From: Yuukianura sp. NJ FZ-2021
Taxonomy: Eukaryota
Direction: 5' to 3'
Length of the DNA stretch: 64,000 nucleotides
Assembly: GCA_046563655.1 (NCBI GenBank)
Contig: CM102285.1
Coordinates: 14,570,001-14,634,000, forward strand
Below are positions 1 through 64,000 of the stretch, in pieces; the first letter of the stretch is position 1; the number at the start of each line of letters is the position of its first letter. Under the pieces are notes generated by a model. It was not told the DNA's origin. It saw only the letters and a list, made by a program, of their open reading frames with translations, and made no database searches. The translations under genes were made by a program, and so were the position numbers.

Positions 1-1398
1 GAAAAAACCAAGGTCGGTAAACAAAGAAATACTTTTTAACTCCAGATTTTTTGAAAATTTGAGTTATTGCCTAACCTGTTAAAGGAAGTTCAATTTGGTT
101 GTCGAGGAACCTTGGGGAAAAAATAATTTTGAAAAATAAAATGAAAAAAGATTTCAGTTTCTACGTGTCCTTTGGACATCTCTGTACAAAAAAAAATGGT
201 TGCCACTTTTTTTCTGCTTTTAACAAGAAATAGTTGTGACCAATTTTTTTAACTTTCTCTGTAGAAAGTAAAAGCAAAATGTGTGACTTTTTGATTATCT
301 TTGTAGAAAAAGTGTTTCCAGTAATAACTTCTTTTTTGTTAGTTTTTGGGCAAACAAAAGCAGTTGTGACCTTGTTTTTCCTGTGACTGTTTGAAAATAG
401 TTTTGTTAGTGTTGTAGTAAATAGTAGATGATGACTACTGAAGATAGAAGAGACATGATGGGAACATTGGAATTGGATTTTGTGTTTTGTTGGCTAAGGA
501 GAAAGTGACGGAATTAATAATGCTTTCTCCTCGGAAAGGAAGTCCATGAAAATCGATAAGATCCAACACGGAGTTGGGAATGGGGGTCCTTAGGACACAT
601 CTTACCAAGGTCCCCCTACTCACTGTGACAGTTGACTATCATACACATGCACTATAGTAACCTAATCTCTCTTGTCATCAGCATTCAACCTCATTCTAGT
701 TACTTCGACACACAAAGTCAAAAGAAAGTCATATAACGGATGTTGCCGGTACAATCTGACAATATCCAGTCTACTTCAACCTTTGTTATTATGATAAAGT
801 AGCTACGCTTCAGCCTTACGGCGGTTACACACACATAGTTACATAACTTCAACCTTGCTGGTTACATTCTTACTCGGGGAGTTGATTGTTGAACTATTTT
901 TATGTGGATGGTTACAATGGTTGTTGTTCAACCTTACTTCAACCAGGGCAATCAAAAGTTTTCACTCGACGTGATCTCGGCTTGAGTTCCTGTTCGCTTT
1001 TACTTTTTTTTTGAAAACAAAAAATACTTTTTTGAACAACTTTTGTTTAATTTTGAAAAGTGATATGGATGCTCATTCGGAAATTAGTGGAAGCGCTTGG
1101 AGCAGGAGAAAGTTTTTCTCTCTTTTTTCTCGTTCCAATTTTCAATCACAAAAACATGACTTACGTCTCCGCTTTTGTGCTTTCCGCTTCTTTTTTTTAG
1201 TTAAATGAAGTTTTTAGTTCATTTATTTCTCCACTTCTGCATCTCAAATAAATTAAAAGATAATCAAAGAAGATACTTTTAAAAATTGAAAAAGAGAAAG
1301 TAGAATAGGAAATGGTAATAAATTAAGAAAAGGAATAAATTAAAGTGTGTCTAGGCAGAAATGGACTGCTTCTGCGTGGTGAAACTCTTCTGACGAAT

Positions 1399-3533
1399 TT
1401 AGTTGTTCTGAGGGACGGGGAGGGAAAGAACGTGTTGGGTTGAAATGATTTCGGCCACATCAGGGGCCCACCATGGCTCCCACGGAGAGCAGCGGCATTC
1501 ACAGGCCTTCGTATGTGGGTTGCAAGTCCCACCGGAGTAGGAGTGATGTGGATTCTTCTTGCAATGGGCGTTACACGCATCCTTCGACCCCGAACAGCAG
1601 AGTTCACCGAAGTGAACTTCCTGGAAGAAAAGAATGAGATTTTACTTTCCTGCACACCGACATGCCAGCACACCGTTGTTCCAGCACACCCGTATGCTGA
1701 AACACCAAAACTTTGGCACACCGAGATTTCAGAATGCCAAAGTTTTAGCACACCGGCATTCCAGCACACCAAAGTTTTGGCACACCGGCATTCCAGCACA
1801 CCAAAATTTTGGCACATGGAGATTCCAGCACACCACCAATTTGGCACGACGAGATTCCAGCACACCGAAACTTGGCACACCAGCACACCAAGAATTTTTT
1901 TTGGCTTACCGGTACTGGGCATGAGCAAGTACAGCAACCGCCGGAGGTCAAAGCTCCGCCCACTTTGCCATTCTTTTTGCAAACGGCCTTGCATTCTGTA
2001 ACTTTGTCATCTTCATGATGTGGTGGTTTTCCGCAACCTTCTGGTTTCCCCTCCGTGGCATGGTGGGGTGGTGGTGGCTGTTCGTGGTGGGGCGGTGGGG
2101 GTGGTGGCTTCTCATGGTGGGGCGGTGGGCGTGGTTTGTCGTCTGGTGGGTTTCCAGTGTAGCTGGCGCCACCGGTCAACGTTATTGAGCCTGGAAAGGT
2201 CAAACGAAAAGTGTAAAATTTAGAAAAATTGTGTAGTTGTACTCAACACATCTAAATTCATAATAAAAAATGAACTGGAATTTTGAGTTTCAAAATTTTG
2301 AAAGTATTCAAAAATTTTAAAAGTGACATAGAACTTACCCTGAGCTTGTCCAGAAATGGTCGTGAGGGGTTTAAAAATAGTAGCCACATTGGCAGCGATT
2401 CCTGAGGGGGTAAGCGGCTTAATGAAACTGTAGAAAGCGCTCTCCTCTTCTGCAGCTTCAGCTGTTTCGTCACGTGGTGCACTTGGCGTATCGCTGGAAG
2501 CGTCTTTTTCAGCGTCTTTGATAATATTGGGGTGGAAGATTCCTCCAGTGAGTGTGTTGAACAGATGAGGAGGACTGAGTGGCTGGATTGGCCGAAACAG
2601 AGCACCAATCGTGTGGTGAATTGTCGGAATTCCAAGTGTCGGAGCTTTTTCTTCGGAAGTTTCGGCTTTGGTGGGAGAATTCGGAACGGCTTCGGTTTTT
2701 TTAGCTTCTACGTCTGCGCCGACTTCAAGTTTGAACGGTTCCGCTTTTTCGCCAAAGTTGTTGATCGTTCCTTGTCCGTCGGTACTCAGGCTCACGAAAC
2801 CTTTGAACGGTTTTGTGTCCACGCCTGCGTGACATTCAAAAAATTAAATTTCGAAATTTTATGAAAAAAAAATTTCTATAGTTTTTTAATAGGCTTGAGC
2901 AAATTTTGTTACGGCTTTCTGAAAACGTTGTAAGCAAGTAGCTATCGCAGAATTTTGTAACCGCTTTCCAAAAACGTTGTAAGCGAGTAGCGAGCGTGAA
3001 ATTTTGAAAATTTTGTGTTTTCGCTTACCAGCAATTCCAGCGGCGTATCCAGCCCCACCAGCAGCCACTCCTTTGTCGTTAGCCACCCCACCAGCGACTC
3101 CAGCCGCAACTCCTTTTCCAGCATACCCGAACTCTTCATTTACGAAGTGCCCTTCACCAAAAGCCGAAACTCCGCCAAAATTATCTTCGTTTTCCGAAGG
3201 GACGATGGAGGGGGGACTTATCAAGGGACTCGGAACATCTCCAGCTTCGAGTTCTCCCGCTCTTGTTTTCAAGTCTCCCGCTACAGCAGTGGCTTCCTTT
3301 GCAGCATTTAACTCATTCTGCGCTGGCGCTATTTCTGCAACTTTGGTGGGAACGGCCAAGCACAATCCCACGGTCAGAAGCGAAAACTGCAAAAATGAAA
3401 GGTCAAAACAAAATTTTAATTGAAAGTTTTGTTTTAATTTAAGTTTTGAAATTTTAATTGAAATTTTTAACTTTTATGGAGTACTAAATTAAATTTTCCT
3501 GATAGAACTTACAAGAAAAGAGACGCTCAACAT
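1399..3533 (-). CDS. Secreted modular precursor (~455 aa): signal peptide, acidic spacers, Gly/Ala-rich and amphipathic segments, Pro/His-rich tract, two C-terminal CSalphabeta defensin-like domains
   Basis: Five phase-compatible GT-AG exons: 3533-3513, 3386-3029, 2824-2339, 2190-1910, 1620-1399. N-terminus MLSVSFLFSLLTVGLCLA. C-terminus has CKAVC...GGCCTCSC and CCSGSKDACNAHC...GGTC...CECRC. TATAA (3603-3607) and TCAGT Inr (3573-3577) lie upstream on the minus strand. Confidence 0.8.
1652..1890. repeat. Intronic minisatellite, ~31-bp unit (cagcacaccaaaattttggcacaccggcattc-like)
   Basis: Degenerate tandem copies fill intron 1621-1909 and explain the spurious overlapping ORFs there. Confidence 0.9.
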
Positions 3534-4187
3534 TTTGAATATTTAATTTTTGTTTACAAAAGTTTCAGAGAGACTGAATTGGTTAAGGGCCCCCGGTAGC
3601 CCTTATAAAGGCACACGGAACGTCATCATCAGTTTCAAAAATAAATTCGGTGTTCTACTTTTCCTAATTTTAGGATTTCGGTGATTGAGTTTTCATTTTG
3701 GGGGAAATAACGGAAGTTTTTGGAAAATTTTGAGAAGTAGGAGCCCTTGTCTAATTCCCGTATGTTCTAACTGTTCTTGGAAACAAAAGGAGCATCCCTT
3801 CATATCTTGGAACACAAATTTTCAATTTTTCAATTTTTTTTTTCAAATTTTCAAATTCCAAATTTAATTTGGCGGGAAATGAGGTCAAAAGGTCAACGAC
3901 GCCAACCGTCCGCAGATCTGCAGATTAAATTTTCATGGCAAAGAAAGCAGAAATAAATTTCAGCCAGCGTGGAACTTATGCAGTCCAGAAAAAAATTCCG
4001 GAATTGGTACAAGGTTCAATTAGGAACTTAATTAGTTTGGTCAGTTAATCAATTAAGTCAGTTAGCTTAATTAACTTCCTAGTTAACTTTAAGTCATCTT
4101 TAGTAAACTCTACTTGGTCACTCATTTTCTAAGCATCTTTGAATAAGAATTGACACTTTTTGGCTAAAACTTGCGAAGTTTAGGAAA

Positions 4188-4547
4188 ATGGCTGACGAAG
4201 TTATTTTGAAACGATTTGAAAATCCGGACGAAGTTCGCGCCATGTCCAAGGGGAAGTTCGAGGTCGTCGAGCTCTTTGGGATGACGATTGGTCGTGCGAC
4301 GTACGAACCTGGCTGGAAATGGTCCGTAGACGTAGCGCCTGCGCTGAATCAGCGATTCTGTACCGTGGAGCACCACGGTCTGGTTTTATCCGGATCGGCA
4401 ACGGCAGCATTTACCGATGGATCGGTAATTGAAATGAAGGAGGGTGACCTGTTCTACATTCCGCCGAAACCACACGACTCTTGGGTCGTCGGAGACAAGC
4501 CTTACGTTAGTCTGCATCTGGGCGGAGCCAAGGACTTCGCAAAATAG
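4188..4547 (+). CDS. Intronless cupin-domain protein of bacterial type (119 aa)
   Basis: Single ORF with GRATYEPGWKWS, EHHGLVLSG and GDLFYIPPKPHDSWVVGD (cupin His motifs). No introns, unlike its neighbours. Confidence 0.85.
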   Translation: MADEVILKRFENPDEVRAMSKGKFEVVELFGMTIGRATYEPGWKWSVDVAPALNQRFCTVEHHGLVLSGSATAAFTDGSVIEMKEGDLFYIPPKPHDSWVVGDKPYVSLHLGGAKDFAK

Positions 4548-6175
4548 TAACATCAACGTTTTTGACATAAGTCAACTTTGTTAACTTTAAGTACGGAAAG
4601 CTACATTAAGCATTGACTGTCTGTCTGTCTGCTTCAAAAATAAGACAAAAATGGGAAACAAAAAGTCGGAATTCAGCGCCAGTTTGTTTGTTTATAAAAA
4701 ACGACATGACCTTGAACAAATTCACTTACAAGTTAGGTCTTTACATCAGTCTCAGTCATTTGAGTTTTAATTGACGTATTTTTAATGGACGTGTTAATTT
4801 TCACGCCTCCAAAGAGTCAACAATCAATTGGTAACTTTTTGCGGTCTTTGTTATCAAGTTATGCGGTTACGCAAGAGTAATTCTAAGAATTGGCTTCGAA
4901 GGGGTATGTTGCTTACTATGCTTAAATTTGGAATTCAAGGTCAAATTCAAAGTGAAACATCAGTTGTCAAAAGCATAAAGAAATCTGCAAGCAGTGGACC
5001 ATTTGGTACCGTCAATTTTTCATTCATGTTTGAAATAATTCATCTGTTCATCCACGGTTATCGTTTTTTGTAAACATTTTTTGGTGTGTAGGTAAGTAGC
5101 AGAATATTGTCCGTTCTGCACCACTGGAGTTGGCATTAATCCCCCAGCACAAAGTTTCTATTATTAGCCCAATTGTCTACTTTTTCACTAATCCTCAAGG
5201 GTAGGATGATGACGAACTTTTTAACAAGTCGTGACAATGTAAACAGTATTGGATTTTGAGGTAAGTTTTCTCAGAAGTTGTCAAACTTATTAAACTTCAT
5301 TAATTCAATCGATCTTTTGTTCCTCTCTTTTCAGTTTTTCGATAAACATTGGACAGTCACCACGATTCTACTAGAAGACGTGGACAATCATCGTGAATCT
5401 AAGAAGACCAAGACGTATCGTGAATCCAGAAGACAAACGGACACCACCGTGAATACTCCCAGTTGTGTCCACTCGTCAATCACTAACGACACTCCGTCGT
5501 TGTTCTTTGGATCTCAATTAATAGTCAAGCATTCAGTGACCTTTGCCCGGCCCGTTAATCTATCTTGGACACAATGGCAGACTCCAGGTAACGTTGGCTG
5601 GCATCACCTCTGTCTTTGTCCTACAAGTGACAGCCCATATCCAATGCAAATGCAACTCTGAGAGGGTAGTTTTCCATGGTTTAGCTTTGTCAGTTTATGG
5701 AAATGGCAGAAGGTTGGATACAAGAGGGCCGAAGGACATTGTGGTCAACTAGTTTTTACTTGACCTTGTCCATTGTCAAACAACAACCCAACAATGCATC
5801 CCAGGAAAACAAGAGAGCTTTGACAATGCATCAATTACCAGACAATACTAGTCTGTATAGACCTCCGCCTTACCCCGCCTAGGGATAAATTGCAAGAACA
5901 ATGGAAAGTAACGCGTAATTTCCAATTATGTAAAAATACCATAGAAAGCCTTACCAGTTCCTGTCCAACCTCAGTCGTCGTCTGTTGCTATCCATACCTA
6001 CAAAAAAAACTTGCGGTTGTGGTGTCATAAGAAGAAGAAATCATTTGATTAACTTAACTTTTAGTTCATGAAGAGGAAGAATAGAAACGACAAAAACCAA
6101 TCAAGAAACTTAATTACTCCTTTCAATTACAGTACAAAAACAACTGTCATCAAGGTTTCTCTCGTCATCCTCGTC

Positions 6176-6955
6176 ATGATTGCAGTCGCCATTGTATCGG
6201 TCCTCGTCACCCTGGCCACAGTGTCCAATGGCCATCACGAAGCGGTAAGGTGCTAATTAGTAAATACAACTTGATGTAAGTGTACTTTTTTATGTAATTG
6301 TTAATTGAATTTGTTGATTTAAGGATTTCCCTAGAAAAGCCGTGGCTGTGATTAACACTGGAACTGTTGGAAGTGTCACTGGTTATTTGGAATTGTCGCA
6401 GTCTGACTACGCAGCTCCGGTCATCATCACTGGAGAAATCAGCGGGTTGACACCAAATGCTAAACATGGATTCCATGTCCATGCCCTCGGAGATGTTCGG
6501 AAAGGATGCGGAAGTACTGGTGGACACTTCAATCCACAAAATGTAAGTCCGACCAAGTCAAGGTCACCCTCACCATCAAGGTCAAAGGTCACGTTATGAT
6601 TTAGTTGTTTTTGAAATTTTAGGTGAATCATGGAGCACCTACTGATGGCATTCGCCATGTCGGAGATCTCGGCAACATTGAGTCGGATGCTTCCGGAAAA
6701 GCGATCGTCAACATTGTGGATGCAGTGATTTCTCTGGCTGGTCCGCACAATATTGTCGGTAGAGCCTTCGTTGTGCATGCTGGAACGGACGACCTTGGTA
6801 CAAAACCAGTTTTCAAAATTTCAAAAAAAAAGTTGAATTTTTAATTGATGCTTTAACTTTTTTTTTTAATTTTAGGCCGAGGAGGTTTCGAAGATAGCTT
6901 GAAAACTGGTCACGCTGGAGATCGAATTGGTTGTGGAATCATCGGAACCCTTTAG
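6176..6955 (+). CDS. Sod3: Extracellular-type Cu/Zn superoxide dismutase
   Basis: Exons 6176-6244, 6324-6542, 6623-6797, 6876-6955. Motifs [35 protein letters not shown]. Hydrophobic N-terminus; the true start may be further upstream. Confidence 0.92.
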
Positions 6956-7375
6956 ATTTGAAAAGAAAGCTGCATTTAAACTTAATCGTTTCAATTAATT
7001 AATTAAACTTAAACTATTTTGTCACAAACTTCATGTACAGATTTCACGGAAATTTTGAGTCTAAAACGACATTAAAAAGCGACACTGCTCGTTGATTCCA
7101 AGTTTCTTTACAAAAAATTATTGGAATCCCGAAAACCGAAATAATCTAAAAAAAAAAAAAAAGTTCAAAAACTTTGTTATGGAATTGCTGCAAGCGTAAA
7201 TCACAAGTAAAATTTTGAAACTGGACATCCGTTGACCTCTGTTGGTTTAATTGGCACTTAAGTTAAAGTAATTAGTAATTACAAGATTTAATAGCGACGA
7301 ATAGCAATTAAAAGTTTGAACAAGTTGGCACAGAGGTGTAAGGAAATCTTTTTAGGTCAACTGTCAAGTTCCATC

Positions 7376-9872
7376 ATGAAGGTTTTTCAAATTTGTATAA
7401 TTTTAAGCTTTTATAAGGTAAGGGCAACTTGAAAATATGAAATTTGAAAACCTTGATTTGAAAACTTGGTTTGAACAGTTTCGAGGAAACGACGCTTTCC
7501 CAAATCCAAACTTGGACAATGAGAGTCCAAATTTGAACGTTGAAAAGCGCTCGATGCCGGCGGGGGCACTGGAAGAATATTTGGGTAAGGTTAAACAAAC
7601 TTTTGATCTTTAAAAAATAAAATGTTTTTTGAAAATTTTTCGAAATTTGATTTTTAGAAAACTGTAACAACACTCTGCTCCTGGCAGAACGAAAGTCATT
7701 TAAGTTCATCTCTCCAAATTACGGCAAAGGAGATGAGTATCCAGCAGGAATCAACTGTCAATGGTCGTTCATTGTAAGTTGACCTTTGACCTTTGACCCA
7801 ATGACCTTGATGAATTTCTGTTACCCCAGGGGGGGGGGTCTGTGGTCATTCATAGTAGTAATTTGACCTTTGAACCAATGACCCTGATCTGTTACCCCAA
7901 GGGGACAAAATGGTCATTCATTGTAAGTTGACCTTTGACCTTGATGACCTTCTGTTACCTTAGGGGGACAAAACGTGTACGGCTGAGTTTAGCTGTAAGG
8001 AGCTTGACCTCAACCCCTCCGACGAATGCAGTGAAGACGTCCTTGAAGTTGTGGATGGAATGGGCGGAGCTGAGCGGTATTGTGACAAGGTCATTTTTGA
8101 CCAACCAGTCAAACCCACCCAGGGGACGCGTGACCTCTACGTGACCTTTCGCTCAAGGATGGCCGGTGGTAGTCGTAAGGGGTTCCTTTGTGAAGTAAAG
8201 TGTGCACCCAAAACATGTAAGTTTAGTACTACTAACTCTATGGGTCAATTTGACCTTTGACCTTTGACCTTTTGAGCTTAGCGACCGCTAAAGAGCTGCA
8301 AGTGAACCAGGAGAAGAAGGTGGATGGTCGATGTGGTGAGTCAAAAACTTGACCTTTGAACTTTGACCTTTTTAGTTTTTGACCTTGACCTTTGACCTTT
8401 TTAGTTTGTGGACTGCAAAACGCTGATGACAGGATCGTTGGCGGAGAGGATGCGAAAATGAACGAATTTCCTTGGCAAGTTGCAATCGTCTTCACGGGAA
8501 CTCGGTCGCCCAAATGTGGTGGCAGGTTGGTTTTGATTAGCTTCAAATCTTAATTAATTGTTAAAACTAATTAATTTTTATATAAATTAATTTTAATATA
8601 TTATTTTACAGTATTATCAACAACAATTGGGTGTTGACTGGTGAGATGTTGAAAATAATTTCACTAAACCTGAATAAATTCTAATCTAACTTAAAAAAAT
8701 TTTTAGCTGCTCATTGTTTTCGATTTGAGAAATCGGAGCCGCATGAAATCGAAGTTTTGTACCACGCAAGGTCACTGGACATGACCATGCAGAAGGACTG
8801 GAAAGATGTTGCTCTGGGGTAAGGTCAAGGTTATTCCAAAATTTTACAGTTTTTCCAAATTTTGAAGTTTTTTCAAAATTTTGAAAACAGACAAGCAGGA
8901 TCCATTCGTGGCTCGGGATACAAAGACAGGCAGATGACAGACAAGGAGGAGAAGACGCAGAGATTCAGCGTTGTGGAAATCATCAACCACGCCAAATTCA
9001 CGGCAAAGTGAGACATCCAAATTTTTCAAAATTTTGAAAAATTTTGAATTTTTTTTTTGAAAAATTAGATACGACTATGACGTGGCTTTGCTGAAGCTGG
9101 ATAGGAAGATTGACTTGAGCCACCCCGATGCACCCACCCCTATCTGCCTCCCTGCGGTGGGGTATGAAAAAGATTACGTTGGGGAGAAACCGTGGGTCGT
9201 TGGGTGGGGCCTTCCAGATGAAAAAGCCGGTGGGACCACGCGCAGTCTCCAGAAACTGGCAGTTCCAATACTACAGACTTCCAAGTGCCAGAAGTGGAGC
9301 TCACATGAGTTGACACAGCGCATGCTCTGTGCAGGGTGAGATACAGCATTTCTGTTCAAAATTCCGAATTCAAAGGTTAATTCAAAACTAAATTAAAATT
9401 TTGAATTTTCACTCTTTTTCGAATTTCACAAGGTATGAAGAGGGAGGCAAAGATGCTTGCACTGTAAGCGAACTTTTTTTTATTTGTATAAATTCTACTT
9501 ATTTAATTTTTGAAACTTTTCGGAATTTGTTTAGGGGGACTCAGGAGGTGAGAAGAATTTAAACTTTATTTTTAAAACTTTTTGATCATTTTTTGAAAAT
9601 TTTGACTTTGTGGTTCAGGGCCGTTGTCTCTGAAGAGACCGAATAATCAGTGGGAGCAAGTTGGAATTGTTTCATGGGGAGAAGGATGTGCACGGAAGCA
9701 AAAACCCGGGATGTATTCTAGGGTCACCGGTTAGAAAAATTTTGAAAATTAAAATTTCGAAAATTTTGAAATTTTGAAAAAGAAAATGAAAAAAAATTTT
9801 TTTTCAGAGTTTCTTCAGTGGATTAACAGAAACACGGCTGGTGCAACTTGGTGCAAGGCTACTAAAGGCTAA
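7376..9872 (+). CDS. CUB-domain trypsin-like serine protease (zymogen)
   Basis: Signal peptide [15 protein letters not shown] domain (SPNY...YP...NCQWSF), activation site R-IVGG, triad TAAHC / DVALLKL / GDSGGPL, and DAC (Asp189-type S1 pocket). Many short exons; stop at 9870-9872. Confidence 0.9.
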
Positions 9873-10421
9873 AAACAATTTCCATACACAGTTTCACTCT
9901 TAAAATTAATAAATTATTAATATAAATAAATTTTTATAATGTAAACAAAAAATATTTATGACAAGAGTCAGAAATTATTCTCAGCTTTACATTTGAATTT
10001 AAAAGTAACTTCTAACAACATTTACTAGTATTTCATGACGCTAAACTGCGACTAAATTCTGAATACATTTCGAAAACAAGTGTAAAATCAAAATTCTGAG
10101 AAATTTTGGACAGTGGAACGAGGTTTTCATAAATTAGTTTTACAAAAAATTGGACAGATTTTGCGAATAATTCGAAAATGCAGTACATCCTACGTAAAAT
10201 TTGAAAATTTGGAATTTAGCAAACCAAATTGTTTTTTTTGGAACCGAACATATCCATATCCACACCATAAATTTTTACTTTTTACACGTTCCATATCATG
10301 TTTAAAAAGTGGTATAAATATCTGTTTTCAAAATTCCGAACTTTTGGAATTCAACTACGTTGTCAAAATTTAAATCAAACCATAAAAATACTTTCTGGTA
10401 GAAAAACTTTTGTTCTCAACC

Positions 10422-11234
10422 ATGCTGCGAATGCAACATGTTGTGGCGGTGATCATGCTAACTCAGGCTGTCTTTGGACGTAAGATTAAAGAAATTTAAA
10501 AACAAAGACAACTATTGCTAAGAAATTGTGTATTTTGAAGAGGTTCAGATTGCTGACTTTAATCCAAACGAAGGTGATCTCGATGTTGGGAGTCCTGACT
10601 ATAATCCAAGTGAAGATTACCTCGAACCTGACACTCCTGACAATTTAAATGTAGGTGACCCCGTTGCTGCGATTCCTGAAGCGGAAGTCAACGGTCGGAG
10701 TGTGTACGGGTACGTAAAATTTATATCAGCACTATTCATTATTAAGTAGCGAAAGCTACTTAATGGTTAGTCTGTCTGTTAGCCTTGTCTGTCTGTCCGC
10801 CCTTCCTTCCGTTTGTATGTCCGTCTTTTCTCCTGTTTGGTCCTTTCTCCTGTCTGTCCGTTTGTCTGTCTGTCTGTCCTTCCGCCTGTCTGTCTGTTTG
10901 TCTGTCGGTCCGTCTTCTATCTGCCAGGTACGAACTACTATTATGCTATATTGTGTAAAAATTTTATTATTTCACCTTTTTAGGTTTGGGGGATATCGAC
11001 GCCCGTACTTTCCCTGGGTTAGATTAATCTATTATAATTTTAGTTAAACTTATTTAAACTAATGTATTTTCTAAAACTGATTTTCAGTGCGGACAATTTT
11101 ATGGTTCAGTTGGTGGATTTCGGTGTCCAGACGAAAGTGCATGCAGGAGAAGATGTTGTCTCAGAGGACTATCAGGCGGAAGATGTGTTGGACGGTTTGG
11201 GTCGAGGTGTAGATGTGATTATTGGTTCTGGTGA
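10422..11234 (+). CDS. Defensin-like peptide 1 (signal, acidic propeptide, one 8-Cys CSalphabeta domain)
   Basis: Four exons; last exon CGQFYGSVGGFRCPDESACRRRCCLRGLSGGRCVGRFGSRCRCDYWFW*. TATAAA at 10313. Confidence 0.85.
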
Positions 11235-11313
11235 ACTTTATGAAACAATGTTCTCCAAAGTGCAAATTATGAAAATAAAGCTGTCCTGTTTTTCGAAATT
11301 TTCAACACTTACT

Positions 11314-11575
11314 TTAAGGTCAAAAGGTCAAGTGATTTGTTCTAAAGAAACAGAAGCGGAAACATCGCTGCAAGGAATTTCTGTTTTGGTCTCAGAAATT
11401 GCAATTCCAGCCATCCTAATGTTTTTCCCATTTGGGTTTTTTTTTCGAGCCACGGGTCCTATTCCGTTTTGAAAACTTTTTCAAAATTTCAAAACCAAAA
11501 GTTTTTTTTTCTTGAAAACTTTGAATATGACTTTGTGCAACTTTTTGCTCACCGGCAAGGAAGTACTGAACAAAA
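11314..11575 (-). pseudogene. Degenerate copy of the last two exons of CAP gene A
   Basis: Shares caagtgatttg, ccagcca and caccggca(a/g)ggaagtactga with 14532-14780 (the VAQYFPAG exon and the terminal exon). Confidence 0.7.
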
Positions 11576-12001
11576 GATTATCAAAACTGAAACTTTTGAT
11601 GAAACTTTGACATTTCAATTCTTGCAAATTGAAATTCTGAGAATTCACGACTTTTCAAAAACAAATTTTTACAATTTTCAAAACAGGCATAAAATTCTCG
11701 GAAGTTTTTGATACGTAGTTTCCATAATTAATTTTTACAAAGAGATTCCACAGATTTTGCGAATAATTTGAAACGTTATTACTATACCTAAAACTTGAAA
11801 ATTTGCAATTTTAGCAAACAAAATTACTTGTTGAAACCAGCATGTTAAATATCCACAGTCTAAATTTTACACATTTCAAATCATTCTATATGAATATGAA
11901 AAAAATTCTATAAATACTATGTGTTTCCAAAATTCCAAAACTTCATTTACGGTATCATTTCAAACTCTTTTCTGCAAGAAAAACTTTTGTTCTGATAAAA
12001 A

Positions 12002-12971
12002 ATGTTGCTCATCCTCCCTACTGTGGTGGTTATTACGCTAATCCAGGCTGTCGTTGGACGTAAGTTCTGAAAAAATTAACGTTTGAAAAAAAAATAACTT
12101 TTTATAAACTTTTGCTAAAAATCATTTTCATTTTGAAGAGATTCCTTACTCCAATTTTAATGGACGTGACCTCGCTGCTGTCAACGATCGGTACGCAAAA
12201 ACTTATATAATACTATTAATTATAAGTAGCGAAAGCTACTTTATGATTTGACGTTACTTGTCTGTCTGTCTGTGTGTCAGTCTGTCTGGTATGTATTATA
12301 AACAGGGATGTCAAACATATTTAGTCTCCATACCCGTAATGTTACCAAAAAAATATTTGGGGGGTTTTTGTTTGTAAATATTTGTTTATTTGCCCATGCC
12401 CTTAATATTAAATACGTAAATATTTGGGCTTTAAAAAACATATTTTTTGTCCATATTTCGGGGATTTTTAGCACATATTTTTGGCAACCCTGATTATTAT
12501 TATTATGCTAAATTGTGTTATATTTTATTATTTCGTTTTAGTTTTGAGAAAGTTCGTATTGCGCGTGGAAACGGCGCATCGATAGAACAACTGGAAGGAC
12601 TTTGTGGTCTTCTTGTACCGTTTCACTTGTTGTGTCCAACTAGGATCGGCAGAAGTCCGGATTGGGAACATGACGCATGCGACAGTCACTGTTGCACCTT
12701 TGGGCGTAAAGTTGGCAACTGTACTCCCTCCGGTTGTCAATGTTTCGACAATGACGTAGACATCAAGGTTAATTAATTAAATTAAATTTAATTTAAACTT
12801 ATTTATACTATTTATTTTATTATAATTGAATTCCAGTGCGGACAGGATGGTTCTTTTATTGGAATTCGATGTCCAGACGTAAGTGCTTGTCAGAGGAGAT
12901 GCTGTCGCACAGGACGATCAGGCGGAAGATGCACTGGATGGCTGATTAAGCTTAGGTGTAGATGTGATTAG
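12002..12971 (+). CDS. Defensin-like peptide 2 (two tandem 8-Cys domains)
   Basis: Four exons; CGLLVPFHLLCPTRIGRSPDWEHDACDSHCCTFGRKVGNCTPSGCQC-FDNDVDIK-CGQDGSFIGIRCPDVSACQRRCCRTGRSGGRCTGWLIKLRCRCD*. TATAAA at 11909. Confidence 0.85.
12303..12492. mobile_element. MITE (~190 bp) with CAGGG-type terminal inverted repeats, in an intron of defensin 2
   Basis: Left end cagggatgtcaaa; right end tttggcaaccctg (11/13 inverted match). Absent from the paralogous introns. Related internal sequence at ~54385-54550. Confidence 0.65.
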
Positions 12972-13064
12972 TTCTGCACGAACTTTTTGAAATAATGTCC
13001 TTCAAGATTCTTTTCAAAATAAAACTGTCCTGTTTTTTTTTCCAAATTTTCAATATTTTTACTT

Positions 13065-13275
13065 CAAGCTCTATAAAGGTCAAGTGATTTGGTCAACAGA
13101 AATAACAGCGCACATATCGCATTCTGGTATTACGTTTTTGGTTCGAAATTTTCAATTCCTCGGCCAGCCGTCATTCGTCCGAACTTTCTTCGATAATCGT
13201 CACCGTTTTGAAAAAAAAAGGTTCCAAAATTTGAATTTGTGCAATTTTTGGCTCACCGGCGGGGAAGCACTGAGG
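13065..13275 (-). pseudogene. Second degenerate copy of CAP gene A 3' exons
   Basis: ggtcaagtgatttggtcaa...ccagccg...ctcaccggcggggaagcactga matches 14535-14778. Confidence 0.7.
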
Positions 13276-13645
13276 AAAAGGCTATCAAAATTTGATAACC
13301 TTTTGACGTTTCAAATTATCACAAATTCTGAGAATCATGACTAAGATTTCCAAAACAGGCATAAAATTCTCAGAAATTTAGTTCCAGCATCACGTAGTTT
13401 CATAATATTTTTATGAGCACATTTTGCGAATCATGTGAAGATGCAAAATTTCCAATTAGCAAATCAAATTTCTTCTTGCAACCAACACGTCCATATCCAC
13501 ACCCTAAATTTTTACTTAAAACATTACAGAGCACGTTCAAAAGGAAGTATAAATATCTGCTTTCAAAATTCAATAAGCTCAACTCAGTTTTCAGGTTAAA
13601 TTAATCTAAAACTGTTTTCTGCAAGGGAAACTTTTGTTTTAAAAA

Positions 13646-14445
13646 ATGTTGGGCATCCTATCGGCTGTGACGGTGATGATGCTAAGCCAGGTTGTCTTTG
13701 GACGTAAGTTTCATAAAAATTTAAAACGAACATTTAAAAAAACAAACTTTTTAAATGTTTGTTAAAAAATGTTGTTTATTTTGAAGAGATTCCTTACTCT
13801 TATACCAATGGACGTGACCTTGATGCTGTTAACCGTCGGTACGTCAAATCTTAGCATTAACAGTATTGATTATTTAGTAGCGAAAGCTACTGTATGAATT
13901 AGCATGGTCTGTCTGTCCGTCTGTCTGCCTGCCTGGTTGTTTGTCTGTCCGTCTGTCTGTCTGTGTATCTGTATGGTATTATTGTACTAAATTTTTCAAA
14001 CTTCATGACTTTAACCTAGTTTTGAGCAATTTCGAGTTGCGAAAGCCAGCGGTGCATCGCAAGAACAATTGGACGGAATTTGTGGTCGCCGTGTACCGTT
14101 CAACTTGTTGTGTCCAACGAGAGTCGGACGAAGCCCGGATTCGGAAACGAACGAATGCGACAGTCACTGTTGTCACTCTGGTCGCAAAGTTGGCAACTGC
14201 ACTCCCTCCGGTTGTCAATGTTTTGACGATGACGTAGACATCAAGGTGAGATTAATTAATTAAGTTTAATTAAAACTTATTTATACTATGTATTTTATAA
14301 AATTGAATTCCAGTGCGGGCAGGATGGTTCGTTTGCTGGAATTCGATGTCCAGACAGCAGTGCTTGCAGGAGAAGATGCTGTCGCAGAGGACTTTCAGGC
14401 GGAAGATGTCGTGGATTCCTCAATTTGAAGTGCAAATGTGACTAA
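13646..14445 (+). CDS. Defensin-like peptide 3 (two tandem 8-Cys domains)
   Basis: Same exon structure as gene 2; ends CGQDGSFAGIRCPDSSACRRRCCRRGLSGGRCRGFLNLKCKCD*. TATAAA at 13548. Confidence 0.85.
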
Positions 14446-14531
14446 TTTTTCGAAATTAATTTATTTTTGAAATTTGAAAAAAGACTCAAATTATCAAAAT
14501 AAAACATCTTTTTTTCTCAGAAATGTTTTAG

Positions 14532-15720
14532 TTAGGTCAAAAATTCAAGTGATTTGGTCAATAAAAGCAGCAATGCAGACGATACTGCGCAAGATTTTCG
14601 TTTTGCCCCGAAATTTTCACTTCCTGGACCAGCCATGGTAGGGCGAACGTTTTTTCGATAGTCCTCACGGGTTCTGCTCCCTTTTGAAAAAGTTTTTCAA
14701 AAATTCAAAAAAAGAGCTTTCGAAAATTTTGAGAAAGAGTTTGTGTAATGCTTTGTTCACCGGCAGGGAAGTACTGAGCAACGACATAAGTGTAGCTTGC
14801 ATTTCCACTTTTGGCATAAACGATACATCCTTCCTTTGTTTCTAAAAAAAAAATCAAATTTGAAAAATGTAACTCAAAATTTCTGTGACCTTGACCTTAC
14901 CCCGCCACACAATGTTGGCAAATGCTTGAACTTGAGTGAGGTTGAGGTCGTTGACCTTGTTAAACTTGTAATGCCGTACTTGACTGTACCAGTGTCCAAC
15001 GACTCGACTGGCTGCCAGCACAGAAGTATTGGCAGTACTTCCCAGTACTTCAGTACTGCCAGTACTCCCCAACTCCACAGTGGGCGAAATCCAAATGTTC
15101 TGAGAACAATTCCCCCCGATTCCAAGTGCAGAATCAGTCACATTTTGAGAGGTCAAGTTACCACAGAGTAACAAATTGGCCAACCACTGAGCACTTTTAC
15201 AGAGCTGTTCAAACAAAATTTAAAGGTCCAAAGTTATTTTCATGTGAGCAGGTCAAAGGTCAAAGGTCAAAGGTCAAGGTCAAGGATTACTGACGTCATT
15301 GTTGAGGACCAATGGTGATGAACCTATGTACAAAGGAAATGAAACTGGACGAAACCTTGTATTCTAACTAAAAATTTAGTTTCGTAAAAATTCAAATTTT
15401 GACTAACCGTGAAGTTGACGCAAGTTGTTCTGAGCATTCATGCCTTTCTTGGACCATTGTACGGGAGTAGTCACATGCTATTCAAAATATTTCGAAATTT
15501 ACAATTTTTGGATTTTGTGTGTCAATTTTTTTGAAATTATAAATTTTACCGAAACATTTTGACTTGTACATTCCTTGGTCAAATTCAGCTTAACCGCAAT
15601 GTCCCCTGGAACCGTGCAGTGCCTCACTTCATCCGTAACTTCAACATTTACTTCCGCTACTTCTACAAAACCCACAAACTGTACCAGCAAAACTGTCAAC
15701 ACAAAATACCTCCACGCCAT
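14532..15720 (-). CDS. CAP/SCP (PR-1/GAPR-1-like) secreted protein A, divergent, hydrophobic C-terminal tail
   Basis: Six exons; signal MAWRYFVLTVLLV; LCKSAQW, WYSQ, AFANIVW, YVVAQYFPAG; ends SALLLLLTKSLEFLT*. Confidence 0.8.
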
Positions 15721-15883
15721 TTTGTCAACACAAATTTACTCAATATTCAAAAAAGTCAACATTTTAGATAAACTTGGAAGTAGTTGAAGGTAAAAACTTT
15801 ACAAGTGTTTGGTTGGTTACAAAAAATTTTGTTTCGGATTTTTGTTGTAATGACAATAATTGAAATGTTTCAGTTTTTTAGAA

Positions 15884-17021
15884 TTATGCAAAATTTGATC
15901 GCAAAAATTGGAAACAGCAAATGAGAATCAAAATTGTTTGAATTTGGATGCGACAAGTGTTTTTCCCAGGCGCTGATCCTGAACTCAAAACGTTCTCCTT
16001 GTCTTTACCAATGAAATTTCCTATTCAAAAAAAAAGAAAAGTTTTTGAAATTTTTGTTTAGAAAACTTAGAAACACTTTGAAATCAACCTGGTGGAAAGT
16101 ACTGAGCTGCAACATAGAATGCGCCATCTTTTGCTTGTGCGTAGCTCATACACATTTCTTTGGATCCTGGGGAAGAGAACAAGCATTGTTAAAAAAAAAA
16201 GTAAAAATTTTCAAAATCCTTTTTTAAAACTTTTTCAAAATTTGATATTTCTGAAAGCTACCTTTCCAGACGACTTGTGTAAAGTGACCAGTGACTCCAG
16301 ACTTTGCTCTGTGATTAGCAAAGTCGTAGGTTTTGACTTCGTCGTACCAATCTTGTACAGTCTTGCTCGCTGGTTGCAGTTTGACTGAGTACATTGCCAA
16401 GTTTTCTCCACATCTCATGCCTTCACGTTTAATCCCTTCCATGTTACTCGTATGCATCATATTCTTGGCAGCTGCATTCTTATTGGCTGTCCATTGAGTA
16501 GTTTTACACATCTGAAAGTAATCGATTACTTTAGTCATCACAATATAATCGATTACTTTAGTAATCAATTGATTCAGGAAGAATTTGAAGTGAGACGGTC
16601 ACCTCACTTCTTCTCCAGCCTTACTTCAACCAAAACTCACCTTGGGATTGTACACCAGATCAGGAACGCCTGAAATCGATTACAGAAAATTCAATTATGT
16701 AAAATCGTTTGGGATTTTTTTTTGAAAATTTAGATTTTTTTAACCATGTTTCTTGCGAAGTTTGTTGTGAGCTGCGACTCCTTCTTGTGCCCACTTGATT
16801 CTGTCTCCATCCGAGGGAATCTCTGCCGTCTGTTCAAAAATTTCAAAATATCATGTACCATTCTAAAAACAAATAATAATTTCGAACTATTTTGAATTTT
16901 GAAAACTGACCATATTTTTTCCGTTTTGTGTTATGCAGTCTGGAGCCACTAATGCTGAGGTCACAGCCAGTAGACCAAGGAACAAAACTCCTTTAGACAA
17001 ACTGACTCCGCCGAACATCAT
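15884..17021 (-). CDS. CAP/SCP secreted protein B
   Basis: Six exons; [36 protein letters not shown]; hydrophobic tail. Confidence 0.88.
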
Positions 17022-17248
17022 TGTACAATTAACTTTTTCAAGTAATTGTAAACTTAACTAATTGAATTCAATATTTGTAATGAAAGTTACACAATTCGAA
17101 ATTGTGAAAACAAGAAAACGAGACAGTGAAGATTTGGGCTATTGGAACACTCCGAGTAAGAAAAGTTTTGCAAGTGTTTTAATAAATTATGAAAGTTTTT
17201 GTTTTGTTGTCATGACAATGTGGTTGAAAAATGTAAATTTTTTTAGGA

Positions 17249-18494
17249 TTATGCAAAATTTGATTTGATTTTGCTGAGAAAATGGAAACAGAAAATGAAA
17301 ATCAAAATTTTTGAAATTTGGATGTGACAAGCGTTATTCTTTTTCGCAGTGGGAGGTGGCCCAGTGCCACTGCCAGAACCAGCAGATCTCTCTTCTAGAT
17401 CTGTGGAGTCATCTCCTGGTACAGACGCTGATCCCAATGCGAAAACGTTCTGCCCATGCTCCCCAATGTAATTTCCTGTTCAAAAAAAAGTTTTTTGAAA
17501 TTTTGAAAAAGTTTGAAACAATTTTAAAGTAACCTGGTGGATAGTACTGAGCTGCAACGTAGAATCCGCCATCTTCTGCCTGTTTGTAGCTCATACACAT
17601 TTCTTTGGATCCTGGAAACCAAAACAAGAATTTTTCAAGAAAAAGAAAGTAAAACTTTCAAAATCTTTTTCTATTTTTTATTTTTATTTTTTCAAAATCT
17701 GATTTTTGTTTAAAAATTAGTTACCTTTCCATACGACTTGTGTGAAGTGACCAGTGCCTGCTCCTTCATGTGTATTAAAGTCGTAGTCTTTGATTTCGTC
17801 GTACCAAGATTGTACAGTTTCGCTCGCTGGTTTCAGTTCCGGTGAACTGCTCCAGTACCACGCTAAGTTCTCTCCACATTTCATGCCATCTCCAATCCCA
17901 TCAATTTTTTTAGTATGCGTCATTTTTCCGCCAGCTGCATTCTTATTGGCTGTCCACTGAGCACTTTTGCACATCTGAAAGTAATCGATTACTTTAATCA
18001 TCACATCACAAAGTAATCGATTGATTCTGGAAGAGTCTGAAGGGAGGCGGTTACATCACTTCTGTCCCAGCCGTACTTCAACCAAAACTCACCTGAGAAT
18101 TGTACACCAAATCAGGAGCGCCTGAAATCGATTACAAAAGAAATCAAATTTAGAAAATCGTTTTGGCATGATTTTTCTTTTGAAAATTTTGAAACTCCTG
18201 TTTTTTTTTTTACCATGTTTCCGCCGCAGCTTATTGTGAGCCTTGACTCCATCTTTTGCCCACTTTTCTCTGTCTCCGTCAGAGGGAACCTTTGCCTCCT
18301 GTTCAAAAATTTCAAAATTTGATTAACTTTTATTTTAGACATGAATCATAATTTTGAACTTTTTTTGAATTTTGAAAACTGACCAGCACGTTTCCGTCTT
18401 GGTTAATGCAGTCTGGAGCTGAGAGGGCTGAAGCAAGAGCCAGTAGACCAAGTAACCCAACTTCTTTTGACCAAACTACTCCACCGAAAGTCAT
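17249..18494 (-). CDS. CAP/SCP secreted protein C
   Basis: Six exons; [37 protein letters not shown]; Ser/Gly stalk and hydrophobic tail. Confidence 0.88.
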
Positions 18495-18723
18495 TGTACA
18501 ATTAACTTTTTCAATTCCTAACTTAATTATTGGAAATATTTATAATGAAAGTTACACAATGCAAAATTTTGAAAACAACAAAAACAAGACAGTGAAGATT
18601 TGCGCTTCACTTTTGGAGCACTCGCTCCGAGAAAGAAAAGTTTTGTAAGTGTTTTAATAAATTATGAAAGTTTTTGTTTTGTTGTCATGGCAATTTGATT
18701 CAAATGTTTGAATTTTTTGAGGA

Positions 18724-19991
18724 TTATACAAAATTTGATTTGATTTTGGCAAAAAAATGGAAACTGAAAACGAAAATCAAAATTTTTGGAATTTGGAAGT
18801 GACAAGCGTTATTCCCTTTCGCAGTAGGAGGGGGCCCGCTGCCAGCTTTATTGCCTGAGTCTCCGGAGTCATCCCCAGCCCCTGAGGAAGGCGCTGATCC
18901 TGATTTGAAAACGTTCTGCTCATGTTCCCCAATGTAATTTCCTGTTAAAAAAATGTTTTTGGAATTTTGAAAAAGTTTAAAATTTTTTAAAATAACCTGG
19001 TGGATAGTATTGAGCTGCAACATAGAATCCGCCATCTTCTGCCTGTTTGTAGCTCATACACATTTCTTTGGATCCTGGCAAGGAGAACAACAATTTTAAA
19101 AAAAATAAAATAAAAAAATAAAACTTTTCAGACTACTTTTCAAAACTTTTTTATCAAAATGTCATCGTTTTTTGTTACCTTTCCATACGACTTGTGTGAA
19201 GTGTCCAGTGCCTGGTCCTTCATGTTTAGCAAAGTCGTAGTCTTTGATTTCGGAGTACCAAGATTGTACAGTTTCGCTCGCTGGTTTTACTTCCGGTGAT
19301 GAACTGTCGTAGTAATACGCTAAGTTTTCTCCGCATTTCATACCATCTCCAATCCCATCAATTGTTTTAGTATGCTTCATTTTCCCGCCAGCTGCATTTT
19401 GATTGGCTGTCCACTGAGCACTTTTGCACATCTGAAAGTAATCGATTACTTTAATTCTCGTAAAGTAATTTACTACTTTAGTCACAGCAAAGTAATCGAT
19501 TGATTATGCAATCGAATCTGTAGAGAGGCGGTTACGTGTCACTTCTTTTCCTGCCTTACTTCAACCAAAACTCACCTTGGAGTTGTACACCAAATCAGGA
19601 ACTCCTGCAATCGATTACAAAGGAAATAAAATTTAGGAAATCGTTTTGGGACGATTTTTCTTTTCAAAATTTTGAAACTGTTTTTTTTTTTACCATGTTT
19701 CCTGCGTAGTTTGTTGTGAGCCTTCACTCCTTCTTGTGCCCACTTCTCTCTGTCTCCATCCGAGGGAACCTTTGCCTCCTGTTGAAAATGTTGACGATAT
19801 TTTCAAATTTTTTCAAAATATCGTCAGCTTTTTAGAAATTAAATCAAAATTTTGAACTTTTTTCAATTTTGAAAACTGACGTGCACGCTTCCGTCTTGTG
19901 TAATACAGTCTGGAGCTGAGAGGGCTGAAGCAAAACACAGTAGACAAAGGAACCAAACCCCCTTTGACGAAACTACTCCACCGAAAGTCAT
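18724..19991 (-). CDS. CAP/SCP secreted protein D
   Basis: Close paralog of [22 protein letters not shown]; stalk and hydrophobic tail. Confidence 0.88.
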
Positions 19992-20233
19992 CGTACAATT
20001 AACTTTTTCAATTAATTGCTTACTCAAATATTTGAAATATTTTTTTTTATGAAAGTTATTACACCATTCAAAATTTTGAAAACAAGAAAAACAAGCAAGG
20101 CAGTGAAGATTTGCGCTTCACTTTTGGAGCACTCACTCCGAGGAAGAATAGTTTTGTACGTGTTTTAATAAATTATGAAAGTTTTTGTTTTGTTGTCATG
20201 ACAATGTAATTGAAAGTTTGGATTTCTTGAAGA

Positions 20234-21506
20234 TCATGCAAAATTGGATTTGAGTGTTCTGAAAACCTGGAAACAAAGAGCAGGAAGCACTAAAATTTTT
20301 GGAAGTTGGATGCCACCAGCAGCATTGGGTGGGTCGGATGGCCTTGGCTTAGCTGGAGATGGGGCTGCAGTGGTGGGGTCATCTAGTACAGGTGATCCTA
20401 GTGGGAGAACATTCTTTATTTCATCCTCGCCAGGATAATTTCCTGTTCAAAACAAAGTTTTCAAAAAAAATTTTTTTTTTGTCTTTGAAATAAATGGATT
20501 TTGAAAAACAGAAACTAACCTGGTGGATAATACTGAGCTACGATGTAAAATGCTCCGTTCTTTGCCTGTGCGTAGACCATACACATTTCTTTGGTTTCTG
20601 CAACAAGGGACAACGTTTTAAAATTTCAATACTTTTTAAACTTTCTAAAGTTTTTAAATTTTGTTCAAACACACCTTTCCATACGAGTTGTGTGAAGTGA
20701 GCAATTTCATGGAAGACTGATGCATTACGATTTTCAAAGTTGTACTTTTTGATTTCGTCGTACCAAGATTGTACAGTGTCGCTCGCTGGTTTGAGTTGCG
20801 GTGTGCTGTCAAAGTACAAGGAAATACTTTCTCCACATACCATGCCTATCTCACGATCAATGTCTTCTGAGTTTGTCGCATTTCCTTCGTCACCAACATT
20901 TGCATCGTGATTTGCTGTCCATTGAGCACTTTTGCAAATCTGAAAGTAATCTATTTTCGTCAAAGTAATCGATTATTAGTCAAAGTAAACGTTTGAGTGC
21001 CGATTACTTGGACAAGTATTCGGAGCTTTTACGGTAACCCTAAAAATTTAGAATTTGGCATAGGAAACTGACCTTCTGGTTCAGCACCAAATCATGAGCG
21101 CCTAAAATTGATCAAAAATGTTTTAGAAAAGCAATCGATTTCAGTCACAAAGTCATTAAGAGCGTGGGAAATTGATCAAAAAAGTGTTGCAATTTGAAAA
21201 ATTGTTCAGTGAATTTTTTTTTTAAATTTTGAAAACGTTTTTAACCATGTTGTTGCCGAAATTTGTTGTGGGCTTCGAGTCCTTCTTGCGCCCACTTCAT
21301 TCTGTCTCCATCCGAGGGAACGTCTTCCTCCTGTTCAAAAATGGTAAAGGAGAATTTCAAAAAATGTTCAAAAAACTTTTCATTTTTTGGAAACTGACCA
21401 TAACATTTCCGTTTTGGGTAATGCAAGGAGGAACTTCTGCTGCAGCAAAAACTGGTTGACTAAGGACCCAGACTCCAACGAACAAAATTGCACCGCCAAA
21501 ACCCAT
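20234..21506 (-). CDS. CAP/SCP secreted protein E
   Basis: AHNKFR, CGESIS, WYDE, AHFTQLVWKG; Pro-rich stalk; tail LPKILVLPALCFQVF. Confidence 0.85.
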
Positions 21507-21807
21507 TGTTAAGTTAACTTTTCAATTAATTCCGAACCAATTAATCGTACCTTTAACTTAAGCTGAACAAAATTGTTCAAAATTATGAAAATGAAAATGA
21601 CAGACAGGAAGTGGGCACAGGAACATTCTGGAATAAAAGCAAAGCGTTGCGTTTTACTAAACGTTATGAAACAAATTGGAATACTTTGTTGTCATATGCC
21701 ATGACAATTGAAAATTGTTAACTTTTTGAAATTCAAAACCAAATTTTTCAGAAACGAATTTAAAAAAAAATACAAAATTTTTAAAGAAAAAAAAAGTTCG
21801 ACAACCG

Positions 21808-22119
21808 ACCTGGTGGAAAGTACTGAGCTGCAACAAAGTATCCGCCATTTTCTGCTTGTGCGTAGCTCATACACATTTCTTTGGATCCTAAAAAAAAGGA
21901 CAGGAAATTTTCCAAATAATTTGAAGTTTTCACCTCATCTGTCATTTCAAAAATTTTCTAAAAATAAATTGTTTTTTTTTTTAAATTTGGAAAAGTTTTT
22001 TTTTTTAAATGAGTTGACCTTTCCATACGACTTGTGTGAAGTGACCAGTGCCTGTTCCTTCATGTTTCGCAAAGTCATAGTCTTTGATTTCGTCGTACCA
22101 AGATTGTACAGTGTCGCTC
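21808..22119 (-). pseudogene. Truncated canonical CAP gene fragment F (part of exon 4 plus exon 5)
   Basis: Reads [34 protein letters not shown] and [25 protein letters not shown], but lacks its own 5' exons and terminal exon. Confidence 0.75.
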
Positions 22120-23790
22120 CCATTTCATTATGTTTGTAAGTGATACACATTTCTCTCGCAGCTAAAAAACAAAACTAATACATTTGAAATAATTTTTTGA
22201 AATTGCGGAACTCGAGTTTCTTTTTGCTCAAACTGACCTGTTAAGACATCAATTACTTCCTGCGTATTGTTCAGCCAACAATCTGAAATCTCACTCGCCG
22301 ATGTGGGATTTTGTGCATTCGACCTCTGGCATATAAAATCTGCACATTTCATGCTAACAGAATCCATTTGAGCGGCACGTACGAAAGGTTGTCCAGGACG
22401 TGTAAGCTTATTTGTTACCCATTGAGCACCTCCGCACATCTGCACATAATCGATTTTAGTCACAAAGCAATCGACTTTTAGTACAAAAAAATTAAGTGTT
22501 TTAGCACTTATTAGTTATCGCCAGTTTAAAACATTAGGCGATTAACTTTGATTAGCCTTCAACTTTTAAACTCACCTTGGGATTGAACGCAATATCTGGA
22601 ACACCTGAAATTGAACAAAAATATTGCGATAATTTGAAAAACATAATTAAAACAAGTTGATTTTGTGTTATTTTTTAAATGCTTCTAACCAGTAATGCCA
22701 AGCTGCTTGCGACGTTCGTTATGCTTTACAACACCTTCTTTTCCCCATGCGATTCTGTCCGTATCAACAGGAAGTGGCGCCTCCTGTTAAAAAATGTCAC
22801 AGAATATTGGAGTTTTCTAACGCATATTTGTATTCTTGAATATTTTTTTGAACTTTTTGAAAAAACTGACCACTGGTTTTCCGTTTTCGTATATGCAAGG
22901 TGGAGCAGGACGCGGTGGTGGTGTTGGTGGCGATGGTGGTGTTGGTGGTGATGATAGTAGAAAGAAGTGAACAGTATAGTAATACGTGCCCATTTCATTA
23001 TGTTTGTAGGTGATACACATTTCTCTCGCGGCTGAAAACAGAACAACTATGCGTTTGAAATAATTTTTTGAAATTGCGGAACATGAATTTGTGTTTGCTC
23101 AAACTGACCTGTTAAGACATCAATTACTTCTTGCGTTTTGTTCAGCCAACAATTTGAAATTTCACTGGCTGAGGCAGGTTGTAGTGCATTGGATCTCTGG
23201 CATATAAAATCTGCACATTTCATGCTAACGGAATCCATTTGAGCGGCACGTACGAAAGGTTGTCCAGGATTTGTAAGCTTATTTGTTACCCATTGAGCAC
23301 CTCCGCACATCTGAAAATAATGATAGATTTTAGCCACAAAGTAATCGACTTTTAGTCCAAAAAAACTCACCTTGGGGTTGAACACAATATCTGGAACTCC
23401 TGAAATTGAACAAAAATATTGCAATAATTTGAAAAACACCATTAAAACAAATTGTTTTTGTGTTTTTTTATATCGTTTCTAACCAGTAATGCCAAACTCC
23501 TTGCGACGTTCGTTATGCTTTGCAACACCTTCCTTTCCCCATGCGATTCTGTCTGTATCAACAGGAAGTGGCGCCGCCTGTACAAAAATGTCAAAGAATA
23601 TTTGAATTTTCTAACACTGATCTAACACTTTTTGAGTAACTTTTTATATAGTAATTTTTTTGAAACTGACCACAGGTTTTCCTTTTTCATATACGCAAGG
23701 TGTAGCAGATAGTGCTGATGAAGGAAGAATCAGTTGACTGATGATGATGAACCAGACCCCCACCAACAAACCACCACCAACAAAACCCAT
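21867..23790 (-). CDS. Divergent two-domain CAP-like protein G with Pro linker and chimeric out-of-frame tail (possibly pseudogenising)
   Basis: Signal [17 protein letters not shown]; two near-identical exon sets ([22 protein letters not shown]) joined by [19 protein letters not shown]. At ~22119 it fuses to canonical CAP exon-4 sequence in a shifted frame. Confidence 0.65.
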
Positions 23791-24283
23791 TGAAAACAAA
23801 GGCAAAACAGTGCTGCGATTAGTTAGTATTAAAAATTCGTCTTGTATCAAATTTTTGGCGTAAATCCCGAATCTGAGTAATTAAGAATGTGCGAATTCAA
23901 CGTACAGAATGAGAATTTTTATTTTGCATCAATGACGATTTGTCACAATAAACCTATTACGCGTCTTCGGCTCGGAGATATAACAAACAACAATTCGTAG
24001 CATGCATTGTTCAATTAACTTTTCATTTGATCATTTACCGACCAATTCTTGTGTCAATTAACTTTTTCAATTGCTTGTGGACCGACTAATCGTGGCCAAG
24101 GTTCGTAAACAACAAAAGAGTTTTTTCTTTCTACAGGTTTGGCAATAACTCGAACCCTTTAAATTTTGTTAAAAAAGCAAAAAATTGCTTTGCTTTTCTT
24201 TGGTGTGGGAATTATTTTTATGTAATCAAACGCAAGCTAAATAAAAAATATTGTAATACTTTGTGGTAATGATAATTGCGTTT

Positions 24284-25461
24284 TTAGAAAATGTTGAAGT
24301 AGTTTTCAGAAAAATGTACTCTAAGAATAAAAATTAAAATGATTCCAGTTTTGTAGTGGTCGTGGTTAGCTGAATTGAATACGTTCTCTGCATTTTCACC
24401 ACGATAGTTTCCTGTTCAAATGTGAATTTTGAAATTTTCAGAACCAAATTTTTCAAAAACGAATTAAAAAAAATTCGAAATCTTTTTTAAGAAAAAACGT
24501 TTGACGGCCGACCTGGTGGAAAGTACTGAGCTGCAACAAAGTATCCACCATTTTCAGCTTGTGCGTAGCTCATACACATTTCTTTGGATCCTAAAAAAAA
24601 AGAGGACACGAAATTTTCAAAATAATAAACTTTGCACCTCACTTGTTTTGTCATTTCTCAAAAAAAAAAAAATTTTGATTTTTTTAAATAATTTTTTTTA
24701 ATAAAATATTTTTTGTTTAAATAAGTTGACCTTTCCATACGACTTGTGTGAAGTGACCAGTAGTGCCTGTTCCTTCATGTTTAGCAAAATCGTAGTCTTT
24801 GATTTCGGAGTACCAAGATTGTACAGTGTCGCTCGCTGGTTTCAGTTTGAGTAAACTGCTCTTGTACATTGCCAAATTCTCACCACATTTCATCCCATCT
24901 CCAATCCCATTGATTTTTCTAGTATGCGTCATTCTTCCGGCTGCTGCATTCTGATTGGCTGTCCACTGACTACTCTTGCACATCTGAAAGTAATCGATCA
25001 CAGTAATCGAATTTAGTCAAAGTAATTCCATAACTTCAGAAGAATTTGGAAGGTGGCGCTTGCAACAGACTGAGTTCAAATGAAACTCACGTTGGCGTTG
25101 AACACCAAAGGAGGAACGCCTAAAGAAACGTTTTCTTGATTTCATTGTTCAGTTTTTCTTTTTAAATTTTTGAAAATATTTTGAACCATGTTTCATGCGA
25201 AGTTTATTGTGAGCGTCGACCCCTTCTCGAGCCCACTTTTCCCTGTCTCCGTCCGTGGGAACTTCTCCTTCCTGTTCAAATTTCAAAATTGTTTAAAACA
25301 TGGATTGATCGAATTTCAAAAAAATATTTTGATTTTTTTTTAAAACTGACAAGAACTTTTCCGTTTTGGGTGATGCAGGCTGGAGCTGAGAAGGCTGAAG
25401 CAAAAGCCAGTTGACCAAGGAGCGAAACTTCCACAAACAAAAGTACATGTCCAAAAGTCAT
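24284..25461 (-). CDS. CAP/SCP secreted protein H
   Basis: Six exons; [34 protein letters not shown]. Confidence 0.87.
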
Positions 25462-26266
25462 CTTTTAATTAGCCTTTTCAATTAATTAAGTAGAGACTAG
25501 GTAGACTAAAAGTAAACTAAGACGTTAAGGTAGGTTATTCAAATTACTAGTTATCCAATATTAAAAATTATGAAAACAATGAAAATGAATGCGGAAAATG
25601 CAATTCTGGGAAATGTTTTTGAGACTCAAAAACAAACAAGGTCACAAAAACCGCAGCGCGTTCGCTCCCATAAAACGAAATGGTGAGAATAAAAAATATC
25701 GATTTCACATTCAAAATAGAAAAAAATAGAAGTTCTAGGGTAAATTGTGCTACTTAATGAAATTTTGAATCAAATTGTTATTCTAATTGGGAATGGGATG
25801 TTCTCGCGTTAGTATTTCATCGCCATCATCATTTGTAATCTAACCTCAGGATTAGGTTCGATGACACAAAATTGAAATTCTTGGTTATAGTATAGCTAAT
25901 TGTTCTGTTAATTAACTGAAATTATTTTATTAAACTAGGTAATTTAAACTTTTGTATTAAAAAATGTTTAGAAATAATTCTCTCCTCATGATGGACCCAG
26001 AAAAAACGTTATTGTCACACACAAATATTCCAACGCTTTTCGTCGTAACTTTCCTGAGACACAATTACTTCAAATTCAAAACAAACCCCGCGAAAAAAAA
26101 GGACACTTTTGTTTTCTTTTCAATTTGCCCTGTTTAAGTTTAGCCTTTAGCGGAGGTAATCAATTAATTTAAGATAAATTTAGTTAATTAATTACTTATT
26201 CATGGTTTAACATTGATTGGAATAGGTAATCATATTGTGTAACCTGTGGCTCAACGGAAATGCCTA

Positions 26267-27662
26267 ATGGGAGTACCGTACTTGAATTCCTCCAGCACAA
26301 CCAGGACGCTAGTCAGAAATTTTTCGTTTCTGCTAGCAGCGGTCAAGCACAACGACACAGGTCGTATGCTTCCATCGTCGACAACCAAGCGACAATACAA
26401 CACGATTGGCGACATTCAACACCCTCTCCGCATTCTGTTCCTCGGCAGTGACGAATTTTCGATCAAGTCTTATGAAGCTGTCACTACCGTTTTTCAGCCA
26501 CCGAGTCAAATTTATGTCGTCGTTTCAAATCGGAACAATTTACTGGCCAAGCACGTCAAGGCCCAAGGAGAAACTGATGCTGCCGTCCATACCTCAAACA
26601 ACGTGACACTTGGTCTCTGGGATCATTTTAGAAAAGAAGTATCCAATACTTCACCTAATGTGCTGCCGAAGTTTGACCTTGGAGTTGTATCGTCCTTTGG
26701 ACACCTCGTTCCCTCCAAGGTCATCAGTCAATGTCAAATGTATGTCAAATTCAAACTGCTCTACTTTTGAGATCATATCCTTGTTCATATCGTTTAAAAA
26801 TCGTTTTGTTTAGGGGCATTCTCAACGTTCACGGAAGCCTTTTACCACGATGGAGAGGAGCCGCTCCCACCGCTGCAGCTATCATCAATGGAGACAATGT
26901 CACCGGTGTCTCCATAATGAAAATTGCTCCTCACAGGTCATTCTCTGACAAAAATTCATTTCAAAAAGTCTTGAAATCATTTTTCAAAATCGTTTCAGAT
27001 TCGACATTGGTCCAGTCCTACACCAAGTTCAAGTTCCTTTGGACAGACACATTCGGACGCACGAATTGACGTCGTTACTAGCTTCAGTTGGAGCCGATGC
27101 TCTCAAGAATGTGCTCCAAAATCTCAACCATTATCTACAAGTAGCCTTACCGCAAGACGAGTCCCAGGCTACAAAAGCTCCCAAACTGTCTCCAGAAATG
27201 AGCCATGTCCAATGGAACCAAATGGATGCTGTCCAAGTATACAATTTGTTCCGAGGAGTATCTCAACGATACAAACTCAAAACACAATTCCAAGGTCGTA
27301 CAGTGGATCTTGATGACCTTGGAATTCTCCAAACCCCTGACGATTCAGGCACTTTGTACTCCAATTTCTACAAATACTCCACCACCCAGTCAATCCCTGA
27401 CGACAACTTGGTGAATGTCACCGCAGACGCTAACCCAGGCGACATTCACTTCCTGAACAAAGTCCTTTGTGTAAAGTGTCAGTGCACAAGTAACGAACTC
27501 AAGCGACATTGGATATTTATCCATAGGATAAAAATTAATCAAAAGTGGATGAGTCCTTTGGATTTTAGAAATGGATGGTTATCCAAAGTGGATCCCCTTA
27601 AGAGACACTTTGACTCTTTGTCTGTAGATTTAGGTAAGATTGAATTATCCAGTAAAACATAA
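26267..27662 (+). CDS. MTFMT: Mitochondrial methionyl-tRNA formyltransferase
   Basis: Three exons; [50 protein letters not shown]-terminal presequence-like region. Confidence 0.92.
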
Positions 27663-27681
27663 AAGTTTAACGTTAAGTTGA

Positions 27682-29680
27682 TCATTTCTTAGGTTCTGCG
27701 TTCACGTCGGTGTCACTTTGCTGATCGGCGACATTCGGTACTTCCAGACTTGTCTTATTTTTCCTTTGAGTGGCACGTCGTACTTTGTCCTTTCTTACTG
27801 GACCTGCAGCTTTTATGTCATCTTCCTTTGCAGTGTCATTGACCAAATCCATTTTTGAGTCCTCCGGATGATATTCATCAACAATTTCAATCAGCGGATT
27901 CTTGAGGAAATGGACATGTTTCTTTCTCTCAGCTTCATCCAATTCTGCGTCGGCTTCATCTTCTGCCAAATGTCGCTCTCTCGTTTCCAAAGTGTCGATA
28001 AGGCGCGGTCTTCGAAGTTCCAGCATCTCGGTTTCTTGTAAGTACGATGGATCGTATTCTAGATTCAGTGGAGCTGGGCCTATCCGCTTGTGTTGTGAGT
28101 GCTTAAACTTGCAACAAGCTCGGAGAAAGAAGAAGTCGATTATCCAGTCTCTACACGAGTAGCGATACATTTTATCATTTTTCAAACGTCGTTGAAGAAT
28201 AATGTAGCCGAAGAATGTCCAACTAGCAGCAATAGCCTGAGATAAAAGAAAATCACGCGATTTCCGCGATCAAAATATCGAATATTCGAGACAAAAATAT
28301 CAAGATATTTGAGATAAAAATATCGAATATTTTTATATTTTTTTATCGAGATATGCATTGTGGTAGTGAAGTTATCTCACCATGAGTGTGATTATAACAA
28401 CGGCGAGCAAAGTAAGTTGTTCCGTGAAAGATTGAAAGAACAGAATCAATTTGTAGAAACATCCTTCCGACATCAGTGTAGTTTTTGGATAGTACTGGCA
28501 GTACAACATGAGCAGAGCGTAGGGGCGTGTCCTAATGATGTAACCGTACTCATGTAGAAGGGTGTAGTCTGGACAGCAAGATTCCGGAAATCGTCGAATA
28601 TCCACCTCATCGGCGGGTTTGTCATTACGATTCAGCCAGTACCCCCAATCAACATACCAGTCTTCAAATCCATTCACACCACAGCATTTCAACTAAAACG
28701 AACCGAAGCATCAAAAGTATCTTGACATATACTGGCAGTATCTTTGTCAATTACTGAGAACTGTGCCTGATTCCAAGCATTTCGTTCAGCTTTCGTTCCT
28801 TTGAAGTAGCCATACTTCCAGAGCGAGTGGAGCAACAAACTTTTGAGTCTTCCGGTATCCAGTTGTGTCAAGTTGTAAATTTGAACACCAGCGAAGATAA
28901 TGTACGGGAAAATGAAGATTGGGCCCCACGTAAAGTACTGGAAGGTGAATTATACTTAATAAGTTGTTAGTGTTGTTCAAAACGTTTTTCAAAAATTTTC
29001 AAAATTTTGAAAAATTTTGTACTAATCTTACCGCGGCTATGAGTGGCGGGTAGGTAAAAATGGTTGAGACACTGATTCCCCAAGTAGCGTAAACGAAAGA
29101 AGTAGTGGTAATGAGCAGATTCGTTTCGATTTCGAGGGCTAGTCGATTCAGTCTCGTAGGTTCAGCGTCAAACATTCGACGAAAAAATTCGAGTGGGTAG
29201 AAGTACTCCATGTAAATCCACATGTTGACGTAATAAATGTTGAATAAAAGCAGGATAATGCAGAAGGTCAAGCACATCCTTCTGCATAGGCGGATCGACA
29301 CGCCTTTTGGAGCTTTCTGTTCCATAAATAATCAATTAACTGAAAATTACTTAGGTTAATCGATTTAAAGTAATTGGTTTATTTACTTGTTCAAAGATGG
29401 GCTGCGGTAACGTCGGAACGACGATACCCCGTTCTCCCGTTTCTGTGTTGATAACCGGAACGGCCAAGTTCCGGTCGATATCGACATCAGTGACGGAGTC
29501 ATCTAGCAACTTTGTGTGTTTCTCTGCCTGTTCTTGCAGTACTTTGAGTTCCTTCTGGGTCAATAGAGTGTCAGTCCTCACATGACCTTTGACCTTCTTC
29601 TTCAATTCGAACAGTTCCTCGCGAGTGTATCTCGTCCGGGCCGGATCCTGCTGGATTTTGTAGCCACGGTAGAACGACAT
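27682..29680 (-). CDS. Divergent tetraspanin with long N- and C-terminal cytoplasmic tails
   Basis: CCG, PESCC and EGC motifs in the large loop; four hydrophobic segments. The 29680-29387 exon joins in frame (phase 0) to KAPKGV via the acceptor at 29317-29318. Confidence 0.75.
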
Positions 29681-29692
29681 GGTGACGACTGA

Positions 29693-29802
29693 AGATAAGA
29701 TTCAAGATAAGTTTATCTTAAATATATCAAGATAAGCTTATCTCATTTCAAGATAAGTTTACCTTAAATATCTCAAGATAAGCTTATGTTAAATATCTCA
29801 AG
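29693..29802. repeat. GATA-rich tandem repeat (~22-bp unit caagataag(c/t)ttatcttaaatat)
   Basis: About five imperfect copies immediately 5' of the tetraspanin ATG. Confidence 0.8.
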
Positions 29803-30076
29803 ACAACGAACCAAGTGTCGACCTGTCGAAGGAATGGATACAGCAAATTCCAGGCGAAAAGCGAAACCCTGGAAAAACTTTCAGAAAAATTAGTGAAAAT
29901 ACACAAAGAATTGTTACGTTTTTCCTCAGAGCTTCTGTCAAGGTAACCTTTGATATTTGAACAAAGTACCAATTTACTGGTGACCGTGACCTTTGACCTT
30001 GACCTTGAGATGGTTTTACAGAAAGAATACACATGACATGTTGGTACACTGATAAGACAAATGATTAATTAGACAA

Positions 30077-31471
30077 TTAAACGTATAAATCATATTTGTA
30101 GTTAAAATAATCCTGGTCAAAGTTGTGGACTCGAAGGAAACCGTCTTCAGCTCCACTAACATACTGCGTTCCACTGGGGCCGAATGCCAGGGAGTTGATT
30201 GGACCAAAGTGACCTTTGACCCGAGCAAATTCCTCTTCGAATACCAAGTTGTACAGGCGAGCTTCAAACTTCCCTTGACTCGTGGCTGTTTGTGTGACGA
30301 TCATGGCCTCTTGACCTCCTCCTAACACAACCTGAAAGGGCAAAACCAAAATATCAAATCTGGATTCACGTGACACTTATTTTGTGAATGGAGTTTACGT
30401 GTTCCATATTTGGAGAAATACAGGCACTGTTCACTGGTCGATCAGTTCTGTATGTCTTGAGGCAATCCAACGTTTCTGTGTCGAAGAGCTTGGCTGTCGT
30501 GTCCTTTGATGCTGTGACGAACATTGTTCCGTCTTTCGACGTCTGCATGTCACTGATACTTCCGGAGTGGTCGTCAGAAAATGTCAAGGGTTTCAGTGTC
30601 TACAAAACATTCAGTTTTTGATAAAAATTCAGTGAATTTTTTCAGAATTCAGCAAATTTTTTCAGAATACAGAAAATTTTGTTTTTCAGTTGAAAATGTG
30701 TACCTTGAGGTCCCAGACTGTCAACCGTCCATTGTCATGTCCAGTGACAATCGTCTCATCAACTGCTCCCCAAACGAGTGACGTCACTTTGGACTCACTG
30801 GCTGACAATATTGTGGTTGATTCTCCCAGTTGTGAAGGATCACGGACATCGGCAATAAATATTTCACTGGGCTGACTCATCGCTTGATCTGTTGAGTATA
30901 CAACCTGATTTCCGGAGTAACTGAAAAGACAGGTTCGAACTGGAGACTTTTTGTCCACACTGCTAAGCTGTGTTCCTGTAATTCATACGATTTACAATGG
31001 CAATTAACTAAGGATTCAAGAATTACTCGATCACATGATCATTTTCTTACCCCTCTCAACATCCCAGAGACGAATGGACATGTCACCACCGCCAGAGAGA
31101 AATCTGCTTGTTCTCCAGTCAACATCGATACACCAAACTGCTCCTGTGTGTCCATCAAAGGTCCCAAGTCTCTCTCCATTTGATGCGTACCAAACACTGG
31201 GCTTGCTGTCCTTGGCTGCTGAAAAAATCAAGTCTCCCTCTCGATTGTACTTGACCTGTGTGATGGCTCGATCGTGTCCTTGCAGAATCAACGGTCTCTG
31301 GAAACCAAATCCAACAGCACAAGATTTACAATCAGCAGTAGTTAAATTACTAAAATCCTACTTCATAGGCCGGTGAAGGGTAAACATATTTTGTTCACCA
31401 CAGAAAGGTGAACCTTGTATTAGTAGTAAATCTTTTAGTAAGAATATACTGAACATATGTTAACTTACCAT
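30077..31471 (-). CDS. eIF3i: Eukaryotic translation initiation factor 3 subunit I (WD40)
   Basis: ATG-only first coding exon (31471-31469), then [23 protein letters not shown]...GERLGT...VLGGGQEA...[19 protein letters not shown]. Confidence 0.96.
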
Positions 31472-31900
31472 CTCGGATTCAGTTATCTATCGGCGACTTC
31501 GTTACACAATCAGAACTGAAAGGAATCTAGATCTTAATTAACAAAGTAATTAGTAATTGAGATTGAGAGAGAAGATTTTAATGTTCTTTTCCGCCGACTT
31601 GTCAATAAATTTTACACGTTGTTTTTTGAAAAGTGCTGCGCATGCGGTACATTGCAATCAAAATATTTTTCCTCTCAAAAAGCAAGAGAATTTGAATTTT
31701 AAAAGCCGCCAAAAACATTAAACCGATTTTTGTTTACTTTTTTTTTGAATTTTGATTTTGAACAAAATTGTTTTGTTCTTTTGTTTGCTTTTTACAAAGT
31801 AATTAACGTAGTAACTAGTTAAATTAATTGCTAGTTTTAATAATCTTATCAATCAGTCTATGCATCACTCTCCTGTCCGAAGGAAAACTTTGAGTTTGAA

Positions 31901-32956
31901 ATGTTCCAAGTCCCGTTTAGAAATCAACGTTCGGCTATCTTTGGTAATTCAATTTCTCAAATCTAAATTTCGAACATGGTTTAAAATTATACGCATTTCT
32001 GTTAACATTACGGTACATAACTTACGCAAGTTCTACATAACTTGGTAAATAATTATGTGCATCCACAGTAGTTCGGAATTATGCTGCTGCTAACCGGCGT
32101 CTAATTTGTACAACCAATTCTGTGGCGGATTCTATTCAAAGTCAACAAGGTCGAGAATATCCACCCAACAGTTCCTTGAAGATCACTGAAATTCGGAACA
32201 GAAATCCCAGGAATTTGGAAAAACTTAGAATTGCTCCAAAACCCAGAGGATGGTACTTGGATAACGAAGGAAAATGTTTCTGGAACAAGTATGACAACAT
32301 CCCTTTTTCCCTTTTCTAAATCAATACACTCAAACAATCGAATAAGTAACAAAATTGTAACATTTTTCGTATTTGTTCCTTGTAGGGTCATGCTGGAGAT
32401 TACCTCCAAACATGTTACAAGTAAAGTTCAACATTTTTATGGCTTTGTGCCAGTAATCGCCTCTACAACGGAGTGGTGCATCCGAAAACACCTCTACAGG
32501 TTAGTTCAAAATCTTAAGTGAAAATCAAGATGAATTGATGCAATTCCTTTTTAACTTTCTGTTTTAGTACCAAGGATTCTGCTGCAGTGGAGGCCGTCGG
32601 TACTGTTTTTGCTCAGAGGTGCCTGGAGTCAGGTATTTTCGAACTCTACTGCGGATTTACCGAGGAGGAACGGACGAAACCAAAAGTGAGTTGTACCAGC
32701 AGATACCAGAAATTTAGAAATTTACCGAAATACTGTTTTTCAGGTAAAGATTTTCCTGGATGCTTTGGAAAGCGGTGGACTTGTGTTGAAAGAACCAGAC
32801 GAAGTGATTCGTGCTGACTGGCTGCACTACCCGGATAAAATGGAACGACCTTGGGAGTACTACGAGCATCCAGACACAGGAGAAATCGTTCACGAATCTC
32901 CAATTGCCACTGAACTTAACAAATTTAATGCCGTCACGAAAAAACCACTGCACTAA
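31901..32956 (+). CDS. mRpL18: Mitochondrial ribosomal protein L18
   Basis: NRNPRNLEKLRIA, GW...FWNK, ASTTEWCIRKHLYST, VFAQRCLESGI; head-to-head with eIF3i. Confidence 0.92.
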
Positions 32957-33044
32957 ACACATTGTTAATTGTAGTTGCTAATTAAGTTTAATTTAACTTT
33001 AACTTTTTCCAAGTAAAGTCGTTTCCAGTTCTGTTCAGAACGTT

Positions 33045-34782
33045 TTATCTTCTCATGAGTCCTTCATTTTCAAACATTTCAAACAGGGTGTACTCAAACA
33101 CATGGAGGTAAAACTTGCCAATCCTGTTGGTTTGCAAAATTTTCAGAATTCCAAAAAAACTTTTTCAAAATAATATTTTTTTTTTGGTTTTTACGTTTTA
33201 GGCAAATGCTCTCCCATGAGAGGTCCATTTTCACATGAGCAAAATTCTGTGTCAAATGCGCTCCAGCTTTCACAGCGGCAAGATCTGAAAACTTCTTCGG
33301 CAATTGAACGTTTGAAGTAATCCGCGGCCTTCAAGTGGTCACAGGCCCCTGCAAGAAGGCCGTTTTAATATATTATATTTTATTTAATTATTTTATATTA
33401 ATTTATTTATTTTAATTAATTTTTTTACGTATCATGTTCTTTTCTAGAACTTGGTCGGCACAAATCGGTTGCCGGAGACCCCCGTTGGGGTAAAAGTCGG
33501 CTCCACCAGTGGGCATCGGGATGCCCAGCTCTCCGCTTCTGAAATTGAGTCCACCGTTGGTATGAATGGTGTCAACGAAATCAGCGTCTCTGGAATCCAG
33601 TCGCATCTCACTCGGAGCTGAGTAGAATCCTGGACCACTTGGATCCAAACCTGAGCAGAAGCAGGTAGTGATTTATAATGAAATCATGAAATCTTGGTGG
33701 TTACATCGGGTGGTTACAATAGATGCAATTCAGGTTTACTTCAACCGATTTATTGGAAAATCACCTGTAATTCGACCAAGGATTGCAAAATTTCCGGCTC
33801 TTTGCTTCAATTGATGAGCAGCAACTCCTGCGACATGTGCACCGAGACATGCTCCGACAATGTGCACCGTTGCATAACTTTTTAGAAATCCACGGTTTTT
33901 TACAACCAATAGAAATTCAGCAAGAGTTTTTCCAACCTGTTGAGCGTACATGGCAGACTCAAAATATGGTTGAGCAGCAAGCATTCCCCAGTCCACAACA
34001 ACAAAATTTGAACTGTAGTTCATAACTTTGTAGGCTAAACAAAATGAAATCTAAAGTTTCACTTTTGCTTAGTTTTTGAAAAATTTTGTAATTTTTTTTT
34101 TTTTTCGTAATTTTGAAAACCTTCCAGAAGTTGGACCGGCATGTTCATCGTTTTCTGATTTTGACGGTACCCGTGGATTAGAATCTTCAAGTTCTCATTC
34201 GGATTCCACGAAGAGCGTCGAATCGTGTCGGGATTCCATGGACTCAACTCTTCCCCGTTTTCTGGGCTGAAATTTTTCGAAAATCAAAATTTTGAAAATG
34301 AAATGAAAAGTAAGGCAGAACTTAATTTCAACTGCATTTTTCTGCGTATCTTACGATGTTTTTGTGTGTAGCAGGAATTTGACGTGTCGGAAAGTCTGGA
34401 GTGGCATTTTGAGTAAATACGTGTCAAAAGTGGATCTTGTCCAGGATTTGTGGACTGCCCGACCAGAAGTACTTCTGCTGGACACTGGAACGTAGTGAAC
34501 CAAGTTGTCTATTGCTGCTGGACTCACTTCCCCTGAAGATCCAAAAACCCATGACGGAAGTGCTGCTCCTCTGGAACTGTCCAGTATTAGTTCATCAGCG
34601 TCACTGGAACAGTAGTTGACCTCTGTTTCACACAATATGCTTCTGGTAATTACTTTAACCAATAAAAATTCATTATTTCCCGCCCCCTCCGACCCCCATT
34701 TTACTTCAAAATATTTTGGTGTCTTACCAATATTTTGCAGAAAAAGTGAAAATGTTGCAAGGAGGCCACAATTTAGTAACAT
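33045..34782 (-). CDS. Pancreatic-lipase family protein with GACLG in place of GxSxG
   Basis: ILIHGY, VVVDWG, HIVGACLGAHVAG, RITGLDPSGP, DADFVDTIHT, DFYPNGG, CDHLKAADYF. Confidence 0.88.
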
Positions 34783-35184
34783 TTGAGCAAGTTTTATCAA
34801 AATTTTTAAATAAAAATGCTACAAAGTTGTGGTGTGGATTGAATTTAAACAATGTCAAGAACATGGCTAGCTTTTTATTAAACTTTTGTTTAGTTTAACG
34901 TTCCAAGAAACATCATTTACACTACAATGGACATGAAATTTTGAAATTGGGATTCTACTAACTTATGACAAAGTGTTCACTGCAAAAACAAAAGTTTATT
35001 AACAATTGCATGTACTATAATTTACACTTATACCTTGACATACAAAAAATTTGCCAGTGTGTGAATTTTGAGTCAGGCGTAAAATGAAGACCAATAACAA
35101 AATTTTTGGTTTTGAGTTTTAGTTTATTTGGAAATTACTTTCAAGTGTTTTTGACTGGAGAAACTGCGTACGAGACTCCCTTAT

Positions 35185-35289
35185 CCGCTCTACCCATTTC
35201 TAATGGCTACAATGGGTGGCTACACTTAAAGGTTAAAGTGGCTACTCTGGTGTAGCCACACATTGTAGCCACTACAAATGGCGGAGTGG
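35185..35289. repeat. Inverted repeat / hairpin (MITE-like)
   Basis: ggctacaatgggtggctacac pairs with gtgtagccacacattgtagcc (1 mismatch in 21); weaker outer extension. Confidence 0.7.
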
Positions 35290-35879
35290 CTGCACTTTGC
35301 GACCACAATGACTATAGTTAATCCTTACGTTCACCAAATTTTTTGTTTTTGAAAATAAGTTTGTTTTCTTTTTAAAAAGAAATTTTTTCTTCTTTTTCTT
35401 GTATCTAATGGGAAGAGTATTTTGATTTTGAGTTTTATGTTGAGACGACAAGGTCAACAAGGTCATCTGCTCAAAATGTAACTTTGGTTGTTGATTAAAG
35501 TGCAACTCCTTGGCCACAGTCACTTAGACTTTGAGACAAGTCACAAGTGGACTAGCAGAGTTGAAATGTTTGCAGTTCTTGATTCTGCGTGAACTTGGAC
35601 TCATTTTTTGTAAAGCAACACATAATTACAAAATTCCCAAAATTCACACGAGAGACACAAAAAACTGGATTTTAAAGAAGTTTTGGTTCCAGAACAAAAA
35701 TTCAATTCAGTCACGAACATCCTTCCGTGTTTTCATCTAAACCAAAAGTGGGCGAGGTCAAGTTGAAAACTTCGATTTTTCAAAACCCAGCAGGCGTCTC
35801 ATGAAAGAACTAACTTCGAAATTTCAAAACTCTGTAACGCTCGTTTAAAGTTTCGAAATTTTGAAAAGGAGGAGAAGTG

Positions 35880-36772
35880 ATGCAAAACATGAAAGGAGAA
35901 AGGTCAAGGTCAACTTTCATAACGCTTATCATTGGATGCATAGATGTGGTAAGAGTTTGTTCATCTATGTGACTTAATTCCTCATTTTTAAACTTTCCAA
36001 CCTATTTTTTTTAGATTTTGAGAAGTTTTTTTTTTTTTCAAAATTTTTGAATTTCTAAAATCTTTGATTTTTAGATCCTAGGATTGATTGGAATTTCATC
36101 ATTTTTGATACTGGACGTAAGAGAGAGACATTCAGTGCTTTTTCCATTCGATGCACATTCTAAATCGCTGGTAGTCGAAAACGCTGAATTGTCGGATACT
36201 CAGACCAGATTGGACGCAGTAGGAGAATCTTACCAGTTTTTGTTAGGTAAACAACAATTTTTTCAAAATGAAAAGTTTTCGCCAAAATTCGAAGTTTATA
36301 GCAAAATCTTCAAAAGATTTTCTGAATTTCTTCTTCTTCTACATTTTTTTTAATTTTGTAGAATTTTGGCTACCATCGTTGTTTTCGCTGATTTTGGGAT
36401 TGACTCTGATTGTAGCGTCTACAGCAAACGTAAAACTTTAAAAATTTTGAAATTTTCTGTTAAAAAGCTTGTTTTTTTTATTAGTTTAGTCACAATATGT
36501 TGTTTTTTCAGCACTGTCGCTGTTTAGCTCTGCTGTCGTTTGTGCTAAGCACATTACTTGTCGCTGGCTGTGTCGCCACACTAACGTCGCTTCTGATTGG
36601 TCAAAAGCTGACGTTACTCGGATTCATCCCGTTACTACTCGTGACGTTACTTCAAATCTACTTTTACTTAATCGTTGGTCAGTTTTGGCTGGAAGCAGAA
36701 GCCAGGAGGAATTCAGAAGACAAGGAAATGCTCGTCTTCCCCTCATCTTCACCTGCCAGCTACGTCGCATAG
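35880..36772 (+). CDS. Small four-TM membrane protein (LAPTM/DUF4728-like architecture)
   Basis: Four phase-compatible exons; STFITLIIGCIDV|ILGLIGISSFLIL, then three more hydrophobic helices. Paralog of 40293-41336. Confidence 0.7.
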
Positions 36773-38018
36773 CCTAACTAACCTAACAAAGATAAGGTTA
36801 ACCTAACATTAGCCTAACTAACCTAATGAACGACGCAGTTCATAGAAGACTAATGAAACATAACACCACACACTCAAGTGGGCGTTAAAATTCTAAAAGT
36901 GTAACTGGACACTTTAACAGGAATCGCTCCGAGGTCCAGTTCCATGCAACTCAAAGTCCACTTGTTCCGAATCTCCTGTCACAAGTTTATAATGTTAATT
37001 TTAAATTAAATTAAGTTATTATTAAGTTGAATTAAGATAAATTTAATTATATGATTATAATTTAATTAAATTAAGTTTAGAATCTCTATTAAAATGTAAT
37101 TGCAACATTCATTTATAACTTTGGAACCAATAGGAAATGCATGCACTTTTCATATCTGATTCACTTGCAGTCAATTTTGACAAGGTTTGGTGAGAAGGTC
37201 GAAATTCGCACAGATTGCAAATTTGCAAATCATCGCAAAATTGAGGTCAAGCTCACCAAGCCAAAATTGCATCCCTGTGTGCAAATTCCGATCGACACGT
37301 ACAAATTAAAGACCAAAATTCAAAGAAAAATGAACTGTCAACTTCTTTTGTTTTCTCTACAATTTTGCATCTTCTAAAATGTTGTGAATAAGTGAAATGT
37401 CGTGAATGTTGATTAAAACATCCAAAAATCGTAACCAAAACTAAGCAAAAGTGAAATGACACAAAATGGTGAATTCCTAAGAAATTTTGCATTTTGAAAA
37501 AAACACTAGCTGAAATTTTTTTAAGTGTTTTCACATCTGACCACGCCATGACTGTTTGTTCTCGAATTTGAACCTCACCCTCAACCTCCAAAATTCAAAA
37601 ATCCAAAGGCCCCTGACACAATTCCGAGAAATCGAAGCATCACTTGCAAAAACCACTTCAAAATTAACAGCGATTATTGCGAAACTTTAATTGCGAACTT
37701 GCAAATTCTGTTTTTGCAGAAAATCCTCCAATTGCTAATCTGTACTACGCTTGTTTTCTGGTCCCCGCCCCGAAACGCCTTCTGATTGGTCCATTTGAAG
37801 TGCCTGTTATCCGAAACCTGTCACGGACAGTTGATGGTCACCTTGATTAAGCAACTCAGGTGTGAAATAGGCAAGTGGACAAATGTCAAGATATGGATCG
37901 CTGGATGATATAAAATCGCTGCAGATCGCTGCAATTTCCATCTGACTTGCTGCTCCAATCCAAGCTTTGAATAATTCTAGTCTGAAAAGTTCAGAATTTG
38001 AATTTCCAAAATTTCAAA

Positions 38019-38601
38019 ATGATGAAATTCGTTGTTGCTGCCCTTTTGTTGGTCGCTGGAGTCGCCAACGCCGGAGAGGTCGCTTTCGAAGTCTGCGGTA
38101 AGCTTGAAATTACGAACTTTTTGGGCCGAAATACTTGAAATACTTGACAAAAACTTGAAATAGTTGCCGAAATACTTGAAATACTCATGAACTACTTTGT
38201 TTTTAGACTCTGCTGAGCTTGCCCATGTTGAGAAGTTCGAAGTGTCTGGCTGTGAAGATGGGTCCACCTTGTGTGAATTCGTTGTCGGAAACACCTACAC
38301 CTTCGCCCTGACTGCCAACATCCATGCCGACCATCCAGCATCAAACAGTCTTCCATTCGAAGTGACTGCCACCGTCCTTGGACTGCCCGTGACGTTGGTC
38401 AAGGGAAATGCTTGTGACAGCACCCCGTGCCCAATCACTCCAGGATCCGTTGTCACCGTGACGATCGAAGAGCACATCTCTGAGGCCGTCCCAAGGCTGG
38501 AGGATGTCAAGGTCAGCGCCCGTGTCTGGCACGAGGAGGCTGGAAGCAACAGGGACGCTTCCCTCTGCGCTTCCATCCAAGCTTCCATCGTTGACGCTTA
38601 A
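38019..38601 (+). CDS. ML-domain lipid-binding protein (NPC2 / mite group-2 allergen-like)
   Basis: Two exons; signal MMKFVVAALLLVAGVANA; six Cys including NAC...CPI..G. TATA at ~37908, CCAAT and GC boxes upstream. Confidence 0.88.
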
Positions 38602-40292
38602 GCTCCACCAAATCCCAAAACATCAACTTTCCTCATCTAAAATTCCAAATTTTCAAATTCCGACTTCAGATTCGAATTAATAAAGGCACTTTCACTGCTT
38701 TCAAAAAAAAAAAAGCCCTTTGCGTTTTGTTAAACGTTTTTTCATTCTGTCCTGGTTCTACCGAAAACGTTTTTTTCATGAATATGTCCTGATTCGGTCG
38801 AAAACGTTTTTTCATTCTGCATTGTCAAACACGTTTTGGTTTTCATTCACTTCGAAGTGAAAATGATGAACCTTGTCTTTCTTGAAAATTTGGGTAATCA
38901 AAATAATGCTAAAATTTTTGGAAAAATTCATTGTATTGTGGAGTACCAGACGAGCGGAGGAGCCCACAATTGGACAATTTTCAATTTTCAATTGTTTTTC
39001 ATAAAATTTTTAATTTACTGCTAACTTTGGTAAAAAACAGTACTGGAAATGTTTGAAAGATTTAAAATCCCATCCTGCTGCTGGAGAATTTGCACCTGAA
39101 ATGTGAAATCTCATCAACAAAAATGAGGTCAGGTCAAAAGTCAAGGTCACCAGACACACTAATCCTCTGAAAAAACAACATGAGGAAATCATGTTCAATA
39201 ACAAAACTGATAACATTGTCAGCAAATTCGAATCTAAAACTGTCAACTTCTGCATTTCAAAATTTTGAAAAGTTTGTAAAAAAAAAAAAAAGGGATTACA
39301 AACTTAAATCTAACAAAAATACTTACCTTCCAAACCCAAATCAAATCAAAACAATCAAAACGTAATCGAATTCAACCACTTCAATTCCATTTTTTTTTCA
39401 CCAAGTTGTTAAATTTTAAGAAAATTTGAATTCCAAATTCAAAAATGTTGGACTAATTCGTGGCCGCAGTAATTGCAGCAGTGACCTGTCCTCGTTCCAG
39501 CTCAAAATGCCGAAATTCCTTTTGAAAAAGTGGTAAAAATTAAAAAAAAAATGACGAACATTAGCCAATTAAAAAATTTTGAAAAATCGAAAAAAGAAAA
39601 ATGAAAATCGGAAATTCTAGAAACAGATTTTTTCTGGAGATGATTTATGCTGTGCATGCTGTGGACTGATTAACAATGGAATTCATTACGTGACTTGCCC
39701 TTGTATCTGCCTAGAATAGGAGCATGTTGATTACTTAATTGAGGTCACGAGCTCATCTTCACTTTCCAGTTTTCATCTCCGTCCACAGTTAAAGTTAACT
39801 TCACTGTGTTAACATCATTACGTTCGCCTAAAAGTAAAAGTCAAAAGTTAAAATAAAATTGTGAAAAGTTAAAAGTTTCTGAGATAATTTTCACCTAGTA
39901 TTTGTAAATATTTTTGGCACCTCTGAAATCACTTTCCATGACGAGAGAGGAATGCTTAGATGAAGGCCATGGACAGAAGAGGAGCAGCATAAGTTAGTGA
40001 CTAACTTAGTTTATGAGTCATTTGCTACCTTTAATTAGCATTTTCACACTTAAGTTTTAACTACGACTCACTCCTCAACAATTCCGTCATTGTCTTTAGT
40101 AAGAGCAACTACACGGACAGTGTCACTTTTCACACCTTCTTGTCTCTGGACCGTAAGAATCATAGAATCGCAGTGCTAAAAGTGACAGTGAAAGTGTTGT
40201 GCTGTTAACTCTGGAACTTTCGAAATTTTGGGTTTTACGAATTTGAAAACTTTTGAAAAAATCTTTTGTGTTGTTTGAATTTTTGGATAATC

Positions 40293-41336
40293 ATGTTGTC
40301 GCCGTGTCCTTGTGTTCGAATACGTACAGCCGCAATGATTGTGGGGATAATCGATGTGGTAAGGTTTCCGTCTCTTTTGTTTTGTTCTAGAGGTCAAAGG
40401 TCAACTTTAATTGTAGTCATAATTTCAAGGTTAAAGTTAACTTTAAACTTAATTGTTAAGGTAATTGGACCAATTGGTTTCATAATTACGACTCGACTGT
40501 CCATGAATCCTCATCTCGAAGAAGAATTTGACCTGGTCAACATCCATCCAGAAGCGGAAATGCATCAGAACGTCACTCGATCTGTTTTGATGACGGCACT
40601 CCAAGGACTCGTTTTTAGTAAGTCCCCACAAACCTAAACACCAACAAAAACGATAAATTATAAGAATTATAAATTATAAAAACCATAAACTATAAAAACA
40701 ATAAATTATAAGAATTATGAAGTAAAAACTATAAAAACGATGCATAAGAATTGTAAAGTATAAAAACAACCATAAACTATATAAACAATAAATTAAAAAA
40801 ATTATAAACTATAAAAAATATAAATTATAAAAATTATTAAGTGTAGAAAGGGTAAACTGTTAATTGATTACTTAGATGAGTGGATGGCGTTCATGATTTT
40901 CTACCCGCCGCTTCTCCTAACGTTTCTCGTTGGCTTTCAACTTCTCATATCCGTACACCAGGTATGTTAAAACGTGCTACCGCTGCAGGCTTATTTCGAA
41001 ATTTTGGAAATTTTAAGAAATCATTCAAAAATCTCCGTTTTTAATTTTTTTGAACAGAGAAATTACTGTGTAGCGAAGCTATCTCTGTTTCTGAACTACA
41101 TCCTCGTGGGATTCCTGCTAATCCTGGCAATCGTTTCTCTCGCCAACAATCTGCGCGTGGACATTGTGTTTCCGTTTATATTTTGTGCTTCTGCGCAGTC
41201 CTACTTCCTCTGGATAGTGTTTCGATGGGCAATGTCTGAACTCAAGCATCCAAGTGTATTGACCAACGGAGTCTACATGGACACAACAGTACTGCCTGGA
41301 AGACTCTACGACGAAAATGAAGATCTCAATTTATAA
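40293..41336 (+). CDS. Small four-TM membrane protein (LAPTM/DUF4728-like), paralog
   Basis: CPCVRIRTAAMIVGIIDV start; same four-exon layout as 35880-36772; Tyr-containing C-terminal tail. Confidence 0.72.
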
Positions 41337-42021
41337 GGACAGGCACGCAATCGATTAATTGTTAAATTAATCAATTTAACAATTAATTGATTTGTAAGAT
41401 TAATTAATTGTTAAATTAATTAATTCTAACATCTTCCAAAAAAGGGCGGCATTTAGGTAAATTAGGACACTTCTAAAGTTCCCACTTGACTTTTAATCAC
41501 TTGTATACTTAAACTTAAAAGTCGATTTTTACCAGTTTTAACTTATTTGCCTTCATTTTTTTTTGAAAATAACATAGTAAATTATCTATTTTGAAAGTAT
41601 AATTGTCCCGTAACCTTCGTCATGTCCAAGGTCACCATTTAGCACTTTTGAGTTACAATTATAGCGTTAATTGGCCTCCGCCTGTTGTAAACATGTGGAG
41701 GTCAGTCAATGACAAGTGAAGGACGCCCATGCGAAACTGAAATGTGACGAAAAGTAAAAATCGGAACAATGATTTCTATTTTTGTTAATTTTGAAGTGGG
41801 ACATATTGGGAAGTACTTTTTAGTGCTTCCAGGAAGTTATCAAAAAAAAAAGGAGGAACAATGAAACAATTGAAATATAACAGAGCACATGGATATCAAA
41901 TACTCATTTTTACGGCTTATAATAACAACCCAACGGGAAACGCCACTCACATGACTCACTCCGAAATTATGAAATCTTTTGAACTTTTTTGGAAACATGA
42001 CTTACACTTACGTATGGGAGT

Positions 42022-43612
42022 TCATTTGAGTTTCTTTGCTAATTGCAGCATGAAAGTTGTGGTGGGTGAGTCAGGGAATGATGTAATAAAGTTGGTTCCA
42101 TCGTCACAACAAGCGGCCAAATTCGGATCGATCGGAATCCGTCCAAGAAAGTCCAGTTCGTATTCTTTGGCGAGCCCTTCACCCCCGCCACTCGTTTTTG
42201 GAAACAAGTCAAATCCATGCTTTTCAAAAAATCAATTAGAAACAAAAAATGCATTTTTTTTTCAAAAATTGTGGATTTTTTTTTAAAAGCGTACCTTGCA
42301 AGTGGGACAGACAAATAGGCTCATATTTTCCAGAATTCCTACGATGGGAATGTTTGTCTTTTTACAGAAATCAATTTCCTTTCGGACGTCCAGAATTGAC
42401 ACATCTTGTGGCGTTGTTACGATTATAGCACCGTCAATCTCACTCTACAATTTAAAAAAAAAAGTTAAGAAAACTCAAGTAATTAAGTGATTTATGTTTA
42501 AGATTAAATTTTAATTGCTCAATGAGCAATTAAAACTCATCAGTTCCTTAAATGCGTCAATTGCTCTGAGTGAGTAAATGGCGTAATTTGTGACCTTGGA
42601 GAGGTAAGTGGCTATTGAAAGATGTTCGTCACTGGTTCCTGGCGGTGTGTCAATGACCAAAACGTCCAAGTTCTGTCCCCAGTCAACCTCCATGAAGAAC
42701 TGTTTGATTAATCCTGTAAAACACATGATTTCATTCAATTTTGGAAATATGATAAAGTACTGTCGAAAGTACAGAATTCACTACCGTTTTTTCGCGGTCC
42801 ACGCCAAATCACAGCAGCTCTGGGACTGTCCAGTAGGAATCCAACGGACATGACACAAAGATTATCGTCAACAAACTTGAAATATACAAGAAAAAAGAAA
42901 TAATAAACTTCCAGCATCAAGATGGTGAAGGTCAATTGCACTTAAGCTTACCACGGGACTCCATCCGGATCCTGACTGATGAACTTCTTCGCCTTCGCAG
43001 CCCATAATCCTAGGAATCGACGGTCCACAGATGTCAACGTCCAGCAAAGCAACCTTGAATCAAATTATACAAACGTTTTAGACATTTGACGATTGCTTGA
43101 CGTTATCCTTAGATATTTGCTTCGTCTCCTTGAATCTTACATTTGTGTCTTGATCTGCCGCAAAGGCTCTGCTAAGTAAACTGGAAACAGTTGATTTCCC
43201 AACTCCTCCTTTTCCAGAGAGTACCAAGTACTTTCTCTTTATTTGACACAGTCGTCCAGCGATTACTGAAATGGCTAAAATCATACACAAAGAAAAACAA
43301 CCAGAATTTAAGCAAAGTCCAAAGAATGTATAACTTGTTTTAAAAAACGTGAAATTCAAAGAATCACCTGGATCCGGAACACTGGCAGCTCCTGAAGCAC
43401 AGATTCCTTGATTTGGACATCCTTGACACGCTGACTCCTTTCCTGCTCGTTCGCTCTGTGTTCCAGGACAATCTAGAAATTACGAAAACAAAATTTAACT
43501 TTCTAACTTCCTGCTACTGCTACTGGACAAGTGAATTTCAAATTTTGAAGTTCAAAATTCTAATTTTCATTCTACAAATTCAAAACTTCTTACGTTCTGG
43601 AACTTCTTCCAT
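42022..43612 (-). CDS. NUBP1: Cytosolic Fe-S cluster assembly factor NUBP1/Nbp35
   Basis: MEEVPEHCPG...[62 protein letters not shown]. Confidence 0.96.
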
Positions 43613-44458
43613 TGTTTCCCTTTTTGCAGACGTATGCTGAACCTGTAACAGATAACCTTATTACATCAAGCACAGTCAGTAATTGTTTTGAATCATAATT
43701 GATTAATTACTAAAAATTAACTAATTTTAATTAACTTTTCTAAGTTTTTGTTTGAAATTTCAATGCCATTTACACATGATAAAACATCTGATTTTGTTCC
43801 CGCCAAAAAATTTGAATTTTCGTATCTTAGCGTCCGTCTGTGTCACTCTGATATGAACACGAAATAAAATTAAAACTTTCACAAAAAATTTCACCCTCTT
43901 CTGTAGAAAAACTTCCTGTTAAGATATTGAATAATATGTATAAATATAATATTCGTAAAATATGCATATAAAACACATAAAATATGTAAAACAACAATTA
44001 ATAATTGCATATTAAGCAATACTACATAAAATACTACCTGTATTAGGCTGAAACTGATGAAGTATGTTTTGAGGATGAAGTTTCATGCCATGAGAAAGTA
44101 TGTCAATCACTGTGACCCCAACAGATTACTTTCTCGAGTCTTTTCAAGGACATCCTCTCAAAATACCTCAAAGGGTGACTTGGAAAGGAAAATTGCTTGT
44201 AAAATACAAGTTAAAAGAACGATAAGGTCGGCAATTCCCACCAAAAACAACTTTGGTCCAAGAACTTCAGCAACCTAAGCAATTAAACATCGTCAGACAC
44301 TTTGGAGTGCAATAAGTTGTGCGCAACAACCAAAGAACTTGCGTCTTTCTTTCACAATTTACAACAGTCATTTCAATTTCAAGAGCACAGTTAGCAATTT
44401 ACACACAAAACAGACGCAAAGTGCTTCAGGTTTCATCAAGAAACTTAAAACTTCGAAA

Positions 44459-46170
44459 ATGGCTGCACCTACGACACAAGAACAGAAATTGTTGGAAACG
44501 GTAAGTTTTTCAGAAGACTTTCAAAATTTTGAATCAGATTTTCTGAAATTCAGGATTTAAAATAGTTTCGAACAAACATCCGAGATTTGAATTTGGAAGA
44601 ATGGCAAACAGAAGATATGTTCCTACTTTCTTGGATTAGAGGTAAACTTAACTAAAGAAATTAAAAGAACTAGTTTGACCTTTGACCTATGAATAGCCCG
44701 TGACCTTGACCTTACAAAGGCGGAGGACATGTTGAGAAAATCGTTGATTTGGCGCCAAAAAGAAGACATTGGAAATATTTTCAGTTGGCAACCACCAGAA
44801 CACTACTTTCATATGTTCCAGTGTTATATTTCTGGAAGTGACTATGAAGGCCGGCCAGGTTAGATTTGATTTTCAAAATTTTGAACTTTTTTTCAAAATT
44901 TTGAACTTTTCAAAGTTTTGAAAAATTTTAGTTGTGTACTTGCCACTGGGATCGTGGGACATTAAGAAAGTAGTTGACCAGGGAGAGAGGACAACTTACG
45001 TCCGATTTGTAGATCAAATGGTAGCTGGATTTATAAAAGCTGTTCGAGAATCGAATCATACTCAATTCGTAATTATTTTGGACATGACAGGATTGGCACT
45101 ACGCCAATTTACATATCCCTCAAGTAAGTTGAAACGATTTTCTACAAAAATCGCGAATTTTGAGAACGATTTTTACCGATTTTTATGTGAATTTTCTCAG
45201 CGGTAGACACAATCCTAGAAACTTTTAGAAGATTTGAAGCCAACTATCCAGAAACTCTTTTTTTGGCATTCATCATCAACGGTGAGACGATTTTCATCCA
45301 TTTTCAAATTTTTTCAGCTTTTCGAAAAAAAATTTCTGATTTGTTTAGCACCTAAAATTTTTCCACTGGCGTTTTCACTTGTGAAGCCTCTGCTTTCTCA
45401 ACGCACAAAAAACAAAATTCAAATTTTCAACTCAAATGCAAGCAAATGGAGGCCAATTTTGGAAGTAAAAATCCCGCCACAATCGTTTCCAAAAGTTTTA
45501 GAAAAAAGTGACGACAAAAAAGTAAAATTCAATAACTCATTTTCAAAAAATTTTAAATTTTGAACTTTATGATTTCGAAATTTTAGGGTGGAGACAACAA
45601 CAATCAAAATTTGACCTCTGATGACCTCGGAAGTTTAGTTGAAAGGAGGATAGATGCCGGCGGGAAATTGGATATTCACGTTAACGTCACTTCCTTGAAC
45701 TCTATTCTCAGGTTTCAAAAAAATCGATTTTCAAAAAACAAAATTTCGAATTTTATTTCTTGCAAAAATTGTAATTTTAGCTTTTTGAGAGTTTTACACA
45801 TTGAAAACCTAGATCGATTACTCGAAAGTTCATAATTTTTTCAAAATTTTATAAATTTTTAAAGGTGGGAGTTTCAAACGGACAACTACGACATAAATTT
45901 TGAAATTTTACATGGAACTACTCAACTCTGTTCGTCCAAACGCTACAATTCCCATGTAGAGAAAGTGGAAGGCTCGATTCTTTGTGAAAATCTTGGAAAA
46001 CGTAAAGTTTTTTAAAAAAAATTCTCTTTTTCTTCAAAATTGAAATTTTTTTTAATTTATGATTACATTTGTTTTTGGATTCTTTAGATACCTTGACCTT
46101 TGACAACACCTACAGTCGATTCCGTTCGAAAACTGTGCGATACCGGTGCTCAATTTACACGGAAGAATGA
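44459..46170 (+). CDS. SEC14-like lipid-binding protein (CRAL-TRIO plus GOLD)
   Basis: LLSWIRARDLDLTKAEDMLRKS, GSDYEGRPV, ILDMTGL, FEANYPETL, INAPKIF, WEFQTDNYDINF, YTLTFDNTYS. Confidence 0.9.
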
Positions 46171-46893
46171 AAATCAAAAATTAAAAAAAAAAAAATCCAA
46201 TGAAATTTTGAAAACAGTTAACCATAACAATTGTCACAAAAAAGTCCCAAGTCTAATTATTTCCAATTTTAGTAAATTTTTACTTACCTTTTCTCTTTTT
46301 CAATTATTAGGAAAGAAATGGTTAAAAAAATTCAAATGTAATACCCCAAAAAATATAATAAAAAAACGGGAAGGAACATTCTTAATGGAAATTTTAAAAA
46401 TTCAGACACTCTTCCTCTCTCCGTTTTCAAATGGCGCTCAAACACGAAATTTTTTTTTCGAAAAAGCTTTTAAAAGCAAAAACGCCCATTGATCTATGAT
46501 CACCTTTTAGCTAAATGTCAAGTGCAGTCCAAAACAAAAACCAGTTTATTTTTAAAACGACTTTTGAAAAGCTAATCCAAGGTTCCAAATTGTATTTTCT
46601 ACGACAAGTTGTGTAATAACTCCAACTGCGTTTCAATAAATTGTTATTATAACAATTTTTTGTCCCAATTTTGTGTAAATTTTGTTTACTGATCCAATTT
46701 TGCATCAACTTTGTGTTTTGCTAACATTAAAATACATCGGTTGTAAGAAAATTTGGGGAACAAGGATATAGTGAACCAGTTTCATTTTTGAAAACTTTGG
46801 TAGAACACGTATAAATAGGAGTTATAGAATAACCTGTTGTAGAAAAACAATCTTATTTTTGTTTACCAACCAGCTCATCAAAATTTGAAATCC

Positions 46894-48574
46894 ATGAAAT
46901 TTCAGCGTCGAGTGGACAAGAGGCTGCAGAGGGTGAAGCAGTTTGGTCAGAAAGTCACTTCTTCCAGTGGAATTTCAATGTTGACCAAACGGAGTCAAAG
47001 TTACATTGCTTTCATCTTCCAACAAGCGACGACCTTGAGAATCATCCCCTTTCGGTGGAAGGTCAAACAGAAAGTACTTACTCCAGTGTACGGATGGGAT
47101 GCTGTTCCAGCATCAGTACTTTTGGCGCTCATTATGTCCAACACGGTCTACTTGGCTCTTCGACTGCACCAATATCGAAAGGCTGCGATGTTGTCGGCAG
47201 CGTCAAGGTCATTCCACGTTCTGCTCCTATTGGCTGCCTTTCTAGCTTCACTTTTTGGCTATAACAATTTCAAAAGAAGAATGGAAATTGCCAACTTTTT
47301 TAACAAATTTTTTCGCCGACTTGAGTCATTAGAAGGTAAGGTTTGACCTTTGACCTCTGACCTTGGCTGTGGTTTGACCTTTGACCTCTTGCAGCACAAT
47401 TTCTGGCGGAAGACTACGTATCGAGTTCGAGGTTGAATTCGTGTGAACTGATGCTCCAGTGCTTCACGGTTATGCCGTTCCTTCAAAGCCTGCCTGGAAT
47501 TGTTATATACATTCTATATTACAGGTTAAACAATCTTCAACAAACATGTATTATTTGAAACATTTTATCAACTGGTAAAAGCTACTTTATGCATCGACCT
47601 TGTCTGTCTGTCTGTCTGGCCGTTTCCGGCAATGCATTTTATTAACTAGCAAAAGCTACTTTATGCGTCGAACTTGTTTGTCTGTCTGTCGGTCTGTCTG
47701 GTGGTTTCGGGCAATACATTTCTATTAACTAGAGAAAGCTACTTTACTCATAGAGCTTGTCTGTCTGTCTCGTACATCAAAAAATACAATTTATTGTTGT
47801 AATTAATTTATTTTCATTGGTTTAGAGAACCGCGCTACTTGTTCTACGTTTTTCATGAAATATTGCCTGCTTGGTGTCTCATATTTTTCTTATTTCTGGA
47901 GTACGTCATGTACGTCAGTTACTGGTTCACAGTACTCATCGCAGTGTGCGCCATGTTCACCTTCTGGTACGGAACTGCCTATTGGCTCCAGGAAATGAGG
48001 TCAGAGGTCAACATAAACTAAATGTTAGGCTAACCACATTGCTCAACTGCCGTTTTTTAGATGCCCGAACCCAGAATCGGTGGGAAAAGGAGCTACGCGG
48101 GATACGCTTGGGCAGTTGCGCGAGCCGGCCACTTCTCTGAAGATTTACGGTAGCGTAACAATAATAAGCAAGTTGTTTCGGGATGCCATGAGTCCATTGG
48201 TGCTACCAATGACCCAGTTCTTCATCATACTCATTTCGGCAGCCTCCAACTACATAATCATCCGACATCATGACACCATGAATGTCATCTTGACACTTGG
48301 CCTGGTGGGCATAGTACTCTCTTGCATGGGAGTCTGTGTCTTTGCGTATCCAGTGGCTGCCCACATTCACTCCTTCTCTATAGCCTTTATTTCTGCATTC
48401 AAGAAAACACACGTCGCAGTGACCTTGACCCCTCGCCAGAAGAAGAAGGTGAGGTCATGCAGACCCCTTAAGGTCCAAGTGGGCAATCTCATGTTCATCC
48501 GCCCTTTTACGGTACTCAAACTCATCAACTCAATCATCTACTGGACAATGCGATCACTACTCATCTTCAGATAG
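46894..48574 (+). CDS. Divergent 7TM chemoreceptor (GR/OR superfamily-like) 1
   Basis: Four in-phase exons, multiple TM helices, C-terminus KKVRSCRPLKVQVGNLMFIRPFTVLKLINSIIYWTMRSLLIFR. The start could instead be the MLTKRS Met. Confidence 0.75.
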
Positions 48575-48755
48575 TCCAAAACTTACATTCAATTTCCAAA
48601 AATCAAGTAAACTATTTTCAAAATTTTCAATTTTCTCAATTGAAAAAAAATAAGCTATGAACCGCAACATCTGAACCAATCCTTAAAATGCAGACAGACA
48701 GACAGACGGACAAAGTCGTATCAATAGTCTTTTTCAGAAATGTCGTAGACATGCG

Positions 48756-48963
48756 TTTCCGGAAGGCTCTTTCTTTGTGAAAATCTTGGAAAACGTAAAT
48801 TTTTCGTAATCAAAACGTTTTTCGAAAATTTTGAAATCCTTTAAATTCCTAATTGCAATTTTTCTTTGGTTTCGTCTGATGCTTTGACCTTCGACAGTAC
48901 CTACATAGTCACTTCCGCTCAAAAACTGTTCATTCCCGGTCCTCAATTTACACGGAAGAATAG
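48756..48963 (+). pseudogene. Degenerate copy of SEC14-like 3' exons
   Basis: ggaaggctc...tctttgtgaaaatcttggaaaacgtaaa and ttgaccttcgacagtacctac...tcaatttacacggaagaat match 45967-46170. Confidence 0.75.
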
Positions 48964-49568
48964 GAAAAATCAAAATTTCAAAGCAATTTTGAAAACCGAA
49001 ACCATAAAATTTGTGAAAAAGAAGTTCCAAGACTATAATTTTCCTATTTTTAGAAATTGATATGGCTTTCCTAATTTTTTTTTGAACAAGGACAAAAAGT
49101 TTAGGCCAATTTTTGAGGACATAAAAAACAAACCTTCCAATTCTTTTTAGCAATTTGCTTCTGTTGGATTTCGTTTTTTTTTTGCGAATTCTGTGCCATT
49201 AGCGTTGTAAAAATCATGAGCAAAGTAGACATCCGTTCATTAGCGGTGTTTTCTTCGTTCTATGCCAATTTTCAAATTTTCAAAAAGAAAAAGTTCTAAA
49301 AACGTCAAATAGGATAGCCGTCGTATGAGCCAAAAAAAATGACAAGCGAAGGAACTGATTATTCGCGAATCGAAATTTTAAAAATTCAAACACTCGCCCG
49401 TTACCTGTTTTGAAATGGGGCTCAAACACGAACATTTTTGTTCAAAAACCTTCGTAAACAAAAAAAAAAGCACACATAGATATATTATTATGTTTCGCTC
49501 AATTTCCAGTGCAATCCAAAACAAAAACGGGTCATTTAAAGAAAAACGCTTTTGAAAACCAAGTAAAA

Positions 49569-51215
49569 ATGAAATTTCAGCGTCGAGCTGGCAAGACGCT
49601 GCAGAGAGTGAAGCAGTTGGGTCAGGAGGTCACTTCTTCCAGTGGAATTTCAATGTTGACCAAACGGAGTCAAACTTACATTGCTTTCATCTTCCAACAA
49701 GCGACGACCTTGAGAATCATCCCCTTTCGGTGGCAGGTCAAACAGAAAGTGCTCACTCCAGTGTACGGATGGGACGCTGTTCCAGCATCAGTACTTTTGG
49801 CGCTGATTATGTCCAACACGCTCTACTTGGCTCTTCGACTGCACCAGTATCGAAAGGCTGCGATGTTATCGGCAGCGTCAAGGTCATTCCACGTTCTGCT
49901 CCTATTGGCTGCCTTTCTATCTTCACTTTTTGGCTACAACAATTTCAAAAGAAGAACAGAAATTGCTAACTATTTTAACAAATTTTTTCGCAGACTTGAA
50001 TCATTAGAGGGTAAGGTTTCACCTTTGACCTTTGACCTTGGCTGTCGTTTGACCTTTGACCCGTTGCAGCACAATTTCTTGCGGAAGACTACGCACCGCG
50101 GATGAATTCGTGTGAACTGATGCTCCAAGGCTTCACGGTTATGCCTTACGTTCAAAGCTTGGCTGGAGTTTTGGTATACGTTCTACATTACAGGTTAGAA
50201 TCTTAGACGTTATATTGAAAGACATTTTATTACCTAAGTTGTGAAAGCTACTTTATGCATTGACCTTGTCTGTCCGTCTGTCTGTCTGGCCGGTTACAGC
50301 AGCACTTTATTTAAGGTCGAAAGCTACCTTATGCATCTACATTGTCTGTCTGTCTGTCTATCTGTCTATTTTCTGCCCGGCCGTATCGAAAAATACATTT
50401 GACTGACTTCATTAATACATCTTCTTAATTTTAATTGTTTCAGAGAACCGCGCTACTTGTTCTACATTTTTCATGATATCTTGCCTCCTTGGTGTCTCGT
50501 ATTTTTCATAGCTCTGGAGTTCATCATGTACGTCAGTTACTGGTTCACAATTCTTATCGCAATGTGTGCCATGTTCACATTCTGGTACGGAATTGCATAT
50601 TGGCTCAAGGAAATGAGGTCAGAGGTCAACATAAACTAAATTTAAGTTAACATCTAAAAACTTAAGTCATTTCATACACCTCGCTCAACTTCTTGTTTTA
50701 GATGCCCGAACCCGGAATCGGTGGGAAAAGGAGCTACACGGGATACGCTTGAGCAGTTGCGCGAACCGAGTACTTCTCTGAAGATTTACGGTAGTGTGGC
50801 GATAATATGCAAGTTGTTTCGTGATGCCATGAGTCCATTGGTGTTACCGTTGGCTCAGTGCTTCATCATCCTCATGTCCACATCCACCAACTACATACTC
50901 ATCCGTCACCATGACACCATGAACTTCTTCATGACATTCTGTCTCGTGTCACTGTCACTCTCCTGCATGGGAGTCTGTGTCTTTGCGTATCCAGTGGCAG
51001 CCCACATTCACTCCTTCTCTATAGCCTTTATTTCTGCATTCAAGAAAACACACGTCGCAGTGACCTTGACCCCTCGTCAGAACAAGAAAGTGAGGTCATG
51101 CAGACCCCTTAAGGTCCAAGTGGGCAATCTCATGTTCATCCGCCCTTTTACGGTACTCAAACTCATCAATTCCATCATCTACTGGACTATGCGGTCACTA
51201 CTCATCTTCAGATAG
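49569..51215 (+). CDS. Divergent 7TM chemoreceptor 2
   Basis: Intact tandem paralog of receptor 1 with the same exon structure. Confidence 0.75.
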
Positions 51216-51464
51216 TCTAAACTAACATAAAATCAAGGAAACTATTTTCAAAATTCTCATTTTCAAAAGGGAAAACAATTTTTTAACTAAACAGTCACTG
51301 ATTTATCTATCTATGTGTATTTACGTAAAATTTAGATTCTCCAGTTCGCACAGCAATCGTATCCATTAACCTCGTTCAGTTCCTGGAAAATTTGAAAACG
51401 AGCTCTTTCCAATGGCGTTGCAATTTTAGTATTACTTGTGTTCTTAATTGAGCTGCGCGAAGTG

Positions 51465-51620
51465 TTCACTTTTTCCCGACATTTCAGAATTTTTCACTTT
51501 TTCCGACATTTCAGAATTTTTCACTTTTTCCGACATTTCAGAATTTTTCACTTTTTCCGACATGTCAGAATTTTTCACTTTTTCCGACATTTCATAATTT
51601 TTCACTTTTTCCGACATTTC
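51465..51620. repeat. 27-bp tandem repeat (tttccgacatttcagaatttttcactt), 5-6 copies
   Basis: Near-perfect copies; produce the spurious FRHFRIFHF and SEMSEKVKN ORFs. Confidence 0.92.
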
Positions 51621-52035
51621 AAATCCAACTCTCCAATTTTTTTTCCTTTTGCGCGTTCTTTGCGTTCCAAAAATGATGAGCAAAGAAGACATCCGTTCAT
51701 TAGCCGTGTTTTCGTCGCTCTAAGACAATTTTCGAGAAAAAATCTAAACAATTCAAACGCAATAACAACCTTCAAGCGCCAAAAAAAACTGAAAAGCGAA
51801 GAAACTGATTACTCATAATTGGAAATTTAAAAAATTCAAACACTGTCTCGCTTCTCGTTTTCAAGTGAAGCACAAACACCTATTTAAGCCAACTTTTCTT
51901 TTTTTCAAAAAAGCTTGGGAAACGAAAATCACCTGTACACCGTTTAGCATCTTGCGCCCAATTTCCAGTGCAATACAGAACCAAAACCTGTATTTTACAA
52001 AAACACTTTTGAGAAGCCAATAAAGCTTAAAAATC

Positions 52036-53890
52036 ATGAAGTTTGAGCATCGAGCTGGCAAGAGGCTGCAGAGGGTGAAGCAGTTTGGTCAGGAGGTCAC
52101 TTCTTCCAGTGGAATTTCAATGTTGACCAAACGGAGTCAAAGTTACATTGCTTTCATCTTCCAACAAGCGACGACCTTGAGAATCATCCCCTTTCGGTGG
52201 AAAGTCAAACAGAAAGTGCTTACTCCAGTGTACGGATGGGATGCTGTTCCAGCATCAGTACTTTTGGCGCTGATTATGTCCAATACGCTCTACTTGGCTC
52301 TTCGACTGCACCAGTATCGAAAGGCTGCGATGTTGTCGGCAGTGTCAAGGTCATTCCACGTTGGGCTCCTATTGGCTGCCTTTCTAGCTTCACTTTTTGG
52401 CTATAACAATTTCAAAAGAAGAACGGAAATTGCTAACTATTTTAACACATTTTTTCGCCAACTTGAGGTTTTAGAAGGTAAGGTGCGACGTTTGACCTTT
52501 GACCTAGGCTAACGTTTTCTGTGTTGCAGCACAATTTCTGGTAGAAAACTACGTACCGCGGGTGAATTCGTGTGAACTGATGCTCCAGTGCTTCACGGTT
52601 ATGCCGTTCGTGCAAGGTTTCGCTGGAATTTTTATCTACGTTCTACATTACAGGTTAGACTTAAATAGCGAAAGCTACTTTATGATTTAATCTGGGTCTG
52701 CCTGTGTGTCTGTCCGACCGTCAGCGGGTCAACACTCCCGGGATCTGTTTTCACTGTTGAACACTTAATGAAATGACACAGGCATACCCACTATTGACTA
52801 TCATTCCTGCGGGTCAAAGGTCAGGGTCAACGGGTTTCATTCCCAGTAACATGAAATTGAAATATGTCTTTACAAAAGTTGTTCGTTCTGGCACAAAGGT
52901 CAACGTTTCATCTTTTTTACAGTTTTTATAACTATAGTCCACTATGGCTCATCGTAGTGTGTCGATTGCTAATACAGCAACATCTTTCGCTACTTTAGTA
53001 CACTCGGCATTAAGACATTAAGACCGGATTTATTATACTGAAATAGATTTTATTAACTTTATTTAATATATTTTATTTTAATTTTAATTAACATTTAATT
53101 GTCTTTTAGAGAACCGCGCTACATGTTTTACGTATTTCGTGATATCCTGCCTTCTTGGTGTCTCGTATTTTTCCTAGCTCTGGAGTACATTATATACGTC
53201 AGTTACTGGTTCACAGTGCTCGTCGCAGTTTGCGCCATGTTCACATTCTGGTACGGAACTGCCTACTGGCTCAAGGAAATGAGGTCAGAGGTCAACATAA
53301 ACTAAATGTTCGGCTTACACCTAAAAACTTAGGTTATTTCATACACTACATTGCTCAACTCTGTTTTTTTTTCTAGATGCCCAAACCCGGAATCGGCAAG
53401 AAAAGGAGCTACGCGGGAGACGCTTGGGCAGTTACGCGAACCGGCCACTTCTCTGAACATTTATGGTAGTTTGACGATAATAGGCAAGTTGTTTCGTGAT
53501 GCCATGAGTCCATTGGTCCTCCCAGTGGCCCAGTTCTTCATCATCCTCCTTCCGACATCCACCAACTACATACTCATCCGACACCATCACACCATGAATC
53601 CCTTCATCACACTTTGTCTCTTGTCACTGGCACTCGCTTGCATGGCAATCTGTGTCTTTGCGTATCCCGTGGCAGCCCACATTCACTCCTTCTCTATAGC
53701 CTTCATCTCTGCCTTTAAGAAAACACACGTCGCAGTGACCTTGACCCCTCGCCAGAAGAAGAAAGTGAGGTCATGCAGACCCCTTAAGGTCCAAGTGGGC
53801 AATCTCATGTTCATCCGCCCTTTTACGGTACTCAAACTCATCAACTCAATCATCTACTGGACAATGCGATCTCTACTCATCTTCAAATAG
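52036..53890 (+). CDS. Divergent 7TM chemoreceptor 3
   Basis: Intact tandem paralog with the same exon structure. Confidence 0.75.
52661..53035 (+). mobile_element. Non-autonomous Helentron/DINE-1-like element (longest copy of a dispersed family)
   Basis: 5' tagcgaaagcta hairpin/subTIR followed by a (CTGT)n-like tract; inverted subTIR ctttcgctact at 52984-52994. 5'-only copies at 10745, 12225, 13876, ~47575-47770 and ~50240-50370. Confidence 0.55.
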
Positions 53891-54224
53891 TCTTAAATTT
53901 ACCTCGAATTTCCAAAAATTAAGTTGCATTTCCAAAATTCTCATTGTCGAAATTGAAAAAAAAATTAACCTAAAAAGTAATATTTTGATTTGTCTACTTA
54001 TGCCTTAAGTAAAATTTGGATTCCTCCAATTACACCGTATCCATTCACCTCACTCACTCAGTTGCCGGAAAATTTGAAAACAAACTCTTTCAAATATCCT
54101 TGGAAAAGTACAGCGATTATTTTGTACTATAAGTTGAGATTCACAATTTTTTCACTTTAACTAACTAACATAAAATATCAAAAATTCAAGTATTTTCTTC
54201 ACACATTCAAAATTTAGCAATTCT

Positions 54225-54375
54225 CAGTATTTGAAACAGATTTCCTGAAATTCTCGATTTAATAAAATAGTTTCGACACAATATCCGAGATTGTGGAAGA
54301 GTGGCGGACAGAAGACAAGCTCTTACTTTCATTCATGAGATTTCAATTATACAGACATTTGACCTTTAACCTTCG
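54225..54375 (+). pseudogene. Degenerate copy of SEC14-like exon 2
   Basis: aaaatagtttcgacacaatatccgagatt...ggaagagtggcggacagaaga...cttactttc resembles 44559-44630. Confidence 0.65.
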
Positions 54376-54812
54376 AAACTAGTGTAATGTTAACAAAATC
54401 AATATTTCGGGGATTTTCGTCACTAAATTTTTATTTATTTTCCCATGCCCTTAATGTTAAGTTCGTAAATATTTCGAGCTTTTTCAGTAAACATTGTATT
54501 TATTTAAATATTTCACTTGTTTTTTAGTAAAAATATATTTGTCAAGTCTGGCTCATTTGTGAATTTTTCACTAAACATTCGTCCAGTTTTAACGAAAACC
54601 CCTTTTAAAAAGAATTTGGAATTAGGAATTTTAGACTTCTCGAGTCCGATTTCAAAGTTTGAAAAGCCTTAAGGCGTTTCATCCCTTTCGAGTTGTATTT
54701 TTGTTCAAGCGCATCAAATACATATTCACATTTCAAGCAAACAGCCCTTTCAGTCTTCCTCCAGTTTTCGTTTCTGCAGTTTCAAAATTCAAATTTGAAA
54801 TTCAAAGTAAAA

Positions 54813-55141
54813 ATGATCAGCCCCGAGGTAAAGTGAATAAGCCTACAGTTTTCAAGAACTGAGTCTTTTAAATATTTAAAAACTTATTAAATATTTAAGA
54901 CTAATGAAATTTGGAAACTGTTTTTATTACGATTTAGGCACAGGCGGCAAAGGACCTTCAGGAAGCCAAAGTCGCCGGTCACTTGAGCAATTTAACAAAA
55001 AACCAACTCGACCTAAAATATGATGATTTGGCGGGCAAAATTAACGATTTGGAGGAAAAAATTGAAGATTTGAAGACGCTAATCGAACCATTGGAGCGCG
55101 AAAAGTATCAAATTTTATTAGAATATATTAGACGCAAGTAA
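54813..55141 (+). CDS. Small orphan coiled-coil protein (72 aa)
   Basis: Exons 54813-54827 and 54938-55141, in phase 0: MISPEAQAAKDLQEAKVAGHLSNLTKNQLDLKYDDLAGKINDLEEKIEDLKTLIEPLEREKYQILLEYIRRK*. AATAAA at 55147. Confidence 0.6.
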
Positions 55142-55580
55142 TCAAAAATAAAGTTCCATCATGTCAATCGCCGCACATTTTCAACCCAACCCTAAAAAGC
55201 TTTTCCTTTTTCCAAAATTTTATCTGACTACTTCATTTTTAGAACAATATTTTTCCGAACTCATGTAAACGTAATTATATAATTATCCGTTTCCACAGTG
55301 ACGACTTTTAAGTTAAGTCCAAACAAAGACACAGTAAAAAACTCATCAACATTGTTTCAACTCCTGTACAGCAAAATTCGAATTCGAAGACCTTCAGTTT
55401 CTTTAAAATTTCAATTTTTCAAAATCCGTCAAGGTACGATACCGATACCGATACGGACTCTTGACGGTACTGTAGAACGTTGAACACGGGTATGGTGAGT
55501 AACCCCTCCTCAATTCCCCAAGTCTTTAAATCACGTTTTTGACAAATTTTGAACTTTTTACAAAATTTTTAAAAAATTAG

Positions 55581-57638
55581 ATGGAAAAGGAACGAATTAC
55601 AACGATGAAGCAGTTACCATTCAACTTGGGTGTGAAGTGCCTGGAACAAAGTGTCGTCGAAGTGGATGTCGCCATTCGGGATTTCTCGGTTTCTTCCGGA
55701 ACTTCGTCGCTTACGAGTTTGTACTCTTGGAAGTTCCCTCATCTCAAGCTGGACAAGGTCGAAGTGACCTCGATCGTGAGGAATTTGCGAGGTCAAGGAC
55801 TGCCCAGCGACGTGCACTACTTGCACTTAGCTGAACTCCTCATAGATCGCCTCTACTTTTCCATCCTGTCTTCAATTCGGTTCATTTCGATGTTGACGAG
55901 TGTCGCCAGTGACGGGCTGTCGGATTCCTCCCGGCGACCGACGGTCGGAGACGGCGACTTTTTGAGTCTCAGTGTCATCAATCCACTTTGGTCGGACTCT
56001 AAAGTGTTCAACACAAACATGGCTTTGGTGGTTAGACATTTGCACAACCTGCTCTGTGACCTTGAGGAAACGATTCACTGGAATGTGTCCAAACTTCGCA
56101 AAATGGAACTCACTTCAACCGGATCCGACGACATGAGTGGCAAGTTCAAATTAGTAAAATTATATTCAGGATTTGAGAGCAAAAAGGCACTGTAACTGGG
56201 TAGCGTAATGATGAGAGCGATTGCCGCAGCACAGTAAGATGTAGGTTCGAATCCCACACCAGCCACGTATTTTTCCTCTCCCATTCTTGCAATATACAGT
56301 CGGTGCAAACCTACTGTGCATCGATTTCAGGTTAAAAAGCAGAATTTGAGAGTAGAAAAGTACTGTAACTGGGTAGCTCAATGGTGAGAGGGATAACCCT
56401 GGAATGGTAACACATGGGTTCGAATCCCACTCCAGCCACTTATTTTTTTTCTTTCTTTCTTGCAATTATACTGTGCATCGATTTCAGATTTTTTTAATGA
56501 AATTTTTAGTTTGACCATGACTTTTTCAGATTCTGGATCCTCATCGCTTTCAAAACCGAGACAGAGGTCATGCGTAACACAAACAGAGATTACAAGTATC
56601 GAATGCTGTGAAATTTGCAGTTTGTGTCAAGAAGCGATCAAAAGTGTTGGTGAAAAGTTGGAATCCGTTTTGACTTCGATTGCACCCAAAGATGTTTCGG
56701 CAATCGCCACAGCACGAATTGACATCACGAAAAATCTGTTTTCTAGCAGTCAGTGGAGTGCCGTTACACGATGGTGTGAAGCGCTGGGAATCGACGCTGA
56801 AGCGATTGCTTGCCATACTCGTGAGTTTCAGCGTCGAACGACCGAAATGGAAACCGAACTGAAGAAAACTTGTCACCAGCTCAACACGAACAGTCGTGAT
56901 CATCAACTTGCAGTTCAAAAGTTAGAGCGCAAATGCTCTACACTGGACAGTCAACTTCAGTTGAGAAAAAAAGAAAAGCAAGAAGCGACTGAACTGCAGC
57001 GATTTCTGGAAGATAAGGCCGCTACACTGGAGCGAACCGTGACGAAACTGGAAGATGACCTGGCCACGGTCACTGGTCAAAAAGAGACGCTGGAACAGAC
57101 GCTGAAATCGCTGGAGAAGACACATCAGGAACTCAAGTACTCTCAGACGACACATAGCCAGACACTGCGCAGAATCCAGCAGGATCTTCTGGAGGAACAA
57201 AAGTACAAAGAAACTGTGCAGAACAATATCGTGGCCTTGGAGACGTCAAACCGAAAGTACCGTTTGGAAATTGCCAAACTCCGGTCGGATCTTGGAGTCG
57301 GTTCGACCGAAAGAACGAAACTGGAGAAAGAGCTTGCCGAGGTCAAAGGTCAACTGAGCAAGGTCACCGAAGAGAATCTGAAAACAAAAGAAGCTGAATT
57401 TGAGACACTCAAAAAAGAGTTGAAACTGGCTGAACAGAAAATTGAACTACTTACACTCTACCCAGACTTGAATGGACCAATCAACACGCCCGAATCGGAG
57501 AATGAAGATGTTGTTCAAACAATGGAAAAACAACTGCAGGGAAACACAATGAGAGTCCAAGTACTGCTTCAACAAAGTGAAAAGTTGGCGGCAACGCTCA
57601 AAAAACTAAAAAAACAGAAAAAATCAAACCAAAGTTAA
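55581..57638 (+). CDS. CCDC157: Coiled-coil domain-containing protein 157-like
   Basis: YSWKFP...LAELLIDRL N-terminal motif, TQT..C..C..C, long coiled coil, LLTLYPDL...MEKQLQGN. Possible extra ATG-only exon at 55492-55494. Confidence 0.75.
56194..56265 (+). pseudogene. tRNA-like sequence, copy 1 (degenerate; SINE head or pseudo-tRNA)
   Basis: A-box-like tagcgtaatgatg, B-box ggttcgaatccc, 3' ccagcca, then a T-run. Confidence 0.6.
56367..56438 (+). pseudogene. tRNA-like sequence, copy 2 (loop CTGGAAT, nominal anticodon GGA)
   Basis: A-box tagctcaatgg, T-arm tgggttcgaatccca, imperfect stems, poly-T downstream. Confidence 0.65.
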
Positions 57639-57889
57639 AAAATTCCAAACAAAAATTTCGAAACGCTAAAACTAGTTTAAATTTCAAATCAAAACCATAA
57701 TAATTTTATTTTACCTCTGTGTTCCAATTAAATTGTAGTTGTGGGATCAAATACTGGAGAGGTCATGATTTTTTCTTCTTCGAGGCTTCCCATGTTCCGA
57801 TAAAGTTTAATTGATTCAAACATAACAGTAATTACAGAAGTTAAAAACAATTAATCAAAGGTTAAAAGTTAACTTTGAGTTAACCTAAG

Positions 57890-60330
57890 TTATTGCCAGC
57901 GGTACATGCCACGTTTCCCTTCCAGCATTTGTTGTATCGTATCACAGTTGTCACTTGTGCAAAATACTTCCAAAATTTCTTTTTTGAGGCCACAGTCGCT
58001 CAAATTTTGGAGGTCAAAGGCACTCGGTTTCTCCCGTCGTTGTTCTCGATTCATATTTCTAAAAAAAATTACAGAATTTCAATTTTGATGTAACTTTGTT
58101 TAGTTGTTGTTCAATAGGGAGTTTGCATTATAAACAAATTATAGAAATTATGGAATTTATGGCATAATTTCCATAACTGAATAAAGTTTAAGAAGTGACG
58201 TTACAGGTCGGAATCAGCCAATACCAGAAGAGTTTACAAAACGGGTGGCAACTGGCAAGCCGAGGTGGGGCTTTCTAAATACTATAATTTCCATAATTTT
58301 TATAATTTCTATGATAATTCATATTTTCTATAATATTCATAATTTCTATAATTTATTTATAAGGCAAATGTCAAGTTTTTGAACTTACGCGTAGACATTG
58401 AAAGGCACCGTTGGTTCGATCGTCTTGACCTTAATTTTATAACTCTTGACAGTTTTGTTGAGCAGAGAAGTGAGCATGTGCAGAACGTGCGGTAAAATTG
58501 GTCCTTTCATTTCAATCGAATGTAGCGTCAGTTTTTCTTGTTTGATGCTCCGCTGTTGAACCTGCAAGGTAAATGACTTTGGGTCATGTGATTTCGTTGT
58601 CAAGTTTTACATTTTAAACGAATTTCATGTATTCTTACTTGTAATGTCTTCAACGTCGCACCGTGAAACGCCACTGGACTGAGAATAGTTGCTGGCAGTC
58701 CGGCAAAGGGACCTCCGTTTCCGACAGTCAGCGATTTGTCACTAACGAGCAGCGTAAAAAACGGAACTGAATCGCTGCCAGCGATGAGAAGGAGGCTCAG
58801 AGACTTTGAGTCCTTGGGGAGTCGGTACTGCGCAGAAGTAGGAGGAGACACCTTGGAATTGGACGTTTTATGTTCGTCGTCGTCAAAATCGCTGTCTTCA
58901 GTCAGTCTATCGTCATCTTCGTCTTCCAGGTCAACGGTACCTTGCGGTCGGGAGTACGGCAGTGTAAAATTGATGTCTAAAAACGTAAAATTTTGAAAAA
59001 AAGTTGGAAATTTTGAAAAAGTGATTGGAAATACTATGTTGAACACTGATTTTACTCTTTGTACGAAGAAGTTCTAGGAAGGATCGGTTGGTCGGTGTGA
59101 TGTAAATCTGGATCTGTTCGTCGCCTTGTGTTCCAGCTGAGCAGAACAAACAAGTAAAAGTGTTCGTACAAACGTAAAAAAATGGACACTGTCTTGCTTT
59201 GAGAAGATGAAATGCAGAACGAACAGCCTCCACCCTGAAAATTTCATAATTTCAGTTTACCATTTTTGAATTTTTTTGAAATTTTGCATTTTGGATGTCA
59301 GCTGTTTTTACCATTCTGAATACATAGAGTCAAGCAGTCGTTGATCGAACCGAATCGGCGGAAGTTTAGTTCCATTTGGCTTCACGGCAGCGATTGGTTT
59401 GACAGCTTCTCTCGGGACCATACTTAGTCCAGGAACTGACGGATGCTGCCAGTACAAACAGCATTGATGAAACTGAGCTCCTAGAGAAGTATCCAGTTGG
59501 GAACTGGACGCAGAGGGGTGTTGTGAATTATTATCAGGTGGTTCAATGTCAATACATCTCACAAAGGCTGAGATTCCAGAAGACTCTTCCGACGTTTTCA
59601 AATCGTTAGTCCAGCCGTAGGAATTTGGTGATATAACGCTGATTCCAGCTTTGAGTGACCAGTCCAGACAAAGAGAGTTACGCCATCCAGGTCCTCCTTC
59701 AGCAGGAGACAGCAAGTCGTTCAAAGGGATCCGTTTTCCAGAAAATGATTTGGATTTGAGTGAAAACGAGGGTGAGAGAGGAAGGCGTCTGGGCACAAGA
59801 GTTCTTCGTCCATCTTTAGAAGGTGACGGTGACCCACCGGAGGTCATGAAGGTCTTGAGTGGACTCATGACATAATCGGAGGTCAAGGGCACTTGTGATG
59901 ATGAGTCTCCAGTTGTCATGACCTTTGTCGGAGAAGAGTGTACTGGAATAGTAAATTTTGCTGGAGAAGAGAGTAGTCGAGAAAAACTAAGGGCTGAACT
60001 GGGTATGCCTTCTCCAGGAATCGGACGAAGGCCGAGTAAATCCATAAGTGTGGAGTCATCACCACAACTGGAAGTATCAGAAGGAGTAATGTTGGCTGGA
60101 AGTGATTTGCGTGATTTGGTTTGTTTCAGTTTCTTCGGCGGAGTATCGAACCTAATAATCATACAAAAAAAAATTAGACTTTGGTCCACCCACTACAAAC
60201 AGTAATAAGAAACGTTTGCTCAATTTTACTCGAATAATCGATCTTGCAAGGCTCTCTTCTGAATCTGAAACTTCCTAATTTTATGGACTGTATTGGGCCT
60301 CTTCCATGGACTGTCGACAGTTTCATCCAT
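57890..60330 (-). CDS. DONSON: Downstream neighbor of SON / humpty dumpty replication factor
   Basis: PWKRP...KRALQ, LCLDWSLK, LYWQHPSVP, QCPFFYVC, GLPATILSPVAFHGATL, GPILPH, QNLSDCGL. Confidence 0.92.
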
Positions 60331-61019
60331 TTTGCCCTTTTGGGTTTAAATCTCGAAGTATCAAAGTTTGAAAAAAGTGAATCAATCGCTTATTCCGTAT
60401 TCTCCTGAACAGTCTGGTTCGTTGTCAAAAAGGTTTCGCCGTCCGTTGACGTGTGTGTGAACTTCCCCGCCGACTCATCCGTCTTTCGTTAGTACTACCA
60501 TAATCGGATCTAACAATAACAAAGTAATTTATACAGCTAGAATTGACAATTTTTAGTAACTCGTAATTAATTTCAAGTATTTACCTAACGTAAATGTCAT
60601 TGACAGTAAACAAGCACACGACAGTGACACGGACGAAGATTACATCTTCTTATGTTCTGGAAGATAAAGATACGAATGACGATTAATTTAAACATACAAA
60701 TGTATACAAACATGATTTTTCTTTGTAAACGGAAACGATACTTACTCGATCGATTAATCAACGGTGCTTGATTAATTTAATTAGATTAGGCCCCAGAACA
60801 CATGGCAGCACAGCATGAAAGGCAAATGAGAATTGACGGGAACGAAGCGCGCGCGGGGGCCAGCATAACATTAAAAGAAATTCTCTGAAAAAAAAAACAA
60901 AAAAAATTTTTTTTTCAGAAGAAACAGGTTTTCTCCCTTTTGTTTACCTTTTAAAATTTTTGTATTCCCACAGGAAGTCCAGCAGCATGTATTGACCGTT
61001 TGCAGCGATTAGTAATTCG

Positions 61020-61445
61020 ATGGCCGATAAAGAAGACAGCACAGACTTGAGCACCGAAACCGATATCCAGGTTGGACCAATTGATTGGAACCAAGAGGCT
61101 GAAGCAGTCGTCAACGACATCAGTTCCTGTGTCACTTCAGCTTGTCGAAGTGTCGCCGTCCCTGGACAGTCCAGCGGAGCTTATTTAAATATTGAAACGC
61201 TCGAACATCTTTCAGTAACAGTCAGGCTTAATTCGTCTGGATTTACCGTCGTGGGGAACAAGTTTGACGATAATTCATTGGAATCCTCTGAAGAGTCAGA
61301 AATCGATCAAAAAACGTTTGAAACGCCATACGCTCTGCTCCAGTCTATAAGTCCCCAGTACTCTGCCAGTTTCGGGGGTCAACTGCATCGGAAACTGTCA
61401 GCACTTGCCCAAGAGCAGGACCAAGATGGCGACCGGCGAAACTGA
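61020..61445 (+). CDS. GSKIP: GSK3B-interacting protein (DUF727)
   Basis: Single ORF: EAEAVVNDI, AYLNIETLE, GFTVVG, FETPYALLQSISPQYSASFG...KLSAL. Confidence 0.9.
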   Translation: MADKEDSTDLSTETDIQVGPIDWNQEAEAVVNDISSCVTSACRSVAVPGQSSGAYLNIETLEHLSVTVRLNSSGFTVVGNKFDDNSLESSEESEIDQKTFETPYALLQSISPQYSASFGGQLHRKLSALAQEQDQDGDRRN

Positions 61446-64000
61446 GACCGTGGCAACCGACAAGAACGATTTCCTTACGTCGTACTTCAAGTTTCCAGAG
61501 AAGACGGACACTACAATAAGATTCTTTGACCGCGGAGAAAAGTACAGTGTGTATGGATCTGATGCCCACTATGTTTCTCAAGAAGTACTTGGGATTACTA
61601 CGGCAGTGAAAAAGTTAAGGAGTTTGGATAAGCAGAAGACCGTGGAGTACTTTAATATCAACCGATCGCGATTTGAACGATTTGTGCGTGAACTACTGCT
61701 GGTCAAGCAGTACTGTGCAGAAGTATGGGCTGAATCGAAGGGAGTTTGGAAACTGGAATTCAAGGTAATCGAGTCATTGGCTTAACTAATTATTCTGGTC
61801 TATAAAAAGTGTTAATCATGTTTATATTTACAGGGATCTCCTGGAAATTTATCTCAATTTGAAGAACTGCTGTTTTCCAATACTGAAGTGACTGTCAACA
61901 ATGGTGTTATTGGTGTCAGGATGTCCGGTGCCAGCGGGAAAGCGAAGGTAATTCGTCTCTTAAGTTCAATCATTCAATCATCAATCAATTAGTTTCAAGT
62001 TTTGAATTGTGTGTATTGTGTCAAAGGTCGTGGGCATAGCACATGTCAATACGAATGAACGGATCCTGAACCTCATTGAATTTGTTGACAACGACACTTT
62101 TACAAACTTCGAGTCCGTTCTGGTCCAACTGTCGCCAAAGGAAGCCGTTGTAGCAATTACTCCTACGTCGCATTCACAGGGTGGTGACGACAATAAAATT
62201 GAGCAGGTACGATCTTAACTTAAATCAATTACTAATTACTTCTTCGATGGTCATCAGCATGTCATGTGTCACTTTTGTTATCCAGATACTTCGGAGGAAC
62301 AATATTTTGATAAACGAACGGAAAACGTCGGACTTTGAGAAAGAAGATATCGAATTAGACTTGAAACAACTTTTGAAATCCACTTCAGCAGTTTCTGCCA
62401 AGTCCGAACTGGAAAAGAAGTTGGCCACCAGTGCTCTCACTGGAGTCATCAAGCATCTCGATCTCATGTCAAACGATTCTTACTTGGGTCAATTCTGTCT
62501 CGTGCCGTTTGATTCCGGACTCTACGTCAAAATGGATTCAGCCGCCTGTGAAGCCCTTCATCTCACCCAGAATCAGCTTGAATCCAAAAATCCACGAAAC
62601 CTTACCATAACTTCAGTCCTGGACAAATGCCGAACGGCTCAAGGTCATCGTCTCTTGGCCCAAATACTCCGTCAACCGCTTGTGGACCGCCAGAAATTGG
62701 AAGAACGATTGGATTTAGTTGAAGTTTTTGTGCTGGAACCGCTGAGAAGGAATGCCATTTATGAAGATCACTTGCGCAGAGTTCCGGACTATCAGTTACT
62801 GGCAAGGAAGTTTTCAAAACAAAAAGCAACGTTGCTGGATTGCTACAAAAGTTATCGCTGTTTGACCAAGTTACCAAAACTTGTTGAGGACTTGGACTCT
62901 TACGATGGACCACAAAAGAAAGTCATTGGTTCGTACTTTGTGGGGCCACTGAATGCACTCAAAGCGGACTGCTCCAAGTTTGTGGAAATGATCGAATCTA
63001 CGCTGGATCTGGAACTAGCTGACCAAGGAGAATTTATGATTCGACCAGATTTTGACGAAAAATTACAAAGTAAGACAAAAAAAAATGTATTTTCAAACCT
63101 CTCATTTAGCAAAATGATTTTTTTTTAATTTTTTTAGCTTTGAGAAACGAAATGGATCGATTGAAGGGAGCAATGGAGGTGGAAGCTAATAATACTCGGA
63201 AATCACTTCAGGTTGAAGACAAAGTACTCAAACTGGAAAGCGTCAGTCATCTTGGATTTCATTTTCGAATGACACTGAAGGTTACTCACTAAAACTTCAA
63301 GATCAAGAATTCGTGATCTTTGATTTTTTTTTGAATTATTTGAACTTTTGTTTTTAGGATGAAAAAGTGATGAGAAGTGGAAATTTTACAATTTTGGATT
63401 CGAAAGCCGGCGGTGTGAGATTTCGGACTTCGAAGATGGATGCACTTAATGAAAAATATGCAAAGCAAATGACTTTGTACGAAAAGGAACAAAAGGGGTT
63501 CAAGGAAGAACTCATGGTAGTTGCATGTAAGTGTGAACAAAATTGTTTCAAAGAGTTTTAATTAAGATGATTAATCAAATGATTCCGTTTCAGCTGGATA
63601 TCACGGATGCTTCGAGCAACTTGGCAACATTCTTGCTCTGTTGGACGTAATTCTGAGTTTCGCTCATGTTTCTGCCAATGCGTTAATTCCATTTGTACGT
63701 CCAAAACTACATCCCAAAGGCACCGGAATTCTGCGTTTTGAGCAACTCCGGCATCCGGTAACATTTGAAAAAAGTTTTAGCGGTTAATCAACAGTATTTA
63801 CTTCAGGTCAATGACAAACTTAACGACAATTTTAATGTTTTTTTTTTCAGTGTGTTGAGTCTCAGTGTGGCGTCAGTTTCATTCCAAATGACGTTCGACT
63901 GGAGAAAGGGAAAGAATCGTTTCTGATTGTGACTGGACCAAACATGGGCGGGAAATCGACGTTTCTGAGATCAGTTGGAGTGGCCACTCTGATGGCCCAC
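61426..64000 (+). CDS. MSH2: DNA mismatch repair protein MSH2 (3' truncated by window end)
   Basis: [86 protein letters not shown]. Confidence 0.96.

Follow-up and report, generated by a model that had tools for sequence, protein, structure and literature searches.

Few animals carry as many foreign genes as springtails do, and these genes are thought to aid life in soil. In Folsomia candida, the published survey reports 809 foreign genes (2.8%), of which 39.9% are bacterial; 466 have RNA support and 330 are shared with Orchesella cincta, and the set was validated by linkage and phylogeny (PMC5490193). Because hundreds of foreign genes are on record in springtails (PMC5490193), the bacterial-type cupin gene that we describe here is a new case of a known phenomenon. 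Where the supplements of the F. candida and O. cincta surveys (PMC5490193 and PMC4987106) are readable, they do not mention cupin, PF07883 or RmlC, although an entry in the remaining parts may have been missed. We found no literature that links Collembola, horizontal gene transfer and cupins, and the literature that joins cupins, horizontal gene transfer and arthropods concerns other things, to judge by how it is listed.

We analysed a 64-kb stretch of DNA, which we refer to as a whole as the window, that holds a small cupin ORF among intron-bearing animal genes. An earlier annotation made from the letters of the window (the sequence-only reading) had proposed that this ORF is a horizontal transfer. 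We found that horizontal transfer is the best reading, given the bacterial relatives of the ORF and its embedding in host DNA. Our overall reading, to which we give a probability of roughly 0.8, is that a bacterial cupin gene was transferred to a springtail-like germ line, sits in host DNA and is probably working.

Results

The cupin ORF is intact and lacks introns

In the ORF listing of the window, the cupin CDS lies at 4188..4547 (+); it is intronless, of bacterial type and encodes a single-domain protein of 119 aa. The reading frame is intact over 119 codons from the ATG to the TAG stop, which is included in the coordinates. An in-frame TGA is found 5' of the ATG at 4140-4142, and the start context, read from the sequence, is AAAATGG. 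By tblastn, the ORF is present once in the 64-kb window. When we aligned the protein to 28 homologs, there were zero internal gaps and the starts and stops coincided. This gap-free, end-to-end alignment with bacterial proteins indicates that the ORF is a complete, intron-free copy of a bacterial gene. The sequence-only reading had described an intact 119-aa single-exon ORF, and both the alignment and the ATG-to-TAG frame at exactly these positions on the + strand agree with that description. It had also reported that the protein has no signal peptide, and by eye we likewise see a hydrophilic N-terminus (MADEVILKRFENPDE) in which a signal peptide is not apparent.

The GC content of the ORF is 52.8%, as compared to 36.3% and 36.7% in the 1-kb flanks and 38.1% in the window overall; the flanks are thus host-like and AT-rich, as had been claimed for them. 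At third codon positions, the GC content of the ORF is about 58% (58.3%), as compared to a median of 76% in bacterial homologs and 39-61% in host exons. The codon score (mean log ratio) is –0.03 for the ORF, which is intermediate between –0.24 for the bacterial median and +0.16 to +0.30 for host exons. In codon usage, 12 of the 160 bacterial homologs are at least as close to the host as the ORF is, and some bacterial homologs have equal or lower GC3. Because some bacterial homologs have host-like codon use and GC3, amelioration cannot serve as proof of age or of long residence in the host.

The surrounding genes indicate a springtail or a very close relative

Pfam scans of the long ORFs of the window identified CAP, ML, GSKIP and MutS_III domains. 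The MutS exon (62154-63125) is part of MSH2, and its best matches, at 51-52%, come from the springtails Orchesella dallaii, O. cincta, Folsomia candida and Allacma fusca; after these four come crustaceans at 44-47% identity. GSKIP was less informative about the host, with just four unnamed matches. A tree of 17 rows unites the MSH2 exon, on a long branch, with the same four Collembola at an SH-aLRT of 100. This grouping indicates that the host is a springtail or a very close relative that falls outside Orchesella, Folsomia and Allacma, which upholds the earlier assignment to an arthropod.

The downstream neighbour of the cupin ORF is a gene for a secreted Cu/Zn superoxide dismutase (SOD) at 6176..6900 (+), identified by Pfam Sod_Cu, that begins 1.6 kb downstream of the ORF. 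By eye, the SOD exons lie at 6176-6244, 6324-6542, 6623-6797 and from 6876 onward, and the introns between them are 79, 80 and 78 nt long and all GT-AG. The Sod_Cu domain is split over two of the exons (profile positions 1-58 and 58-118, E = 9e-16 and 3e-18). These three introns of about 80 nt match the earlier statement that intron-bearing host genes surround the cupin. A gene with CUB and trypsin domains (Pfam) is found at 7964-9336. On the other side, the upstream neighbour is an ORF at 2886..3392 (–) whose translation has a signal-peptide-like N-terminus and a Gly/Ala-rich body; it contains no Pfam family, is covered by sequencing-run contigs of both organism labels discussed below, and is presumed to be a host gene. 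When we scanned the window for Rfam families and for tRNAs, neither were found. The sequence-only reading had named these surroundings a defence locus: the run of secreted SOD, CUB-protease, CAP and ML genes is present, and the label is a loose one for it.

Sequence comparison assigns the protein to a small prokaryotic cupin family

When we searched a collection of 5.8 billion proteins with phmmer, the best homologue had E = 5e-52, and all 8000 candidates that were scored reached E ≤ 1e-3. The 120 that rank first among these 8000 are 66-73% identical to the window protein, cover 96-100% of the query and are 117-163 aa long; the named ones among the best 120 are bacterial and belong to Gemmatimonadota and Woeseiaceae. 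The window's own protein is absent from this collection. With one genome per prokaryotic species (GTDB), at least 596 of 599 pattern matches are relatives of the cupin. The best 80 of these at least 596 relatives include 25 loci from Pseudomonadota, 24 from Acidobacteriota and 19 from Gemmatimonadota, and the remainder are from Myxococcota (4), Verrucomicrobiota (3) and four more phyla with one locus each, which makes at least 9 phyla. Of the 597 metagenome sequences that fit the pattern, 556 encode relatives; the best 80 of them are 62-73% identical with none above 73%. Overall, the window cupin is 61-73% identical to bacterial and metagenomic proteins, and no closer protein was found across the searches. 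The nearest Atlas clusters listed are 83-100% Bacteria where taxa are recorded.

To judge by its sequence, the window cupin is a member of a small, uncharacterised prokaryotic cupin family. The sequence-only reading had pointed to such a family, and all of the relatives that we found are bacterial; the motif string it gave matches the conserved columns of the family alignment.

We also compared the DNA around the ORF (window 1-12000, translated and nucleotide) to 80 bacterial loci. Similarity is confined to 4196-4547, barring three tiny translated hits, and the DNA identity of the ORF to the bacterial loci is at most 74%. In the same comparison, we found no bacterial neighbour gene beside the cupin ORF.

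The predicted structure is a single-domain cupin barrel

The protein search shows precomputed PF07883 on most bacterial homologs. The window protein itself scores 26.5 bits against Pfam Cupin_2 (PF07883), just under the cut-off of 27.2, and 23.9 bits against Cupin_3 (PF05899), just over the cut-off of 23.5, the cut-off of a Pfam family being its gathering threshold. NCBIfam and PADLOC scans of the protein gave zero family matches. A PHROGs match to 'DNA methyltransferase' was set aside as weak (E = 0.006) and meaningless.

We obtained an AlphaFold model, built on the homologue alignment, with a mean pLDDT of 93.9; it is all-beta and has the appearance of a plain single-domain cupin barrel. When we used this model as the query, Foldseek gave a probability of 1.00 to many cupins, the best being the Mn cupin TM1459 (E = 9e-6), and VIA-align found 70 chains at Z ≥ 8, with cupins in all of the top rows. 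The highest VIA-align scores (Z 10.9-10.3) belong to a mixture of cupins that includes CENP-C, TM1459, phosphomannose isomerase, DddK, KdgF and others. Because other cupins score equally, the match to TM1459 says that the protein is a cupin and says nothing about its function. Searches of the PDB by sequence and by profile gave no match under E = 0.06 (best 0.06-0.15). According to the model, then, the window protein has the fold of the cupin superfamily (a double-stranded beta-helix).

The canonical cupin motif 1 is G(X)5HXH(X)3-4E(X)6G and motif 2 is G(X)5PXG(X)2H(X)3N. In the alignment of 28 homologs, the HXH pair of motif 1 is absent from the family. E61, H62, H96, D97 and H110 are invariant in the aligned bacterial family and in the window protein, and weak profile matches place H96 opposite the motif-2 His of oxalate decarboxylase and of cupin phosphoglucose isomerase. 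From these positions, H62 and H110, both invariant, might stand in for the missing HXH pair.

Conserved family residues are retained and listed ORF variants are synonymous

To examine how well the gene has been kept, we compared it to 160 bacterial homologs. At columns that are at least 97% conserved in these homologs, the window cupin keeps 38 of 39 residues, and the sole change is Y117F. Seven of its residues (F30, N54, H63, K94, G112, K115 and F117) are unseen in the 160 homologs. F30 and N54 each replace a Gly that is conserved in more than 95% of the homologs, and the loss of these glycines could reflect relaxed constraint. H63 adjoins the invariant H62.

The variants listed among public sequences include three in the ORF (4451 G>C, 4502 T>G and 4544 A>G), and all three are third-position, synonymous changes. 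None of the listed indels is in the cupin ORF, and several are in the flanks. That three of three ORF variants among those listed are synonymous argues weakly for constraint. Because the gene is intact and the conserved family residues are kept, it is probably a working gene; that it is both expressed and selected, a claim for which the coding sequence is our guide, we judge to have slightly better than even odds. The sequence-only reading had called the transfer domesticated, which is stronger wording than these results bear out.

Upstream of the ORF, between the ATG and a 13-nt repeat described below, is an AT-rich leader at 4095..4187 (+) with a GC content of 32%. The leader has no similarity to bacterial flanks, and it is presumed to contain a host-side promoter and the 5'UTR. 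On the + strand, a scan for sigma-70-like promoters found none upstream of the ORF, and a leftover bacterial promoter or terminator around the ORF was rejected since none is in a meaningful place. The 3' trailer at 4548..4700 (+) contains a (TGTC)n microsatellite near 4617-4632, and its only hexamers that resemble poly(A) signals are the non-canonical AATAAG (4639-4644) and TATAAA (4693-4698). AATAAG and TATAAA hexamers can act as variant poly(A) signals. The canonical AATAAA is absent from the + strand between 3952 and 7616.

The same observations bear on whether the cupin is a neutral passenger, that is, a recent, unexpressed insertion that has not yet decayed and whose conserved residues reflect selection in the bacterial donor. 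Such an insertion would fit with the missing AATAAA downstream of the cupin, with the seven family-atypical residues, two of them at conserved glycines, and with an ORF GC content of 52.8% that remains far above the 36-37% of the flanks. However, none of the matches listed from the 5.8-billion-protein, GTDB and metagenome searches is closer than 73%, so that the donor of a very recent transfer would have to be unsampled. The gene is found only under organism labels A and B, with contigs about 98-99% identical, as a passenger would be, but the bacterial flanks are gone right up to both ends of the ORF, the three listed ORF variants are all synonymous, and the listed indels fall in the flanks and not in the ORF. 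In F. candida, only 466 of the 809 foreign genes had RNA support, which would also fit with a passenger (PMC5490193). Weighing these points, we consider a neutral passenger unlikely, though it deserves to be taken seriously, and we prefer a probably working gene.

The cupin falls inside a bacterial radiation

In a maximum-likelihood tree (81 rows, 118 columns, quick search), the window cupin belongs to an unresolved polytomy within the bacterial radiation. Its terminal branch measures 0.41, as compared to a median of 0.13, and it has no supported sister in the 81-row tree that would point to a donor. No named eukaryote is found among the listed matches, which comprise the best 120 of 8000 proteins, the metagenome matches and the nearest Atlas clusters. 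The sequence-only reading had suggested a homology search and a phylogeny; among the matches listed, the closest relatives are bacterial and the cupin is nested in their radiation. These results demonstrate the bacterial ancestry of the gene. Together with the integration described below, they give good support to a horizontal transfer whose donor was a soil or marine bacterium.

Four metagenome loci with a low GC content of 36% (L102, L110, L116 and L126) were considered as eukaryotic orthologues and rejected, as all four are only 66-67% identical to the window cupin. In addition, L126 has densely packed ORFs and is bacterium-like. A viral vector for the cupin was also rejected: of 16 sequences in viral contigs that fit the pattern, a single one matched, and marginally.

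On these data, it is very unlikely that the cupin is an old eukaryotic or vertically inherited gene, or that it came by way of a eukaryotic or viral intermediate. Springtail orthologues below about 73% identity could rank below the best 120 of 8000, unannotated eukaryote genomes are invisible to the searches used, and one Atlas cluster is labelled 'Bacteria 83%'; nevertheless, no named eukaryote is among the matches listed, and the cupin, with 61-73% identity to proteins from many bacterial phyla, lies inside the radiation of these bacteria. The cupin also has no intron, whereas the neighbouring genes have introns of about 80 nt, and the one match in viral contigs spans just 24 residues.

Bacterial gene neighbourhoods are not conserved

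We scanned 150 of the 151 called immediate neighbours of the cupin genes in the 80 bacterial loci, and no family recurs more than five times among these 150. The most frequent families are GNAT acetyltransferases (5), glyoxalase/VOC (3), DUF2834 (3), MFS (3) and MacB/FtsX (3), with several at 2. Recurring neighbours track clades, as for CDGSH and DUF2834 in Woeseiaceae. Reading a function from the bacterial neighbourhood was therefore rejected, since the neighbourhoods are not conserved. Because of this, and because there is no characterised close relative, the detoxification or metabolite modification proposed by the sequence-only reading stays a guess; from the sequence, an enzymatic role on an exogenous or stress metabolite would be the minority outcome, at odds of about one to two.

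The attC core-pair pattern of integron cassettes is RYYYAAC ... GTTRRRY. An attC-like pair is found downstream of the cupin gene in 1 of 151 loci (L089), as compared to 5 of 150 in the upstream control, and an integron-cassette origin was rejected as a general property of the family. No integrase is found among the 150 immediate neighbours. Occasional carriage of the family on cassettes, as in L089, may occur. A scan of 14 of the bacterial loci for known RNA elements gave a single match, to Acido-Lenti-1, which in L007 lies a short way 3' of the cupin gene; the accessible part of the paper describing the Acido-Lenti-1 motif does not mention integrons.

Both borders of the ORF are joined to host DNA

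Five public DNA runs from two studies contain the stretch. To look at the borders of the ORF, we examined junction contigs over window 2800-6200, using assembled run contigs rather than raw reads. The 5' junction is bridged by a contig of run X1 (record 4, 3750-4249), and the 3' junction is bridged by contigs of run X3 (record 22, 4494-4685) and run X4 (record 28, 4397-4887). Runs X1-X3 are from one sample, possibly the source of the assembly. In contrast, X4 differs from X1-X3 in organism label, sample and study, and its bridging contig is about 98-99% identical to the window. Because X1-X3 may be the assembly's own sample and X4 is this similar, these contigs place the gene in very close relatives only. 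In run X2, one contig departs from the reference at 4223, within the cupin ORF. The sequence-only reading had called for long reads across both flanks; in the run contigs, both ORF/flank junctions are bridged, the 3' one also in the second study. These contigs demonstrate physical integration, and we hold the bacterial origin and integration of the cupin gene, taken as one claim, to be highly probable.

That a bacterial read or contig was wrongly joined to the host scaffold, as an assembly chimera or contamination, is very unlikely indeed: the ORF is an isolated GC-rich island, three of the four examined runs are from one sample that is possibly the assembly source, and one X2 contig diverges at 4223, but the bacterial-like part, at only about 350 bp, stops precisely where the ORF does, has no bacterial gene next to it and recurs in a second study, both junctions are bridged by contigs, one of them from a second organism label and study, and no bacterial genome or metagenome contig is above 73% identity among the matches listed, so that a contaminant source is not seen.

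A 13-nt direct repeat brackets the integrated ORF

A repeat search identified an exact 13-nt direct repeat (GTTAACTTTAAGT) on either side of the ORF. The upstream copy (4082..4094, +) ends 93 nt before the ATG, and the downstream copy (4580..4592, +) is 33 nt past the stop codon. In a pattern search, the 13-mer has two exact and two one-mismatch copies in the window, as compared to 0.2 expected. As an empirical null, we took control positions with 120-nt flanks placed 360 nt apart, and 2 of 414 share at least 13 nt. The flanks share no duplication longer than the 13-mer. The repeat is a candidate target-site duplication, or microhomology, that may stem from the insertion. Repeats of 13 nt are not unusual within 2 kb of AT-rich DNA, and the placement of this one was spotted after the fact.

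The flanks of the cupin have other copies in the window only as microsatellite-like matches. A transposon carrying the cupin was rejected, as the flanks have no further window copies apart from these microsatellite-like matches.

Discussion

Building on the bacterial ancestry, physical integration, intactness and fold demonstrated above, we propose the following course of events. A single bacterial small-cupin gene would have entered the germ line of a springtail-like hexapod, and the inserted bacterial DNA would have been the ORF alone, from start to stop codon, about 360 bp. The insert would sit between two host-like copies of the 13-nt repeat, which are a possible integration scar, and transcription would start from host sequence in the AT-rich 5' flank. 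The product is predicted to be a cytosolic cupin of about 13 kDa that binds a small molecule in its barrel, where the invariant E61/H62, H96 and H110 may hold a metal. As a working model, we hold loosely that the protein is a cytosolic, probably metal-assisted, small-molecule-binding cupin that acts as an enzyme or as a binding protein. More tentatively than the working gene itself, and at somewhat below even odds, we suggest that the cupin is the first animal member of its family, that it arrived as a bare ORF with a 13-bp target duplication, and that it is selected and has a remodelled active-site strand (EHHG).

If this is true, a soil animal has gained small-molecule or metal chemistry that animals otherwise lack, and an abundant protein of soil bacteria has gained a eukaryotic handle on its role. 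The locus is a clean case, with one complete bacterial ORF alone in unique host DNA near a secreted SOD gene and with a possible scar. The candidate target duplication could inform how naked bacterial DNA enters animal chromosomes. If the gene is expressed and conserved among springtails, it would help to date and explain the capture of a common soil-bacterial protein; if it is silent, the cupin is one more recent insertion.

Comparison with known systems

The closest system by sequence is the bacterial family of about 118 aa, whose members are labelled 'cupin domain-containing protein' or 'RmlC-like / quercetin dioxygenase-like cupin family protein'. The window cupin has the same length as these proteins, aligns to them without gaps and is 61-73% identical to them. 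It differs from them in lying in an animal genome between AT-rich eukaryotic flanks, in having EHHG where the family has EH[VLI]G, and in having one of the longest terminal branches.

By structure, the closest solved fold of similar size is TM1459, the Mn cupin of Thermotoga maritima (PDB 1vj2 and variants). The likeness amounts to a TM of about 0.6 in Foldseek and, in VIA-align, a Z of 10.7 with an rmsd of 2.4 Å over 100 residues. However, TM1459 is only 19-22% identical to the window cupin, whose family is without both motif-1 metal-site histidines.

The foreign genes of springtails, as described in the accessible parts of the surveys of F. candida (PMC5490193) and O. cincta (PMC4987106), resemble the window cupin in being bacterial-type, intact ORFs linked to native genes. 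The kinds of evidence in those parts are also the same as for the cupin, namely best hits outside Metazoa, linkage and phylogeny. In contrast to the window cupin, which is known from DNA alone, many of the genes reported there have expression and are shared among springtails.

The intradiol ring-cleavage dioxygenases of spider mites, an example of arthropod detoxification enzymes derived from bacteria, are, in the accessible part of their description, secreted proteins of an expanded family that have been biochemically characterised (PMC9167512). The window cupin, in contrast, is single-copy in the window, has no apparent signal peptide and is predicted from sequence. What it shares with the dioxygenases, as they are described in that part, is that a microbial small-molecule enzyme fold is found in an arthropod on chemically complex food (PMC9167512).

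Divergent copies of the cupin among the sequencing runs

In two (X2 and X3) of three public DNA runs from one sample (X1, X2 and X3), we found that contigs over the cupin ORF do not all follow the window. In X3, one contig differs from the window at 7 of 156 nt (record 20, window 4220-4375) and another differs at 10 of 137 nt (record 21, window 4472-4608). The cupin is therefore also present on diverged haplotypes, or in another, closely related species within the pool. In X2, one contig agrees with the window up to position 4223, which is 36 nt inside the ORF, and then diverges into approximately 255 nt of AT-rich sequence that is dissimilar to the window. Possible causes of this break are structural variation or disruption of one allele, a graph artefact brought on by repeats, and the presence of a second locus.

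The flanks of the cupin also vary. Just 3' of the cupin, a (TGTC)n microsatellite (window approximately 4617-4632) differs in length or sequence among the runs, and loose contig ends fall within it at position 4618 in both X1 and X3; tracts that resemble this microsatellite recur at other places in the window. Run contigs also omit 38 nt at window 3411-3450 and 64 nt at window 5404-5469; both are indel polymorphisms in non-coding DNA on either side of the cupin.

Host genes and repeats around the cupin

A secreted Cu/Zn superoxide dismutase (SOD) gene (window 6176-6900, + strand) shares the strand of the cupin and starts 1.6 kb 3' of it. Exon 1 of the SOD gene carries the signal-peptide sequence, and the three introns that come after it are very short (79, 80 and 78 nt) and of the GT-AG type. 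Farther out, there are secreted-type host genes for a CUB domain plus trypsin-like protease (window 7964-9336, + strand), a CAP-domain protein (window 20538-20969, – strand) and an ML (MD-2-related lipid-recognition) domain protein (window 38191-38598, + strand). The sequence-only reading had placed the cupin in a defence setting; the secreted-type SOD, CUB/trypsin, CAP and ML genes are indeed there, but "defence locus" is a loose label for them.

Upstream of the cupin, long overlapping ORFs occupy both strands of a stretch with 43-45% GC (window 1323-2242) and contain repeats rich in Pro and His (PPPHHE...) together with recurring "FQHT.../CWNAGV..." units. Because these ORFs matched no Pfam family, the stretch probably represents either a gene that codes for low-complexity repeats or a satellite.

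Bacterial homologs and the elements beside them

Four marine-looking bacterial contigs with 36% GC (L102, L110, L116 and L126) each encode a cupin of the same family, and these cupins share a characteristic signature that marks a sub-family (ATCAF, GP.PHDSW and HFQGADKYA). Thus, the donor GC range of the family extends from 36% to more than 70%.

When 14 loci were scanned with Rfam, the sole match to any RNA family was an Acido-Lenti-1 motif (RF01687) in L007, an Acidobacteriota genome, where it sits 28 nt 3' of the cupin gene (5376-5422, – strand; 40.7 bits vs a gathering score of 37). Since an attC-like element was found in only 1 of 151 loci (L089), the cupin family is occasionally, not generally, cassette-borne. 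In a 200-nt slice whose first base is 10 nt ahead of the end of the cupin stop codon, this L089 element lies approximately 12 nt in, at about the last base of that codon; it is a 61-nt palindrome with strong folding (–34 kcal/mol), and its boundaries, GCCCAAC ... GTTAGGC, resemble those of an integron attC site.

Follow-up and report, generated by a model that had tools for sequence, protein, structure and literature searches.

How is a mismatch-repair gene expressed when its start codon lies inside the coding sequence of another gene? The question is raised by a locus in the window, by which we mean the whole 64,000-nucleotide stretch of DNA that was analysed. According to the list of open reading frames (ORFs) and the reading of the sequence, the coding sequences (CDSs) of GSKIP and MSH2 share 20 nt of the same strand (61426-61445), and at the overlap the MSH2 frame is +1 relative to that of GSKIP.

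61020..61445, plus strand: complete intronless GSKIP CDS of 141 amino acids (ATG at 61020, TGA at 61443-61445)
61426..61445, plus strand: overlap, from the MSH2 start codon to the GSKIP stop codon (same geometry at 1226-1245 of the related contig L001)

Among named sequences, the MSH2 of this arthropod is closest to that of a springtail. We suggest, with belief and doubt about equally balanced, that its GSKIP and MSH2 genes are a conserved dicistronic pair and that MSH2 is reached by scanning. As in dicistronic pairs under SO:0000722 and in the FlyBase annotation, two ORFs follow each other on one strand. The 20-nt overlap leaves no space between the genes for an additional promoter or poly(A) site. 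The junction holds no repeats in the window. A preliminary description of the locus had already given the complete GSKIP ORF, the MSH2 ATG at 61426, the 20-nt out-of-frame overlap, the MSH2 frame open from 61351 and the lack of intergenic space for a promoter; the sequence and Pfam bear out all of these.

The first cistron matches the Pfam GSKIP_dom family (PF05303) over ORF residues 24-129 with E 6.6e-27 and 94.1 bits (cut-off 20.9), and profile positions 2-105 of 105 are covered. Human GSKIP (1sgo, 139 aa) aligns to the ORF over chain residues 32-136, which indicates that the ORF is full length. The GSK3-binding helix of GSKIP carries the motif SPx[F/Y] ... F ... L ... L. Residues S111, P112, Y114, F118, L122 and L126 are invariant in an alignment of 11 GSKIP sequences and are candidate residues of this helix, so that GSK3 binding by the window protein is predicted from the conserved motif. 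The motif has been assigned to the C-terminal helix (PMC8775565).

The second cistron begins with the ATG at 61426 in the context accaagATGgcg. Its frame is stop-free from 61351, after the TAA at 61348-61350, and runs to the donor AAG|GT at 61764/61765. The following MSH2 exons lie in the window, and the gene extends past the window end.

61426..61764, plus strand: MSH2 exon 1, 113 codons, MutS domain I (donor GT at 61765)
61834..61947, plus strand: MSH2 exon 2, 38 codons (acceptor and donor read from the sequence)
62027..62206, plus strand: MSH2 exon 3, 60 codons (holds the first AATAAA after the GSKIP stop, at 62192)
62286..63080, plus strand: part of MSH2 exon 4, MutS domain III (MutS_III, E 7e-25)

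Exon 1 matches MutS_I with E 5.3e-13 (49.6 bits, cut-off 20.6), the exons at 61834-61947 and 62027-62206 keep an open frame without stops, and the exon 4 part is 51% identical to a springtail MSH2. All six solved-structure matches are human MSH2 and the best named matches are arthropod Msh2/spel1; judged by these matches, the downstream gene is MSH2 and not another MutS homologue. Homology starts at residue 16 counted from ATG 61426; the corresponding position is residue 19 in human MSH2 and residue 20 in two crustacean MSH2 proteins. Therefore, in agreement with the preliminary description, no upstream MSH2 coding exon is needed. Exon 1 holds no further in-frame ATG, and 61426 is the sole ATG of the window able to yield MutS domain I.

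The same junction is found in a related species. A word-based search returned one GSKIP relative among 34 candidates and one MSH2 exon-1 fragment among two, both on a single metagenome contig, L001, which is an independent assembly; no other short contig in this search held both genes. On L001 GSKIP occupies 829-1245 and the MSH2 ATG stands at 1226, with the identical 20-nt overlap and frame relation and with the GSKIP stop at the aligned place. The adjacency that the preliminary description wished to see in relatives is thus present at the one related locus compared. Identity between the window and L001 is about 63-64% in GSKIP and 71% in MSH2 exon 1, and where the codon alignment shows identical residues, only roughly half are also encoded by the same codon. 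The upstream non-coding DNA of the two gives no reliable alignment, hence no conserved promoter or 5′ exon can be defined there. That L001 keeps the same overlap despite this upstream divergence argues against an artefact of assembly or annotation, or a true MSH2 start elsewhere, which we consider highly improbable. L001 does have an extra in-frame MSH2 ATG at 1250, 4 nt past the GSKIP stop, which would allow a non-overlapping MSH2 start. However, the aligned codon of the window is GTG, the junction recurs in two independent assemblies and lacks a repeat in the window, and even without the overlap the genes would be only 4 nt apart.

Upstream of GSKIP the window offers the following candidate elements of a common transcription unit.

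60163..60957, strand not assigned: candidate shared promoter region of about 800 bp, between a divergent minus-strand ORF (59308-60162) and GSKIP, with two ATCGAT cores (60237 and 60749)
60958..60973, plus strand: pyrimidine-rich tract ending in CAG (ttcccacag), candidate 3′ splice site of a 5′-UTR intron, read from the sequence
60987..60995, plus strand: mini upstream ORF (uORF), ATG TAT TGA, separated from the GSKIP ATG by 24 nt

From its position, the first element is likely a promoter shared with the divergent ORF. The uORF is relevant only if it lies inside the mRNA leader. L001 has a uORF of 11 codons with its ATG at 794, whose TGA overlaps the GSKIP ATG, and pyrimidine tracts ending at about 740 and 776, similar to the window tract at 60958..60973.

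Such tracts also suit a different arrangement, in which a shared promoter and 5′ non-coding exon are joined to alternative 3′ splice sites: the site at about 60973 would give GSKIP mRNA, and an AG at 61418 would give a monocistronic MSH2 mRNA that lacks the GSKIP start. MOCS2A/MOCS2B offers an analogy for this arrangement. Pyrimidine-CAG tracts stand upstream of GSKIP in both species, the AG at 61418 is 7 nt before the MSH2 ATG, the 'gagcag' there is common to both species, and adjacent fly genes may share exons (PMC4528330). Yet the sequence before 61418 is a purine-rich aagagcag, in contrast to the T-rich acceptors of MSH2 introns 1-3; 'gagcag' is explained equally by a conserved Glu-Gln of GSKIP; a branch-point-like CTTAC occurs in L001 only; and the GSKIP mRNA would still continue into MSH2. 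We regard this arrangement as unlikely.

The same AG could serve trans-splicing. In a spliced-leader operon the pre-mRNA would be trans-spliced at AG 61418, each molecule giving either GSKIP or MSH2. The arguments for this are confined to the close spacing and the AG that shortly precedes the MSH2 ATG, and trans-splicing at 61418 would remove the last nine GSKIP codons. To our knowledge, spliced-leader trans-splicing among arthropods is confined to copepods and amphipods. Our literature search on Collembola returned only a mitochondrial-genome paper for operons and dicistronic genes and only a nematode paper for spliced leaders, with no report of trans-splicing or operons in springtails; the term 'operon-like', as used in the preliminary description, is too strong in this sense. 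The Rfam scan of the window found zero RNA families, which is weak evidence in the same direction, and the tRNA scan likewise found zero. We consider the operon very unlikely.

If the two genes share one mRNA, as we suggest, scanning ribosomes have to cross the first cistron. Between the two start codons (61023-61425, 403 nt) there is no ATG in any frame, while base composition predicts 6.3. Given the ATG density of the window, the Poisson probability of this is 0.004, and the resulting 406-nt gap ranks second in length among the 883 gaps that separate the 884 plus-strand ATGs of the window; the MSH2 exons have 1.1-1.7 ATG per 100 nt. L001 has one ATG (1124) in 394 nt; the ORF that it opens has 10 codons and closes 70 nt upstream of the MSH2 ATG. 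Synonymous-codon shuffling gives a more modest picture: 9.3% of 3000 shuffles of the window GSKIP ORF are likewise free of ATG, and 14% of those of L001 GSKIP have at most one. Since GSKIP proteins are Met-poor (internal Met is absent in 36 of 128 homologues), the ATG depletion is only suggestive and may be mostly a family trait.

For start-codon contexts, the Drosophila consensus is (C/A)AA(A/C)ATG, and we used it here in place of one derived for the host species. By this measure the GSKIP AUG (ttcgATGg, T at -3) is predicted to be poorly placed and the MSH2 AUG (caagATGg, A at -3 and G at +4) well placed in the window; on L001 MSH2 (caggATGa) again has A at -3, whereas GSKIP (tgtgATGg) with G at -3 is not clearly weak.

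A GSKIP-only mRNA would need to end somewhere. Between the GSKIP stop and 62192 the window contains no AATAAA, ATTAAA, AATATA or AGTAAA, and the counterpart region of L001 has only an AGTAAA, in MSH2 intron 1. This bears on a reading in which the genes are separate overlapping units: MSH2 would have its promoter and start site inside the GSKIP CDS, GSKIP mRNAs would end in MSH2 exon 1, intron 1 or beyond, and MSH2 would not come from a GSKIP-containing mRNA. We give this reading an appreciable chance, clearly below that of the dicistronic pair. A candidate signal is the ATCGAT core, which can be read as a DRE-like promoter motif; if so, the core inside the GSKIP ORF could mark an internal MSH2 promoter. 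It lies at 61302 in the window and at 1033 on L001, that is 124 and 193 nt before the MSH2 ATG, and the window as a whole contains 30 such cores where 12.2 are expected. However, the two places are non-homologous, and each core merely encodes an in-frame Ile-Asp. Among the fly dicistronic loci, monocistronic transcripts are annotated for both genes in 45 of 159 and for one gene in 69 of 159 (PMC4528330), which fits separate units, as does the insignificance of the ATG depletion given the protein sequence. Against them, the canonical poly(A) signal is missing, the 3′ part of GSKIP has no conserved non-coding signal, and the ATG-free stretch covers the entire first cistron, more than a short leader. 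In GSKIP codons 101-125 the same codon is kept in 15 of 22 cases, compared with 25 of 50 for codons 1-100 and 4 of 10 for codons 126-141; this comparison of the window with L001 gives no clear rise in synonymous conservation near the junction, and an embedded element is not visible.

The RNA around the junction is unstructured and therefore suits scanning: its fold z-scores are +1.74 and -0.17, and in 195 of 200 cases a shuffled version of the window junction (61330-61470) folded equally well or better. No stable structure was found downstream of the GSKIP stop either (z-scores +1.77 and +0.30). This speaks against a GSKIP-MSH2 fusion protein made by +1 ribosomal frameshifting at the GSKIP stop (AAC UGA G) or ahead of it. 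Skipping the U of UGA does lead into the MSH2 frame in both species, and that frame is open for 75 nt upstream of its ATG. The antizyme-type +1 shift motif is UCC UGA U. In the window the site reads AAC UGA G and on L001 it reads AAG UGA G, not this motif, and the well-placed ATG conserved at the MSH2 start would not be needed by a fusion. The GSKIP domain (PF05303) occurs in none of 55 MSH2 relatives. A homologue search with GSKIP gave 235 matches, of which the best 150 were viewed, and nine of these, chosen by length or a long C-terminal excess, were scanned with Pfam: none is a GSKIP+MutS fusion, two are GSKIP+PDZ and one is GSKIP+Prefoldin. By their lengths and match positions, the other matches among the best 150 of 235 leave no space for a MutS domain after GSKIP. 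The fusion, which the preliminary description had listed as an option, is not favoured by these results and has next to no probability in our estimate. Its dicistronic proposal itself has gained from the overlap on L001, the ATG-free first cistron, the start contexts and the absence of poly(A) signals, and of its other options the alternative splice sites and the promoter inside GSKIP remain as rivals.

Hence, for the dicistronic pair we infer the following course of expression. One pre-mRNA would be made from a promoter upstream of GSKIP, and the mature mRNA would consist of intronless GSKIP followed by spliced MSH2, with the 20-nt overlap between them. Part of the 40S subunits would start at the poorly placed GSKIP AUG. 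Either leaky scanning or prior translation of the tiny uORF would carry the remaining ones past it; they would then cross about 400 AUG-free nt and start at the well-placed MSH2 AUG. Termination-reinitiation may add to this, with ribosomes moving back 17 nt from the GSKIP stop. Monocistronic transcripts may coexist with the dicistronic mRNA, as at most fly dicistronic loci.

A stricter version of this scheme would make the dicistronic mRNA obligate. MSH2 would have no promoter of its own, and the uORF before the GSKIP AUG, present in both species, would set the level of the mismatch-repair protein: ribosomes lacking initiator tRNA after the uORF would skip GSKIP and cross the AUG-free 400 nt to MSH2, so that the GSKIP:MSH2 ratio would shift with eIF2 availability in a GCN4/ATF4-like manner, with full-size proteins on both sides of the switch. 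We give this version slightly less credit than the alternative splice sites. If true, it would tie the mismatch-repair capacity of the lineage to its translational stress state.

For the reinitiation component, viral systems provide the comparison: calicivirus TURBS, RSV M2-1/M2-2 and influenza B M1/BM2. In these the downstream AUG lies from a few to about 30 nt before the upstream stop, and the MSH2 AUG is similarly close, 17 nt upstream of the GSKIP UGA in both the window and L001. However, unlike in the viral systems, a TURBS-like UGGGA was not seen by eye in 61340-61425, nor was excess structure found, nor raised synonymous conservation; TURBS-like tethering is thus not indicated, although an element of another kind may act there, and reinitiation at GSKIP/MSH2 is putative.

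Among hexapods, the nearest parallels are fly genes. The preliminary description called same-strand overlapping CDSs rare in animals, which overstates the case: they belong to an annotated hexapod class, with 159 dicistronic pairs in D. melanogaster, some with overlapping CDSs (PMC4528330). File S1 of that source lists overlaps of 1, 4, 8, 11, 29 and 103 nt, among them CG33649/DNApol-gamma35 (4 nt), cup/CG34310 (11 nt), CG43675/CG45050 (29 nt) and sea/fabp (103 nt) (PMC4528330). These pairs resemble GSKIP/MSH2 in the same-strand stop/start overlap and the different frames, and DNApol-gamma35 is, like MSH2, a DNA-metabolism gene, but other genes are involved. The names 'spel1', 'Msh2' and 'Gskip' are absent from six of the seven supplementary files of PMC4528330, where fly GSKIP may stand under a CG number. 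The fly pair Mocs2/CG42503 is described as highly conserved (PMC4528330). MOCS2A and MOCS2B are likewise conserved proteins encoded in overlapping frames at a single animal locus; unlike GSKIP and MSH2, they are subunits of one enzyme.

The scanning component has counterparts too. Green-algal bicistronic loci that use leaky scanning have a weak ORF1 start context and a depletion of start codons before ORF2 (PMC11291117). GSKIP-MSH2, in another kingdom, has features in the window that are suggestive of both signatures; long-read RNA and mutational tests support the algal loci, whereas GSKIP-MSH2 is a prediction from sequence. In Drosophila, Wall et al. are said to have described in 2005 the dicistronic stoned (stnA/stnB) and Snapin genes as translated by continued scanning. 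Here the likeness extends to a hexapod host, two unrelated conserved CDSs on one strand, an AUG-free first cistron and a good context of the second AUG. The fly CDSs are separated, in contrast to the 20-nt overlap, the 141-codon conserved first cistron and the inferred shared mRNA of GSKIP-MSH2.

In our literature search the GSKIP-MSH2 pairing was not found in print: by titles and abstracts, no paper on both GSKIP and MSH2 concerned gene structure, GSKIP did not appear in the papers listed on bicistronic, dicistronic or polycistronic genes, and Msh2/spel1 did not appear in those listed for dicistronic, bicistronic or uORF. GSKIP-MSH2 is therefore a further case of a known dicistronic class, with a pairing that is new to print as far as we found. 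We know of few dicistronic pairs outside Drosophila with demonstrated conservation between species, and of no link between GSKIP and MSH2. PKA-RII binding of GSKIP was gained in vertebrates (PMC8775565); for this reason co-transcription implies no functional GSKIP-MSH2 link, and the suggested coupling of a Wnt/PKA scaffold to mismatch repair went too far. Taken alone, the locus is no evidence that GSK3 signalling and mismatch repair are linked, nor that the two proteins are functionally linked. Should a common mRNA be proven, a central gene of genome maintenance, MSH2, would in this lineage be subject to the promoter of an unrelated gene upstream of it and to the translation of that gene. For annotation, the overlap carries a warning, as gene callers may fuse GSKIP and MSH2, truncate one or drop one.

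The GSKIP ORF and the start of MSH2 overlap on the same strand as claimed in the preliminary description, all sequence details of which are borne out:

61020 (ATG) to 61443-61445 (TGA), + strand: GSKIP ORF, 141 aa
61426 (ATG) to 61764/61765 (donor), + strand: MSH2 exon 1, in frame +1 relative to GSKIP

The MSH2 ATG, the only one in its exon, sits 20 nt ahead of the GSKIP stop, and the MSH2 frame is open from 61351. The GSKIP ORF is complete and of the simple type (GSKIP_dom, Pfam, E 6.6e-27, profile positions 2-105 of 105). Its alignment covers residues 32-136 of the 139 of human GSKIP (1sgo), its nearest neighbours among the GSKIP clusters of the protein atlas come from arthropods, and S111, P112, Y114, F118, L122 and L126 of the C-terminal helix are invariant in it and ten relatives. 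MSH2 exon 1 is identified by MutS_I (Pfam, E 5.3e-13) and by its solved-structure matches, six of six being human MSH2. The homology begins at residue 16 from ATG 61426, which corresponds to residue 19 of human MSH2 and is aligned with residue 20 of two crustacean MSH2 proteins; thus, no coding exon is needed upstream of this ATG, as had been proposed. The later exons are stop-free, with MutS_III in exon 4, whose best named relative is that of the springtail Allacma fusca (51% identity), followed by crustaceans (40-44%). We take the DNA to come from an arthropod, probably a hexapod close to springtails.

The only close relative found is L001, a 1852-base metagenome contig of a related species, in its own coordinates:

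829-1245: GSKIP, 64% identical to the window GSKIP
from ATG 1226: MSH2 exon 1, 71% identical to the window exon

The 20-nt overlap is identical in length and frame relation, with the TGA at the aligned position. The same codon is used at only about half of the identical residues and no alignment remains in the upstream non-coding DNA; the two species are well diverged. Since the same overlap is found in this diverged relative and the window junction has no repeat, an assembly or annotation artefact is very unlikely as its source, the junction being shared by two independent assemblies, and the layout has been retained for a considerable time. The locus is a genuine unit in which GSKIP and MSH2 overlap, and it is conserved. 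L001 has three in-frame MSH2 ATGs (1226, 1229 and 1250), the last 4 nt past the GSKIP stop; the corresponding window codon is GTG, so that the overlapping ATG is the sole start option there. L001:1-78 is an exact 78-nt direct repeat of L001:1012-1089, a piece inside the L001 GSKIP ORF, beyond which the sequence diverges; this reflects either an assembly artefact at the contig end or a partial duplicate of GSKIP lying upstream.

Because the CDSs overlap, neither a promoter nor a poly(A) site could fit between GSKIP and MSH2, and no AATAAA or ATTAAA occurs past the GSKIP stop before 62192, within MSH2 exon 3. We suggest that one mRNA would carry both genes and that scanning ribosomes would read both. 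The 403 nt between the two starts contain no ATG in any frame (6.3 expected from composition; P = 0.004 for an ATG-free first cistron at the window's own ATG density), and this gap ranks second longest among 883 + strand ATG gaps in the window. ATG density in the MSH2 exons is 1.1-1.7 per 100 nt. The L001 first cistron has one ATG, the start of a 10-codon ORF whose end lies 70 nt ahead of the MSH2 start. In the window, position -3 is T at the GSKIP AUG and A at the MSH2 AUG, the latter also having G at +4; the contexts are less contrasted in L001 (G at -3 for GSKIP, A at -3 for MSH2). The junction RNA shows no structure beyond that of shuffled sequence, which would also suit scanning. A small uORF lies directly ahead of the GSKIP AUG in both species:

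60987, window: uORF, M-Y-stop
794, L001: uORF, stop overlapping the GSKIP ATG

A common 5′ exon joined to alternative acceptors for GSKIP and MSH2 is unlikely: the candidate AG at 61418 comes after a run rich in purines, in contrast to the true MSH2 acceptors. With a spliced-leader operon the GSKIP tail would be lost, and our literature search found no springtail report; we regard it as improbable. The geometry permits a +1 frameshift GSKIP-MSH2 fusion, but this is highly improbable: there is neither motif nor structure, the MSH2 ATG is conserved, and fused relatives were not found, none of 55 MSH2 relatives having a GSKIP domain.

ATG depletion is largely a trait of the Met-poor GSKIP family, 36 of 128 homologues being without internal Met. 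When the sequence is shuffled synonymously with protein and codon usage fixed, 9.3% of the window shuffles are also ATG-free, and 14% of those of L001 GSKIP have at most one ATG. An ATCGAT core, DRE-like and a possible promoter motif, lies within GSKIP in both species but at different places (window 61302, L001 1033), each encoding Ile-Asp; if a promoter motif, it would agree with MSH2 having a promoter inside GSKIP. Separate overlapping transcripts, with MSH2 driven from inside GSKIP, are possible, though we hold them rather unlikely; besides these cores, they are favoured by fly dicistronic loci, the majority of which also give monocistronic transcripts, with dicistronic-only transcripts for both genes in only 45 of 159 (PMC4528330). 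By this analogy, a mixture of dicistronic and monocistronic transcripts is quite possible. Given these points, we hold a dicistronic gene of the Drosophila type, the most likely reading of the unit, at no more than even odds. ATCGAT occurs 30 times in the window versus 12.2 expected, a count reached by none of 100 shuffles. Triplets cluster at 16521-16680, 17984-18132 and 19441-19615; their spacing of ~1.5 kb points to either a repeated unit or a common promoter motif. Copies at 60237 and 60749 lie in the GSKIP upstream region.

The GSKIP-MSH2 signatures are shared with fly dicistronic genes, for which signatures of the same kind were reportedly described by Wall et al. in 2005. They are also those of green-algal bicistronic loci (PMC11291117). 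Among hexapods, dicistronic genes form a recognised class (PMC4528330), and the fly CDS overlaps in the supplement of that paper, File S1, are 1, 4, 8, 11, 29 and 103 nt, CG33649/DNApol-gamma35 among them. According to PMC8775565, PKA-RII binding by GSKIP is a vertebrate acquisition. Thus, the statements that such overlaps are rare in animals and that the locus would link mismatch repair to a Wnt/PKA scaffold were both too strong.

Among the best 150 of 235 GSKIP representatives, none of the nine proteins scanned with Pfam has a MutS domain, and the lengths and match positions of the others leave no room for one. The names 'spel1', 'Msh2' and 'Gskip' were not found in six of the seven supplement files of the FlyBase polycistronic-gene list (PMC4528330). 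With no joint models and this absence from the fly list, the pairing looks lineage-restricted on the basis of gene models, not synteny; no GSKIP-MSH2 pair was found in the published literature. The long GSKIP proteins among the same 150 are gene models of other animals in which N-terminal GSKIP is joined to PDZ (two: P0122, 743 aa; P0076, 403 aa) or to Prefoldin (one: P0127, 240 aa, Hypsibius exemplaris). GSKIP may frequently lie just ahead of a neighbouring gene and perhaps act as first cistron in other animals too; alternatively, the models may be wrong fusions.

Further features of the window are as follows:

49458-51215 and 52024-53890, + strand: one pair of long open frames present twice in tandem, near-identical translations
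51396-51818: repeated units between the two duplicated genes, translation 'FRHFRIFHF' (+) or 'MSEKVKNSE' (-)
56397-57638, + strand: open frame of 413 codons, Glu-, Lys- and Leu-rich, coiled-coil-like
59308-60162, - strand: divergent neighbour ORF, 284 aa, Ser/Pro-rich

The tandem copies, in whose frames no Pfam family was found, look like a recent duplication of an uncharacterised hydrophobic-protein gene, and the units between them are probably a minisatellite. The only match of the 413-codon frame is Fib_alpha, below threshold (E 0.0016, 19.1 bits versus a cut-off of 29.9). No Pfam family was found in the divergent ORF; its start is ~860 bp from the GSKIP ATG, and with this spacing one bidirectional promoter region may serve both.
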